Part shown: piece by piece, positions 1 to 64,000 of the stretch
How positions within the stretch are numbered: the first letter of the stretch is position 1
Layout of the letters: every line of letters starts with the position of its first letter
NCBI GenBank assembly: GCA_001179505.1
Contig: CDMY01000288.1
Location: 69,195-133,194 of the forward strand
Source of the DNA: Vitrella brassicaformis CCMP3155
Lineage: Eukaryota; Protista; Chromerida
Direction of reading: 5' to 3'
DNA length: 64,000 nucleotides
Position numbers and translations under genes: made by a program
The notes under the pieces: model-generated
What the model was told of the DNA's origin: nothing
Database searches by the model: none
The model's input: the letters and a program-made list of their open reading frames with translations, nothing else

Positions 1-1
1 C

Positions 2-142
2 CCGCTCGCCGCCCTCCTCGCCGCCGCCATCACCAAACCCAGGGAGGAGAGGCCATCGGCGCACCAGCTGCTCAGGGCAGCGCGACAGGCCGAGGAGGAG
101 GAGCAGAAACTATCGCCCTGGGGCTCACCCTCGGCCGAGTAG
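2..142 (+). CDS. 3' end of a protein kinase gene (subdomain XI plus short tail); the rest lies upstream of the window
   Basis: Frame 2 reads PLAALLAAAITKPREERPSAHQLLRAARQAEEEEQKLSPWGSPSAE* (TAG 140-142). LL..A....P.ERPSA.QLL matches the kinase subdomain XI pattern. Confidence 0.6.
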   Translation, partial: PLAALLAAAITKPREERPSAHQLLRAARQAEEEEQKLSPWGSPSAE

Positions 143-1079
143 ATCGCAAACCGGTACGACGGCGAAATCACAGCGACACAGCCAAGAGACACAAACATCA
201 GCATCATTCAGTGCGTCTGTGTGTCTTGGCCGTGTGTCTCTCGGTAGTGATCATCGCTGCTTACATTTTATATTTCGAAGACTTCTCTCGACCTTCCGGG
301 CAGCTTCGTCTTCACCGTGAGTCGAATGAGGCCAAGCCCGTCTGCGCGCAGCCGTCAACCATTCCCTGTTCAGTCACCTGCTTGTATGGGCTGAAGATAG
401 ACCGTGAGGACGACGGGAGACGCTGGCAGACTGCAACGAGCTGCGGTGCGTCAAATACCAATGGACGTCCGTGGCTGTTGCACCGTTCGGATCGTCAGCA
501 GCCTCTCAGAGCCTCAACAAAACACAACTTTCAGCTGTTTGCAGCAGCGTCCACCGGGCGTCATGGCGGCGACCATGAAGCGCCCTCGCAAATGCGTAGC
601 CCCGCGCACCGCCCGCCTTCGCCAGAACCTCAACAGCATCATGCTGTGGCTGCCGCCGAAAGTTTGCGAGAGGTCGTCGCCGTCCGGCGGGCGTCGTGCC
701 ATTTTGAGCCGCTCGTTAGCAAGGGCGTCACACCTGTGCATCTCATCTTTGCCCTTCGTCGCCGCATAGACGATGTCGACGAGGCGTCGTCGCAAGTGCA
801 CCAGCTCCGCGCGCTTCTCTTGTTCCTGCTGGGCTGCATCGAGCTTGCGGTTGATCCTCTCGCGACTCTCGGATTCAATCGGGCGGCCTGTCATAGCCCA
901 TTTCCTGGGAGAAGTCGTGGTTCGAGCTGCCGATCCAGCTGACCCGCCGCCATGTGGATTAGGTGGGGACAGTGCGGCAATTTTCGCTCATCGGCGGGCC
1001 AATGGCCGGGGTGGGGCTGGGCCCCAAGGAAGGCAGGGACACGGTGTTGGCGAGGAGGTCTGCGGCCGTGTGTACCACG

Positions 1080-2004
1080 ATGCGCGCTACAGAGGCCCAG
1101 GGGCCATTTGTGGACGTGTTTGACCCCAAAGACCCGCCATTCACTTGGGGTGAGTGGCCACTGGGAGGCACCTGCGTGTGTCATGGATGGAGGGATGGGT
1201 GTTGCCTTGATGTGCTTTCTCAGATTGTGATGGCCGACGCTGCCGACACTACGCTGCCTTCACGCACTTCGCGAAGCGCGTGTAAGACGAGCCGCACCAC
1301 AGCACACCATACGTGGCCCTCGATTGTCTGTCGTCTGTCAGGTTGTTCACGCCCTGGTTCGACAGACAGGAGCTCAGATGCGTGCCGGGCCTGGTGTCTG
1401 AGCCCTCGGCCACCGACAAGGCCTTCAAGAAGTTCGAGACCATCTCAGCACAGGCACGCTCTCCCAAGCACACCACCCACACTCACACAGCATCCTGTAC
1501 AGTAACCGTGTGTTGCCGCTGCTGCTGCTGCTGCTGCTCCTGCTGCTGCGTGCTCCTCAGGCGGTGGGCAAGGTTTGGGGCAGCGACTATGTGGTGACTC
1601 ACGAGGAGGAGTGGCGAGAGCACTCCGGCAGACAGATACGCACCACTTGGGTGCTGCTGCCGGCGTCGGGAGCGGTGAATACAGCGATCTACCTGAAGCA
1701 TGGCGCGGCTGTTGGCACCACCACCCCACCCACCCTGGCCTTCGCTCGTGCAGAGATATGGACGACCGAGACGCCGTTCCCCAACAGATCGGCTGACTCG
1801 CAGGCGGCCGCTACCCAAGAGACACACGCACACGCAAGAGACACGAAATCAGCGGTGGCTATTATCGCTGCTTGCATTTTATATTTCCCGAGAGTGTTGT
1901 TCCTCAGCAGTGCATTCTGTGTTTTTTGGACGTGCTTGTGTACCATTGCTTCTGGAAATCTATGTAGCTACGACTCCAACTATCACGGTGAGACAGACAG
2001 ATAG
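1080..2004 (+). CDS. Multi-exon hypothetical protein (lineage-specific), possibly 5'-incomplete
   Basis: Four exons join in frame (about 1080-1149, 1224-1281, 1341-1453, 1561-2004): MRATEAQGPFVDVFDPKDPPFTW/DCDGRRCRHYAAFTHFAKRV/LFTPWFDRQELRCVPG...ISAQ/AVGKVWGSDYVV... The third intron needs a GC donor (or a GT at 1502). No recognisable domain. Confidence 0.45.
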
Positions 2005-2448
2005 ACACGCAGAAAGACACGCACAGATGCGCATACCGTCGGCCTTCGTGTGTTTGTGCCGTCGTGTGTGTGCGTGTGGACGAGGGCAGATCGGATGCGG
2101 GACATCATGGAAGATGCGGCACCCAGAATGGGCGCTTGTGGTCGCGCGGTTGGTAGCTGATGTGGGTGTCTATCTGAATGTGGACGCATCGAACACGCAC
2201 ATAGGCGGTGGAGCTGTTGTGCTTTCAGCCTTTTGCTTGCAGGCTTGTGGCACTCGTGTTTGTCCATGTCCATTCACCATCCACGTGCCTCTGGACATTT
2301 CTGATACGTCGCGTTGCAAGAAGTCATTGTGTGTGTCCGAACGGCGCATACGCACACGTGCAGGACTACACATAGAAAGGGCCGTTTGTCCTTCAACGGA
2401 CTCGACCTACCCACGCACAGGCCCACGCGACTGTCTGCCCGTCGTCAG

Positions 2449-3678
2449 CTACAGACCAGCAATCGCTTCAGCATTGTAGTGGATGTAGAACCGCCTTAAC
2501 CTACTCCTCTCTTCCCCCGCCGTCAGCCATCCGTCGAGAGCCTCGATAAAGGCCAGCACGTCACCATCCACCACCGTCTTGTCCCCATTGCCGTTGAGCG
2601 ATGTTCGGATGAATGCCGGTAGGTAGGACAGAGGTACACCCAAGCCCCCACAGCGGCTCAGCTTGGGGGCATCCGCAGCACGCTCAAGGCCGGCATGACG
2701 CCACTCTGACGGCCGGAAGACGTTTGTCAGGGCGAGGGTGCAGTCGATCTTGGCAGTCCGCATGTTGGCCTGCAGCTCCGGGTGGCCGTGTGGGTGTCTG
2801 CGGCAGTAGAGCTTGGCTATCGCACCGGCAGAAGTGCGGTCGTTCAGGCGCAGAGGGTAGCCCCACACGATGGTCGATGTGTCGTCGCCCGCCCCGTCCA
2901 GGAAGCCCCTGAGCGCGCCAGCATCCAGGCAACCGCCAGCCTCTCTCGCCAGCAGGGCCACAACGCCATCGACTACCGTGGCGGCACCTCGGTAGGAATC
3001 GAAGTCGAAATAGAGCAGGATGCGGGTCGACAGAAGGCATGAGGGGTCTCTGGCATTCACGTCGCCGCCGTAGCACGTCGTGAGGCTGCCAGGCAGGTCA
3101 TCGAGGGGAAGAATGGTTGGAAGAAGACTGGCAGGAGCGGAGGGGATGAACGAAGTGACCAGACGCTGGTCGTCTGAGACCGTGATGCGCCTCACGAAAG
3201 GGCCGCATTTGGTCTGGATGAGCTCATACTGCCGGGCGGCGAGGAGGGACATCTCCGTGGTCCTCAGTTGCAGCTTGAGCCCTCCGTCCATCGCATCGAT
3301 GTCGTCATCGGTGATGGTCAAAGGCAGCGCATCAATGTCACCCGTCCGATGAAGCATCGCCAAATAGCCAGACCATCGCTGGAGGCTCCTCTGCCTCTGT
3401 CGGTCCCGCAGCAGGCAATAGGCCACATAAGTAATGTTGGCCGGCAGCTGGACGCCGAAGCCGAGTGTGTTGCTGTCCTCGTCTTGGTTGAAAGCATCAA
3501 TGATTTGCCTCAGCTCGGTCTCTGGCGCAATTCCGGTGCGGTAGTCTTGGCGAGCGACAGTTCGGAGCGTTGCGATGGAGTCAATCGGCAACAGCGCCAA
3601 CACGGGAGTCTTCAGCACTTGAAGAATGTCAGCCAGAGTCATCGCCATTGTCCTCGTGGTTTGACCAAACAATCCCAT
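2449..3678 (-). CDS. Intronless 409-aa protein with an N-terminal F-box-like motif
   Basis: Long uninterrupted ORF with coding-like composition. N-terminal LADILQVLKTPVLALLPIDSIATLRTVAR resembles the F-box pattern. The remainder is unrecognised. Confidence 0.7.
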   Translation of the reverse strand: MGLFGQTTRTMAMTLADILQVLKTPVLALLPIDSIATLRTVARQDYRTGIAPETELRQIIDAFNQDEDSNTLGFGVQLPANITYVAYCLLRDRQRQRSLQRWSGYLAMLHRTGDIDALPLTITDDDIDAMDGGLKLQLRTTEMSLLAARQYELIQTKCGPFVRRITVSDDQRLVTSFIPSAPASLLPTILPLDDLPGSLTTCYGGDVNARDPSCLLSTRILLYFDFDSYRGAATVVDGVVALLAREAGGCLDAGALRGFLDGAGDDTSTIVWGYPLRLNDRTSAGAIAKLYCRRHPHGHPELQANMRTAKIDCTLALTNVFRPSEWRHAGLERAADAPKLSRCGGLGVPLSYLPAFIRTSLNGNGDKTVVDGDVLAFIEALDGWLTAGEERSRLRRFYIHYNAEAIAGL

Positions 3679-3683
3679 CCGCA

Positions 3684-3712
3684 GGGTTTCGGGTCAAGGG
3701 TTTGGTCTAAGG
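3684..3712. repeat. Degenerate telomere-like/telo-box tract between divergent genes
   Basis: gggtttcgggtcaagggtttggtctaagg lies directly upstream of the F-box-like ORF and about 130 nt from the phosphatase ATG. Confidence 0.4.
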
Positions 3713-3838
3713 CGCAGGCGAGCGCGGTTTCCTCCTCCTGGGGGAAAGGAGCATGTTTGGAGTGGCCTGAGTGACTGAGTGACTGGATCTTGCCGCATCT
3801 GCAATCTGATTATCGCTTATCGCATTCATCTGCAGCTG

Positions 3839-5248
3839 ATGCCGTTCGACGTCGACAAGTTGCTGGAGAAGGCGATGGCGTGCCAGCCCCTCGACGAGAT
3901 GGCCATCAGGCTGCTGTGCGAGCGGGTCAAGCGCATTCTAGCGGATGAGAGCAATGTCAAGACCGTGCCGACGCCAGTGACTCTTGTGGGCGACGTGCAT
4001 GGGCAGTATTTCGATGTGCTGGAGCTGCTCAAGATTGGCGGCCAGGTGCCCTTCACCAACTACCTCTTCCTCGGTGAGGAAAGACCGACAGCAGGCATTC
4101 TCTGGTCGTGTGTGCATGTCTGTGTGTGATTGCGTTGATCAGGTGACTATGTGGACAGGGGTTCTCACAGTGTGGAGACCATCACACTGCTCCTCTGCCT
4201 GAAGCTCAGGCACCCGCACCGAATCACCCTACTCAGAGGTGACGACCAAAGACCAACACTTGCCCATAGTGGCTTGGTCGGTTGGTCATGCAGGCAACCA
4301 CGAGTCCCGGCAGATAACCCAGGTGTATGGGTTTTACAACGAGTGTCACCGCAAGTACGGCAACGGGGTGGTGTGGCAGTGCTTCACCGACCTCTTCGAC
4401 TACCTGCCCATCGCCGCACTCATCGACAACACATACCTGGCCGTGCACGGCGGGCTCAGCCCATCCATTCACACACTAGACCAAATACGGTGGGTGGTTG
4501 TTGAGGGGAGAGAGGGTGTGGGGCGTGCATTCCTCGTTTCATGGCTGTGCTGTTCCTTTGTTTGCGTCCGTCTGTCAGGATATTGGATCGGTTTACGGAG
4601 ATCCCGCACGAGGGGCCGCTGGCAGACTTGATGTGGAGCGACCCAGACGACGACAAGGAGGGTAAGCAACGGCACACGCACACACACATACACCACGGAC
4701 TCACTCACCCGCCGTTTCCTGTGTGCAAAAATGAAGGTTTTTCGGTGTCGCCCCGCGGTGCCGGCTACGTGTTTGGCAAGGACATTGCCGCGACGTTCCT
4801 GGAGATCAACGGCATCGAACAGCTCATACGGGCCCACCAACTCTGCCAAGAGGGATACCTGGTGCGTAGGCGACACATGGACGCACAGGCACTCTACTCG
4901 CCATGGGAGTCCCCTTGTCTTTGAATTGTGTCAGGTGTCATTGGGCGGTCGTGTGGTGACGGTGTGGAGTGCCCCCAACTACTGTTATCGCTTCAACAAC
5001 GCCGCGTCGTGCCTGGAGATATACGAAGATAGAACCAAGTGAGCACGGCGGACCGACAGATGAGCTAATGGACGCAGTGTATCCCCTTTGCTGGTTGGTC
5101 AGGTTCTTCAATGTGTATGGCCCAGCTCCAGAGTCTGAGCGCGCGGCACCGCCGCCAGTGGCGCCGGTACGCGTGCATGATTGCATCACACCACCCACCA
5201 TGAGCATCCTTGTGTATTGCCTTTCAGCAACAGCAGCAACAGCAACAG

Positions 5249-5281
<33 letters not shown>

Positions 5282-5641
5282 AGCCAGCAGCAGCAGCAGC
5301 AGCAGGCGTCCGGCAGTAACCCATCGCAGCAATCGAGCAGCCCCCAGGGGAGCTCTCAGACAAGCCAGTCATCATGGCAGACCTCAGCGTCGCCCAGCAG
5401 CAGCAGCAGCAGCAGCAGCGGCGGCAGCGGCAGCGGTCCATCTCAGGGCGGCGGTGGCGGTGGACGGCAGATGCCCTCGCCCCCCGTGTGCCAGCCGCCG
5501 TCCGCGTCGCGTGAGGGCGGTGGAGTGCGGCGAAAGGGCGGCAATGGTGTGGGAGCGATGAGGAGGGGGCAGGTGCAGGTGGCCGACGGTGGCGGGGGCG
5601 GGATGGGCGGCACTGCGGTTGGGGTGAGGTACTTCACCTGA
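3839..5641 (+). CDS. PPG1: PP2A-family Ser/Thr phosphatase catalytic subunit, Ppg1-like, with a polyQ/Ser/Gly C-terminal extension
   Basis: Eight GT-AG-joined exons give [70 protein letters not shown] and ASCLEIY resemble yeast Ppg1 more than PP2Ac. Ends VRYFT* (TGA 5639-5641). Subfamily call is from memory. Confidence 0.9.
5228..5305 (+). repeat. Coding CAG/CAA polyglutamine tract (about 18 Q, S, 7 Q)
   Basis: Mixed CAA/CAG run at the start of the last phosphatase exon. Confidence 0.9.
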
Positions 5642-5925
5642 TGAGATGTGATGGTACGGCATTCGTGTGTGGCCGGTGGGTGTACAGCGGAGGGGTGGCA
5701 GTCGTGTGGTGTCTATATGCGTGTGTGCAAGTGGAAGTGAGAGTGAGGTGGGTGTACTTTCTTCAGATCAGATCATCTGTGTCAGATACATGTGACCACT
5801 GCACATGGCAGACAGATCGCCCGTTCGTTGACGCATTGCGCTTGTCCAGACCGTCCAGGCTGTGGCACACACAGTGCAATAAGCTCAGCTGTGGTTATCC
5901 ATCTGCGGGCCGGATTCTCCATTTC

Positions 5926-6036
5926 CTCAACGCTCTCTCTCTCTCTGAAAGACAGCAGAGCGCAGAAGCCACCGGTGTGTGCCCTCTGCGCTCTGCTGTC
6001 AGTCAGAGAGAGAGAGAGAGAGAGGGGTCGGTTGAG
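5926..6036. repeat. Inverted repeat/hairpin 1
   Basis: gacagcagagcgcaga (5951-5966) is the exact reverse complement of tctgcgctctgctgtc (5985-6000). The stem extends through (CT)n/(AG)n and ctcaac/gttgag. Confidence 0.85.
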
Positions 6037-6328
6037 GGAGGATGCGATAAGACAGTGTGAGCAGGTCAGACATACATACATGTGATGCGAATACGGGCAG
6101 AGGTCGTCTGAGTCTCACCCCATCTCTGAGTCTCACCCTATCTCTGCCCCTATTCACATCACATGTATGTATGTGCTAGGTATGGACACCAAAGGGTCTG
6201 TTTGTCATTCCTGATATCATCAGAGTATGTATGGAAACAGTCAACACCCACATGCATTCTCGTCGCGGACAACGACAGGTGTACATGTCGCGACGGATGG
6301 AGAGACCCAAAAATCTCGGCCACCCATG

Positions 6329-6394
6329 CCAACACAAAAAAAGTCGTTTACACGCAGTCTCGTCACTGCGTGTAAACGACTTTTTTTGTATTGG
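6329..6394. repeat. Inverted repeat/hairpin 2 (30-bp arms, 1 mismatch, 6-nt loop)
   Basis: ccaacacaaaaaaagtcgtttacacgcagt / ctcgtc / actgcgtgtaaacgactttttttgtattgg. Confidence 0.9.
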
Positions 6395-6427
6395 TGTCTT
6401 AAGGTCGCTGTCTTCGTCTGTCTGGCT

Positions 6428-6501
6428 CAGTGAGATGCGGGTTTGTGAGCAGTGAAGGGAGGAGACCACTGCTCACAAGCCCGGCCATCTCTGCCTCACT
6501 G
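6428..6501. repeat. Inverted repeat/hairpin 3
   Basis: cgggtttgtgagcagtg (6438-6454) pairs with cactgctcacaagcccg (6467-6483, one G-U type pair). Outer pairs are gagatg/catctc and cagtga/tcactg. Confidence 0.8.
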
Positions 6502-7082
6502 CCTGACTTCCGTTAAGTCACCTCACGGCCTTTCGAGCATTCCAAAAGAAAGACAAGGCCGCACATCCCGTACAGGCAGTCCGTTCAACACACCGCCCAT
6601 CACGCCGACACGCAGCATCCATCCACCATGACCTCGGCTGCCTGTCTGCCTGTCTGTTTGCCACCGGTGTGTGTGCCCTCTGCGCCGTGCTGTCTTAGAG
6701 AGAGAGAGAGAGAGAGAGAGAGGCGATAAGGCAGGGGGCAGCAGCAGGGAGTGAGCAGGTCTATTGGCACACACCGCCCAAAGGTAGGCAAAATGGCCGG
6801 CCAACAGACGGACAGAAAAACAGACAGACAGACAGACAGACAGACGGGCCGGCCAAGGTGATGCATGATGCATGTTGGTGTGACCGGTCAATTCTCATGG
6901 ACACGGTGAACGGGCTGTTCGGCCGTTTTCTACCCCAACCCTTGACCCTAAACCCTGCTGGTCGGCACCGACGCAACACAGTCCCGACACAGGCAGCTGC
7001 CTGCACGCCCACAGTCACTCACACAGCCACATATTGATGAGGAACAGTACTCACTGATTGCCTCTCTGGCTTGTGTGGAGCT

Positions 7083-7830
7083 CTAGCGCACCAACCAGTT
7101 TTCCCTGCAGACTTGGAGCACTTGGCGGACCCTCCAGTACTCAGGGCGATCCAGGTAGTGGTCCTGATGGATCAGAACGGCAACACACAAAGCCATCGGG
7201 GTGTGTGGATGGACTCACTACACATATCAGCCGATGTGTGTACCATGATGAGGTGGATCATGAAGGACGAGGGCGGGTGGCTCAGGAAGGCGTTGAAGGT
7301 TCGCAGCACCTGCGAGAGAGAAAGCAAGCAGCAGCAGACACTGCAGCTGCAGACGCATGACGTGAAGCGTGTTGGCCATGTTTGCGTGCGCACCTCCAGA
7401 GGTTCATCGAGGTTGTCAGGCTGTGCAGTGAGTGTGAGCGCATTGCAATGAGTCTGTCGGCCGTCTGCGGGTGGTCGTGCGGCCGGCCCAGGTTGTAGTA
7501 GAGGTTCAGCGCCCACAGACCCACTCGGTAGTCATACTCATCCTGACACCTGAGGCGCACACACCAACCGCACAACACAGAGATGCCGTCCACTGCACAT
7601 GTGCTCTGTGTATCTGTGTGCGCGCCTACACTCTCCAGACGCGAAAGAGGTGTTGCGGTCCGATCTGCGGCCACAGGTGCTGCCTGTGCAGGAGCGTCTC
7701 CTTGAGCTCTGACGCGGCCAACTCAGCCTTCGTCAGCTGACGCAACACAGTCTCGCCGGTCGGCAGGCGGGCACGCAGACACCGAGATGTGTGCAGACTG
7801 CGCACTAGGGGGCAAGGCACACATACGTGA
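7083..7830 (-). CDS. Fragmentary multi-exon hypothetical gene (3' part)
   Basis: Exon-like blocks with GT/AG borders: LTKAELAASELKETLLHRQHLWPQIG, CQDEYDYRVGLWALNLYYNLG, VLRTFNAFLSHPPSSFMIHLIM, DHYLDRPEYWRVRQVLQVCRENWLVR*. The start is unclear. Confidence 0.35.
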
Positions 7831-8259
7831 TGAATGCATTGCCGCAGACAAGTGGAGTGCCTGCCCCGAAGGGCAGGCGTGTCCGTAAAACAGTAAAAGC
7901 GAATGTTTAGGAAATCTGTGAAACTGCAACAGATTGGCAAAATTCGTTTTCTTTTTTCCTCCGTCTCGTTTGGCTGCCGAACGACATGCGAATGGGATCA
8001 GAAGCGAGAGCATGCTGTCTAGTTTTGCTTAATCAAAATAGCTCTCGCGTGCGCTGCCTACACGCATCGGAATTCCACGAGGCCAAAATCCCGAAAATCA
8101 AATGCACCCACTCAGAAAAAGCAATGTAATTGCGTTTCACGAAGGGTGGTTATGTTTGTCAGGCAGGACTTATAACCTTTTCCCAATGCGAGCTTGAAAT
8201 GTGTCAGTGCTTGCACACCACAGCGTTGCCGGGGACGACAGCGTATGTGGGAGTCGAGG

Positions 8260-8666
8260 GTAGGTAGTGGAGTCACACAGTGTGGTGGCGACCGGCGAGG
8301 CCGCTCCGTTGCGGAGAGCCGCGCGTGAAGTGTCCCTTTACGCAGATCTGAGGGAGTCAGATGGCCATCGGCAGATCAGGTGCTCAGCAGCGGTCAGGAC
8401 GGTGTGATCTCTGACCGACGAGGCGGCCTCGTCGCGGAGCGAAGCGTTCGGCCAAGAAACCCTGAACCCAAGAAGCCCTCCAGCCGTCACGCAGCCTTCT
8501 GGCACGCAGATCTGCTTGTCTGGGTGCTCCTGTGTCTGCCTGGCAGGTGTGTCGATGTTCCATTGAGCCGCATTGCTGCCCTCTCTATCGCCAGGTGAGC
8601 CGATGGCCGTCACGCCGCATTCTGGCATGCAGATCTGCTCGTCTGAGTGCTCTGTGTCTGCCTGGC
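8260..8666 (+). repeat. Direct repeat copy 1 (about 360 bp) with an internal ~123-bp tandem unit running into a gap
   Basis: Aligns by eye with 9431-9789. gccgtcacgc...gcagatctgct.gtctg.gtgct recurs at 8483 and 8606. Confidence 0.85.
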
Positions 8667-8966
8667 NNNNNNNNNNNNNNNNNNNNNNNNNNNNNNNNNN
8701 NNNNNNNNNNNNNNNNNNNNNNNNNNNNNNNNNNNNNNNNNNNNNNNNNNNNNNNNNNNNNNNNNNNNNNNNNNNNNNNNNNNNNNNNNNNNNNNNNNNN
8801 NNNNNNNNNNNNNNNNNNNNNNNNNNNNNNNNNNNNNNNNNNNNNNNNNNNNNNNNNNNNNNNNNNNNNNNNNNNNNNNNNNNNNNNNNNNNNNNNNNNN
8901 NNNNNNNNNNNNNNNNNNNNNNNNNNNNNNNNNNNNNNNNNNNNNNNNNNNNNNNNNNNNNNNNNN
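8667..8966. other. Assembly gap (300 N); identical 300-N gaps at 11774-12073, 13922-14221, 16990-17289 and 59936-60235
   Basis: All five gaps are exactly 300 N, which indicates placeholder sizes; true lengths are unknown. Confidence 0.98.
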
Positions 8967-9430
8967 TGACAGGCTGCTGCACAGACAGACTGCCGACAGG
9001 CGGATGATAGACAGACCTGTTAGGATCTGCCCAACTGCCGATCAGGCGGAAAAGACAAACCAGATTGCTGCGCCCATGTAAGAATAGGTGGGAGAGAGTC
9101 GGGGAGAATGGTGAAGAGAGGATCTGCCGGGCGGTCAGTCCCGGATAAAGGATTAAGTCAATGCAACGTAAGGTCTGTGGATTTTGTGGAGAGTCCACGT
9201 AGGACATGTAGTATGCGTCAGTCCATCCTGTCTGACGTCCTGTCCGCCATGGCCTGTCTCATGGAACGGACAAAGACTCAACAGCCGTCCTGTCTCACAG
9301 ATCAGTGGATCGTCGGTCTATGAACCCTAGACCCTAAACCCTGGACCGACTTGCACTTCTGACAAGAAATGTTCCAGTTCTTGCGGACCAGCGCACGGTT
9401 CGGGAGGAACAGCGATGTGTCAGTCCAGCG

Positions 9431-9789
9431 GAGGTAGGCGAGTCTCACAGTGTGGTCGGCGGCCGGCGAGGCCGCTCCGTTGCGGAGAGCCGTGCGTGAA
9501 GTTTCTCTTTACGCAGATCCGGGGGAGTCAGATGGGCATCGACAGATCAGGTGCTCTGCAGCGGTCAGGATGGTGTGATCTCTGAGCGACGAGGCGGCCT
9601 CGTCGCGGAGCGAAGTCTTGGGTCAAGAAACCCTGAACCCAAGAAGAGAAACCCTCCGGCCGTCACGCAGCATAGATCTGCTCGTCTGGGTGCTCCTGTG
9701 TCTGCCTGGCAGGTGTGTTGATGTTTCGTTGAGCCGCATTGCCGCCCTCTCTATCGGCAGGTGAGCCGATGGCCGTCACGCGCATTCTG
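9431..9789 (+). repeat. Direct repeat copy 2
   Basis: Shared blocks such as ccggcgaggccgctccgttgcggagagcc, cgacgaggcggcctcgtcgcggagcgaag and aagaaaccctgaacccaagaag, with scattered substitutions and indels. Confidence 0.85.
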
Positions 9790-10834
9790 ACACGTGGCAG
9801 TGTGTGTATGTGGGTATGTCAGTAGCTCAACAGGAGGCGTACAGCCAGACAGGCTGTCTAAAAGTGTGTTGTCTGCATTGACGAACTTGGGGGTCACTGC
9901 AGACAATTGAGGGGACACTGCGTATATCTCAGTTGACATATTGATGAATTCGTCTCCTGTCCGTCACGGCACACATGCGGGTACACCGACTCCATCCACA
10001 CAACGAGGGAGGGGGCTGTACAAGCACACAATGATTGAGAAGTGACCCAGACAGTCAGTCCCCCATTGTCCGCGGCACTCACACCCACACTTAGGCAACC
10101 CGCAGGACGCACAGATACAATCGACACGTATAGAGGGAGGGAGAGAAGGGGGGAGGGCCAGATACAGCACCATCCACCGATTGGCCTGACAAAGCGATTT
10201 GTGGCGCCCCGATGTGGCCCTGAGGCGGGCCGCCATGACAATGTCGGGCAGATGGCCTCGGCTCCCGACAAACAAGTGGTTGACGGGGTGCTCCTGGTTG
10301 CCCGCCTGCAGATCGCACACACACGTAACAAAGCAGATCGATACTCAAGCCATATCTGGTGCATGGCGGTCGGTTGTGTCAGACGCACCTGCTGCTGATG
10401 CTGCTCTTGCTGCGGGTGGCTGCGGGTCGATGCGACGCCGTGGCGGCCAGGCGAGGCACCGTATCTGCGCGCGCCACGCGCGCCACACAAACGAGACACA
10501 ATGACATCAATACAGTGCTGTGTTGGCGATTCTACTGGTCTTCTGACATGCTCACCCCTTTGGTAATCTGTGTGTCGCCCCACATGAGCCGCTGCATGCT
10601 CAACGCCGTCATGTTACACTCCAACGCCGCCTCACTCACCGAAATCTGACTCACAAGGGCCGCACTCTGACAATGAACAATCGGACACACAGGCCATGAC
10701 ACATGATGCGAATCGCTATTTGGCTCTGGTTGGCCTTGCGTGTGACGTAGACGGCCATGGCAGCCAGCAGGCGGACATCGCACCCGACCAAATCGATGTG
10801 ACAAATCGACAAGAACTGCACAGGTAGACAGATA

Positions 10835-10866
<32 letters not shown>

Positions 10867-11088
10867 TAGAAAAACCATTCGACAGCTAGAGGTATTTGGC
10901 GAATGAGAACACAATTGTGAGAACAGGCGGCCGTGGGTGTTCATGCCGGCAGCAGTGAACAGCACCACACACCACCTGCACACACAGAGTCAGACAGACA
11001 GGCAGGTCGGCGCTGCACGGGTGTGCGCCGTGTGCGTGTCTGTGTCTGTGTGTCAATACCTGTGTGTGTGTGGGGTCATCCGGCATGT

Positions 11089-11773
11089 CGTCCATCAGCA
11101 GGTGTGGCTCCAGCCGCTTGACGCAGGCGGCCAGACACGCATCTGCTACCTGTGTGTCAGCAGCCCGCCAAGTGACACACACATTCCATGAGTCCTTAGT
11201 CTCTGTCTGTAATTGCCTGTCAGATAGATAGACGAACACCACGACAACGGCACTAGCGAGACGTATGTCCACGACCGACAGAGAGTCATACGACAGACCA
11301 ACAGTGAAGACAGACAAAAGAGTAAAGAGCCGCCGGTTGATAGGAGGGCGACATAGCAGAGGAAGGCACTGACGGCCACTGAGGAGACGGACGGAAAGAC
11401 ACGACATGTTGCAGAAAGGCAGCCTGACTAATACAGAGTACCCGTCCGCACGCTCTTCGCGTCCCCATCGCCACAATCAATGAATGACATCTCTTCTGCA
11501 TGTACGACAGCTACAACGACAGGCACTTCATAGCTGAATGACCCGAATCCGTCTTCTTACCACAGTAGCGATAGCTTGTCCGGCAGTGTCACAGGCCATT
11601 GGAAGGGGTGCCGAGGGCGCCAGTCGTTATCTGTCGGTCTGCACTGCACTACACAGTGTCACGTGAAGCAGTAATGTCCTTCTGAAAAAGTCATGGAAGG
11701 CAGACACTTTCCACCATATTTCCACCTATCTGCCAGCTTGAGTCCATCAGTGCCCAAGCTCACCTTCCGCCCC
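11089..11773 (+). repeat. Triplicated segment, copy 1 (truncated by gap)
   Basis: Near-identical to 12074-12754 (offset about 985) and to 14222 onward. Confidence 0.9.
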
Positions 11774-12073
11774 NNNNNNNNNNNNNNNNNNNNNNNNNNN
11801 NNNNNNNNNNNNNNNNNNNNNNNNNNNNNNNNNNNNNNNNNNNNNNNNNNNNNNNNNNNNNNNNNNNNNNNNNNNNNNNNNNNNNNNNNNNNNNNNNNNN
11901 NNNNNNNNNNNNNNNNNNNNNNNNNNNNNNNNNNNNNNNNNNNNNNNNNNNNNNNNNNNNNNNNNNNNNNNNNNNNNNNNNNNNNNNNNNNNNNNNNNNN
12001 NNNNNNNNNNNNNNNNNNNNNNNNNNNNNNNNNNNNNNNNNNNNNNNNNNNNNNNNNNNNNNNNNNNNNNNNN

Positions 12074-13309
12074 CGTCCATCAGCAGGTGTGGCTCCAGCC
12101 GCTTGACGCAGGCGGCCAGACACGCATCTGCTACCTGTGTGTCAGAAGCCCGCAAGTGACACACATTTCATGAGTCCTTAGTCTCTGTCTGTCATTGCCT
12201 GTCAGATAGATAGACGAACACCACGACAACGGCACTAGCAAGACATATATTCACGACCGACAGAGAGTCATACGACAGACCAACAGTGAAGACAGACAAA
12301 AGAGTAAAGAGCCGCCAGTTGATAGGAGGGCGACATAGCAGAGGAAGGCACTGACGGCCACTGAGGAGACGGACGGAAAGACACGACATGTTGCAGAAAG
12401 GCAGCCTGACTAATACAGAGTACCCGTCCGCACGCTCTTCGCGTCCCCATCGCCACAATCAATGAATGACATCTCTTCTGCATGTACGACAGCTACAACG
12501 ACAGGCACTTCATAGCTGAATGACCCGAATCCGTCTTCTTACCACAGTAGCGATAGCTTGTCCGGCAGTGTCACAGGCCATTGGAAGGGGTGCCGAGGGC
12601 GCCAGTCGTTATCTGTCGGTCTGCACTGCACTACACAGTGTCACGTGAAGCAGTAATGTCCTTCTGAAAAAGTCATGGAAGGCAGACACTTTCCACCATA
12701 TTTCCACCTATCTGCCAGCTTGAGTCCATCAGTGCCCAAGCTCACCTTCCGCCCCGCCACATTCCGCTGGTACATGAATGCGTGCAGACACGCAGCATAT
12801 GGTCATCAGCCTGGTCTGCACACACAGTCACACACGCACACCGCATCCCACACCATCACATGATGATACAGCCGGTGGTCTCTCAATTCACATGGTATCC
12901 ACATCCGAATGCGTACCAGTGTCATCCCCCGCTGTGCCTCTTGGAGTTCTACGACGCTCTGATTGGCCCGCAGCACCTCCGCCACCGTCCAATTGCCACC
13001 GACGTGAACGTGCCGTCCGTCCCTTCGCTCTGTCATCTTGGACCTCATTCTGCATTCACACACACATCACCGAATGTTCCATCCTGGCGGCATGCTCATC
13101 CGTCCGGCGCTCACCTTCGCACCGTCCTGCGCCAGGATATGAATGCGTGCAGACACGCACCGTCATCTTGAGCCTTCACCAGAGCTTCGCCCGGAAAGTT
13201 TCGCCCACCCTCACGAGCTTTTCATTGCGACGCTCCCAACTTTCACCTTCCGACCTCACCCGCCTCGCAGCCTGACCGAGTGGGTGCACTCACACAAGCT
13301 TGTCTTGTG
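12074..13309 (+). repeat. Triplicated segment, copy 2
   Basis: The same ORF-track peptides recur (MWRWGREERADGYSVLVRLPF, MEGRHFPPYFHLSA, MRADTQHMVISLV). Ends at acaagcttgtcttgtg. Confidence 0.9.
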
Positions 13310-13334
13310 CCGTTGCGCTATGAGTTAATGTATG

Positions 13335-13790
13335 TTAGTCAGTCTTCCATGAATCCTGGTTGAGTGGCTTGAAAGGCATAGCGTCGTCCTCAAAAATCAT
13401 GGCCACATCAACGTTGTCCTGCATAGAACGATCAGCTGCACATATGCTGCTAGTAAGAATGCCAAGCCCTCGCTTTCGGGATCGAAATGTCGTTATCCTC
13501 ACGATGTCGAGTTCAGGGTATGCAGTGGCCCATTCTTTCCGAAAGCGAGAGTAACGCGCCGGTTCTCCCTCAGCTTCAGGCAATGTCATAACGTACGCAC
13601 GACGTCTACTGTATGGCATAGATTCATGATCCTCGGAGAATCCACAGTCATTTTTGAAACCAGCCGGAGAGCGAATTATTTGCTTCTGCCAGGATTGCCA
13701 GCTTGGCAAGACGAACCACTGCGAGCTTGTGAGCTAGGGTATATTTCTGTGTAACGGGTGGAGAGAGAAGAAGACAAGGAAAGACAAGGA
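13335..13790 (-). pseudogene. Truncated intronless glycosyltransferase family 25 (GT25)-like fragment
   Basis: RRAYVMTLPEAEGEPARYSRF...RGLGILTSSICAADRSMQDNVDVAMIFEDDAMPF matches the GT25 layout (YVxxL...R, G.l.S, aliphatic-EDDA). It stops 13 aa after EDDA. An upstream hydrophobic MLSLSFLVFFSL is separated by an in-frame TAG. GC is about 45-50% by rough hand count. Confidence 0.6.
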
Positions 13791-14221
13791 AAGCATTCTG
13801 AGGAGACACGATCTTATCAGCCATCACCGAAGTGAGATCTGTGTTGACCACCCTTCATGATGCCATACATGGACAGAAACAACTTTGACTGACTGGTCAG
13901 TCCATCGGTCTTACTAAAGTANNNNNNNNNNNNNNNNNNNNNNNNNNNNNNNNNNNNNNNNNNNNNNNNNNNNNNNNNNNNNNNNNNNNNNNNNNNNNNN
14001 NNNNNNNNNNNNNNNNNNNNNNNNNNNNNNNNNNNNNNNNNNNNNNNNNNNNNNNNNNNNNNNNNNNNNNNNNNNNNNNNNNNNNNNNNNNNNNNNNNNN
14101 NNNNNNNNNNNNNNNNNNNNNNNNNNNNNNNNNNNNNNNNNNNNNNNNNNNNNNNNNNNNNNNNNNNNNNNNNNNNNNNNNNNNNNNNNNNNNNNNNNNN
14201 NNNNNNNNNNNNNNNNNNNNN

Positions 14222-15393
14222 GTCAGCAGCCCGCCAAGTGACACACACATTCCATGAGTCCTTAGTCTCTGTCTGTAATTGCCTGTCAGATAGATAGACG
14301 AACACCACGACAACGGCACTAGCGAGACGTATGTCCACGACCGACAGAGAGTCATACAACAGACCAACAGTGAAGACAGACAAAAGAGTAAAGAGCCGCC
14401 GGTTGATAGGAGGGCGACATGGGACAGGAGAGCACTGACGGCCACTGAGGAGACGGACGGAAAGACACGACATGTTGCAGAAAGGCAGCCTGACTAATAC
14501 AGAGTACCCGTCCGCACGCTCTTCGCGTCCCCATCGCCACAATCAATGAATGACATCTCTTCTGCATGTACGACAGCTACAACGACAGGCACTTCATAGC
14601 TGAACGACCCGAATCCGTCTCCTTACCACGGTAGCGATAGCTTGGTCGGCAGTGTCACAGGCCATTGGAAGGGGTGCCGAGGGCGCCAGTCGTTATCTGT
14701 CGGTCTGCACTGCACCGCACAGTGTCAAGTGAAGCAGTACTGTCCTTCTGAAAAAGTCATGGAAGGCAGACACTTTCCACCTTATTTCCACCTATCTGCC
14801 GGCTTGAGTCCATCAGTGCCCAAGATCACCTTCCGCCCCGCCGCATTCCGCTGGTACATGAATGCGTGCAGACACGCAGCATATGGTTATCAGCCTGGTC
14901 TGCACACACAGTCACACACGCACACCGCATCCCACACCATCACATGATGATACAGCCGGTGGTCTCTCAATTCACATAGTATCCACATCCGAATGCGTAC
15001 CAGTATCATCCCCCGCTGTGCCTCTTGGAGCTCTACGACGCTCTGATTGGCCCGCAGCACCTCCGCCACCGACCAATTGCCACCGACGTGAACGTGCCGT
15101 CCGTCCCTTCGCTCTGTCATCTTGGACCTCATTTGGCATTCACACACACATCACCGAATGTTCCATCCTGGCGGCATGCTCATCCGTCCGGCGCTCACCT
15201 TCGCACCGTCCTGCGCCAGGATGTGAATGCGTGCAGACACGCACCGTCATCTTGAGCCTTCACCAGAGCTTCGCCCGGAAAGTTTCGCCCACCCTCACGA
15301 GCTTTTCATTGCGACGCTCCCAACTTTCACCTTCCGACCTCACCCCCCTCGCAGCCTGACCGAGTGGGTGCACTCACACAAGCTTGTCTTGTG
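14222..15393 (+). repeat. Triplicated segment, copy 3
   Basis: Aligns to copy 2 at an offset of about 2084 and ends about 63 nt before the Ku70 ATG. Confidence 0.9.
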
Positions 15394-15456
15394 TCCTAAA
15401 GTACGCTAACTCAGAGACCAACCATCGGCCATCCATTCTTCAGTCGAGAGTATAGG

Positions 15457-18400
15457 ATGAGTGAGTTTGAGGGCGGCGGCTTCGAGCAGGGCGAGGAATC
15501 CTCGGGCGACTTTGACTACGGCGAGTCGGGCGCCTTCGAGGGCGGCACCGACCTGGCGGGCGGCAGCGACGCCAAGGAGTGGCACAGGAGCCGCGAGGCG
15601 GTGCTGTTCGCCGTCGACTGCAGCGAGGCCATGTTTGACAAGAAGGACACGCCGGTGGAGGTCAGCGAGGGGCCCATCAAGACGCTGCGCAACGAAAAGA
15701 GAACCGTCTTCGAAGTGAGGCGGCTGGGCAGACAGATCTGATCTCACACACAGAGGGGGCAGACACACGAGCAGCGGGCCACTTGGTGTGGTGTGGTGTG
15801 TGATGCATCAGGACGTGTTGAAGACGGTGTGTGAGTTCATGAAGACGCGCATCATCCGCGGCAGCCGCGACAAGGTGGGCGTCATGCTGTACAACATCGG
15901 AGCCAAATGCGTGTTAGAACTGGGCGACGGCTTCAACGGTACGCACACCACCACCACCAGCACCCAAACCACCACCACCACCACACTCTCTCTCTCTGTG
16001 CTGGCAACTTCAGGCATTCACGTGTTGAAGGCCGACGGCCAGGCTGGCGAGCTGCAGGTGCCCGACGCCGAGCGCGTGGCGGCCATCGAGAAGGTGGGCG
16101 ACTGGACGCTCGACAAGATCCACAGCGAGTTCAAGGAGTGCGACCCGAAGGCCAAGCTGGGCGAGGTGTTCTGGCTGGCCAGCACCCTGTTCAGCCGCAC
16201 CGACATCAAGAAGACCCACAACTGCCGCCTGCTCGTCTTCACCACCGAGGACGACCCCGTGGGGCGGCACAAGGCGGCATTCGATTTTGCAGTCCAACGG
16301 TGGGCGAGAGGGGGGGAGGGAGGGAGGGAGGGGGCTGTGTGTGCACTCGTGTGGTTTGTGTGCGTGCAGTGCCCAGGACTTGCAGGCAGAGGCCGACCTG
16401 GAACTCTTCCCCATGCAGCCAGATGGTACACACACACACACACACACATCCACACACATGTGTGCAGCCAGACATCCACCGCCCTTCTCACACTGACCAC
16501 CCGTGTGTATGCGCCCTTCTGTGTGTGTGTGTGTGTCAGGCCGCGAGCCGTTCAACTTTGACACGTTTTGGAGCGACGTGCTGCAGGTGGGCGAGGAGGA
16601 CCACCCCGAGCTCACCGCAGCCCTCAAGCTTGGCGACCTCAAACAGCGCATCTGGTCAGCCAGTCGGCAGACCGACACACTTACACACACATGGCCCAGC
16701 CATTGTGTGTGTGGTGTGTGTTGTGCAGGAGTCGTGAGTTCAAGCAGCGGACGTTGAACAGCCTGACGTTCGAGATCGCAGAAGGCGTAGAAGTAGCGGG
16801 TCGGCACACACCACACCAACACACGCAACACACACATGCTCTTTGTGTCTGTCATGATCTCTGTCTGTGTGGTCATGTGTGTGTCAGTGTGCATGTTCAC
16901 TGAGGTGCTCCCCCAGCGGCCGCCGACGGCCATCAAGATCTGCACCGACGACAACACAGAACTCAAACCCAAAAGAGTCATGTGCGGCCNNNNNNNNNNN
17001 NNNNNNNNNNNNNNNNNNNNNNNNNNNNNNNNNNNNNNNNNNNNNNNNNNNNNNNNNNNNNNNNNNNNNNNNNNNNNNNNNNNNNNNNNNNNNNNNNNNN
17101 NNNNNNNNNNNNNNNNNNNNNNNNNNNNNNNNNNNNNNNNNNNNNNNNNNNNNNNNNNNNNNNNNNNNNNNNNNNNNNNNNNNNNNNNNNNNNNNNNNNN
17201 NNNNNNNNNNNNNNNNNNNNNNNNNNNNNNNNNNNNNNNNNNNNNNNNNNNNNNNNNNNNNNNNNNNNNNNNNNNNNNNNNNNNNNNNNTCACACACACA
17301 CAACACAACGACGCCTGCACCCATTTGTGTGCTCTGTGTGTGTGTGTGTGTGCAGTACCGACCTATCTGGTGCGTCTGTGCTGCCTGAGAGCGTTGAGAC
17401 CTACTTCGAGTACGGCGGAGAGCAGGTCAAGATCAGCAAACAGGAAATAGCTCAAATCAAGGTCACTAAGTCACTCAACGACACACACACACACACACAC
17501 AAGGCCAAGATGGTTGACGGATGCGCCTCACTCTCTCGGTGTGTGTGTGTGTGTGTGCAGAAGTTCGACGAGCCCGGTATGAAGCTGCTGGGGTTCAAGC
17601 CCAAGTCGTCTATCAAACTCGACCACATCGTCGAAAACAGCAAATTCATGTAATCCATCCCCCCAACCCCCCTCCCCCAACACAGACGCCCCATCCGTCC
17701 ATGTGTCGTGTGTCGTGTGTGTTGTCAGCTACCCGAACGAGAATCGCGTCAAGGGTTCCCGCGTCTTCTTCTCGGCGCTGCTCCGCAAGATGATCGAGAG
17801 GGACGTCGTGGCCATCGTCCGCCTCATCCCTCGCGCTAATGCCACACCGTACTTCGCCGCACTGGTGCCTCAGGTGAGCTCCTCCCCCCTCCGCTCTCCC
17901 CACCCACAGCCCCCGCCCCCATCTGTGTGTTTGTGTGTGTCCTTCCACTCATCAGCGAGAGTCCAAGAAGCTGGTCAAGCACATCGAGCCGAGTGGCTTC
18001 CACCTGATCGGTCTGCCGTGGGCCGAGGACATCCGCCATCTGCAGCTCGGCACCCACCACGTGGCCGTGATGGACTCGCAAGACGCCACCGAGGCCGACC
18101 AGGCCGACCCACACGCCATCATCAAGGACCACGACGAGTGGCGCGAGCAGGTCAAGAACGCCAAAAAAATGATCAGAGGTGCCCTGGGAGGCAGGGAGGC
18201 AGGGAGGGGACACGTGTGTGTGTGTGTGTGTGTGTGTTGGTGCAGGTATGAAGATTGACGATTTCCATCCGCAGCAGATTCCCAACCCGATGCTGCAGCG
18301 ACACTACCAGGCCATAGAGGTACCTACACACACACACACGCCTATACGTCACCTCCAATGCCAATTTCTGTGTGTAATGCATGTCTATGTGTGTGTCATC

Positions 18401-19034
18401 AGAGTCTGGCGTTGGGTGACGAGTTGCCCAGCAGCATGTCCCAGGAGGTGCTGCCGCCCCCCCTCACAATGATGCAGGGCAGCCTCCCCGAGGACGCCAT
18501 CAAATTCAGACAGAGGTACACACAACACGCCCATCCCTCCACCCACTCCCCCACCCCTCCATGTGTTGTGTTATGCAGTGTGTATGGCGACGAGTTGGTG
18601 CCCAAGCCGGCTGCCGGCAAGAAGCGGCCTGCCGGGGGCGGCGGCGGGGGCGGTGCCAAGAAGCCCAAGATCGACCCGGACTCACTCACCAAAGACAAGA
18701 TGAAGGTCAGCTGCACCCTGGCTATTCGGATGTGGGCGGCCATGTGTATGTCTGTCTGTCTGTCTGTCTGTGTGTGTGTGTCTGTGTGTGTGTGGTGTGT
18801 GTTTCTCCGTCAACACCCAGGAGATGATAGCCGACGACAGCATTCAGACGCTCACCAACGACAACCTCAAGGCCTTCCTCCGCGAGAACAATCTGCCGGT
18901 CCGTCCGCACACAAAGCCGACGCAGCCAACCCATCGCCACAATGCATCACACGTGGCTGTCCTGTTGTCCACTGCCTCAGGTGAGCGGCACCAAGGCGGT
19001 GCTGGTGCAGCGCGTCAAGGACCTGCTCAAGTAG
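15457..19034 (+). CDS. KU70: Ku70 (NHEJ DNA end-binding subunit); multi-exon, one internal gap
   Basis: vWA-like start EAVLFAVDCSEAMF, DKVGVMLYN, LLVFTTEDDP; beta-barrel MKLLGFKP, YPNENRVKGS..FFSALL, PYFAALVPQ, GFHLIGLPWAEDIR, IPNPMLQRHYQAIE; C-terminal SAP domain LTNDNLKAFLRENNLPVSGTKAVLVQRVKDLL*. Confidence 0.95.
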
Positions 19035-19604
19035 ATGGGGGAGGGCGTTGGGGGGAGGGATGTGCGTGTAGGTGTAGCTGTAGACTATTGCAGACCTCCA
19101 CGACAGCCGCTTGCCGAAACACACAGGCAGCCGGGCAGAGAGGGGTGGGGGAACAGTGGGTGGACGGATGGGTAGCCTCCATGCACTGAAATGATGTGAT
19201 GCATGCGCATGTGGGTGTGGGTGTGCGTGTGGATGAGACGTAGCCCCTCCACCACCACTTTGGTGGCAAGTTCCGCCTGATAAATGAAATGATTGCGTGT
19301 GCAGTGACGCCACGGATGCGCCAGTGGGCACTGCAGCTCAACATTGAAGGCTCAATGCACACACAGGGTCTGGGCGGGCCACTACTCGCATAGAGAAGTG
19401 ACACACAGACATCCGTCCGCCCATTGGTCCAGGCATGCGTCAAGAGAGTGTCTACAGACATGCAGAGGGCCGGCCATGCGGCAGCTACGTCTACGGTGCT
19501 GTCAGACAGACAAACATCCGGACCACACACACACAGGCAGACACACAACGCGCGTGCCATGGACAAAGTTACAGTCAGCACAGTGTCGGTCTCTCTCACC
19601 CGTC

Positions 19605-22600
19605 TCATCGGCCACTGAGCTTTGCCTGCACCACTATGTCTCCATTATCATCCGTTGTGCTAATTGAGAAGTCGCCGATTCTCGTATTTGGGAGCAGCTG
19701 CCGAATGGCGTCGTGAAGGCCGCCATGCATCAGCAGCAGCACCCCTACGCGCCTCAGGCCGCGGACACCGGCGGTGAGCAAAGTTGACAGGCCGCTGCGG
19801 ATGAGCTCGGCAGCAGCAAGGGGCTCCAACTCATCGGACACTGACGATGGCGGCACACAGACACAAACACATGATGAGCCGACGAGCACCTCGATTCACT
19901 CGCTGCAGGCATTCGCGGCATACCTTCTAAGTACATGCGTATCTCTCGAATAGATGGCAGACGACTCGACCCCCAGCCGTCAAAGGCACCGCCCTGCGTG
20001 AGACTGACTGCCCTGACCTCACCCAACTCCACACCTACCCTGACAGTGTGCAGCCCTCCCCCCTCCCCCAGTCCTTCCAGCACACCGCGTCTGTCCTCTG
20101 CACTCACACCTCTGCCAAATTCCACCCGCAACACCTCTCTGGGCATCTTCTCTGCCAGCAGCCGGCCCGCAGCTGCTGCGACCAGTCCGCTGTGGACACG
20201 CAGCTCTCTTGCCCGCGGGAACGGCGGGAGGTGGTTGATGATGGTCGGGATGGGTGGGGTGGTGCCGGGAGGGGGAACGAAGCCATCGGCATTGTGAACC
20301 GATACCCACTCCACCTTGGCGAATGTGAGGCTCTGTGCTATCTCGATGGCCGCCTCGCTGGGGCTGTTGAGGGGGTGGGTGATGTCATGCTCGCTCAGAA
20401 AGTTCCAATACACCTCGTCTGCCTGCCGTGCCGCCTCCTGGATGGCCGTCTTGATGAAGGGCGAGGGGCGAGGGGGGAACTCGACGGCGTAGAAGAGGGC
20501 CAGCTCGAAGGCCGTATCGCAAACAACGGTCACGGTGAGCGGGACGTCCGGCGAGGTGCAGCATGTGTTGATGAAGCCGTCAACAGCCAGCAGAGCAGAG
20601 AGGCTGTCATCGAAGTCGAATGGGCAGACCTCCACGTCGAGCCGTCTCAGCGACTTGCGGCAGCCACGCGATGTGAGCACATCCTTGAAAGAAACAAAGA
20701 GAGAAGACCACCAGTGGATGATGCCTCGCCTGTGTAATAACTGCCTACCTGCAGTCGTCTGACTCCCCACTCGTCCCCGCGGAACCATTCGATCCCTCCG
20801 ATGCGCTCCAGGTGTCTGAGCGGCCCTGGCTGCCCAGCGGGTGTGATGGGGAAGTGCTCAAACACACCCGCCCACTCGTCCCAGGTCCGCCGACGCCCCC
20901 CCACCTCTTTCAGCGATGACGACGAGCTGATGAATTGGCCCAGCTCATCGGCATCCCACCCGTCCTGATCCACATACTCGAGTGCGGGCATGCACCAGCC
21001 TTTGTGGGCAAGGACACTGTGGTGTCGGACGGCTCCTGTGACGGTCCTGAGGGAATGAAGGGTGGGGCTGAGGGCATGGAGGGTGGGGGGCGGGGCGGGG
21101 GGAGGAAGGCGAGAGGGGGGGCTGGGTCTGGTGGAGTTGAGCAATTGGCTGTCGGCGGTGGTGAAGTGGATGGTCTCCAGGCTGCCCTTCGGCATGTGCT
21201 GCTGGCCCTTCTTCTCGCACACCTCGCGCCGCCCGGCCGCATGGCCCTCGACGACGCTCATCATGGTGTCCAGACACCACAACCGGTCGCCGCGTGGCTG
21301 CACGAGGGTGATGGCCGTCAGGTTGACGAGCCGTTTGCCGAGCTGGAAGGCCTGCTCAGGCGTCATGCTCTCCCAGAAGTAACGGTCGTCCTCGTCGCTG
21401 CAGTCGATAGTGATGTGTGTCTGCTGGTGAAGGGCTGCCGTGTGGATGGGGGAGAGGCTGCTCTGTGTGGCACCAAAGGATGATTGCTGCCCGAAGGCCG
21501 CACCGCCAAACATGCCGCCCCGAGCTGAGAATGACGGTCCACTGAATGAATTCGACGCCACCACAGCTGATCGTTCCACACACACAGACATGCAGCAGGA
21601 GATGGGCCCATCCATCCATCCATCTATCCATCCATCCATCCATGTGTGTGTTGCTCCGTGACGTCACACACTCACCAGTGCCGCCAGAGATGATGCTACC
21701 GCTGAACGGGCCGAATATGCCGCCCGTCCCCGTGGCAGCCCCGCCCTGGCCAGACAGACTCCCTCTGCCAGTGCCGCTGAACGTGCCCCCCGACGCTGCC
21801 GCCCCGCCACCAAGCAGGTCGCCACCTCCTTTCCCTGTGGATGCCTTGCCGAGCTCGAATGGGCCGCTGGTGGGTGTGGTTGTCGACTGTGCTGCAGATG
21901 GTGGCAATTTGGATGGTGCTTTGGCAGGCGCGAAGATGCTGCCGCCAAAGAGGTCTCCTGGGGCTATGATGGTGTTGGTGAGGCCGGCAGCCGAGGCGGG
22001 TGAAGGGGCGGCACTGATGCGCTTGGCGCGGGACCTTGGTTTGACGGCAGGTGTGGCTGCGCCAACTGTGAAGAGCAACGACGAGGGACCACCGCCAGAT
22101 GACGCAGCTGCAGCTGCACTCGACAGGCCCCCTTGTCCCGTCGATGTGCCGATCAGAGATTGTCCGCCAAACAGAGAGAGTAGCGATGCCGCACCCGGCG
22201 GCGCCCCGTCGGCCGTGTCCTCTTTGGCCGCAGCTGTGGTCTGGCCCTTGAGGGGTCCGAAGGCGGCGCCCGCAAAGAGCGGACCGGCAGTGGTCGACGG
22301 CAGGGCCGAAGACGATGCCATGAGGGAGTCGGCGCTGCGAGGGGGTGGGAAGATGGCCGACAGCTCGCGAGGGGTCATGAAGCTACAGAGCGACGCCAGA
22401 AGGTCCTCGCCAAAACCAGCAGGAGCCTGAAGCAGAGAAGCGACAAAGGGAGACGAGAGGCTCCATGAGAGTGGAGGACATCGGTCGTGTGCTGTGTGTG
22501 GCTGTGTGTACCTTCTTGCTAACATTCCACACCTGCACACACATCACACAACACACCAAAGCACCAAGCATCACAGAGTGCTGTCCGGGAGCTTTTGTTG

Positions 22601-23025
22601 AGGTGTGTTTGCCTACCACGGGTGGCTGTGGGTTCGTGTGTGTGTCTGGATTGGTCTGGTGCGGCACCACCACTTTGAACTCCTCCCCCCATCCGCCGAC
22701 CTCCCTCATGTAAAGCGCCGTCCCCTCGTGCAGAGTGCCCGCCTTCTCGTAGACCACGTGTGGGTCGATGTGATGTATGCTGGCCGTGACCCACACGTAG
22801 TCATTGGTCGGAGCCCTCTTGGTGCTCGACAGCAACACAACACGGGTGCCCTCCTGGTTACGACTACACGCAGAGGACGGCATCGCCTGACGAATGAAAC
22901 AAACAAACCACAAAGAAATGACCAAACAAATGAACGAATCATTTGCGCCTCACGGTTGTGTGTGCCTTGCTCACTTCTGCTTGAGGCCGAACAGACGAAG
23001 ATGATGCTGCTGCCGCCGCTGCCAT
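19605..23025 (-). CDS. Tudor/Agenet-like plus F-box-like protein, paralogue A (F-box interrupted by an FG-rich insert)
   Basis: Exons: MAAAAAASSSSVRPQAE / AMPSSACSRNQEGTRVVLL...YVWVTASI / APAGFGEDLLASLCSFMTPRELSA + insert / ...HQQTHITID...TPEQAFQLGKRL / ...RGCRKSLRRLDV / ...VQAKLSGR*. Collinear with paralogue B. Confidence 0.75.
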
Positions 23026-23282
23026 GGGGCCACTCTCAAACGCGGCTGACGAGAAGAGGACAGTGGTAGGCATCACTCTCAGCATCTCTCTCGTCATTCG
23101 TGTGCGGCTTACCGGCGAGATCTGCCGAGCAGAATCCGATGAGCGATGGCCTCTGTGTCAGCCGAGGCTTACTATCGAGGAGGCCGACTCAATGAAGGCT
23201 AATTCGCTGTACAACGCATCCTATTCATCGAAGGGCGAGCTTATTCGCCAGCTCGCGATCTGCCAGGCGTCGTTTTCTATTC

Positions 23283-23915
23283 ATGACCAAGCCGATTCAT
23301 CACTGCAAATCGGACCACATCGACGTCAGCGACGACAATGGAGAAGAACCAAGCAGCCACAGACAGCCGACAGTCACGAGATTTGATGCCGCAAAGAGTT
23401 GACGTTACGGTGGGCGGCAGAAAAGGACAAGTCCCTCATCCAGCCGTCGGCAACTTGAAGTGGCTGCTGCTGCTACCCCTCCCCCCGCCCCGCCACGAGT
23501 CGAGGGAATCGAAGATCTGCCGCGGGTAATGACGGGCGAGGCGGTGAGTGGCCTGGCGACGAGCCGATGGAGAGAGACTGACAGGGCGGCCTGGCCCAGC
23601 GGATCTGACGAGGAATGGCGGGGTCCTGTCAGATACCACCGGTCAGGGAGAGAGGGAGGGAGGGACAAGCAAATGGATGACGGCACAGAGGGGTGGCTTC
23701 CTTTGTTGCATTCAGGACTCAGCCGCGTTATGGCCTGACGGTGAGCGTCATCGGGCCGCCAGACACCGGTGCGCGGGACGTCCACATCAACCTGGACCAA
23801 CAGCACCTCACCGTCAAAAGCAAAGGGCAGACAGACAGGCACCCACCCGACACAACCACATATCCACAGAAATATCCACGACGACGAGGAGAGCGAGGAG
23901 ACGAGAACGCCCACT
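23283..23915 (+). pseudogene. Cdc37-N-motif plus NudC-type CS-domain gene, copy 1 (frameshifted, 3'-truncated)
   Basis: IHHCKSDHIDVSDDNGEE, then RYHRS|, GLTVSVIGPPDTGARDVHINLDQQHLTV in inconsistent frames. Homologous to 27297-28142 and 58010-59040. Confidence 0.6.
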
Positions 23916-24522
23916 GACTGACTCATCTTCCTCTGTCCAGCCGCCGTCAGGGTGTGCACCCATCTACCTATGTGTCACACACAACCAGCAGACAGACAGA
24001 CAGACTGGCATGGCAGGGGGATGTATCTTCCTCGCCTCGCCTTTGCTCTCTATGCGTACATAGTTGTGTTACATATATACGTTAGTGTTGTATCTATGTC
24101 GAATACAGGACAGATTTGTACCGACCGGCTTCCACGTCCCTAAGGCCTTCTTGCGCGTGCACTGAGTCGCAAACATCTTTATTTGGGCCCTTCTTGTCAA
24201 TCGTTCGCACAGCCTTTATGGAGAGAGGGTCATGCTTCTTGTGTGGCTTGTGAGCTGCGTTGCCATCACTGAAATGCAGTGTGTATCCATCTCAGTGTGT
24301 GGAGGGAAGGATTATTAACGAGTATTACATAAGGAGTCCCGCATCTTCAAACTGATCCATCCATCCATCCGTTCGTCCGTCCAGACATACAGATGGACCC
24401 GGCAGCAGCTACAGTACGATGCTGTCAGACAGACAGATTGCCTGGCCAAACCACACACACACACACACACGCAAATTGACAGCGGAACTACAGATAGTCT
24501 GCCTGTATCTTGCTCTCACCGT

Positions 24523-27016
24523 CTAGGGGTCACGAGTTGCCACCACCATTGCAATGTACCCATCCTCAAAATCATCATCATCCCGTGTGTTGATGGTGAA
24601 GCCGCCCACTCGAGTGCCGTCGGGGAGCAGCTCACGAATGCCATCGACAAGATCGTCAGGCTCATCCGGCAGCCATACCCACACACGCCTCAGGCCGCGG
24701 ACACCGGCGGTGAGCAGAGACGACAGGCCGTCGCGGATGATGTTCGCGGCGGCAGAGGCCTCCATCTCATGGGGCACTGAATGACGACACATAGACAAGG
24801 CGGATGGACACACACAGATGATGGAGCACATTCCTGCACTCACTGCCCTCCGGGCATACCTGCTAAGCGCATGCCTATGTTGCTGATCGATGGCAGACGA
24901 TTCGACCCCCAGCCGTCAAAGAGCTCTTCAGTGAGAGTGACCGGATCTACCTCGCCCACCGCATCCCCTAACCCGTCGATAATGCCCACCTCCCTCTCCT
25001 CCCCCAATCCCTCCAGCACGCCGAGCCTGTCCTGTGCACTGACCGCTGCATGAAATACCACCCACTCCACCTCCATAGGCATCTTCTGCGCCAACAGCCG
25101 GCCCGCAGCACCGCCCACAGCGCTCCAGACACACAGCTCATGGACCCTTGGGATCGGCTGCAGGTGGTTGATGATGTCGGGGGCGGGTGGGGTGGTGCCG
25201 GGAGGGGGGTCGAAGCCATTGGCATCGTGAACCATCACGCTCGACACGTTGTCGAATGAGAGACTCGATGCGATCTCGCCGGCCGCCTGGCTGGGGCTGT
25301 CGATGGGGTGGGTGAGGTCATTCTGGCTGATGGTGTAGGTCACACCCGTCGTCTGCCGTGCCGCCTCCTGGATGGCCGCCTTGATGAAGGGGGAGGGGCG
25401 AAGGGGGAACTCGTCGGCGTAGAATAGGGACAGGTCGAATTCACTCGGCGTGACGTTCACGGTGAGCGGGACGTCCGGCGAGGTGCAGCATGTGTTGATG
25501 AAGTCGTCAACAGCCAGCAGGGCGGAGAGGCTGTGGTGGCCCTCAATTCGAGGGACACCCACGTCGAGCCGTCTCAGCGACTTGCGGCAGCCACGCGATG
25601 TGAGCACATCCTACAAAGAAACAAAGAGAGAAGGACGCGATCCGTGTGTGTGTGCACAACAGATGAGGCCTCCCCTGTGTGATGATTGCCTACCTGCAGT
25701 CGTCTCACTTCCCCCTCGAAGCCCTCATATGCGATCCCTCCGATGGTCTGCAGCTGTCTGAGCGGCCCCGGCTGGCGGGCGGATGCGATGGGGAAGTGCT
25801 CAAACACAGCCGCCCACCACTCCCATGACCGCCGACGCCCCTCCACCTCTTTCAGCGACTGAGACGAGCTGACGAAGCGGCCGAGCTGCTTGGCATCCCA
25901 CCCGTCCTGATGCACACGCTCGAGTGCGGGCATCTTCCAGCCCCTGTCGGCCAGCTTACCGTAATAGTGCTCGCCGACGGCACCAGTGACGGCCCTGAGG
26001 GCATGGATGGTGGGGGGCTCGGTGGGGGGAGGAAGGCGAAAAACCGGGGGCCTGGGGCTGGTGGTGGAGTTGAGCAATTGGTCGGTGGCGGTGGTGAAGT
26101 CGATGGTCTCCAGCGATCCCTCCGCCATGAGCTGCTGCCCCTCCTTCTCGCACGCCGCCCGACGTCCGGCCGCATGGCCCTCCACGATGCTTATCATGCT
26201 GCCCAGACACCACCACTGCTTGCGGCGCGGCTGCACGAGGGTGATGGCCGTCAGGTTGACAAGCCACTTGCCGAGCTGGAAGGCCTGCTCAGGCGTCAGG
26301 CTCTCCCAGAAGTGACGGTCGCCCTCGGTAGAAGAGTCGATGGTGATGTGTGTCTGCTGGTGGAAGGCCCCCTTGACTTGCGGCCACTGCTTGCAGAGGG
26401 TTGGCACAGCCGACAGCTCTCGAGGGGTCATGAAGCTGAAGACACAGGACAGGTGGTCGTCGCCAAGACCACCAGGGGCCTGATTTAGGGAGAGCATGAG
26501 AGTGAGCCGCGTCACGAGTGTGGCTGTGTGTGTGTACCATTCTGTTATCATCCTGATCAGCAGAGTTCTTGTGAGTGAGGCGGAAGCCACCATGCCCCTG
26601 GACGTACACACACCACACACATCCGGTGAGTGAGTGGACGTGTGGACGTCGCGTGTACCTGTTGGCCATGCGGTGATGTCGTGGTCTTGCTGTGTGGCAC
26701 CACTTGTTTGAGCTCCTCTTGGTGTCCGCCCACCTCCCTCAAGTGAAGCGCCGTCCGTCCACTGCCCTCCTCGATGCGATACACGTCGGCCTTGACCCAC
26801 CTCTGCTTGCCCTTCTCCCGCCCGTTGGTCACCATCTGCACACGACTGCCCTCTTTGTAACGGCACGGCGCAGAGGACGCCATTGCCTGACGAACCGAAC
26901 AGTCAAGTGAAGGAGCGAATGAGTCAGCGATGCTCTGACATTGATGAGTGTGTGGTGGTTGTGCTTTGACTGACATCGTCGTCAGGCAAAGCAGACGAAG
27001 ATGAAGCCGCTGCCAT
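24523..27016 (-). CDS. Tudor/Agenet-like plus F-box protein, paralogue B
   Basis: CRYKEGSRVQMVTNG...WVKADVYRI (Tudor/Agenet-like GxRV...WxxAxV), then LGDDHLSCVFSFMTPRELSAVPTLCKQW (F-box pattern), followed by the body shared with paralogue A. Ends VVATRDP*. Confidence 0.8.
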
Positions 27017-27296
27017 GGCGACACTCTCAAACACGGCTGACAAGAAGGGCACACTGCCCGGCACAGAGCTGTGTGTGTGTGCATCTCTCTCGGCATCTAT
27101 GTGCTGCTTACCAGAGAGATCTGTCGAGCAGAATCGAATGAGCAATGGCCTCTCTGACAGCCGAGGCGTCTATCGAGGGGGCCGACCTCCCCGGGGCACT
27201 CACGGAGTGCAATTCGCCGTACAACACTCCAATCCGTACATCAAAAGGCGAGCTTATTCGCGAGCTCGGCGATCTGCGCGGCGTCGCTTTCCATCC

Positions 27297-28142
27297 ATGG
27301 CCAGGCCCATTGATCACTGCAAATCGGACCACCCGACGTGAGTGACGATAATTAAGAAGAAGCAAGCAGCCACAGACAGCCGACAGTCACGAGATTCGAT
27401 GCGCAGACGGTGGCGGCAGAAAGACAAGGCACTCCTCCGGCCGTCGGGGAGTGCTGCTACCCCTTCTCGCCTGGATGATGATAAGCGAAGCGATGAGTGG
27501 CCTGCCGAAGAGCTGATGGACATGGACAGGGGCCCTCCCACTGTGTACAAGGCCAGGCGGCCTGGCCAGCGGATCTGACGAGCAATGACGGGCCACTGAC
27601 AGATACTACTGGTCAGGGAGGGAGGGATGGACAGCATGACACAGATGCATGGTCCCTTTCCTTGCGGTCAGGTCTCAGTCGCCTTAATGGGCTGACAGTG
27701 AGTGTCATTGGGCCGCCGGACACCGGTGCGCGGGATGTCCGCATCAAGATGGACGAGCAGCACCTCGCCGCCACGTGCAAAGGGCAGACAGACAGGTACC
27801 CACCCGACACAACCACATATTCACACAGAGGGATCCGCACACTCTGTGTTCTCTCTTCCTCTCTGCTGCAGTGGTCGATGGACACTGGAGCATCGCGTCG
27901 TCAGGACAGACGAGGACGGCTAGACGTGGAAAGTCATCGACTTTGAAGACCCCCAGGCCCCCAACAGCAGCGCCTCGGCGTCGTCAGCCATCTCGGTGGC
28001 TGGTGCAGCTGAGTTTGCAGAAGAGCGAGCGAGTCGCCGAGCTCGGCTTGTCCGTCTGGTGGAGGTGCGTCTTACAGGAAAACCCCAAAATCGACACCGC
28101 CAGACGATATCGATGGAAGGTGGCGTTGGGGGTGAGGAGTAG
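27297..28142 (+). pseudogene. Cdc37-N-motif plus NudC-type CS-domain gene, copy 2
   Basis: Early stop (SDHPT*) and an in-frame TAG in EDG*TWKVIDFEDP. LVQLSLQKS...VWWRCVLQENPKIDT (NudC-like LxK...WW...PxIxT) lies in a different frame. Confidence 0.65.
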
Positions 28143-28744
28143 AGGGCTGCATAGGATTGCGTTGTTGAGTGGGTGGGCGGTGTTGTGATTTCTGATGCCA
28201 TCGGCAAGCCTCGTGAGTCTGTTTCGTCAATCGTAGTCATTTCTTTGTCTGAGCGGGCGTGACCCTATGGGTGTGCTTGAAGGTTGCTCGTGTGTGTGTC
28301 TGTGTGTGTGTGTGTCTGCGCCTGTGAGTGTGACATACATTCCTTCGTGGTGAGAGTGAGTTCAACCAACGATACTGATTGACACACACGGACTGTACAC
28401 TTGCGTCAATGAGGGTCGACACACATGCATGTTTGCAATCGGTTGGTCTCGCCACGCACAAACAACACACGACAAATAAGCCCATAAAAATGCTGCACGC
28501 GAACCTCCCCCATCAGCACCTCGCCCAATAAAGAGTCTCACGAAGAAATGCAAACGCTGAACGAATCCCCCATAAGAAACGGCAGCAACAGGCAACAGAG
28601 CAAAGCGCTGCCTGCGGCAGCTCGTCTGACTGCTTGGCGAGCACAATGGCCAGAGCAGACTGAGTGGAAACCCGCCGGAAGCCAGAAATCCAAGAGCAAG
28701 CAAAAGGCCCCATGGATGCAGGAGCGGCCGCCCACCTCTGAAGG

Positions 28745-31700
28745 TCAGTCATTGAGCATGCAAAGGAATGCGGCTCCCTTGAGCACCCAGTAGTCAGGGG
28801 GCTTCTCGGTCGGGATCTCAATAGCTATCACGAAATTGGTCGAATGACCTGACAAACACAGAACAGCACAGATATGGAGAGACACGTTCTCTCACCCACG
28901 TTGCCCTGTCCGTATGCTGTCATTTCACCTGTGGTGGACAGGGTGCCCGCTCGGACCGATGTCTTGTATAGTGGGCATGTGTAGTCCGACGGGTTGGGCT
29001 TGTAGTGCTCGCACGGCTGGAAGTGCACTATGGGTGCGGGCTCGTACATGACACCCGGCAGCTGGTCCTCAATCACCATCTTGTCGAAGTCCCACCTCGC
29101 GCCGTCGAAGAACATGCCGTAGATGTAGCAGCCCTCTTCCGGCGGCTCCTCGATCTCCCTGCGGACATACACAACGGCGAGATAATCACAAGGTCGATCA
29201 ACAACTGCCTGTTCGCCTACTGTGCGTCCTGGAATTGCTGAGCAATAAACTCAAAGGAGAGGATGTCAATGGGCACCTGATACTTACGAGAGTAGGCCTG
29301 CAGCACAGCTGTCAAAAACCTGCAGCCACAAACACACAAGAGAGAGACATGGAACGGAAACTCTCTGCAACGCTTTAACAGACCCTTGCGGGAAGAAAAA
29401 TGACGAAATCCAAAAGGCACGCGGCTTCCCCGTCTCGATCCATGCAGCAAAGAACTTGACCTGTAGTACCAAATGGCAAGCAGCCATTACGATGGCCTGA
29501 TGATGGCCGCTCACCCACCCGTTCAATGAGGTCTTCGAACCAGGACGTCAGTGGTTTGAGCGAAGGGTAGGCGACCTTGGACCACACAGACGGTACCTGG
29601 TTGTTGAGGAAGGCGCCGTACATGAGGTCGAGATCCTCCGACATGACGATCAGACCCTTGACGGCCTTCTTGAGCAGAGACAGGGAAGACGACATTTTCC
29701 TCAGCAGCCTGTGAAGGCAGCGAAACACATCATGTGTGTGTGCGTCTGGAGACCAGAAAAGGCTCCCTTACTTGTTGAATCGCTGCATTTCTTGTGTGAG
29801 ACACGTGCCGAGCGACTCCATGATGCCCGTCTCTGCATTCTTAGCGAAGGCAGATGGGTGGGCACCCTCCTCACTCAGCAGCTGCACACATTGAGGCGCG
29901 ACCAATATTATTGCCGATGGGTGATTGGGCCATATCGTTGTCCTTACTGCTGGCACTCGTCCTGAGATCGACTCGGCGACTTCCAGGACGATCTGGTCGG
30001 GCGATTTGCCCCCGCCGCCACCCCCCTCTCTAAGACGCATCGGCACACACATGAGAGGCGGACGCAATACACCCTACTCTGTGCTCTCGTCAGTGCCTAC
30101 CTTGGCTGTATGGACAGCACAGTGGTCAGTACAGCGTCTGATTCCTGCTTTTGGAAGTTGATGTTGGCGTTGTCATGCATCCCGAATATCTCGGGGGAGT
30201 CGGACAGAGGCAGCTGCTCTACATAAGACACGTAGGCTGCAAGGTCGCCGTCGACTGGGGCTTTGTAGGTGCCTGATACGCATATGGAGAGACGAATCAG
30301 GAAACCATAAGTCCCTGGTGCGAAGTGAACTCACCGGATTCTGAGAAGACATAGTCGTCCTCCAGGATGCTATTCGTGACGTATCTGTTGAGGATGCTCA
30401 TCAGCAGCCGCCGATCGAGGTCATCCGTCACGCGACCCCCGTAGTTGATCTGACCGATGACGAAGAGCAGCGTGTCGAACGGCACTTTCTCGAAGGGCCC
30501 CTCGAGGATGTTCTTGAGCACAGTCACAGAAGTCTCCAGGTCGCTGTTGTTGAACTCATACCGCACGTTCCATCCGAGCGGCCCGAACTTCCTCCTCTCC
30601 TGCACGATAGCGTGGAAGAACTGCAGGCCGAAGCGGATCTTCTTCCACTCGTGGATCCTCGAGCAACCTTCGAGCTCGGCCTCAGTGGTGTCCATCAGCG
30701 ACCTCTTGACATTTGCGCGGATGCCCTTCGGCGGCTCGTTGGTGAGCTTGACGCCATTTTGCAGCACAGGGACCGGGAAGTATGGCGCAGGCATGGATGT
30801 GAGCCACAGACGGAAGTCGGGGTGGAGTGTGGGGTCCTCAGGGAAGCCCTCAACGATCTTCTCCAGTTGTGGCATCCACGACTTGGCCAAGTGACAGTTC
30901 TGCAACAGTACCCACGAGCCGTCTCTCGATGCCTGCTCGATGAGCTTCTTGGCCCGAGGGCCTTGCCCCTGTCCCAGCGAGATCTTGCCCAGCCGATCGT
31001 CAGGGATACCCTTCTCCGATGCAAATCGAAGGAGCATGCCTGTGGGGTCAGCTCCCGTTGAGAGCACAAAGATGACCGGGGTGGCTGATGTGGTGTCGGC
31101 ATAGATCTCCTCCATCCGTGGCAGAGCCACCTCGACAAAGCTGCGACCCAGGCGCTTCTCGACCACTTGCGCGACGGCGAAAGAGACCTTTTCCTCCCTC
31201 AGCGCCTTGATGACCAAGAGCTTGTGGAAGGGCAACAACTCATTGACCTCCTCATATCTTGCCGGCAGTGGCACCTCTTGCGGCTCTGCGGCGGCAATCC
31301 ACTCCCTCCAGGCCTCTAGGTTGTCCTTGATGTGTTGGCAGATGTCGGAGCAGCAAGTGGCCATGCACTGGGCGCCATAGAGGAAGAGCCAGCTCTTGTC
31401 AGAAATGAGGGCTTGGTCGGGCTTCTTGGGCATGTCCTTGGTGCTGAGAAGACCTGGACCTCGCAGCAGGAGACTCCACTCCTGTGAAGAGCAAGAGACA
31501 TGAGGCGATGTTTCCAGAAGCAGTTTGCTTGAGACGCCTACCGCTGCGTTGATCTTCTCTTCCTCCTGTCTCAGGATTTGCATGGCAATGATGAAGGAGA
31601 AGATGAGCTTGTGGCGCTCGAAGAGACCGCGACAGATGTTGCTGTAGATGACCGAGGTGATGTTTTCAACCAGAATGGCTAGCCGCTCCTCCAACACGTC

Positions 31701-34700
31701 ACGCTTGGCCGACGAGTCAATGACTTTGTTGAAGAGGCGCGTGAAATAGGTTAGCGAGAACTGGTACATGGGGTCGATGTTGGCGAGATCAGCAATGACG
31801 AAGTAGAGAATGGAGCCGCGGATGGCCACTGGGGTGTATTGCTCACGAGCGCGCTTGATTTCGACCGCCATGATTTCTGACTCTTCTACTCGCTTGTTGA
31901 TGTCGTTGGCAGTGACCTTGGACTGGCTGAGTGTGTTGATGAGCTCAATGTCGTCAAGGATCTCGCCAGATGACTCAGACAGGAGACGCAAGATGGTGTC
32001 CTCCTGAAAACACGAACAGAGAGACATCAAGAATCATACATCCGCTTTCTGATGTGGGAGTGTTACCAGTCCCTTGAGTGTGGCTTTGTCCTCGGCCATC
32101 TGTAGGATCAATTTGGTGTTCCTCTCCTCTGTCTCGGGTATCTCCTTCTTGACCACATCACCCAGCAACTGCTGCGTCAGGCCGTCGTAGGTGACGGTGA
32201 AGTTAATGACGGTCACCTTGATGCACACCTCCGGTAGATAGTGCGGGTTGGGCATCTTGGTCGTCATGTAAAACTTGAAATGCATGTCGTAATCCACGTC
32301 AGAGTCGCCTGAAGGAAAATTTGCACATTTGTTGAATAGGCTGGGACAGCCACGAAACCCTGCATGCTCACCGAGGTGTATCTGCAGCCGCCCATTGTTG
32401 TCGAAAACCGCCTTTGCGAGCACTGGTTCCAAAGCGGGATCAAGCTGCTCACCGATGTCCTCAATCTGCAAGGCACTCACTGTTTTGATGGCTGTCGACA
32501 TGTCTGTCTCTGTCAGCAGCGCACCAGCATGGGCTGTCCGAGTCTGATGCATGCCTCAAGGATGTTGAGCAGCCTGGGGTCTGCCAGCTTGGTGATCTTG
32601 ATGCCGTTGGGTGACTCCATGTTCTTGATCCACTTGTTGGCCTGCGCTTGCGGGTCGATCATGAGAGGCCAGCGGGTGCCGCGTGACACCAAGATGCCGT
32701 TGTTGAGAGACACGTCATCAGAGGGAAGACCCTGGACACAGATTAAAACCAAACAAGGAGCTGCTGATCACCGTCTGCACGACTCATACCTTGATGTTCC
32801 AGTCTCTCAGCTCCACTGGATTGCCCATGATGCCCTTGAGGTCGAAGGAATCAGAGGCAGGGACGCTCTGCTCATGTGTCTTCTCCAGCCACTTGGCCAC
32901 AATCTCATCTCTGTACTGGCCTGTGAATGGGCCATAGTATGATATGCATGCAGCTGAGAGGAAGACATCGCCGATGAGGTTGCGAATCTGGCCGGCCATC
33001 ATGTCCACTGACTCCTTCCACCGCACCTGGACAAGAACATCATACGACATGCTCACAAGTGCGCCACACTCGAGCACGGTGTGGGCCTACTTGTTCGTCT
33101 GCAAGGCCGCCTGTCAGCTGCCCTGCTCTCACAAGCCGGGCCTCCGTGAGCTGGGCCTCGTGGATGAGTCTGTTCTTCTCATTGTTCGTGTCCTCCAGCT
33201 GCTTCTCCAGAGCAGCCACCTTGTCCAACACAGACTGCAGCTTCTCCTTTGCTTCCTTGAGCTTCGCGTTGGCAGCATCCAACTGACACACGCACGAGCC
33301 ACAAATCGAACAACTGATGTCAGTCCTTTGCCATCTCACACATACATACCTGAGCATTCATCTCCTCAAGCTTTCGCTTTTTGGGTTCGACCTCCTTGGC
33401 AACTTTTGAGTAGGTGTCCATAGCATGTGTCCACATGCACAGAGACTTCGCCGCCTTGGACTGCGCGCCGACGCTATCGGGAGAGTACTCCGGCTTCTGC
33501 ACGTACTTCTCGAGTTTCTTGAGGATCGGCTGCGGGATGTTGTCTTTGTCAAAGTTCTTGAGGCGGGCTAGGAAGCCGGTGTCGGAGAGGACCTTCTTGG
33601 CCGAGTCCCAGTCTGGCTTTTCACTGAGGAGGATGTTGACGGCCTCCATAGTCATCATGACCAGGGGTGGCGGCTTGGCGAAGGACTTGATCTCAGTGAT
33701 GTCCTTCTTGTCCAGCGAATCGAGGGCAGCTGAGAAGAAACAGGAGAGACGAGAGGCCCGTCAGAAAGAAAAACACGTATCACCTTTTCTTCTGACCGAG
33801 TGCAGCGTTGAGTGCAGGCATGGCGACGTCCAGGTCCTTTTGAGCATCGGCCTGCAATGCTGCCACCTCCTCGGCCTGGGCTCCGACGATCTTGGCCTCT
33901 TCGTCGACCTGGCAAGAAACAAGAAAGCAGCAGTTTTCGTGTCTCGTGCATGAAAATCCACATGCATGGTCTCTCACCTTTGCCTTCTCGATGTCGGCAT
34001 TCTTTTGATCCTCGGTGACGACCACCAAGAGCTCCTCGGCCTCCTGCTTCTTCTGCTTCAGCACAGGCTCAAGCGCTGTCAACTCCTGTGGGAAAAAACG
34101 ATGGCGTGAGTACGTACGAGGCTGTGCGATCGACTCTTCTTTGTTGGCGAGTACCGTTTTGAGATTGGCGACTTCTTTGTTGGTCTCTTCCAGCTTGGTC
34201 ACGCCCACTGCAAGGCGATTGCGCTGCGTGCTGAGCTGCTCTGTCTTCTCCTCAAGCATCTGATGAAGGCAGGCATTCTTGTATACAGACACTGGTCTTG
34301 CTGCTGTTGTCAGATGGGTATGTCGCTCGCCTTGAGATAGAGGCTGATGAGGTCCAGATAGGATTTGGGTGTGACGTAAACGTGTCTCCTCAGGCGCTCG
34401 AGGAAGACATGCGACGTCTCGATCACAGACATATGGACAGTCTTGCACATGTCAATCAGACCGTGCTTGATCGGCTCATCAACCTGAAAACACACTCAGA
34501 CAAAGCAATCACGAACAGATGACCGCGTAGGCGCCTTTGTTCGACCTGCAGGTTGGCGAGGAAACGCGTTGCGACACTCTTGAGGGCATCTTCTGGCCAC
34601 GGATGGAACCAGTCGATAGTGCAGCAGTTGACGAGGGACGGGAACATGCGCATCCGGATACGGAGGGCATCGCCGACGGGGGACATGCACAGGACGATGT

Positions 34701-37700
34701 GGAGATTCTCACGCACACGCTCGACGAAAAACTGATACACGGGATCCCGACCCTCAGACCTACAAACCATAACAATAAGACGAGACAAAAAGGTTGATGG
34801 AGAGCGTCCAATGACCGGCTTACCTTCCTTTTTCCTTTGCGATTGGTCTGAGATCATTGACGATGCGATCGACTTCATCGCTAGGGAAAAGGTTGGGCAC
34901 CTCCCCTGCGTTGAGAATGTTGTTGATATCCTCAAGGAATGTCTCGTCGATTATCTGGCTGTCGGTGAAGAGAAATGTCGTGGGTTTGCCCTCACCCCCG
35001 CCCGCCTTCAGCATGAACTTCCTCTCGTCCTCGCGGAATAAATCCACACCATACCCCTTTACCACAGCCACCTCACACTAAAAGAGAAAAGTCAAAGGCC
35101 ACCGATTTTGCAAGTCTCTTCCGCCGTCGCTGCTTGATTACCGATTCCATTTCGGACAAGGAAGCAGCAAGCCGCGTCAAGGACTGCTTGCCTGAACCTC
35201 CGACACCGACAAGCATGGCGTTGCCGCGTGGCTGTCTAAGGATGCGTGCGATGCGAGACACGTGCTCGATGGCGTCCTTGAAGAAGACCAGATTCATCGG
35301 CGTCGAGTGGGTCAAGTTGTACTCGTCGCAGTAATCTTCCAGCAGCTTCGCGACCTGTGGGTGGCACACATGGTGAAAGGGGCTGTGGCGTATTCGAAAA
35401 GCTGCTTTTCCGTGTCGACTCACCTTGCCCATGTCCTTGACTTCCTCATAAACGCGTTGATCAGCGCCAGGCCGCAGGTAGTCGCCCCACATGATGGTGT
35501 TGTTAATGAATGTGTCATCGGCCGTCCACTGGAGGCGGAACTTGCCCTGCAGAAGCTTGATCATGGCGTCACGGAACCAGCCTAGCGCACGAACATTGAA
35601 ACATAGATACAGAACACACGTCCAAGGGCCCATGTGCTCACCTTTGTCGTTTTCGTCGATGAGGCGGTCATGGAAGACCCTCATTGTCTCGTGGATCCAA
35701 AGTCGCGTGAAGGCATCGGCTGATGTGGCGTGCATGGGCTTGACCATGAGCACCCCCTGGAAGACCTTGGACACGTCACGCAGGTTGAAGGTGTAGTGCG
35801 ACCGGGCGGGCGTCGGCAGCAGCTCAGCACTGATCCGTGTGTAGATCTCTGACACAGAAGCCACACGGAGAGACATTGCAAATGTCTGCTTCTTGCCGCC
35901 ACGGCTCCTTGGTGGCCTACCTACCGATGGTCGACTCCACGACTGGTCGAGACAGCAGCGCAACCTCTGACTTGAAGCCCTGCGCCAGGAAGCCCTGGAT
36001 GATGTGCATGAAGATGACCGTCATGGCCTCCTCAGAGGTGGCCGGCATGCACAGGATGTGGGAGTGGCGGACGAACCGGGGTGTGAGTTCGTTGCGGCCA
36101 CCACCGGGAGGCGCGGCACACAGAAGCAGCATGGTGTTCTCGATTTCCTTCCAGAACAGCTTCTTCCGGTCGTAGAAGCCCTTGAAGTCCTGGAACTGTC
36201 GCAGCAGCTCGATTGGAGGCTGTGCGCCGTATGTCTCGACGGCCGGCATGTTGACGTCATCCACGAAGACGACCACTTGATCCACACCCGGGGGAGCGCC
36301 GAGCTGTCAAGGACCGGAGAACAAAGTATGCTCGTCTGTCTGTGCCTGTGCCTGTGCCTGTGTCTGTGCAAAGTGGTTGGATCAGCCCTGCTTACCAGCG
36401 TCTTTCTCTTCTTCTCCAGTTTGCCTTCGATGGTGAGCTGGCTTTCGATGGCCTTGGTCTGTGCGGAGAAAGTCATGAAGATGGGCGACACCCTCCCGGC
36501 AGCCTTGAGCTTGTCCAGCAGGTTGGCCGCAATCACAGACTTGCCGATACCAGACACACCTGCACGACACGAGGGGGTAGAGTCACGGATCCACAAAGGA
36601 GTCTAGTCTCTGTTGTGTCGGATTGACCTGTGAAGAAGACGGACGCTCTCTGGTGTATCATTCGGTCTAAAACATAGGCGAAACGCACTGTGTCCTTGTT
36701 AGGGACAAGAAGGCTGAAGTAGGATGCGTCAGGCGTGTAGTGGAAGGTTGGAAGTATTTCGTCCCAGGCTCGAATCTTGCCGAACTTGAGGTCCACGAAG
36801 CCGTCATAGACACCTCCTCCCCTCGGCCATTGCACGCCCTGATCGATTATGAAATGCATCTCAGTAGCAAAAGTCGCTTTTGTGTCTTTTACCTCTCCCA
36901 TTTGGTCTTCTGCAAACTTGGCGAACTTCTCCCGTGTCAGAGTGTCGAGCGATCCCCCGAGGGCCCACGTGTAGGCAAAGGCAAACACCATGGGAATTAG
37001 GCTCTCGACAAACTTCTCGCCACTCTTCGTCACATCCACTGCCGGCTTTCCGTCCTCTGCGTCGACTGAACACACCACACCAGCCATCAAGTGAAAGCGT
37101 TTGTGACACATCAAAGTAAGACACCGCCTGTGGTCGCACCTGAGGCGATGCCGTTTGGAGTGCCGGCATTCGGATTGAGGACGGCGTGGAAGAGATTGCA
37201 GAGCGAGTAGACGAGATTGTTGTCCACCGATACCACGGGCTCGACGCAGTTCTTGCGGACGAACGCCAGACCTTTGTCAACATGCGCCTCAAAGAGATCC
37301 CATATCTTGGTCTTCAGATTTTCACTGAAGAGGCCTGTTGGGAGACTGCATTTAGGTGTAGAGACATGAAAACGATTTGATTCAACAAGTCCCTGGCAGC
37401 TGGCTGTCTGCTCTCTCACTTGTGCAGCCAAGTCTTGGCATACGGCCTCCATCCCAAGTCAGACGGCGTGAGGTAGACCATCCCACATCGGCTCACTGTA
37501 GCAGGGGAGGCCACAGCGAGGTCCTGCACCTCGAAGAGCATCCGCATCTCCTGCTTGAGCTTGATGCGCTCGCCATTGGCAAGACAGAGGGTCATGTTGT
37601 CGTCGAGTACGGTGTTCATGTTCTCGATCCAGATAGCGTCGACTGGCCCGTCAAAGATGGTCCACTTCTTGTCGGGAGTCTCCTCAGAGACATAGCCCCT

Positions 37701-40700
37701 GCAGCAGAGAAGAGAGGAATCGCCTGTATCTAGTCGTTGCGTCCAGTGCTTGCAGACCTCATAATAGTGGATCCAAGCCCATCGGTCCACTCCTGCGTGA
37801 GCTCGTTGAACTCGCCATAAAGCTCGCCCATGGTGATGCACTTGGGATTCAGCACACTGTAGTGCACAACCTGGTAGTCCTCCTTCGGGTGGCCCTCCTT
37901 CCTCAGCTTGGTCATGGCGCCGGCCAGCATCTTGTAGCACACTGTCTTGCCGCCAGTGGTGGGGCCAACGAGCATGACGCCGAAGCGCACGTTGAATGTC
38001 TCGTACAGTTGGATGACCTTCTTGATGAGGGGCTCGTGCACCTGGTAGCCACCCTCCGCCATGCACGCCTCGATAGACGACTGAAGCTCGCCGTAGTCGA
38101 TGAAAGGAACCTCAACGCCAGGGAAGAGATCCGACACAATGGCGTAGAAAAGAGGAAGGTCGTGCGCCAAAAACTTCGGTACATTAGAGTCACTGCATAG
38201 TCACAGTCCTGTACTCTCTCCTGTTAGCTGTCGTTTCTTCGTGTCTCTCACCGCATGGCTCTGATGAGCACGATGTCCTCTGACAGGTCCGGCTCAGCTC
38301 GCTTCAAAGCGCCGGCCATGACAAGCACCGACTTGACGGCACGCATACCGAAGTCATAGTGGTCCTGCTGTGAGAGCTGCTCGGAGGAGAGCTTGTACAG
38401 CTTGGTGAACTTGCCCGACAGTTTCTTGGCCTCCCCGAATCCCTCAGCGAACAGCATGATCTCGGCAATGAGTGTGTAGTCGGGCACCATCATGGACACT
38501 GGACGAAACAGCACCTGAGAGAAGAGAAAGCACTTGGCGTAGAGCAGCAGCAGCAGCAGCAAGAACGTATGGTGTCTGTGTACCTTGAGGTTATCCGGCA
38601 GCTCTGTTCTGCCTGCATAGCCAGGGTTCATAGTGATGAACACGCCCAATGTGGGTTTGAGCTTGAGCACACGGCCCTCGAACAGGAACTCGCTCTTGCC
38701 GTCCAGCAATGCCACACGGATCGTAAGCAGCTGCTGGGCAATGACGGACAGCACCTCAATGTCGATACGGTTGAACTCGTCAAGGCACGTCCACGCACCC
38801 GCAGTCACCACACCTGCACACAGCAAAGGAAGGAGACACATACATCATCACACACTGCCCTTCCCTGAATCCGTGTTGGTCACCAGAGTAGAGCTTGGCC
38901 ATCATTTTGTAGTCGATCTGGTCAGAGCAGTTGAAGACGACGCACTGCCTGGCGATGGCTTTGGCCAAGTCCTTCGTTGACTCTGTCTTGCCCGTCCCTG
39001 CAGGGCCCGCGGGCGCAGCTCCCAGCTTGATGTGAAGTGCTCCCGTGATGGTCAGCCAGCACCTGTCTGTCAGCGGGGTGATTACCAGACGGGACGTGGC
39101 GCCCTGGTACTCGTAGCCGAACCGGATGCGGGCGTCGACCTGCCGGATGATGCAGTCGTCTTCGTCGGTGTCCCAGTAGTACTTTAGCTGCTGCTGCCAC
39201 TTGAAACTGTTTGCAGGAAAAGACAGAGACAGACAGTGGTGATTGCATGAAGCAGGGAGAAAAGGCAAGGCAAAGGGACGACCTTACTTGTTGACGTCGG
39301 TGACTTGTGCCTTCCTGAGCTCGTCGACGATATCTCGATTGTGCACATCTTGGATGGCCAGGGCCACCACGCTCTTTCTCTGGATTGATGACAGCTTCCC
39401 TCGCACCAAGGCCGTCAGGTCGCTCAGCTGCTCCACATTCTTGTCGAACCAATCGTTCATCTTATTTAGGGGATCGTCACCTGCACCACACAGACAGTGC
39501 TTCATTGCAAGGCATGGCATGTGCGTGTTCGTGCCTGCTTACTGTGCAGGACTTCTTCAGTTTCCGAGCACCACATGATTTGTGAGACACAGCTGACGAC
39601 CTGTGCCTTCGAGTTAGCGACCCAGTCCTTGCGAGAGGGCATGGCGTATTCCTTCCAGCCGTTCTTGACGACCACCTGCAGCGACTTGACCATGTGGTCC
39701 TCCACCTCCAGCAGCCACTTCTCCACGGGACCTCGTGCCTTCATGACCTTGTAGAACTCCACCTCCTCACCCTCGCCTGATATCATTGCGTGAATGTCCT
39801 GCAGATAAACGTCACATTGATGGACGTGAATCGGTGAAGCCAGTCGTTGGTTGCATACCGCGCTTCGTGCGTCGTCTCCCAATCGCAGCTTGACGAGGTT
39901 GTCGAAGCACTTGCGAAGGTGGGGCTGGACGGCCTGAGGTCGGCGTGCTTGCGCAAGGATCTCCAGCAGCTCGTCGTTGGAGAGGAAGAAGAAGCGGGGG
40001 AAGGCCTCACGCTTGCTCTGTGGACAACAGACACATGAAGGGCTACATATGTGTGAGTATTCACTGGAAGACGCACCTGCAGGTAGTCCTCAAGGCTCTT
40101 TTGTATCTCATCGAGTGTCTCATTGAATTGTCTGAACAGCTCCAGCCTGCCGGTCTTGGTGCACGCCTTGAAGGCTACCCCATACTCGTTGGTCTCCTTC
40201 ATGATGGCCTTCCACTGGGAGTCCACTGCAGAGAACTTCTGCGACTCAGACGGCAGCTGCTTGCGGATATCGCCCGCCGAGAAGATCGACTCGAGGTACA
40301 TCCAGTTGCGCTGCACCTGCAGCCACTCGTCAAGCGTCTCCTGGAAGAGAATCAGGTTCTTCTGCCAGCCCTCGACCTCATCGCGGATCGGACCCACATA
40401 GCGCGAGCCGGCAATGGTCGAGATCGTGACGAGAGAGTCCTCGAGCGTGGCGATGACTTCGTCGACGCCTCCCAGAATGAAGACGTCTTTGGAGTCCTTG
40501 TAGGAGAGCACCGTGAGCTGTGTGTCCTGCCAGACGCCCTTGGCTTTGTCGAGCATTTCCTCCAGCGCCAGCTCTGCCGTGGCCTTGCCGCTGATGTCCT
40601 GGATGTCCTCGGTGTATTGTCCCACACCCATCTCCAGCAGACGTCCGAGAGTGAAGTCCTCGTTGTCGAGCTCCAATGTCTGGCCAATGAGCTCGTTGAT

Positions 40701-43700
40701 TTTGGTCCAGTGTCTCTCTTTGAGGGCCTTGTTACGGAGGGCGAGCACGACTGGCATGGTATTCTTGAAGTTGATCACCACATCCTTCAGCTGGAAGACC
40801 ACGGGATTCTCAGGCATTGCCTTCTCGGACTGCAAAGCCACCTTGTTATAGACCTGCATGATGACCATAATGATACAACATATACACAAGTTTGAGCAAC
40901 GTGATGTAGCTGAGCAGCTGATGTGTACCTGTATCTCCTTTTGGATGGTCTCGACATCGATTTCTGAGAATTGTGTGTCGTTCCAGACTTTGCTGAGCTT
41001 GTCCCATGCGTCGATGGACCGCCAGAGCTTGGCCTTGACCTGGAAGCTGCCCTTCATGTCCTCGACCTCCTCAAATGGTGTCACATCCATCTTCAGCACC
41101 TCCTGGTACCTGCAACCCACACACGAAACACATACATGCATTATCGTGTCTCTTCATATATTGAGTTGCAGTGTACCTGTTGTATCTGACAGCATCGCTG
41201 CTGGCCGCCTTGACCATTTCTTCGATCTCCTCGATTCTTTCCAACACCTCAGCCCGCTTGGCCTTGGGGTTCTCGAAGATCTTGTCCTCAAGCCGCTCTG
41301 CGACGCGCTCCACGTCCTTGTACAGCTGTGGGATGTCATGCTGCAGCTCTTTGGAGAAGCGGGACACGTTGCTCTCAGATGACTCTTGCGAGAACTGCAG
41401 CTGGGTCCTGCAAATGAAAGAGGCGATTAGACACATCACTTTCCTTGATGGCATGCTAACCTCAGGGCGTTGACGGTGGTAGCGAGCTCGAAGAAGGCGT
41501 TTCTCTGTGTCGAGGTGATCCTGACCTCGTGCTGGTTGAGGAGCTCAAAGAGGTCGGCGATGTATTGGTATTTGCGGTCGGTGTCGGGCACGCCGTCCAG
41601 CACTTCGTTCAACAGAGACATGAACTCGACATACTAAGGCACAGATCGACAGAGGACAATGCAGCCATGATTACGGAAAAGCTTTATGAAGCCCGTCTAC
41701 CTCATCGACGTTGCCAGGCAGCTGTGCCAGCTTTTCATTCGCTTCCTTCAGCTGCTGGGTCAGTTCAGCCGTCTTGTCCATCGCAAGCTGTATTAGCAAA
41801 CCACATACACGCATCCATGAGGCAGACAGACGCTTTGTTCATGTGCAGCCGACTGACCTCAGGGATGTACTTGGTGAGGAGTTGCCAGCACCTCGTCGGT
41901 GATGGCACCAGTGTCTTCTGCATTTCTGTGCCATCCAGCTGAAACAGACCCAAATCCACCTGCAGAGATTGTCAAAGGAAGGCACCAGTGGTCGATGCAT
42001 CGAGCCCCAATCGCAGAGTGTAGCCATTCACGCACGCACTTGTGTCTGCAGAGCCTTGACGCTGTCTTGTTGGCTCTTGTATTTGTCAAGCGCCTTCCTG
42101 ACCGTCGGCAACCAAGACCATCCATTCGGTATGGTGTCGATTAAAGTTCCATACATACGCAAATTCGAGCAGCTCGACGTCCTGGAAGTCACTAAGGGTC
42201 GTGCCTTCGTTCTCGACATACATAGTCACGAAGTCCTGGGGCAGAGACCAACGCCACGACAATGCATATCTTTGCACAAACGATCTTGGCTGAACGAGTC
42301 AGTTACTTACCTGGTATTGCCTTGCATGTGCCACCAGCAGATGGAACAGCTCATCGAACCTCCTGCCGATGTCCCGCATGAGTTTCTTGAAGCTGGCGTC
42401 GGCCGTAATCTGCGAGAAAAGGTCGACAGTGGCCTCCTCGCCCCTGTCATCGCCCAGCTCTGCGAGAGGGGCGGTGAAGGGCTGGAAGTCATCCAGCTGC
42501 AGGAATGTCGGGCAGCTGCACACTGTCCTCACGGCATCAAGAAGGACCGCTTCAATGGAAGCGCGGAAGTTGTGCCTGCAATACGGAAGGAAGAAGCGAA
42601 TCAAGAATATCTTAGGTCCCTTTCTGTATCTGCATGTGTGTGCATGTGCGTACCCCGAAGGATTGAAGTCGATGCCTGTTGGATCAAACACGACACTCAC
42701 TACAAATATCTGACAGACGATATGGAAATGAGACACGACGTGGCCAAGACATACACGCACCGGTCTGTCGGCCGAGGGTCCCTTCATAGGACCCTTGCCG
42801 CCCCGCAGGCTGGGCCGTCTCTTCTTGGTGAAGTCTTCGCTCCCGCCGGCCTCCTGTGGGCCCTGGTTCTCCAGCTCCCTCCTCTGCTGCTTCTCGATGA
42901 ACATTATCAAGGAATCCAAAAACCTAAAGACACAAGTGCCTCTCCTTTCTGTTGCATCGCTGTGCGCTTCTTTCCCATGTATACATGGTAGTCGAATTTC
43001 TCGCGAGGCTAGCAATGGCATCAGAGAAGAGATACTGCGCCGTCCTGATGAACTTGGTGAGCTTGCGGCACTGAGTCCGCGTGGTGGCCCTCTCGGTGTA
43101 AGACATGTTGGAGTCGCCTCCCATGCCCATCTTGCCTTGGGTGGGCGGCGGGCGAGGGACAATCATCCCCGCACCACGACCGGCAGCAGGCACAATGGCA
43201 CTTGTGTCGCCTCGCCGAGACTTGTTTGCTGAGAGACAGACAGATGGACAGATTGACAACACAAATTGTCGACAGACTGCAGTCTCTGCACATCTACCTG
43301 TGACGGCCCTTGAGGCCTCATGCGTGTCGTCAGGTCGTGACTCAGCGTCGAGGGCACGCGCACCAGGTCCGAATCCGTTGGCCTCGAGGAAGGCCTGGAG
43401 TGAGTATGTACACGACTGCAGCACCTCGTCTCGGATTGCGGTCCAGATGGTGTTGAGCTCAGCCAATATCTCGCCACGCCTTCTCTGCTGCACGTCCAAA
43501 AACTCCTGTTGGTTGCAATGAGAGGAGAAAGACAAAGACATCATTGTTTGAATATCGCCCATTGCTCTGCGGGCTTACCTGGAGTGTGTATGTCCTGTCG
43601 AGGTCGTAGTGTATGAGCGGCCAGGAGGTGAGGCGGAAACACAAGGCGCGGACCTTCAGCAGAGAGCCGCGCAAGCTCGAATCCAATACAAATAGATTGG

Positions 43701-44843
43701 AGGTCAAAGTCTTGGCACACTTTCTGAAAAAGAGTACGCAAGAAATCATGCTTCTGCTTCCTCTTTTGGCCTGTCGTGTACGAGCTGACCTGAAGGAGTG
43801 GTCCCTCATGATTCTCTTCCAGACGGAGAACATCTTCCATTTGCGGTATTTCGCAAAGAACGAAATGGCAATGATCCGACGATACAGCTCCTGGTCCCTC
43901 TGCCACTCCTGAGAGGCAGGCCAAAAGCTATCATTCTCCCGGGCCCGATGGATGTGTGTGTCGATGGTCGGTCACTTTCTGACCTGCAGTGTGGTGAATT
44001 CGACTTCCCCGTGGTGGTAGTGAGTCACCCCCCTCAGGCTGATAGTCATGTAGTCGTGCGGATTGATCTTCGAAAACGGGACGATCTGAAACTCATACGG
44101 ACCTGATCTGGGCAAACACACCAAGACAGACATTGCAGACATTGCAGCGTCCGTCCTTTGGTCACTTGCCTGTTCATGTAGCAAAACTCCTCTGTCAGCG
44201 ACTCATGGTTGAGAATGAACTCGACAAAATCGGCGGGATCAATCCAGTTGGGATCTTCCTTGAGGTTGGGCTCCTTCCTCTCCCCCGCCCCCTCCTCCTT
44301 CCCTTCAAGCTCCATTGGCGCCTCGCCCTCCCTCCTCCCAGGACTGACACTCCTCATCGCGCGAACACCGGTCGGCTCCCTTATCGGCAGCGGCTTGACG
44401 TTGGTGTGCGGCACGACCATAGAGGAAGGGGGGAGGGATGCCATCGGCGGCAGGGCGAGCGTCGTGGGAGCTCCTGTAGGGCCAGTTTGTGGCGAGAATG
44501 CGAGAATCTTGCGGGGAGGGGAGGTGCTGTGTGGGTGAGGGGATAGCTTGCGTGGCTTGTGGCCGGCTTTGCCTCTCACGAGAGGCGATGTGGCCTGGCC
44601 CTGGCGGTACAGCCGCTGGCGCAGGTCCGGCGGGCAGGCGAATGTGCTGGTTGTCTGCATGAGGGACGTGAGGCCCGAGCTGGGGCCGCCGTCTTGTGTG
44701 CGGGACGTCTGCTCCCATGTCTGTGGACCCTGCCGTTGAGCTGAAGGCTCGATTGGCGCCATCCTTTTCGCGATCTCGTGGGGGCGTCCTGGGGGCGCCG
44801 AAGGGAGACTGAAGGAAGCGCGCACGAGGAGCTGCATGCCCAT
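28745..44843 (-). CDS. DNAH6: Axonemal dynein heavy chain, single-headed inner-arm type, DNAH6-like
   Basis: P-loops GPAGTGKT (about 38990), GPTTGGKT (about 37950), TGVSGIGKS (about 36550) and GVGGSGKQS (about 35195); CFNCSD-type, [82 protein letters not shown]; end [23 protein letters not shown]...MLND*. Dynein identity is certain, the DNAH6 subtype is from remembered similarity, and the start codon is approximate. Confidence 0.95.
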
Positions 44844-44958
44844 CTGGTTCAGCAACGTGTCCGTCTGCAGCTGATTTCCTATAGCGGGATCTGTGTGCAG
44901 CGCTCTGCTTTGTGCAAAAGAGAGACGGCGGCAGAGACGGCTGTGACCCTGAAGCATC

Positions 44959-47900
44959 ATGCGGGCATACAAGAAGGACAGCTCCGCCACCAACCTGCAG
45001 ACCGGCGGCACACAGTCCGACGATGGCAAGGTGAAAGCACGGCAGGCGGCCGACCTCGTCAAGGCGGCCCAGACGCTCATCAAGAAGGCCCAGAACCAGG
45101 CGGACTTCGAGCACATTATCTCCATCCTCACCGATGCCATCACACTGCGGCCGAACCGTGCTGCATACTACTTCACGAGAGGGAGGTGTTTCATCTCGAT
45201 GGGTCAGTTTCAGAGGGCTCTCTTTGACTTCTCCATGGCCATTCGGCTGGAGAGCACTGTGGCCAAATACTATGGTAAGTGAGATGCGGGGAGGGATGGA
45301 CGTGTCTGTTTGATGGTTGGTGGTTTGGTGATCTGCAGGGAGCCGTGGGTACTGTTTCAGGAAACTGGGGCGGATCCAAGAGGCCCTCAAGGTGACATTC
45401 TTGCACACAAAATCAGAAGGCCACGTCTCGCTGCACATGTATCATTTCGCAACGGCAGGATTATAACGACGCCGTGCGCTATGAGAAGGAGAACCCCGAG
45501 TACTACTTTTCCCGTGCGCTGGTGTATTTCGACCTGGAGGACTTCCAGACCGCTATCAATGACTTCAGCCAGGCCCTCGACAAGCGCCTGTCTGCACCAT
45601 TCAAGGCTTTCTTCCACAGGGGCATGTGTTATCGCAGGGTCAAGAGGCTGGACGAGAGTCTCAAGGACCTGAAGCACGCATTGTCCCTCGACAACAGCCA
45701 TGCAGAGGCGCACAACCAGCTGGGGCTTTCACTGTGTGAGGCGAAGGACTATCAGACGGCCAGCAGCGAATTCACATCTGTGAGCAACGAGATAGAGAGA
45801 GAGGGACACACCCTTCCTTCGCCACACAGCACTTTCCACTTTGCTCATGCAGGCGTTGGAGTTGCTGCATGAGACACAGCCGTCCGATGTGGCTCTCACG
45901 GCCAAGTACCACTCCAACAGAGGGCTGGCGCTTGACAAGATGGGCCAGCACCACCTTGCTCTAGACGACTTCACTGCGGCCATTGAGAGAGACGACACCG
46001 AGCCACACTACTTCTTCAACCGGGTGAGGCGGAGAGCCGGACATAGACACACGTGGCATTCATTTGTACTGCATGTCTGTCTTTCCTTTCCCGTCTTCGT
46101 GTAGGGCAACTGTCAGTATGCGTTGAAGGCCTTCGATGCGGCGATTGAGGACTACTCCGCCGCTGTCAAGCTTGACCCCAAAAAGGCAGTCTACTGGCAC
46201 CACATCGGGCGAGAGGAGAGAGAGAGACACAGCACCTATGCAATGCCCTCTCTCTCATTGTTCTGTTGTCCCGGTTCTGTGCTGCCCGTAGGTTGGGGTA
46301 TCAGGCGCTGGAGCAGATCGAGAGGGCCATACAGTACTTCCAGAAGGCCCTCGAGAAGGACACGGCACACCACCCATCTAGATTTCACATGGGGCTCATG
46401 TACCACAGGGGAAAGGAGGTGAGATCGTGTAGACGTTCGGACCTCGGTGCTCATTCAAGTGTGTGTGTGTCAGTATGACAAGGCCCTGGAGGCATTTGCT
46501 GAGGTGCCAGCGACCGAGGCCTTGTACGAGGCCCGCGGTAAGGTGTACTGCGACATGAACACACAAGACGCCTACCAAAAGGTCGGCCGGGAGACAACCA
46601 CACATCCGCCGCTGCAAACACCCTTTCCCCTCCTCCCGCTCTCACCCAGGCGTACGATGACTTCCACCTGGCCATATCTGTAAAGCCCCTGAACGCCTTG
46701 CACTACTACAACCGCGGCACTGTGCTGCACCTGATGAAGAGACACCAGGACGCGCTGCAAGACTTCAACAAGGCCCTCATTCTAGGGGAGGGGGGCCAGC
46801 TGCCAACCGAAGAGCCCGCAGAAAGGGATGAGAGGGCGGAGGCAGTTGAGGAGGAGAGGGAGAGGGAGAGGGCACCGAGTGTCGTGGCAAAAGAAGACAA
46901 AGACAAAGAGAAGGAGAAGGAGAGGGAGAAGGTGCCGACCCTGAGCAACAGGGAGCTGGCCAGGATATACAGCGACCGGGGGCTGGCATGGAGGTGAGTG
47001 AGGTGACCTGAGGTGAGCTGCGTACAGATAGACAAGACATCACCCAAGTAGTGGCACAAATATTGTATATGTCTGTTTGTCTGTGTGCGGTGCGCGCCAG
47101 AGCATTGGGCAATCTGCCTCAGGCTGTTGAGGACCTCACAGTGGCTGTGGCCAAGTGCGGCCCTCTGGTGAGTGAAGACGGCACACCCCCATCGCCTGAG
47201 GTGACCGAGTACCTCGCTACAAGAGCACAGTGTTTCTTCGAACAGGTAAGCAAGCAACATTGAAACATTGAAAGGGACACACGCCGAGACACATGAAGAC
47301 AGGGCAGATGTATGTGTGTTTGTATGTGCGTGTGTGTCAAGGGACTGTATGACCGTGGTGAGATGGACCTGACGACTGCCTTGGGCGTCAGCCCATCCGA
47401 CCCCCACCTCTCCTACAAACGGGGGCTCACACGGTCAGTCACAAAATAAAGTGCACGATCCATCCATGCGCACAGATAGATGGAGGGAAGCGTCTCTGTC
47501 GTGTTGGTCGTCCCTGCCTGTCTGCAGGTATGCCCAGGGCGAGCACCGGTATGTGCACGTGATAATGGATCTCAAGAGGGCCATTGCCAACAACCTCGCA
47601 GCACCCCACCAGGCCGACCTCTACTACCACATGGGACTCGCATACGCTAACCTTGGTGATGAGTAGGGAGGGAAATGCCATGCATGCCGCCGAGAGAGAC
47701 ACAAGGAAGCTGTGCGTGTGTGTGTGCATCAGGTAAGCATCCGCTCGCAGTGCCGTGTTTTGACGCCGCTGTGAAGCGGAGTGGGGACAAGCCACACTAC
47801 ATGCACGAACGGGCCAAGAGCCTTCAGGTCACACACACACACACACACACCCCTATACGGTCACACGATGCCTAACACCACAGCACGTGTCAGGTCTCGC

Positions 47901-48333
47901 CATGTCTCACACTCAGGTTGTGGGTGACCATCTCCACGCGTTGGAGGACTTCACTCGTGTGCTGGAGGTGCAGCCGAGGAACGCCCGCGCACTGTTCAGG
48001 CGGGCCTTCTCATACAAAGCTCTCAAGGCATACGAAGAGGCTGCCGACGTACGTACTGTGCGTCGACTCACTGTCAGTGGTGTCAGGATGCTCAAATACG
48101 AATGTGTGTGTGTGTGCGTGTGTGTCTAAGGACTTTGAGTCCGCCAAGGAGTACGAGCCGTCCGACCCCCGGCTGGTGGTCAACTATCGTCAGGTGCACC
48201 ACGTCAGGTGCATCGTGCTGGGCCCCGCGGGTCACGAAGACCCCTCCACTGCCATGCAGCACCAACAGGACGACAGCAAGGGTGTGGGGGTTGGCCAGTA
48301 TGGTGGGGCGCAGCTTGTGACCACGGCCGCGTG
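44959..48333 (+). CDS. Large multi-TPR protein (about 15 or more TPRs), probably ciliary
   Basis: Repeated TPR units (YYFTRGRCFISMGQFQRALFDFSMAIRL, YHSNRGLALDKMGQHHLALDDFTAAI, HYYNRGTVLHLMKRHQDALQDFNKAL, ALFRRAFSYKALKAYEEAADDF) across in-frame exons, with an acidic/basic insert near 46790-46940. The ciliary role is inference. Confidence 0.9.
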
Positions 48334-48883
48334 AGTTTGTGTGTCGGTGTTGTGTTGTACAGTTGTGTGAAGGCAGAATAAGTTGATGTACTGGTGAACG
48401 CATGGCGGATGGTGGTCTGTCTGTTTGTCCAAGGCATACATGGCTACAGCCATGCACAAAACAGGCAATCAAGGAGGGCACGAGGAGGGAGGGTGCACGC
48501 AAAATCCAGCCAGCAAGCTTTGGTTGGCACCTCACGAAGCCACTCATTCACTCACTCTGTCTGCCGTATTCACACAACCTTCCTTCACTAGCAGCCAGCA
48601 TGGAGGAAGGAATCGATGGGATGGATGAGTGAGTGAACGCTATACACACTGACTGACCGACCGACCGACCTACGCCAATACGTCAGCCAGCCAGCTTCGA
48701 CTCAGACAAGGGAGTAGCCAGGCAAAGGAGGCAAGTCCGTACCCAATTACACAGATAGATAATAGCATAGCATAGCGTAGCAGCATGGACCAGGTGCGTG
48801 AGCCAGCCAGAGCCCGACGGCCTTTCCCGGGCCTGGCAGGCCTCACACACGCGGTATGTACACACAGACACCTCCGGGTCGGG

Positions 48884-51743
48884 TCACAGCTCCGTCTTGA
48901 GCTTGAGAAGCTCCGGCTCTTTGTCGAGTTTGTTGGGCATGGAGTCGCCCCCGATGACCCCATCAATGAAGGAAGACAGCGCACCCGACTCCCAAGTGTC
49001 GCCCTCATACAGCTGTGTGACAGACAGACAGACAGACAGACACATATGGGTTTGTGTGCTGCGCCATGGGTGAGGTGAGTGGGGTGAAAGCCACGTCAGT
49101 CAGTCACCTTAAATTTCCGCCTCTTTGGCCTGTACGCGACGAATTTGTGGCACATTTCCGGCGAGCTGCTGTTGCACCCACTGGCCAACCCAAAGGCAGC
49201 GACAAACTGGGGCTGATGGATGACCACACACATTACATTCAGAACACACCACACCACACACACCGTATTACCTACCGGCGAGTTGTGTGTGGTTTGTTGT
49301 ATACGCACCCACCTGTTGTGTCGCGTCGACCCAGACGACCTTGATAGGGTCTCGTTTGTACCGTTCCGCCAGCTTCTTGACCGTCTCGTGCACACCCTCA
49401 TCCACACTCCCGCCGTACTTGAACAAGATGAAACAATACTGCAGGCAGTAACGGACACACACACACACACACTTTGGTCATTTTCGTGGACCCAGCCCCT
49501 CCCTCACCTGTCCATCTGATGGTGCGCACTCTCCGTTGGTGGTCCGCCTCTTCGTCAGCTCCCGGAAAGACCCTCCAGTGCCGCCGTACGGACCCTGAGA
49601 CGCTCGTTGCTGCACACAGCCATACACAAAGGAAGGGAGACAGAGAGGGGGGCGTGACTTCCTCCTGCATTGTGTGTAAGTATCTTGCCGGCTCGTTGCT
49701 CACTTGTGCGACGATTCGGCTGAACGAGAGCGAGAGCACCTCACGATTCGCTGTCGCCTTGAGCCACTCACCCTGCACACCACCACACAACACAGTGGAT
49801 GTCACATCCACTCATGCTCCCTCCCTCCCTCCCTCCGTCCGACCGTCCGTCCGTCAGAGCGTACCGTCAGCTTGTCGAAGTCCTGCAGGTGCAAAATGCT
49901 GGGAAACTTTGGCGGCTTGAACCGGTCCACCACGTCCTTGTCGCTGGCAAACACCACAGCCATCGACAGCCGCGGGGGCGTCTTGAACTCCTTTGCGAGG
50001 GCCTTGAAGAGAGGCGGGACGGCCTTTTTGTCGGTGAAGAGAACGACTTTAGCCAGTGATGAGTCGCTGTTGATGAAGTCGTTGATGTTTTTGGTGGTGA
50101 GGGTGGTGCTGTGGGAGGGGAGCCGGCGGGAGAGCCAGTGACCGATCGCTGCCGATGTCCTGCACACACAGAGAGAGAGAGAGAGAGACCGGCGAGTGGA
50201 GTCAAGTGGAGTGGAAAGGCTCTCTCTCTCTCTCTGTCTTTCTATCTCCGTGTGTGCGCCTGTGTGTGTGTGTGTACCTTTCGCCTTCGTATACAACTGG
50301 AGGTTTTTCTTTGTCTTCTGGGAAGAGGTACACCGTGGGGTAGCCCGTGACTTGCATCTCCTCACACACGTCCCGGTGCTTCTCGCAATTCACTGCCGCC
50401 ACCTGCACGGACGGATTTGATGTGTGCAGCCATGTAGAACAAAGAAGCGAGGATCCCTTGACATGCTCGTCGCGTGTGTGTGTGTGTGTGTCTGTGAGTG
50501 TGTGTGCCGACCGGCACGATTCCCTTCATCTTGGTTGCCAGCTTGGCGTAGTCATCCTTCATCTCTTTGCAGTGGCCGCACCATGGTGCGTAGAACTCTA
50601 CCTGAAGAGTGACATCACACACAGCGTCAGTCAGGATGTGCCTCTGACTGAATGCTCTCCTACACGCGGAAGCTTCCACTCACCAGCATGACCCAGTCGC
50701 GGTCGTTGATTTCCTTCTCGAAGTTGCCGCTGCCCAGCTGCAGCACGTCTGTGTCGTCGTAGAGGTTGTGGCTCGGCCGCTGCTCCTGACGAGCACGCTG
50801 ACGACCACCACCACCACCACCACCAAACCCTACACACCGACACCGATATCAATCAGGCAATCACTGGCTACAGACAGACGCCGGTGTCCTGTCGTGTCAG
50901 TGTGACTGACCTCCGAAGCCCCCTCCGCCTCCGCCGAACTGGAAATGGACCCGGCCACCACCGCCACCGAAAAACTGCCTGCAGTGCAGTGCAGTGCAGG
51001 GTAGAGCAGACAACACAGACAGACAACACAGACAGACACACGGATGGGATGGTCAGTCAAAGTGCTGGATGCATCGATGGGATGCATCCGATGACAAACT
51101 GCCTGACTGACGTACTCGAAGACAGTGAAAGGGTCCTGGAACCCCTGTCCGCCGCCGCCGCCGTGCTGTTGCTGCTGCTTGAGGCCCTCCTCGCCATAGC
51201 GATCGTAGATCTGACGCTTCTCGCTGTCACTCAAAACCTGCACACGCAGTACGTGATGAATGAATAAAGGCAGGCAGAGAGGGAGAGAGGGAGATGTTGT
51301 CTGTGTGTCTGTCTGTCTGTCTGTCCGGTGTGTCGTTGCTGACTTCATATGCGTTGGCGAGGTCCATGAATTTCTCCTGCGCTTTGGGGTCGTCGGGATT
51401 CTTATCGGGATGCAGCTGCTTGGACTTCTCGCGATACGCCTGGGGGCATGACGGCATGACGGACGGCAGCATGAAACACACAGATCCCACACAGCAATGG
51501 AATAGAAGAATCAGAGATATCAGAGATGGTGTGACGTATAGGTGCTTCTCTGTGTGATGGGTGCTGCCTGACTGTCAGCGAGTGACTGGCTGACTGCCAG
51601 ACCTTCTTCATTTCGTCATCAGTGGCCTTCCTGGACACGCCCAAAATGCGATAGTAGTCCCTGCCTCTCCCCTGACCCAACACGGGCGCCACAGCCACCA
51701 GCAGCAACGACAACACTGACAGCACACTCCCAATCAGCTCCAT
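48884..51743 (-). CDS. ER-lumenal J-domain plus thioredoxin co-chaperone (ERdj3A/PfJ2-like architecture)
   Basis: Signal peptide [24 protein letters not shown]-domain DYYRILGV...LHPDKNPDD...AYEVLSD, G/F region, Trx [12 protein letters not shown], further Trx-like folds, C-terminal KTEL* (KDEL-like). Confidence 0.92.
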
Positions 51744-52318
51744 TGTTCGTTCTGAGCGATACTCTACGCCTTCATTCTCTCCCGCACAGACAGGCAGATG
51801 TCTGCAAACAAGCTTCTCGATCTCAGATGCGAAGCAATCTCACGCTGATGCGCTGCTCGACGCTGCCGAAAACGCTGCCTCTTTCTGTCTGTCGGTGACG
51901 TGTGAGTGGATCGACGATCCACTGGGGAAAAGAAGATGTCGCAAAGGGCCGCTTTTGCTTTGTGGAGCTTACGCAGCTGACACTCGAGTATAGAGGTACA
52001 CCAGCAACCTTCCGGGGGAGCGGAAAAGCTCCTGCTGGCCTAGCTCGCAGACGGTCGGCTGGAAAAAGGAGTCGGAGGGACATTGGAGGTACTACCGGGG
52101 AGGAATCATCTTTGCGGGACGCTGAGTTGGCTTCTCTCATCACGGGAGGGCTGTCTGTGCCGGAGAAGACAGGTACTAAGAAGCGGAAAGACACTGGAGG
52201 AAGATCAAGATGCATGCCATGTGACTGCCATGTGGCAACTGACTGACACATATCCTTCTCTCCCTTTGTCGTTCAGCCACTTCTCTGCAGCTAGCCGGCC
52301 ACACAGCTGACTGAGCGA

Positions 52319-54102
52319 ATGAACACCACCCGCCAGGGTCAGCCTCACCACCCGCCGTCCCAGTGGCGGCGCAAAGGCCCTGCAGCGGCAGCGCACCCTA
52401 TCCCCCACACACACCCACCGACACATCCGCCCACTCCTCAGCACACTCATGACGCCCACAGCGAGATGGTGAACGGCGCTCTGCCCAACGGCGTGCACCC
52501 CTACCCCATCCACGACGGCATCGTAGCGATGGAGGTGGCTGCCGGTGCGGGTCGAGGCGCCAAGAGCCGCGGGCGGAACAATCGCAGCAGGAAGAACAGG
52601 CGGGGAGGGAGGGGGGGCGCGGGAGCGGGTGGTCAGCAGGGGGTGGAGAATGGCCATGTGGGTGACGCCGCTGCTGCCGGTGGGCCTGTCGAGACGTCGG
52701 TGCTCCACAACGGCCATGGCCTCAACGGCCACCCACCACAGCCCCCTCAGCACCACCAGCACGCAGAAGAAGAGGATGAGGAGGCTGCGGATGATGGCGA
52801 GGGTCAGGAGGGCGCCAACCCCATTAGCCGTCTGCCCATGCACCCCTCCAACTCGCACCATGATCGCTATCGCCGCGTGCAGGACGATGACCACGAAGAG
52901 ATGTCCTTCTCCCGGCCATCCTCTTCGCCCAGCCCCATCTCACGGAGCAACGACCCATTGCACGGCGTGAGAGAGACGTTGCCCGAGACCTTCCAGGCCG
53001 TGGCTGCGCAGAACGGCGATCAGCAGCAGAGGGGGGCGGAGGGTGAGTTGAATCGCCTGCGTGTGCCGGGTGGTTTGACTGAGAGGCATTTGCGCCGCTC
53101 GCCGCCGAGTTTCCCGACGTCTGGTTCGTCGAATAAGCAGCACGAGCCTGAGGAGGAGCTGAGTCTCATGAACATCGCTGACTCCATGGAGAAGATCATC
53201 AAGGTGCGTGAGAGAGCGAGGGGAGGAGAGGAGAACAGGCCGGAGAAACAGAGAGAGGGTGAATGCCATCCATCCATTTGTGTGTGTGGTGGTGGGTCCG
53301 TCCACGCAGGAGTTGGGTGAGGATCCCAGCCGTGACGGTCTGTTGAAGACGCCCATGCGTTATGCAGAGTCGATGTCGTATCTCACGTCGGGATACAAGC
53401 AGAAGCTGGCAGGTAAGGAAGTGACGCGCAGAAAGCCACCAGAAGAACGCAAGAAGCGTGTGTGTTTGTGTGTGTGTGTGTGTGTTGGTTGTGGGATGGC
53501 TCGGATGGATGGCCAGATGTGGTCAACGACGCCATCTTTGATGTGGACTGCAAGGAGATGGTCATAGTGCGGGACATCAACATATTCTCGCTCTGTGAGC
53601 ACCACCTGCTGCCCTTCATGGGCAAATGCGACATCGGGTCGGCACACACACACATACACACACACACGGACACAGACAGACACACTCGCGCAGCGCATAC
53701 TGACAAGAGAGAAATTAAGGCGAGTGGACGCGTGTGTGTGTGTGTGTGTGGTTGCAGGTATATTCCCAACGGGAAGGTGTTGGGCCTGTCGAAGCTTGCG
53801 AGGATCGCTGAAATGTTCTCCAGGAGGCTGCAGGTCAGCCAACGCATTCCATTCACCCGCCGTGTCCGGCCGGATGAGATGTCGGTGTTGTGTTGTGTTC
53901 TGCTTGTGCGTGTGCAGGTGCAGGAGCGTCTGTGCAAGGAGATTGCCGAGGCCATCGACGAGGCCGTCAAGCCCCTGGGCGTGGGCGTCGTCATACGCGC
54001 CACGTACGAACGGAACCGACCGACCGACAAAACCATAAGCTAGACAGACAGCGGCCGACACACACACACACATCCACACACATCGACACAAACTTGTGTG
54101 CA

Positions 54103-54134
<32 letters not shown>

Positions 54135-54379
54135 TTCAGGCACATGTGCATGGTGATGCGTGGCGTGTCGAAGCCGGGCGCTCTCACCATCACCAGCGCC
54201 GTCCTCGGCTGCTTCAGGTGGGTGGGTGGGTACACGACGCCATCCATCCATCCATCCATCCACCCACCATGGCTCTGTCTGTCTGTCTGTCTGTGTGTGT
54301 GATTGTCAGGCGTCAGCACAAGACCCGTGCCGAGTTTTTGAACCTGATCGCCCAGGACAGACGGGACATCTTCTCATAG
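52319..54379 (+). CDS. GCH1: GTP cyclohydrolase I with an ~290-aa low-complexity N-terminal extension
   Basis: [73 protein letters not shown]. Zn ligands (CEHH, HMC) are intact. Confidence 0.97.
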
Positions 54380-55662
54380 GCAGGCAGGCAGGCAGACACA
54401 CCACCATGATGACATACATGGCTGCATCCATCGTGTCGGCCCCTTTTCCTCCACGAGGAGGCACGGACCGGACGGTCACATCGCACACAACGGAGACAGA
54501 CAGGAGAGAGAGGTGGGGGCTCGTCTCGTCCGTGCTGTAGGCAGAGAAGAGAGAGAGAGGTGTCATGGTTCGATTGGGCCGGGGGTTCGGATTTTTCAAC
54601 TGAGTTGCGGGCTGTCTGTGTGTCTGACTGTTTGCCATAATCACATCAATGATCTCATCGGTTTTGCACTCACTGGCCCGCATGAGCACGTGTGTGTGTA
54701 GATACTCCTCACTATCTCACTTTCCCGCCTTCGAGCCGTTGCTGTCAATAGTGTCACCCACCACTATCGTCTGATGCCGCTTGCTCTTGGTTGCTCGTCT
54801 TTCTAGGCCCTCTGTCGCCTGACACGGTACGGTGCTGCTCCAGCAGAAGAACCGATGCAGGCCTGGGGCCGGATTGGCCTGTATTCTCTCTCTCTCTCTC
54901 TCTCATCGCTGCGTGTGGTGTGTTGTGCTTGGATGCACTGCATGCGAAAGAGCTGCACGTCATGTTTGTTGCGGTCAGCCGCCCGCTGCATGTCGTGTGG
55001 ATGGACGGACATGCCTTTCTGCCTGCCGGAGAAAGAGTTTTCAAGTGAGGATTTTGTCGTCGAGCGCGTGTACGTGTGCGTGTGCGTGTGCGTGGCAATG
55101 ACAGTGACAATGACACAATGGAAATCAGGGCTCGGAGCGTGATATAGAGGCTGATGATATACTTATAAAGGGAAGCATCCACACGGAGGTCTTGAAGGCA
55201 TAGAGCTATTGCAACACACACACACACACACACATGAAAGATGTAAGAGTGTCCTGTTACCACCCAACCACCCCACCCGCCCTCCGTCCCGCCGATACAT
55301 CTGTATGCACACGCGTAGATAGAGAGGGTATACAAATATGAACGAACCAGCCAAGCCAGAGTGGATAAAATATCGTTGCCTTGCCAGAGGCAAAAAGTTG
55401 AATCCGCTTCATCGATCTCGCTCCACCAGCCAGCCCTTTCCCAGCCAGCACACATACATATCAGAAGATAGGCAGAGCCATCCTTCCTAAGGAATTGGCC
55501 ACACCCTCCTGCACTAACGAAGATCCCCCAACCATAGCTACCAAAACCGATAGATCATCGAGAGAAAAACAAAACCTGGGCAGGGCATCACGCCCTCACG
55601 CACCGTTCGCCCGCCTGACTGCCCCCATGTGGTCTGCCCGTGTGGTGTGTCGGTGTCGGTGC

Positions 55663-57508
55663 TCACGCAAGGCCACGGATACACCTGAGGGATTATTGCA
55701 AACACACAATCCAACGAGTGTGTGCTGTACATCTTTCTCTGTTTCTGGGTCAATCGACTGTATGCTCGCTTACAGCTGAAGGTGGCGCTTCATTTCGTGT
55801 GCCGGTACGGGCTTGTTGCACCGGGGGCAGCATCCCGGCTCGCTTTTCGCACGCTTGGCAGGAGGCGTATTGGCGACGGCCTCAGGATGCTGGTCGTCCT
55901 GCTCACGCTTGATGGCCACCCCACCGCCGCCACCGAGGGGGATGCCCGCACCACCAAACGCCGGAAACGCGCCACCCACCGGTCCGCTAGCACGTCCGCC
56001 CCGCCCCCGGCCCGACGCACGACGTCCGCGGCCACGACCCGACACACCACCACCGCCCCCATCACCACCACCGGCAGCAGCAGCAGCGCCCGACGCACGA
56101 CCAGCAGAGCTCGATACGGCAACACCTGAATGAAGTGACAGTGCAGACATCGTTGAAGGAGGGGAGGGAAGGGGAGGGGAGGGGAGGCGACTTTTTGTTG
56201 TGTTATCTCACCTATGAGGGGTCGGCCGGCAGGTGTGTTGATGAGGTCCCAGGTGCCACTGCAGAGGGTCTGGTGGGTTTTGAACCACTTCTCCCCGTTG
56301 CTGCCGGGGGGATTGTTGCTCTGCTTCCAGTGCAACTCGCCACATCGCTGCACACGCGCACCCATGCCAACCCAATACGGCGTTTGGCGTCTGTGTGTGG
56401 TAGTGGTTGCGTACGTTGCACTGCCACACGTAGCAGCGTTTGATATCCGGGTCGTCGAGGCCCACCAGAGGGTTCACGCTCACACTAAGATCTGCACACA
56501 CAGACATGATGCCGACACACACACACACACACACACATGCGCACAGCCATTCAGGTGTTGACCGTTGTGTGAGTGTGTGTGCCCGTTTGGCCTGCCTGAC
56601 CGTCCTTGCGAGTATCGGGGTGGTTGTTGATTTCTTCCATCTTGGTGAGAAACGCCTGTGTAAGCAGGTGGGTGAGTGAGTGGAAAGATGGCTGCCTGCG
56701 TGGCGTGGCATTGCTTTGCTTTACCATACCTGTGTGTGTACGTTGGATTTGTCGCCGTACTTGACGTAGAGGTGCGCGTGGATCATGAGATGCAGCAACA
56801 CTTCCTGCACCAAAGGAGAAAAGAAAAACACGGGGGACAACCAAACTCTGCACATCCGTGTGTGTGTGTATGTGTGTGTGATTTGTCGCGTGCCTTGATG
56901 TCCTTCATGCTACGGGTCAGTAGGCGCTCCTTGGACAGCTTGATGACCACCTTGGGGTTCTTGTCAGTCTGACGGCACACCACGCAGCACACCGCAGACA
57001 GAGGCAAGGGAGATGGATTGATCGGTGTCATGTGTGATGCCATCGTCTGTCTGTTTCTCTCTCTCGTGTGCGAGCAAGCCAAGTTACGGGATAGGAGATG
57101 GTGCCATTCGCGGTAAACAAGTTCTTCTCCCACTTGATGTTCACCATGGTCACGCCGCCGAGCAGCTCACCACCGAAATACTGCACACACACACACACAG
57201 CCCCCCTCACTCTGAACACAGCCCCAGACCGCAACCGTACACTGCAACCGCACTGCACACCTTGTGGTTGTATCCTTGAAGAAGCGCTTGGCCTCTCGCT
57301 GCTTGGTGCGGATCTCAGCCTGCTGCTGCTGCATGACCGCCGCATTGAGCACAGCCTCTTTGAGGACGCCAGCCGCCTCTTGGTTGAGCTGATTGTGCAG
57401 CTCGACCGCCATGAGATGGTCCCTCTCACCCTGACCCTGGCTGTCCTCATCCTGATCAGGCTCGTCCTCGTCAGATGAGAGCAGGTCGATCACGTCCTGC
57501 TGCGCCAT
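55663..57508 (-). CDS. SPRTN: SPRTN/Spartan-like protein lacking the catalytic Glu (HLxxH), with ZBD, SHP box and UBZ4; possible frameshift in exon 1
   Basis: YFGGELL...IKWEKNL...VIKLSKERLLTRSMKDIKEVLLHLMIHAHL...VHTQAFLTKMEEIN...WQCNRC...WFKTHQTLCSG aligns with human SPRTN FFWGQL...IRLSEPLLKLRPRKDLVETLLHEMIHAYL...GHGPEF...WRC..HQKTCGG. FPAFGGAGIPLGG is an SHP box. CPRCNKPVPAHEMKRHLQLC is a UBZ4 (C-x2-C-x11-H-x3-C). Confidence 0.88.
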
Positions 57509-58009
57509 CTGATGGTGGGTGGGTGATACGGGGAGGGGGGGAGCGAACACCGGCGATAAAAAGTCCTCTTCTCCGCTTCCACAAATCGACGATTCTATCC
57601 TGCGAGCTCTTCGAGCGAGCTTTTTTGCTCCGTTTTTGAGGCGAAAGACCCTCCAAATTGGAAGACCGCATGGGGCGGTCGATTTGTGAGGCCAAAAGAG
57701 CTGTAGTGATTCGTTCAATCATCGCAGAAATGGCTTGAATGTACGAGTCAACATGAGGCACGCAACAGCCAGGTATATCGGAGCTGCCCTTGATTCACCA
57801 TCACGATGATATGCTTGCTCTGCTGATTCATCCCCTGCCCCCTCATGCTGCATGGGGACCGACATGGGCTGGGCAGCAGGCCATTCGCCTTTCTCTTGCA
57901 GCTGGAGCTGATACGTAGAATGTGCCTCCTGCAGCATAGGGTGACTGACATAGATCCTTTCCCCCCTCTATCAACATACATCCTCTGTGTGCCATAGACC
58001 CAGCAATTA

Positions 58010-59040
58010 TCACCTACCTGGCCGTGTCGATGTTGGGCTTTTCCTGTCATAAGACGCGGCTCCACCAGACGGACAAGCCGAGCTCGGCGGCTCGCTCTTC
58101 TGCAACTCAGCTGCACCAGCCGACGAGATGGCCAACGACGCCGAGGCACTGCTGTCAGTGGCCTGGGGGTCTTCAAAGTCGATGACTTTCCACGTCCAGC
58201 CGTCCTCGTCTGTCTTGACGCGATGCTCCACTGTCCATCGACCATTGCAGCAGAGAGGAAGAGAGAAGACAGAGTGTGCGGATCCCTCTGTGTGAATATG
58301 TGGTTGTGTTGGGTGGGTACCTGTCTGTCTGTCTGTCTGTCTGTCTGCCCTTTGCACGTGGCGGCGAGGTGCTGTGCTGTTGGTCCATCTTGATGCGGAC
58401 ATCCCGCCCACCGGTGTCTGGCGGCACAACAACACTCACCGTCAGCCCATAAGGCGACTGAGACCTGACCGCAGGGAAAGAAACCATGCATCTGTGTCAT
58501 GCTGTCCCTCCCTCCCTGACCAGTAGTATCTGTCAGTGGCCCGTCATTCTTCGTCAGAACCGCTGGCCAGGCCGCCTGGCCTCGCACAGAGTGGGAGCGC
58601 CCCTGTCCATGTCCATCAGCTCTTCGGCAGGCCACTCATCGCCTCGCTCATCATCATCATGGGCGGGCCAGAGACGGGTGGGTAGTGGTGTCTGCCAGTG
58701 GCCCTGCCATTCCTTGTCAGATCCCCTGGCCAGGCCGCCTGGCCCCGCACACAATGGGAGGGCCCCTGTTCGATGCCCATCAGCTCTTCGGCAGGCCACT
58801 CACCGCCTCGCCCGTCATTACCCGCGGCAGATCTTCGGTTTTCTCGACCCGTGGCGGGGCGGAGGGGCAGCAGCAGCACTTGCCGACGGCCGGATGAGGG
58901 ACTTGTCCTTTCTGCCGCCACCGTAACGTCACCTTCTGCGGCGCATCAAATCTCGTGACTGTCGGCTGCCTGCGGCTGCTTGTTTCTTCTCCATTGTCGT
59001 CGCTGACGTCGATGTGGTCCCATTTGCAGTGATCAATCAT
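58010..59040 (-). pseudogene. Cdc37-N-motif plus NudC-type CS-domain gene, copy 3 (inverted, internally duplicated, frameshifted)
   Basis: MIDHCKWDHIDVSDDNGEE, GLTVSVVVPPDTGGRDVRIKMDQQH, VKTDEDGWTWKVIDFEDP. An ~120-bp block (gagtggcctgccgaagagctgatgg...) is tandemly duplicated at about 58520-58640 and 58690-58805. Confidence 0.7.
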
Positions 59041-59307
59041 TCTCGGCCGTGATGATTGCGAGCTCGGCAAATGAGCTCGCCCTTCGATGTCTGGATTGGC
59101 GTGTTGTACAGCGAATTGCAATCCGTGAGTGCCCCGGAGGTCGGCCTCCTCGATAAAAGCCTCGGCTGAAAGAGAGCCATCGCTCATTCAATTCTGCTCG
59201 ACACATCCGCTGGTAGGCGACGGGCGAATGACGAGAGAGATGCCGAGAGGGATGCGCACACACACACACCTGTCCTCTTCTCGTCAGCCGTGTTTGAGTG
59301 TGTCGCC

Positions 59308-59646
59308 ATGGCAGCGGCGGCGGCGGCTTCATCTGCTGGTGCTGCGCATCAGGCAGAGGTGAGTCAAGCACGGCACACACACTCATCGTGTGCCACCGTC
59401 AATGATTCATTCATTTCGTTGTTTGCTTGTCTTCTTTTCATTCATCAGGTGATGGGACGGTCTGCGTGTAGTCGTTACAAAGAGGGCACCCGTGTGGTGT
59501 TGCTGTCGAGCACCAGGAGGGCTCCGACCGACGACTACGTGTGGGTCACCGCCAGAGTATGTCGCATTGACTATCATGCTGCACTCACGGGGCCAGTGGA
59601 ACGGCTGCCGCAAAGCGGGCCACTGGTGGGTCGACAACGCAAATGA
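59308..59646 (+). pseudogene. Truncated third Tudor-like/F-box paralogue (first two exons only)
   Basis: MAAAAAASSAGAAHQAE|VMGRSACSRYKEGTRVVLLSSTRRAPTDDYVWVTARV matches paralogue A exons 1-2. Homology is lost at about 59580 and a stop follows at 59646. Confidence 0.75.
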
Positions 59647-60546
59647 GCTGCGCCATTGGGGGATCTTAATTCTGTGTGGGGACAAGGCGGCTGACGAGTT
59701 CCTTGCCTGCGTCGACTTGAGCCTGAGGATCTGCACCACAGAGCCCCCTGTCGGCTGGAAGCGCCGCCCAGATGAGCGGTACCCTCGCACAGCCGCACTC
59801 ATCCGCCAGAAGGTGGTGGCGGCATAGCGGGCGGCCGGCTGGCCACCTCACAGAGAGAGAGAGAGAGGGGGGGAATGAGTGTGGGTGGGTGGATCCGTAT
59901 AGCTAGTGGTGAGACAAGGGAGTGCTGGTTTAAGTNNNNNNNNNNNNNNNNNNNNNNNNNNNNNNNNNNNNNNNNNNNNNNNNNNNNNNNNNNNNNNNNN
60001 NNNNNNNNNNNNNNNNNNNNNNNNNNNNNNNNNNNNNNNNNNNNNNNNNNNNNNNNNNNNNNNNNNNNNNNNNNNNNNNNNNNNNNNNNNNNNNNNNNNN
60101 NNNNNNNNNNNNNNNNNNNNNNNNNNNNNNNNNNNNNNNNNNNNNNNNNNNNNNNNNNNNNNNNNNNNNNNNNNNNNNNNNNNNNNNNNNNNNNNNNNNN
60201 NNNNNNNNNNNNNNNNNNNNNNNNNNNNNNNNNNNGGCAGTGGCCCGGGCTGGGGGGGCAGCCGTCTACCGTGGCCAGGTGCGCCTGTCGGTGGCACAGC
60301 GGGCAGAAGGCCTGCACCGGGCCTCACCTGCACGCACACAGAGAGACACAATGGGTCACACATGAGCGTCCTGTGGCCGCCCCGCGTCTCTTACCACTGG
60401 CTTTGGATTCGTCATTCTGGGGCTGGCATGGTTGGTGGGGTGGACAAACGGCCGGCTTTGTGTGCCGGGGGGAGAAAACACCTGACGACTCGTACCGAGT
60501 CGCGGCTGCACACACAGCACAGCAAATAGGTGGATGAGCCCATCCT

Positions 60547-63283
60547 CTATGAAAGCCATGCCGTGTTGGCTCTTACCGCTGCTTTGGGGGGCTGCGGCAC
60601 CTCGGCGGTGGCTCGACGTCCTTGGGCGCCAGCCATCTCCTCCTCGTCGACCGTCAGCTGCCGAATGGCTGGGACCATGGCCTCCACGCCGCCGCCAAGA
60701 TCATCTTGCTCAGCACTGTCCAGCACATCTGTTGTGATTGTTGTGGTCCCCCGCTGCGAGGAGCGGTTGGGGACCCGGGCGCTGGGCAGCACACTGCTGA
60801 CTTCCCGGTTGACAACTCTCTGTTGTGTATGCAGAGGCACACGTAAAGCCGTGATGCGTCTGTGTGTGTGTCTCACCTGCTGAATGGGATTGTTCCACAT
60901 GTGGTGGTGGATGCTTGGTGGGGTGGGTGGCGTCTGCTTGGCAGCGATCGGCCCGAAAATAGGGGTTCGAGGCGACTTGAAGTTACTGGCTGCGGGCGGC
61001 GCGGCAGTGCTTGAAGCAACAAAACCATATCCGTGTGTGGCGTTGTTATGTGGGCTCTGCTGTCCATGCTTTGTGTGTCCCTCCGCTGGCACCTTCTCCT
61101 CCTCCGTGTTCTTCTCGACCCCGACATCCGCCCTCTTTCTGTTCCACGGGCTGTTCTTCTTGTCCAGCCAGCACCAACAGATGGCCTGCCGGCTGTTGCT
61201 CTGCATCGCTTCCTTGGCGCTGGACGATTTGTGCCGGCTGATGGTCTGGCAACGGCTTAATCTCCTGGCGCTGTGTCTCCGACTTGGCCTGCTCCTGCCC
61301 CCCTCCTAGGTCCGCCTCCTCTGTGTCTCGGCCACTGTCCTCCTTTTTCTCTGGCCACAGGATCTGCCACTCGCCCGGCCCAGCTGCCGACGTACGTGCC
61401 GCCCGACTCGGCAACGCGCTGCCGTATTTTGCTGAGGCCGCCTTGGCTACTCCGGCTCCTTGCTGTGCCGATGTCTTCTCGGCGCCCCGGACGGGCGCCT
61501 TCTGGTGGGCTTTGTCCTCCTTGCTTGTAAGCACTGGGATACCCCACTTTGGGGCCGTCTGAGCGCCCTGGACGCCGACTCGACTGCAGCGGGGCCGAGA
61601 GGTTAGGTTTGGCGATGTGCTGCTGGTGCGTCCGACAACTCTCACGCGCGCCGCTGCTGGTGTTGGCGCCACTTTAGGAGGGCACCGTGGCTTTCTCCTG
61701 TCCAGTGGTCGAATGACATCCGCCCGCTTCGGCACAGGGAAGGGGTTGAGCAAGTGGCGGTGTTGTTCTGGCGCGGGGGGGACCGTGGTAGTGCCTCCTC
61801 TCCTCTGGCGGCGATGCACCACACAGCTTTTGGCAGGAACCATTGTGGACCCAGGCCCGACGGTGGCCCCCGAGACACCGACACTGAGGTTGCTACCGGA
61901 CGTCTCTTTGGCTGTCCCCTGCCTCTTTGCCCCGCTGGATTGCTCGCTGCCCATGGCCACCTCCCGACGCGCATTCAGGGCCCCGGGCACGTCTCCATTG
62001 GTTGCCTGCGTGCACGTCTGACCGATTTGAGGGGCCATCGGCTGAGGCGGCTGCTGGAAGAAAGCAGATGACGACACTACACCGTTGCTGCTCGCTGAAG
62101 TGTGGGCCTGGCTACCGACGAACTGCTGGCCGAAGGGACTGGCCCGCAGAGACCCTGGAGCTACGGTTTTTGCCGGTGGAGCTGGCCGCAGCGAGAGCAG
62201 TGGACGATGATGCTGAGGCCGCGACGAAGGTGGCACTAGCTACCGAGGGCGACGGGGTGGTGGCGCTGGCGACTCTCGTCTTAAAAATGGACTTGAGGGT
62301 GGCTTTGGTGCCGCTGACGGTGCTGTAACTGGGCGGGTCTTTAGAGAGGGGAGCTGCTGCTGACGAGAATTCCTTGATCGTCTCGAGGCGCTCCTTGTCG
62401 TCCGTGCCGCCGTCCGTCCACGACAGACGACGCGTGCCGTTTGAAGGTCCGCGGGACGCGACTGCGCGCTCGGCGACGACGGCTGCGTCGAAGCAAGATT
62501 GTCCTTTCGTGAGTTAATGTAGGCATTCCTTAGCAAAAGTTGCTCCGAGTCCAGGTCGGCTACAGGGCCGGTCCAATCAACGGACCGTATCCTGTTGAGC
62601 TTGGGTCCGAAGAGCCTCGTTTCGTAGTCCTTGAGCTGCTGGATGAATCCCGGCTTGATCCGAATGTCGCCTCGACGAGACGTCAGGTACTCGATGGTCT
62701 TCTGCAGTGACCATTGGTACCTCTTCATCAGGTAAGCGGCAATGATGCAACACGACCGTGACTGCCCTCGGAAGGAGTGGATGAGGACTGACTCGCCCTC
62801 ATCGACGCTTTCTTGAATAAACGCCGCCACATCGTTGGCAACCTGATCTCGGTTGTCCAGGATCAGCTGCTTGTCATGGTCCGGCCAGAAGTAAGTGAGG
62901 TACTGAATGCCGATACTCTCATAGCTGTTGGGCACCTCGCGCCCAGCGCAGTTCACGACGTGAGAGACCTTGTGGTTCAGAAGAAATTCAATATCATGCG
63001 CTGATAGCTGATCGCCGACAAAAAGACCATCTTTGACATTGACTGCGCCGAGGATGTCCTGCTCCTGCCGAGGCGCGCTGCCGTATTTTGCGGAGGCCGC
63101 CTTGGCTGCTCCGCCTTGGCTGCTCCGCCTTGGCTTGCCCAGCGGCCGAAGGGTGTTGAGCGAGGGGCTGAGCTGTTTCGGCACGGGGGGGACCGTGGTG
63201 GTGCCCCTTCTTCTTGGGGCCGCCTTCGGCTCCTGCATTGCCCGCTCTCTCTCCGAGCGATTCCACACTTTCACGCGCTGCAT
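60547..63283 (-). CDS. Dual-specificity phosphatase-fold pseudophosphatase (Cys to Ser) with a frameshifted low-complexity tail
   Basis: GAVNVKDGLFVGD, VSHVVNCAG, YLTYFWPD, ESVLIHSFRGQSRSCCIIAAYLMKR...GFIQQLKDYE. The P-loop reads HSxxGxSR instead of HCxxGxSR. The tail continues in several different frames down to about 60550. Confidence 0.8.
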
Positions 63284-63340
63284 CTGGAAGCTTTCAGTTT
63301 TTACTCTGCCTAATATTACCCCCGGGGCGTATTGCCCCCA

Positions 63341-63370
63341 CCCGAAACCCGAACCCTGAACCCTAACCCG
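63341..63370. repeat. C-rich degenerate telomere-like array
   Basis: cccgaaa-cccgaa-ccctgaa-ccctaa-cccg. Confidence 0.65.
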
Positions 63371-63454
63371 ATTGGGGGGCAACCGCCCCCCGAGACAGTT
63401 TGGGGTCCGTGTCCGGGGTGCCCCCAATTGGGATCGGGTTGGCTAGGATGGTCG

Positions 63455-63602
63455 GGTGTGGGGTATGGGGTATCGGGTATCGGGTCCGGGTATCGGGTAT
63501 CGGGTACCGGGTATCGGGTCTCGGGTCACAGCTGACTCTTGCACGTCCCTTCTCTGGAGGTTTCGGGTATCGGGTTTCGGGTTTCGGGTTCGGGTCACGG
63601 GA
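63455..63602. repeat. G-rich degenerate telomere-like heptamer array (GGGT[A/T/C][T/C]C)n
   Basis: Runs of gggtatc, gggtacc, gggtctc, gggtttc and gggttc in two blocks (63455-63527 and 63559-63602). Confidence 0.75.
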
Positions 63603-64000
63603 ACCGGTTTTGGAGAAGGAAGGAAAATGGGCTTCGACTCCATAAGGTCACATTGCTCCGGGAATGACAGGAAATCCACGGAAATGGTCGGGAAGGAATG
63701 TTGCGAAGTGCTCACGATGCCCTTCGCCCCTGTCTGTGGCCCTGATGAAGGCGCTCGGCTCAGATGACTGGAAGTGTGGACGCATGTGTCTGGATGTGAT
63801 GGACGGATGGATTGGATGCCGTGGACCGTGTGCTGATGGAGAGGATGCAGCCCTGGATGAATGGATGGATGGATGGAGCTGATGCTGATGGATGACAGGC
63901 TGAAGGATGGTAGCCGTGTGTAGGCAGGCAGGACGACAAGCCGTAGATGGGCACAGGGGAGGCAGCCAGGGAAGATAGAGGGCTGCTGATGAATAAGAGC

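What the first reader, a model, noticed from the sequence alone, without database searches (positions are those of the whole stretch)
55663..57508. SPRTN pseudo-protease: only the catalytic Glu is lost, while Zn ligands, SHP box and UBZ4 are all kept
Seen: the metalloprotease motif reads CAT CTC ATG ATC CAC = HLMIH (Leu codon at 56787-56789) where SPRTN has HEMIH. Retained are both motif His, the third Zn His (VHT), the four ZBD ligands (WQCNRC...HQTLC), an N-terminal DHLMAVELHNQLNQE helix like SPRTN DDLMLALRLQEEW, a SIM-like VIDLLSSDED, an RG-rich patch, an SHP box (FPAFGGAGIPLGG) and a perfect UBZ4. Known: SPRTN E112 is essential for proteolysis of DNA-protein crosslinks, SHP binds p97/Cdc48 and UBZ4 binds ubiquitin. 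Inference: a non-catalytic DNA-damage p97 adaptor or substrate-trapping SPRTN paralogue; I know of no description of one.
Basis: partly seen in the sequence, partly recalled or inferred. Interest (0 to 1): 0.75.

Follow-up and report, generated by a model that had tools for sequence, protein, structure and literature searches.

The report
Glu-less SPRTN paralogue with broken frame
The alga Vitrella brassicaformis has, besides a normal SPRTN DNA-repair protease gene, a fast-evolved, transcribed second copy that lost the catalytic glutamate but kept its zinc sites, and whose mRNA has a reading-frame break, so the annotated full-length protein is not what the transcript encodes.

Summary
The HLMIH motif is real. 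CTC sits at 56787-56789 in the window, in DNA contigs, in two spliced RNA contigs and in a sediment metagenome contig. The gene is a nine-exon, minus-strand paralogue of SPRTN in Vitrella brassicaformis CCMP3155. The same genome has a canonical HEMIH SPRTN on contig C340 that shares five intron positions with it.

- The Glu is not the only loss. The paralogue keeps 26 of 50 positions that are at least 90% conserved in canonical SPRTNs. It has lost the S-x-RMT-x-CAG strand. Its tree branch is about 18 times the median.
- The contiguous protein is not supported. RNA uses the intron-1 donor at 57261|57260. The ATG at 57508 then opens a 92-codon ORF holding the SIM-like and MIU-like parts, which stops at 57152-57150. 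The SprT, ZBD, SHP and UBZ4 frame is open for 312 codons from 57314, and its first ATG is at 57147.

Neutral-drift simulations reject decay since the duplication. All seven zinc ligands, a strict SHP box and the UBZ4 spacing are kept. My reading is a long-maintained non-catalytic SPRTN derivative that now carries a recent frame break. It is either freshly pseudogenised or makes a truncated product. I found no orthologue and no published description.

The parts
57261..57550 (-). Exon 1 as seen in RNA. The 5' end of the longest RNA contig is at 57550 and the first ATG is at 57508-57506.
   Evidence: The X9 contig lies unbroken on 57261-57550 and X11 on 57262-57521. L005 and L006 align to it.
57150..57508 (-). 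Upstream ORF of 92 codons, spliced across intron 1. It holds the SIM-like VIDLLSSDEDE (57493-57461) and the MIU-like helix DHLMAVELHNQLNQE (57421-57377). It stops at TGA 57152-57150.
   Evidence: Translation of the RNA-supported mRNA. GC by codon position is 0.81/0.25/0.77, which is coding-like in this frame only. It was called as a separate ORF on L005 and L006.
57312..57320 (-). Probable site of the frame break. TGA at 57317-57315 closes the SprT frame. The codon-position GC pattern switches from the ATG frame to the SprT frame here.
   Evidence: The sequence is the same in DNA (X1) and RNA (X9, X11, L005, L006).
57261..57314 (-). 18 codons (DPHQAARGQALLQGYNHK) in the SprT frame, with no start codon. 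They encode the conserved first helix of the SprT domain.
   Evidence: They align to D-x-F-P-D..L-F-L-x-Y-N-x-x-Y-F-x-G of canonical SPRTNs. The ATG frame reads an unrelated RFFKDTTT here.
57145..57147 (-). First ATG of the SprT frame (context ACCATGG), 2 nt after the stop of the upstream ORF. It starts the 283-aa ORF P0001.
   Evidence: Five ATGs lie upstream of it.
55663..57180 (-). Exons 2 to 9 of the CDS: 57180-57088, 56968-56894, 56804-56730, 56655-56601, 56491-56415, 56347-56212, 56125-55774 and 55684-55663 (stop TGA 55665-55663). Introns are 57181-57260, 56969-57087, 56805-56893 (GC-AG), 56656-56729, 56492-56600, 56348-56414, 56126-56211 and 55685-55773.
   Evidence: All eight joints are present in the X9 contig (seven in the joints table, intron 3 from the piece table), and five of them also in X11 contigs. 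The translation equals P0001.
56778..56792 (-). HLMIH in place of HEMIH. The Leu codon CTC is at 56789-56787.
   Evidence: All 58 fetched SPRTN homologues have HEMIH.
56736..56738 (-). Third zinc-ligand His of the protease site (V-H-T-Q-A-F, opposite human G-H130-G-P-E-F).
   Evidence: Alignment to 6MDW. The column is conserved and kept.
56261..56420 (-). ZBD-like subdomain with four zinc ligands: C-N-R-C (56420-56342, split by intron 6) and H-Q-T-L-C (56275-56261).
   Evidence: Alignment to 6MDW. PF22934 scores only 13-20 bits against a cut-off of 27. AlphaFold2 pLDDT for this subdomain is mixed, about 65-91 by ten-residue block. The best fold match is 6MDW.
55992..56039 (-). RG-rich patch (GRGRGRRASGRGRGGR) downstream of the ZBD, roughly where human SPRTN has its basic DNA-binding region.
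   Evidence: The position of the human basic region comes from PMC9240642. A DNA-binding role is inference.
55932..55958 (-). SHP-box-like motif FGGAGIPLG, matching F-x-G-x-G-x-x-[LIVM]-G.
   Evidence: The strict pattern appears in 0.33% of composition-preserving shuffles of the tail. The human SHP box is at aa 253-261. Binding was not tested.
55681..55829 (-). UBZ4-type finger C-x2-C-x11-H-x3-C (CPRC...HLQLC). It is split by intron 8 in phase 2, just before the last Cys.
   Evidence: pLDDT is about 91, with two short strands and a helix. The canonical paralogue has an intron at the same position and phase. Gln replaces the usual Asp or Glu.

Best explanation
This is a transcribed, fully spliced, fast-evolved duplicate of the SPRTN gene of Vitrella brassicaformis that has given up protease chemistry. 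The general-base Glu is Leu, and the conserved S-x-RMT-x-CAG strand next to the active site is eroded. It has kept the three-His zinc site, the four-ligand ZBD, an RG-rich patch, an SHP-type motif and a UBZ4 finger.

The pattern fits a protein that selection held for most of its history as a non-catalytic, zinc-scaffolded module. It would read ubiquitin through the UBZ4 finger, perhaps DNA through the ZBD and RG patch, and could dock Cdc48/p97 through the SHP motif. It would work beside a canonical SPRTN that has a PIP-like box but no SHP box.

In the sequenced strain, the gene has a roughly one-base frame break at about 57314-57320, between the N-terminal SIM/MIU module and the SprT domain. 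The mRNA therefore encodes a 92-aa N-terminal peptide and, separately, a 312-codon open frame whose first AUG (283 aa) lies inside the SprT domain. The annotated 385-aa protein is not encoded. The locus is either freshly pseudogenised or makes a truncated product.

Shown: the sequence, the splicing, the frame structure, paralogy, and degeneration with zinc ligands kept. Inferred: past selection, binding partners, and present translation status.
For: - The organism and the database proteins were identified.
- HLMIH is present in DNA and RNA.
- A canonical HEMIH SPRTN lies on C340. It shares five intron positions and phases with the paralogue: after ...YQ/...YP, before ETLLH/EVLLH, after ...HGP/...HTQ, the phase-1 intron after INALT/RKD, and the phase-2 intron inside UBZ4.
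- PF10263 scores 50.4 bits against a cut-off of 25.6. The match to 6MDW has E 2e-10 by sequence and 1.8e-9 by fold.
- The frame break is seen in two RNA contigs and one DNA contig. The codon-position GC pattern switches frame at about 57314. The stretch upstream of the ATG aligns to the conserved first helix of SprT.
- Degeneration: 26 of 50 conserved columns are kept, against 40 of 42 for the canonical copy. Identity to any SPRTN is at most 34%. The terminal branch is 7.86 against a median of 0.43.
- Selection: neutral drift from the canonical CDS to 31% identity leaves 170 codons stop-free in 0.65% of runs and 312 codons in 0 of 2000 runs. All 7 zinc ligands are kept while only 52% of conserved columns are, which is about 0.01 by chance.
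- GAR to CTC needs three base changes, which is unlikely in the short time since a break that has not been followed by any other lesion.
- The SHP pattern is rare in shuffles (0.33%). The paralogue has SHP but no PIP, and the canonical copy has a PIP-like box but no SHP.
Against: - No orthologue was found, so there is no direct test of purifying selection and no dating of the Glu loss.
- All read data probably come from one cultured strain, so the frame break could be specific to that strain.
- Five AUGs and a 92-codon ORF precede the 283-aa ORF's AUG, so its translation is doubtful.
- The 283-aa product would lack the first helix, which is part of the crystallised domain (aa 26-214).
- The SHP motif lies in a Gly-rich tail, and only 8 of 59 homologues have a strict SHP box.
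- The UBZ4 finger lacks the usual acidic residue.
- The ZBD Pfam score is below the cut-off.
- No binding or zinc measurement exists.
Confidence: 0.55

Rival explanations
1. This is a plain decaying duplicate. The copy lost its function, and the Glu-to-Leu change, the eroded motifs and the frame break are all stages of neutral decay. The transcript is leftover expression, and the retained motifs are remnants.
For: - There is a frame break with a premature stop, seven exon junctions upstream of the mRNA's end.
- Half of the family-conserved positions are lost, and the branch is extremely long.
- No orthologue exists in very large protein and metagenome collections.
- The SprT-frame ORF has no usable start before residue 30.
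Against: - Neutral drift to this divergence leaves 312 codons stop-free in 0 of 2000 simulations, with a mean of 7.8 stops.
- All 16 splice sites work in RNA.
- All seven zinc ligands survive while only 52% of conserved columns do.
- Retention falls with column conservation: 52%, 26% and 15%.
- Decay can therefore only be recent. It cannot explain the three-base Glu-to-Leu change or most of the divergence.
Confidence: 0.25
2. A full-length protein of about 380 aa (SIM, MIU-like helix, dead SprT, ZBD, SHP, UBZ4) is made from a minor splice form using a frame-keeping donor (57254 or 57236), or by recoding. It acts as a non-catalytic Cdc48/ubiquitin adaptor or as a trap for DNA-protein crosslinks.
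For: - GT donors that would restore the frame lie 7 and 25 nt downstream of the donor that is used.
- Logan contigs drop rare variants, and an X11 contig ends at the junction.
- The motifs on both sides of the break look functional.
Against: - Both RNA assemblies show only the 57261 donor.
- No transcript-derived protein equals the 385-aa model. Its only contig is the genome scaffold.
- The frame-keeping forms replace the conserved LLQGYNHK helix with unrelated residues.
- The overlap holds no X XXY YYZ slippery heptamer.
Confidence: 0.12
3. The protein is still a protease and uses another residue or a metal-bound water without the Glu.
For: The three His ligands of the catalytic zinc are intact.
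Against: - E112Q and E112A abolish SPRTN self-cleavage and substrate cleavage (PMC9240642).
- The conserved strand beside the site is also lost.
- All 58 sampled homologues keep HEMIH.
Confidence: 0.03

Closest known systems
Human SPRTN (DVC1, Spartan), structures 6MDW and 6MDX
   Same: It has a SprT metalloprotease subdomain plus ZBD (sequence E 2e-10, Foldseek E 1.8e-9). The three His and the four ZBD ligands are in register. An SHP-type motif and a C-terminal UBZ4 finger with the same C-x2-C-x11-H-x3-C spacing follow the domain. The N-terminal helix resembles the predicted MIU of human aa 1-20.
   Different: E112 is Leu and the RMT-x-CAG strand is lost. There is no PIP box. The UBZ4 Asp is Gln. 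Identity is about 30%. The N-terminal module is out of frame with the domain in the mRNA.
Canonical SPRTN of the same genome (G000:C340, locus L001, about 952-3030)
   Same: It shares five intron positions and phases, an N-terminal acidic helix, SIM-like strings, and a UBZ4 finger with Gln in place of Asp and 'CIR' after the last intron.
   Different: The canonical copy has HEMIH, keeps 40 of 42 conserved columns, is up to 61% identical to SPRTNs of other eukaryotes, and has a PIP-like QGTLDAFV but no SHP box. The two copies are 31% identical (49 of 157) over the domain.
Derlin-1, a rhomboid pseudoprotease with an SHP box
   Same: It is a precedent for a protease fold without catalysis that recruits p97 through an SHP motif (title cited in PMC10641518). 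This is what the paralogue may work like.
   Different: The fold is unrelated (a membrane rhomboid) and there is no shared ancestry. This is an analogy only.
Engineered SPRTN E112Q and E112A
   Same: These are laboratory mutants of the same residue and are proteolytically dead (PMC9240642).
   Different: They are single-residue laboratory mutants in an otherwise intact enzyme. Here the change is natural and comes with wide degeneration.
GCNA/ACRC branch of the SprT family
   Same: It is another SprT-domain family linked to SUMO/SIM and DNA-protein crosslinks. From my own knowledge, not checked here, mouse GCNA lacks the protease domain altogether, which would be a precedent for protease-independent roles in this superfamily.
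   Different: GCNA has a different domain order (a long acidic disordered N-terminus with a C-terminal SprT domain) and no SPRTN-type ZBD. The third SprT gene of this genome (C334, HECCH) is nearer to that type.

Membership tests
SprT-like superfamily (Pfam PF10263) | A domain match above the curated cut-off | tested here: met
   P0001 scores 50.4 bits against a cut-off of 25.6, E 2.3e-13. The six-frame hit in the genome scores 25.9 bits.
SPRTN (Spartan) family | A SprT protease subdomain followed by the Spartan-type zinc-binding subdomain (ZBD) | tested here: inconclusive
   PF22934 scores 13.4-20 bits against a cut-off of 27. However, the four ligands align to 6MDW, and 6MDW/6MDX are the only significant fold matches (TM only 0.45).
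SPRTN (Spartan) family | Descent from the SPRTN gene, shown by shared gene structure with the canonical copy | tested here: met
   Five shared intron positions and phases with the HEMIH gene on C340.
Active zincin metalloprotease | An HExxH motif with the general-base Glu | tested here: not met
   The motif is HLMIH in DNA and RNA. 58 of 58 homologues have HEMIH.
Active zincin metalloprotease | Three zinc ligands (His, His and a third His) | tested here: met
   All three align to human H111, H115 and H130. Metal binding itself cannot be tested here.
Active zincin metalloprotease | DNA-dependent proteolysis | not testable with these tools
   This needs recombinant protein.
p97/Cdc48 adaptor with an SHP box | The motif F-x-G-x-G-x-x-[LIVM]-G in a disordered region | tested here: met
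   FGGAGIPLG is present. The pattern appears in 0.33% of tail shuffles. The consensus is taken from my own knowledge. The position of the human motif comes from PMC9240642.
p97/Cdc48 adaptor with an SHP box | Binding to the Cdc48 N domain | not tested
   No complex prediction was run. No Cdc48 sequence of this organism was available by reference, and the reference option covers only bacteria, archaea and phages.
UBZ4 ubiquitin-binding zinc finger | C2HC ligands with RAD18/SPRTN spacing | tested here: met
   C-x2-C-x11-H-x3-C. A beta-beta-alpha element is predicted at pLDDT about 91. Pfam zf_UBZ scores only 14-16 bits against a cut-off of 25.6.
UBZ4 ubiquitin-binding zinc finger | A conserved acidic residue two positions after the His (H-L-D) | tested here: not met
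   The residue is Gln here and in the canonical Vitrella copy. It is D or E in 55 of 66 pattern matches in the homologues.
Intact protein-coding gene as annotated (CEL99777.1, 385 aa) | One open frame from the start codon through all domains on the observed mRNA | tested here: not met
   The ATG frame stops at 57152-57150. The SprT frame opens only at 57314.
Processed or long-dead pseudogene | Several disabling lesions, loss of splicing or loss of transcription | tested here: not met
   There is one frame break only. All introns are spliced, 312 codons are open, and transcripts appear in two RNA data sets. Neutral simulations were run.

The most novel reading that the evidence does not exclude
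The paralogue is a working, naturally selected 'dead' SPRTN. It would be a zinc-scaffolded reader of ubiquitin, and perhaps of DNA, that carries the only SHP-type Cdc48-docking motif of the Vitrella SPRTN pair. The canonical enzyme keeps the protease and the PIP box, so the two copies would divide the labour that one protein performs in animals. The stop-start arrangement UGAccAUGG could even give two products from one mRNA: a 92-aa SIM/MIU peptide and a 283-aa adaptor.
Probability: 0.2. Interest if true: 0.6.

Novelty: new variant of a known kind. Interest (0 to 1): 0.32.

Why it matters
SPRTN is studied almost only as an enzyme, and its non-proteolytic roles are known from engineered E112 mutants. 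A natural copy that selection kept without the Glu would say which parts of SPRTN are useful on their own: the zinc scaffold, the ZBD, the UBZ finger and the SHP box. It would also add the SprT family to the list of metallopeptidase families with pseudoenzymes. There is a practical point too: the public protein model for this gene (385 aa) rests on a splice donor that RNA does not support. The value is limited because the gene is known from one species and its frame is broken in the sequenced strain.

Tried and rejected
- My first gene model (379 aa, donor at 57254) and the GenBank model (385 aa, donor at 57236) were both rejected because RNA joins 57261 to 57180.
- Programmed -1 frameshifting was rejected because the overlap holds no slippery heptamer.
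- An upstream start in the SprT frame is excluded by four in-frame stops between 57473 and 57315.
- Orthologue searches all found only the protein itself:
  - An exhaustive HMMER search with the ZBD exon gave, besides itself, two repeat proteins and an octopus SPRTN.
  - Word searches with P0001, whole and residues 1-160, gave only itself. The first was flooded by Gly-rich words.
  - JGI metagenomes gave nothing by protein.
  - A gapped DNA pattern across the frame-break site also gave nothing.
  - Word searches see only proteins of 0.55-1.75 times the query length, so a blank is weak evidence.
- P0061 first looked like a second Glu-less case (HVLLH), but this was a pattern artefact. It has HEMIH.
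- The tree could not place the paralogue because of its long branch, so the age of the duplication stays open.
The 312-codon and 379-aa joins were used only in local scripts. The searches used single exons by reference or the database proteins P0001 and P0005. A look-up of the 379-aa join was left out.
- No complex prediction was run.
Full report
**What is there**

The region 55663-57550 holds a nine-exon gene on the minus strand. The genome has 72.70 Mb in 1064 contigs. An exact look-up names it Vitrella brassicaformis CCMP3155. The annotated product is CEL99777.1 / A0A0G4EQN6, 'SprT-like domain-containing protein', 385 aa (P0005).

**Is the Leu real, and is the gene expressed?**

Logan contigs of four public runs were laid on 55300-57900.
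- A DNA-type contig (X1) covers 56548-57900 without a difference.
- A 3589-nt spliced contig (X9) covers the whole gene with all eight introns removed.
- X11 shows five of the joints.
- A marine-sediment metagenome contig (X12) covers 56706-57268 without a difference.

The refuting result 'reads showing GAG' is therefore not seen, and the gene is transcribed and correctly spliced. The same transcript was recovered as loci L005 (SRR646408) and L006 (ERR558152).

**The frame break**

RNA joins 57261 to 57180. With that junction, the ATG at 57508 opens a 92-codon ORF that ends at TGA 57152-57150, ten codons into exon 2. This ORF holds the SIM-like VIDLLSSDEDE and the helix DHLMAVELHNQLNQE.

The frame that encodes the SprT domain, ZBD, RG patch, SHP motif and UBZ4 is open for 312 codons. 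It runs from 57314, just after TGA 57317-57315, to the stop at 55665-55663. Its first ATG is at 57147-57145 and gives the 283-aa MMETSP ORF P0001.

Several observations place the break at about 57314-57320:
- Codon-position GC is 0.81/0.25/0.77 in the ATG frame up to about 57315. The high-low pattern then passes to the SprT frame.
- The 18 codons before the junction read DPHQAARGQALLQGYNHK in the SprT frame. Together with YFGG they align to the conserved D-x-F-P-D..L-F-L-x-Y-N-x-x-Y-F-x-G helix of canonical SPRTNs. The ATG frame reads unrelated residues there.

The two halves were therefore once one frame. A shift of about one base at roughly 57314-57320 now separates them.

The GenBank model keeps the frame by extending exon 1 to a donor at 57236. 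My first model used a donor at 57254. Neither is seen in RNA. There is no slippery heptamer for -1 frameshifting. Five AUGs precede the AUG of the 283-aa ORF. That AUG sits in ACCATGG, two bases after the upstream stop. This is compatible with termination-reinitiation but is not evidence for it.

**Family and paralogy**

- P0001 matches Pfam SprT-like at 50.4 bits.
- It matches human SPRTN 6MDW at E 2e-10, with H111, H115, H130 and the ZBD C..C / H...C ligands in register.
- An AlphaFold2 model built on 30 sequences has pLDDT mostly 82-95 over the protease subdomain, 65-91 over the ZBD and about 91 over the UBZ finger.
- Its only significant PDB matches are 6MDW and 6MDX.

A Pfam search of the whole genome finds three SprT loci:
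- this gene;
- a canonical SPRTN on C340 with ETLLHEMIH;
- an HECCH gene on C334.

The canonical gene shares five intron positions and phases with this one, including the phase-2 intron just before the last Cys of UBZ4. This gene is therefore a paralogue of SPRTN, and the organism still has a normal enzyme.

**How far it has drifted**

- Against 30 canonical SPRTNs, it keeps 26 of 50 columns that are at least 90% conserved. The canonical Vitrella copy keeps 40 of 42.
- Besides the Glu, it has lost S-x-RMT-x-CAG and the Gly after the third His.
- Its best identity to any SPRTN is 34%.
- Its terminal branch is 7.86 against a median of 0.43, so the tree cannot place it.
- All 58 fetched homologues have HEMIH. 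That sample was gathered with words from an HEMIH protein, so it is biased.

'Only the Glu is lost' is therefore wrong.

**Was it under selection?**

- Random substitution of the canonical CDS down to 31% identity leaves 170 codons stop-free in 0.65% of runs. It leaves 312 codons stop-free in 0 of 2000 runs.
- All splice sites work.
- All seven zinc ligands are kept although only 52% of conserved columns are, which is about 0.01 by chance.
- Retention falls with column conservation: 52%, 26% and 15%.
- Going from GAR to CTC takes three base changes.

Together these facts say that the gene was translated and constrained for most of its divergence. The Glu was lost during that time, and the frame break is recent.

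**Motifs**

- FGGAGIPLG fits the strict SHP pattern, which occurs in 0.33% of shuffles of the Gly-rich tail.
- The paralogue has no PIP box. The canonical copy has a PIP-like QGTLDAFV and no SHP box.
- Only 8 of 59 homologues have a strict SHP box.
- The UBZ4 finger has the human spacing. However, Gln stands where 55 of 66 pattern matches have Asp or Glu. The canonical Vitrella finger also has Gln.
- The N-terminal helix corresponds to the predicted MIU of human SPRTN. That element did not bind ubiquitin in vitro (PMC12277127).
- E112Q and E112A are proteolytically dead in human SPRTN (PMC9240642).

**Relatives and literature**

No orthologue turned up. Two full-text searches found no Glu-less SPRTN. 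A 2024 review of metallopeptidase pseudoenzymes does not mention SPRTN, Wss1 or SprT.

**Verdict**

This is a real, expressed SPRTN paralogue without the catalytic Glu. It was probably kept for a long time as a non-catalytic, zinc-scaffolded module with ubiquitin and Cdc48 motifs. In the sequenced strain it is interrupted by a frame break, so the full-length protein is unsupported. Whether any protein is made today is open.

Noticed in passing
L001 about 952-3030 (G000:C340, about 106898-108976, + strand): This is the canonical SPRTN gene of the same genome. My model has eight exons and about 435 aa. It has HEMIH, an N-terminal UIM/MIU-like EELALALALAEQDE, a PIP-like QGTLDAFV, a SIM-like VVDLTDDSE, and a UBZ4 finger whose last Cys lies on a separate small exon.
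   Followed up: partly
L002 1363-2036 (G000:C334, about 16964-17637, + strand): This is a third SprT-like gene with HECCH and a downstream Cys-rich ribbon-like stretch (PF10263, 35.9 bits). A run of N lies just upstream in the scaffold.
   Followed up: partly
window, roughly 53.2-54.4 kb, + strand (L005 2459-3589, minus strand of that locus); exact window coordinates not mapped: The convergent neighbour is a GTP cyclohydrolase I gene (PF01227, E 1.6e-70). Its transcript and the SPRTN-paralogue transcript assemble into one RNA contig, so their 3' ends overlap or abut.
   Followed up: partly
window 55580-55741, 56706-57268 and 57792-57900: Contigs of a 2025 marine-sediment metagenome (X12; smaller shares in X13-X15) are identical to this Vitrella locus. 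The organism, or its DNA, therefore occurs in those samples.
   Followed up: no
window 56805-56893: Intron 3 has a GC-AG boundary and is spliced in RNA. Most introns of the gene carry (GT)n/(CA)n runs (for example 56154-56195, 56506-56547, 56851-56886), which broke the DNA contigs.
   Followed up: no
P0004 (Octopus vulgaris, 487 aa) and relatives P0006-P0011: Octopods have a second, long-branched SPRTN-like paralogue, distinct from P0043-P0045. It keeps HEMIH and carries an extra ZBD-like copy at its C-terminus.
   Followed up: no
P0005 (CEL99777.1) against L005 and L006: The public 385-aa model inserts nine residues (RCAVRLQCT) from intron 1 to keep the frame. It disagrees with both RNA assemblies.
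   Followed up: yes
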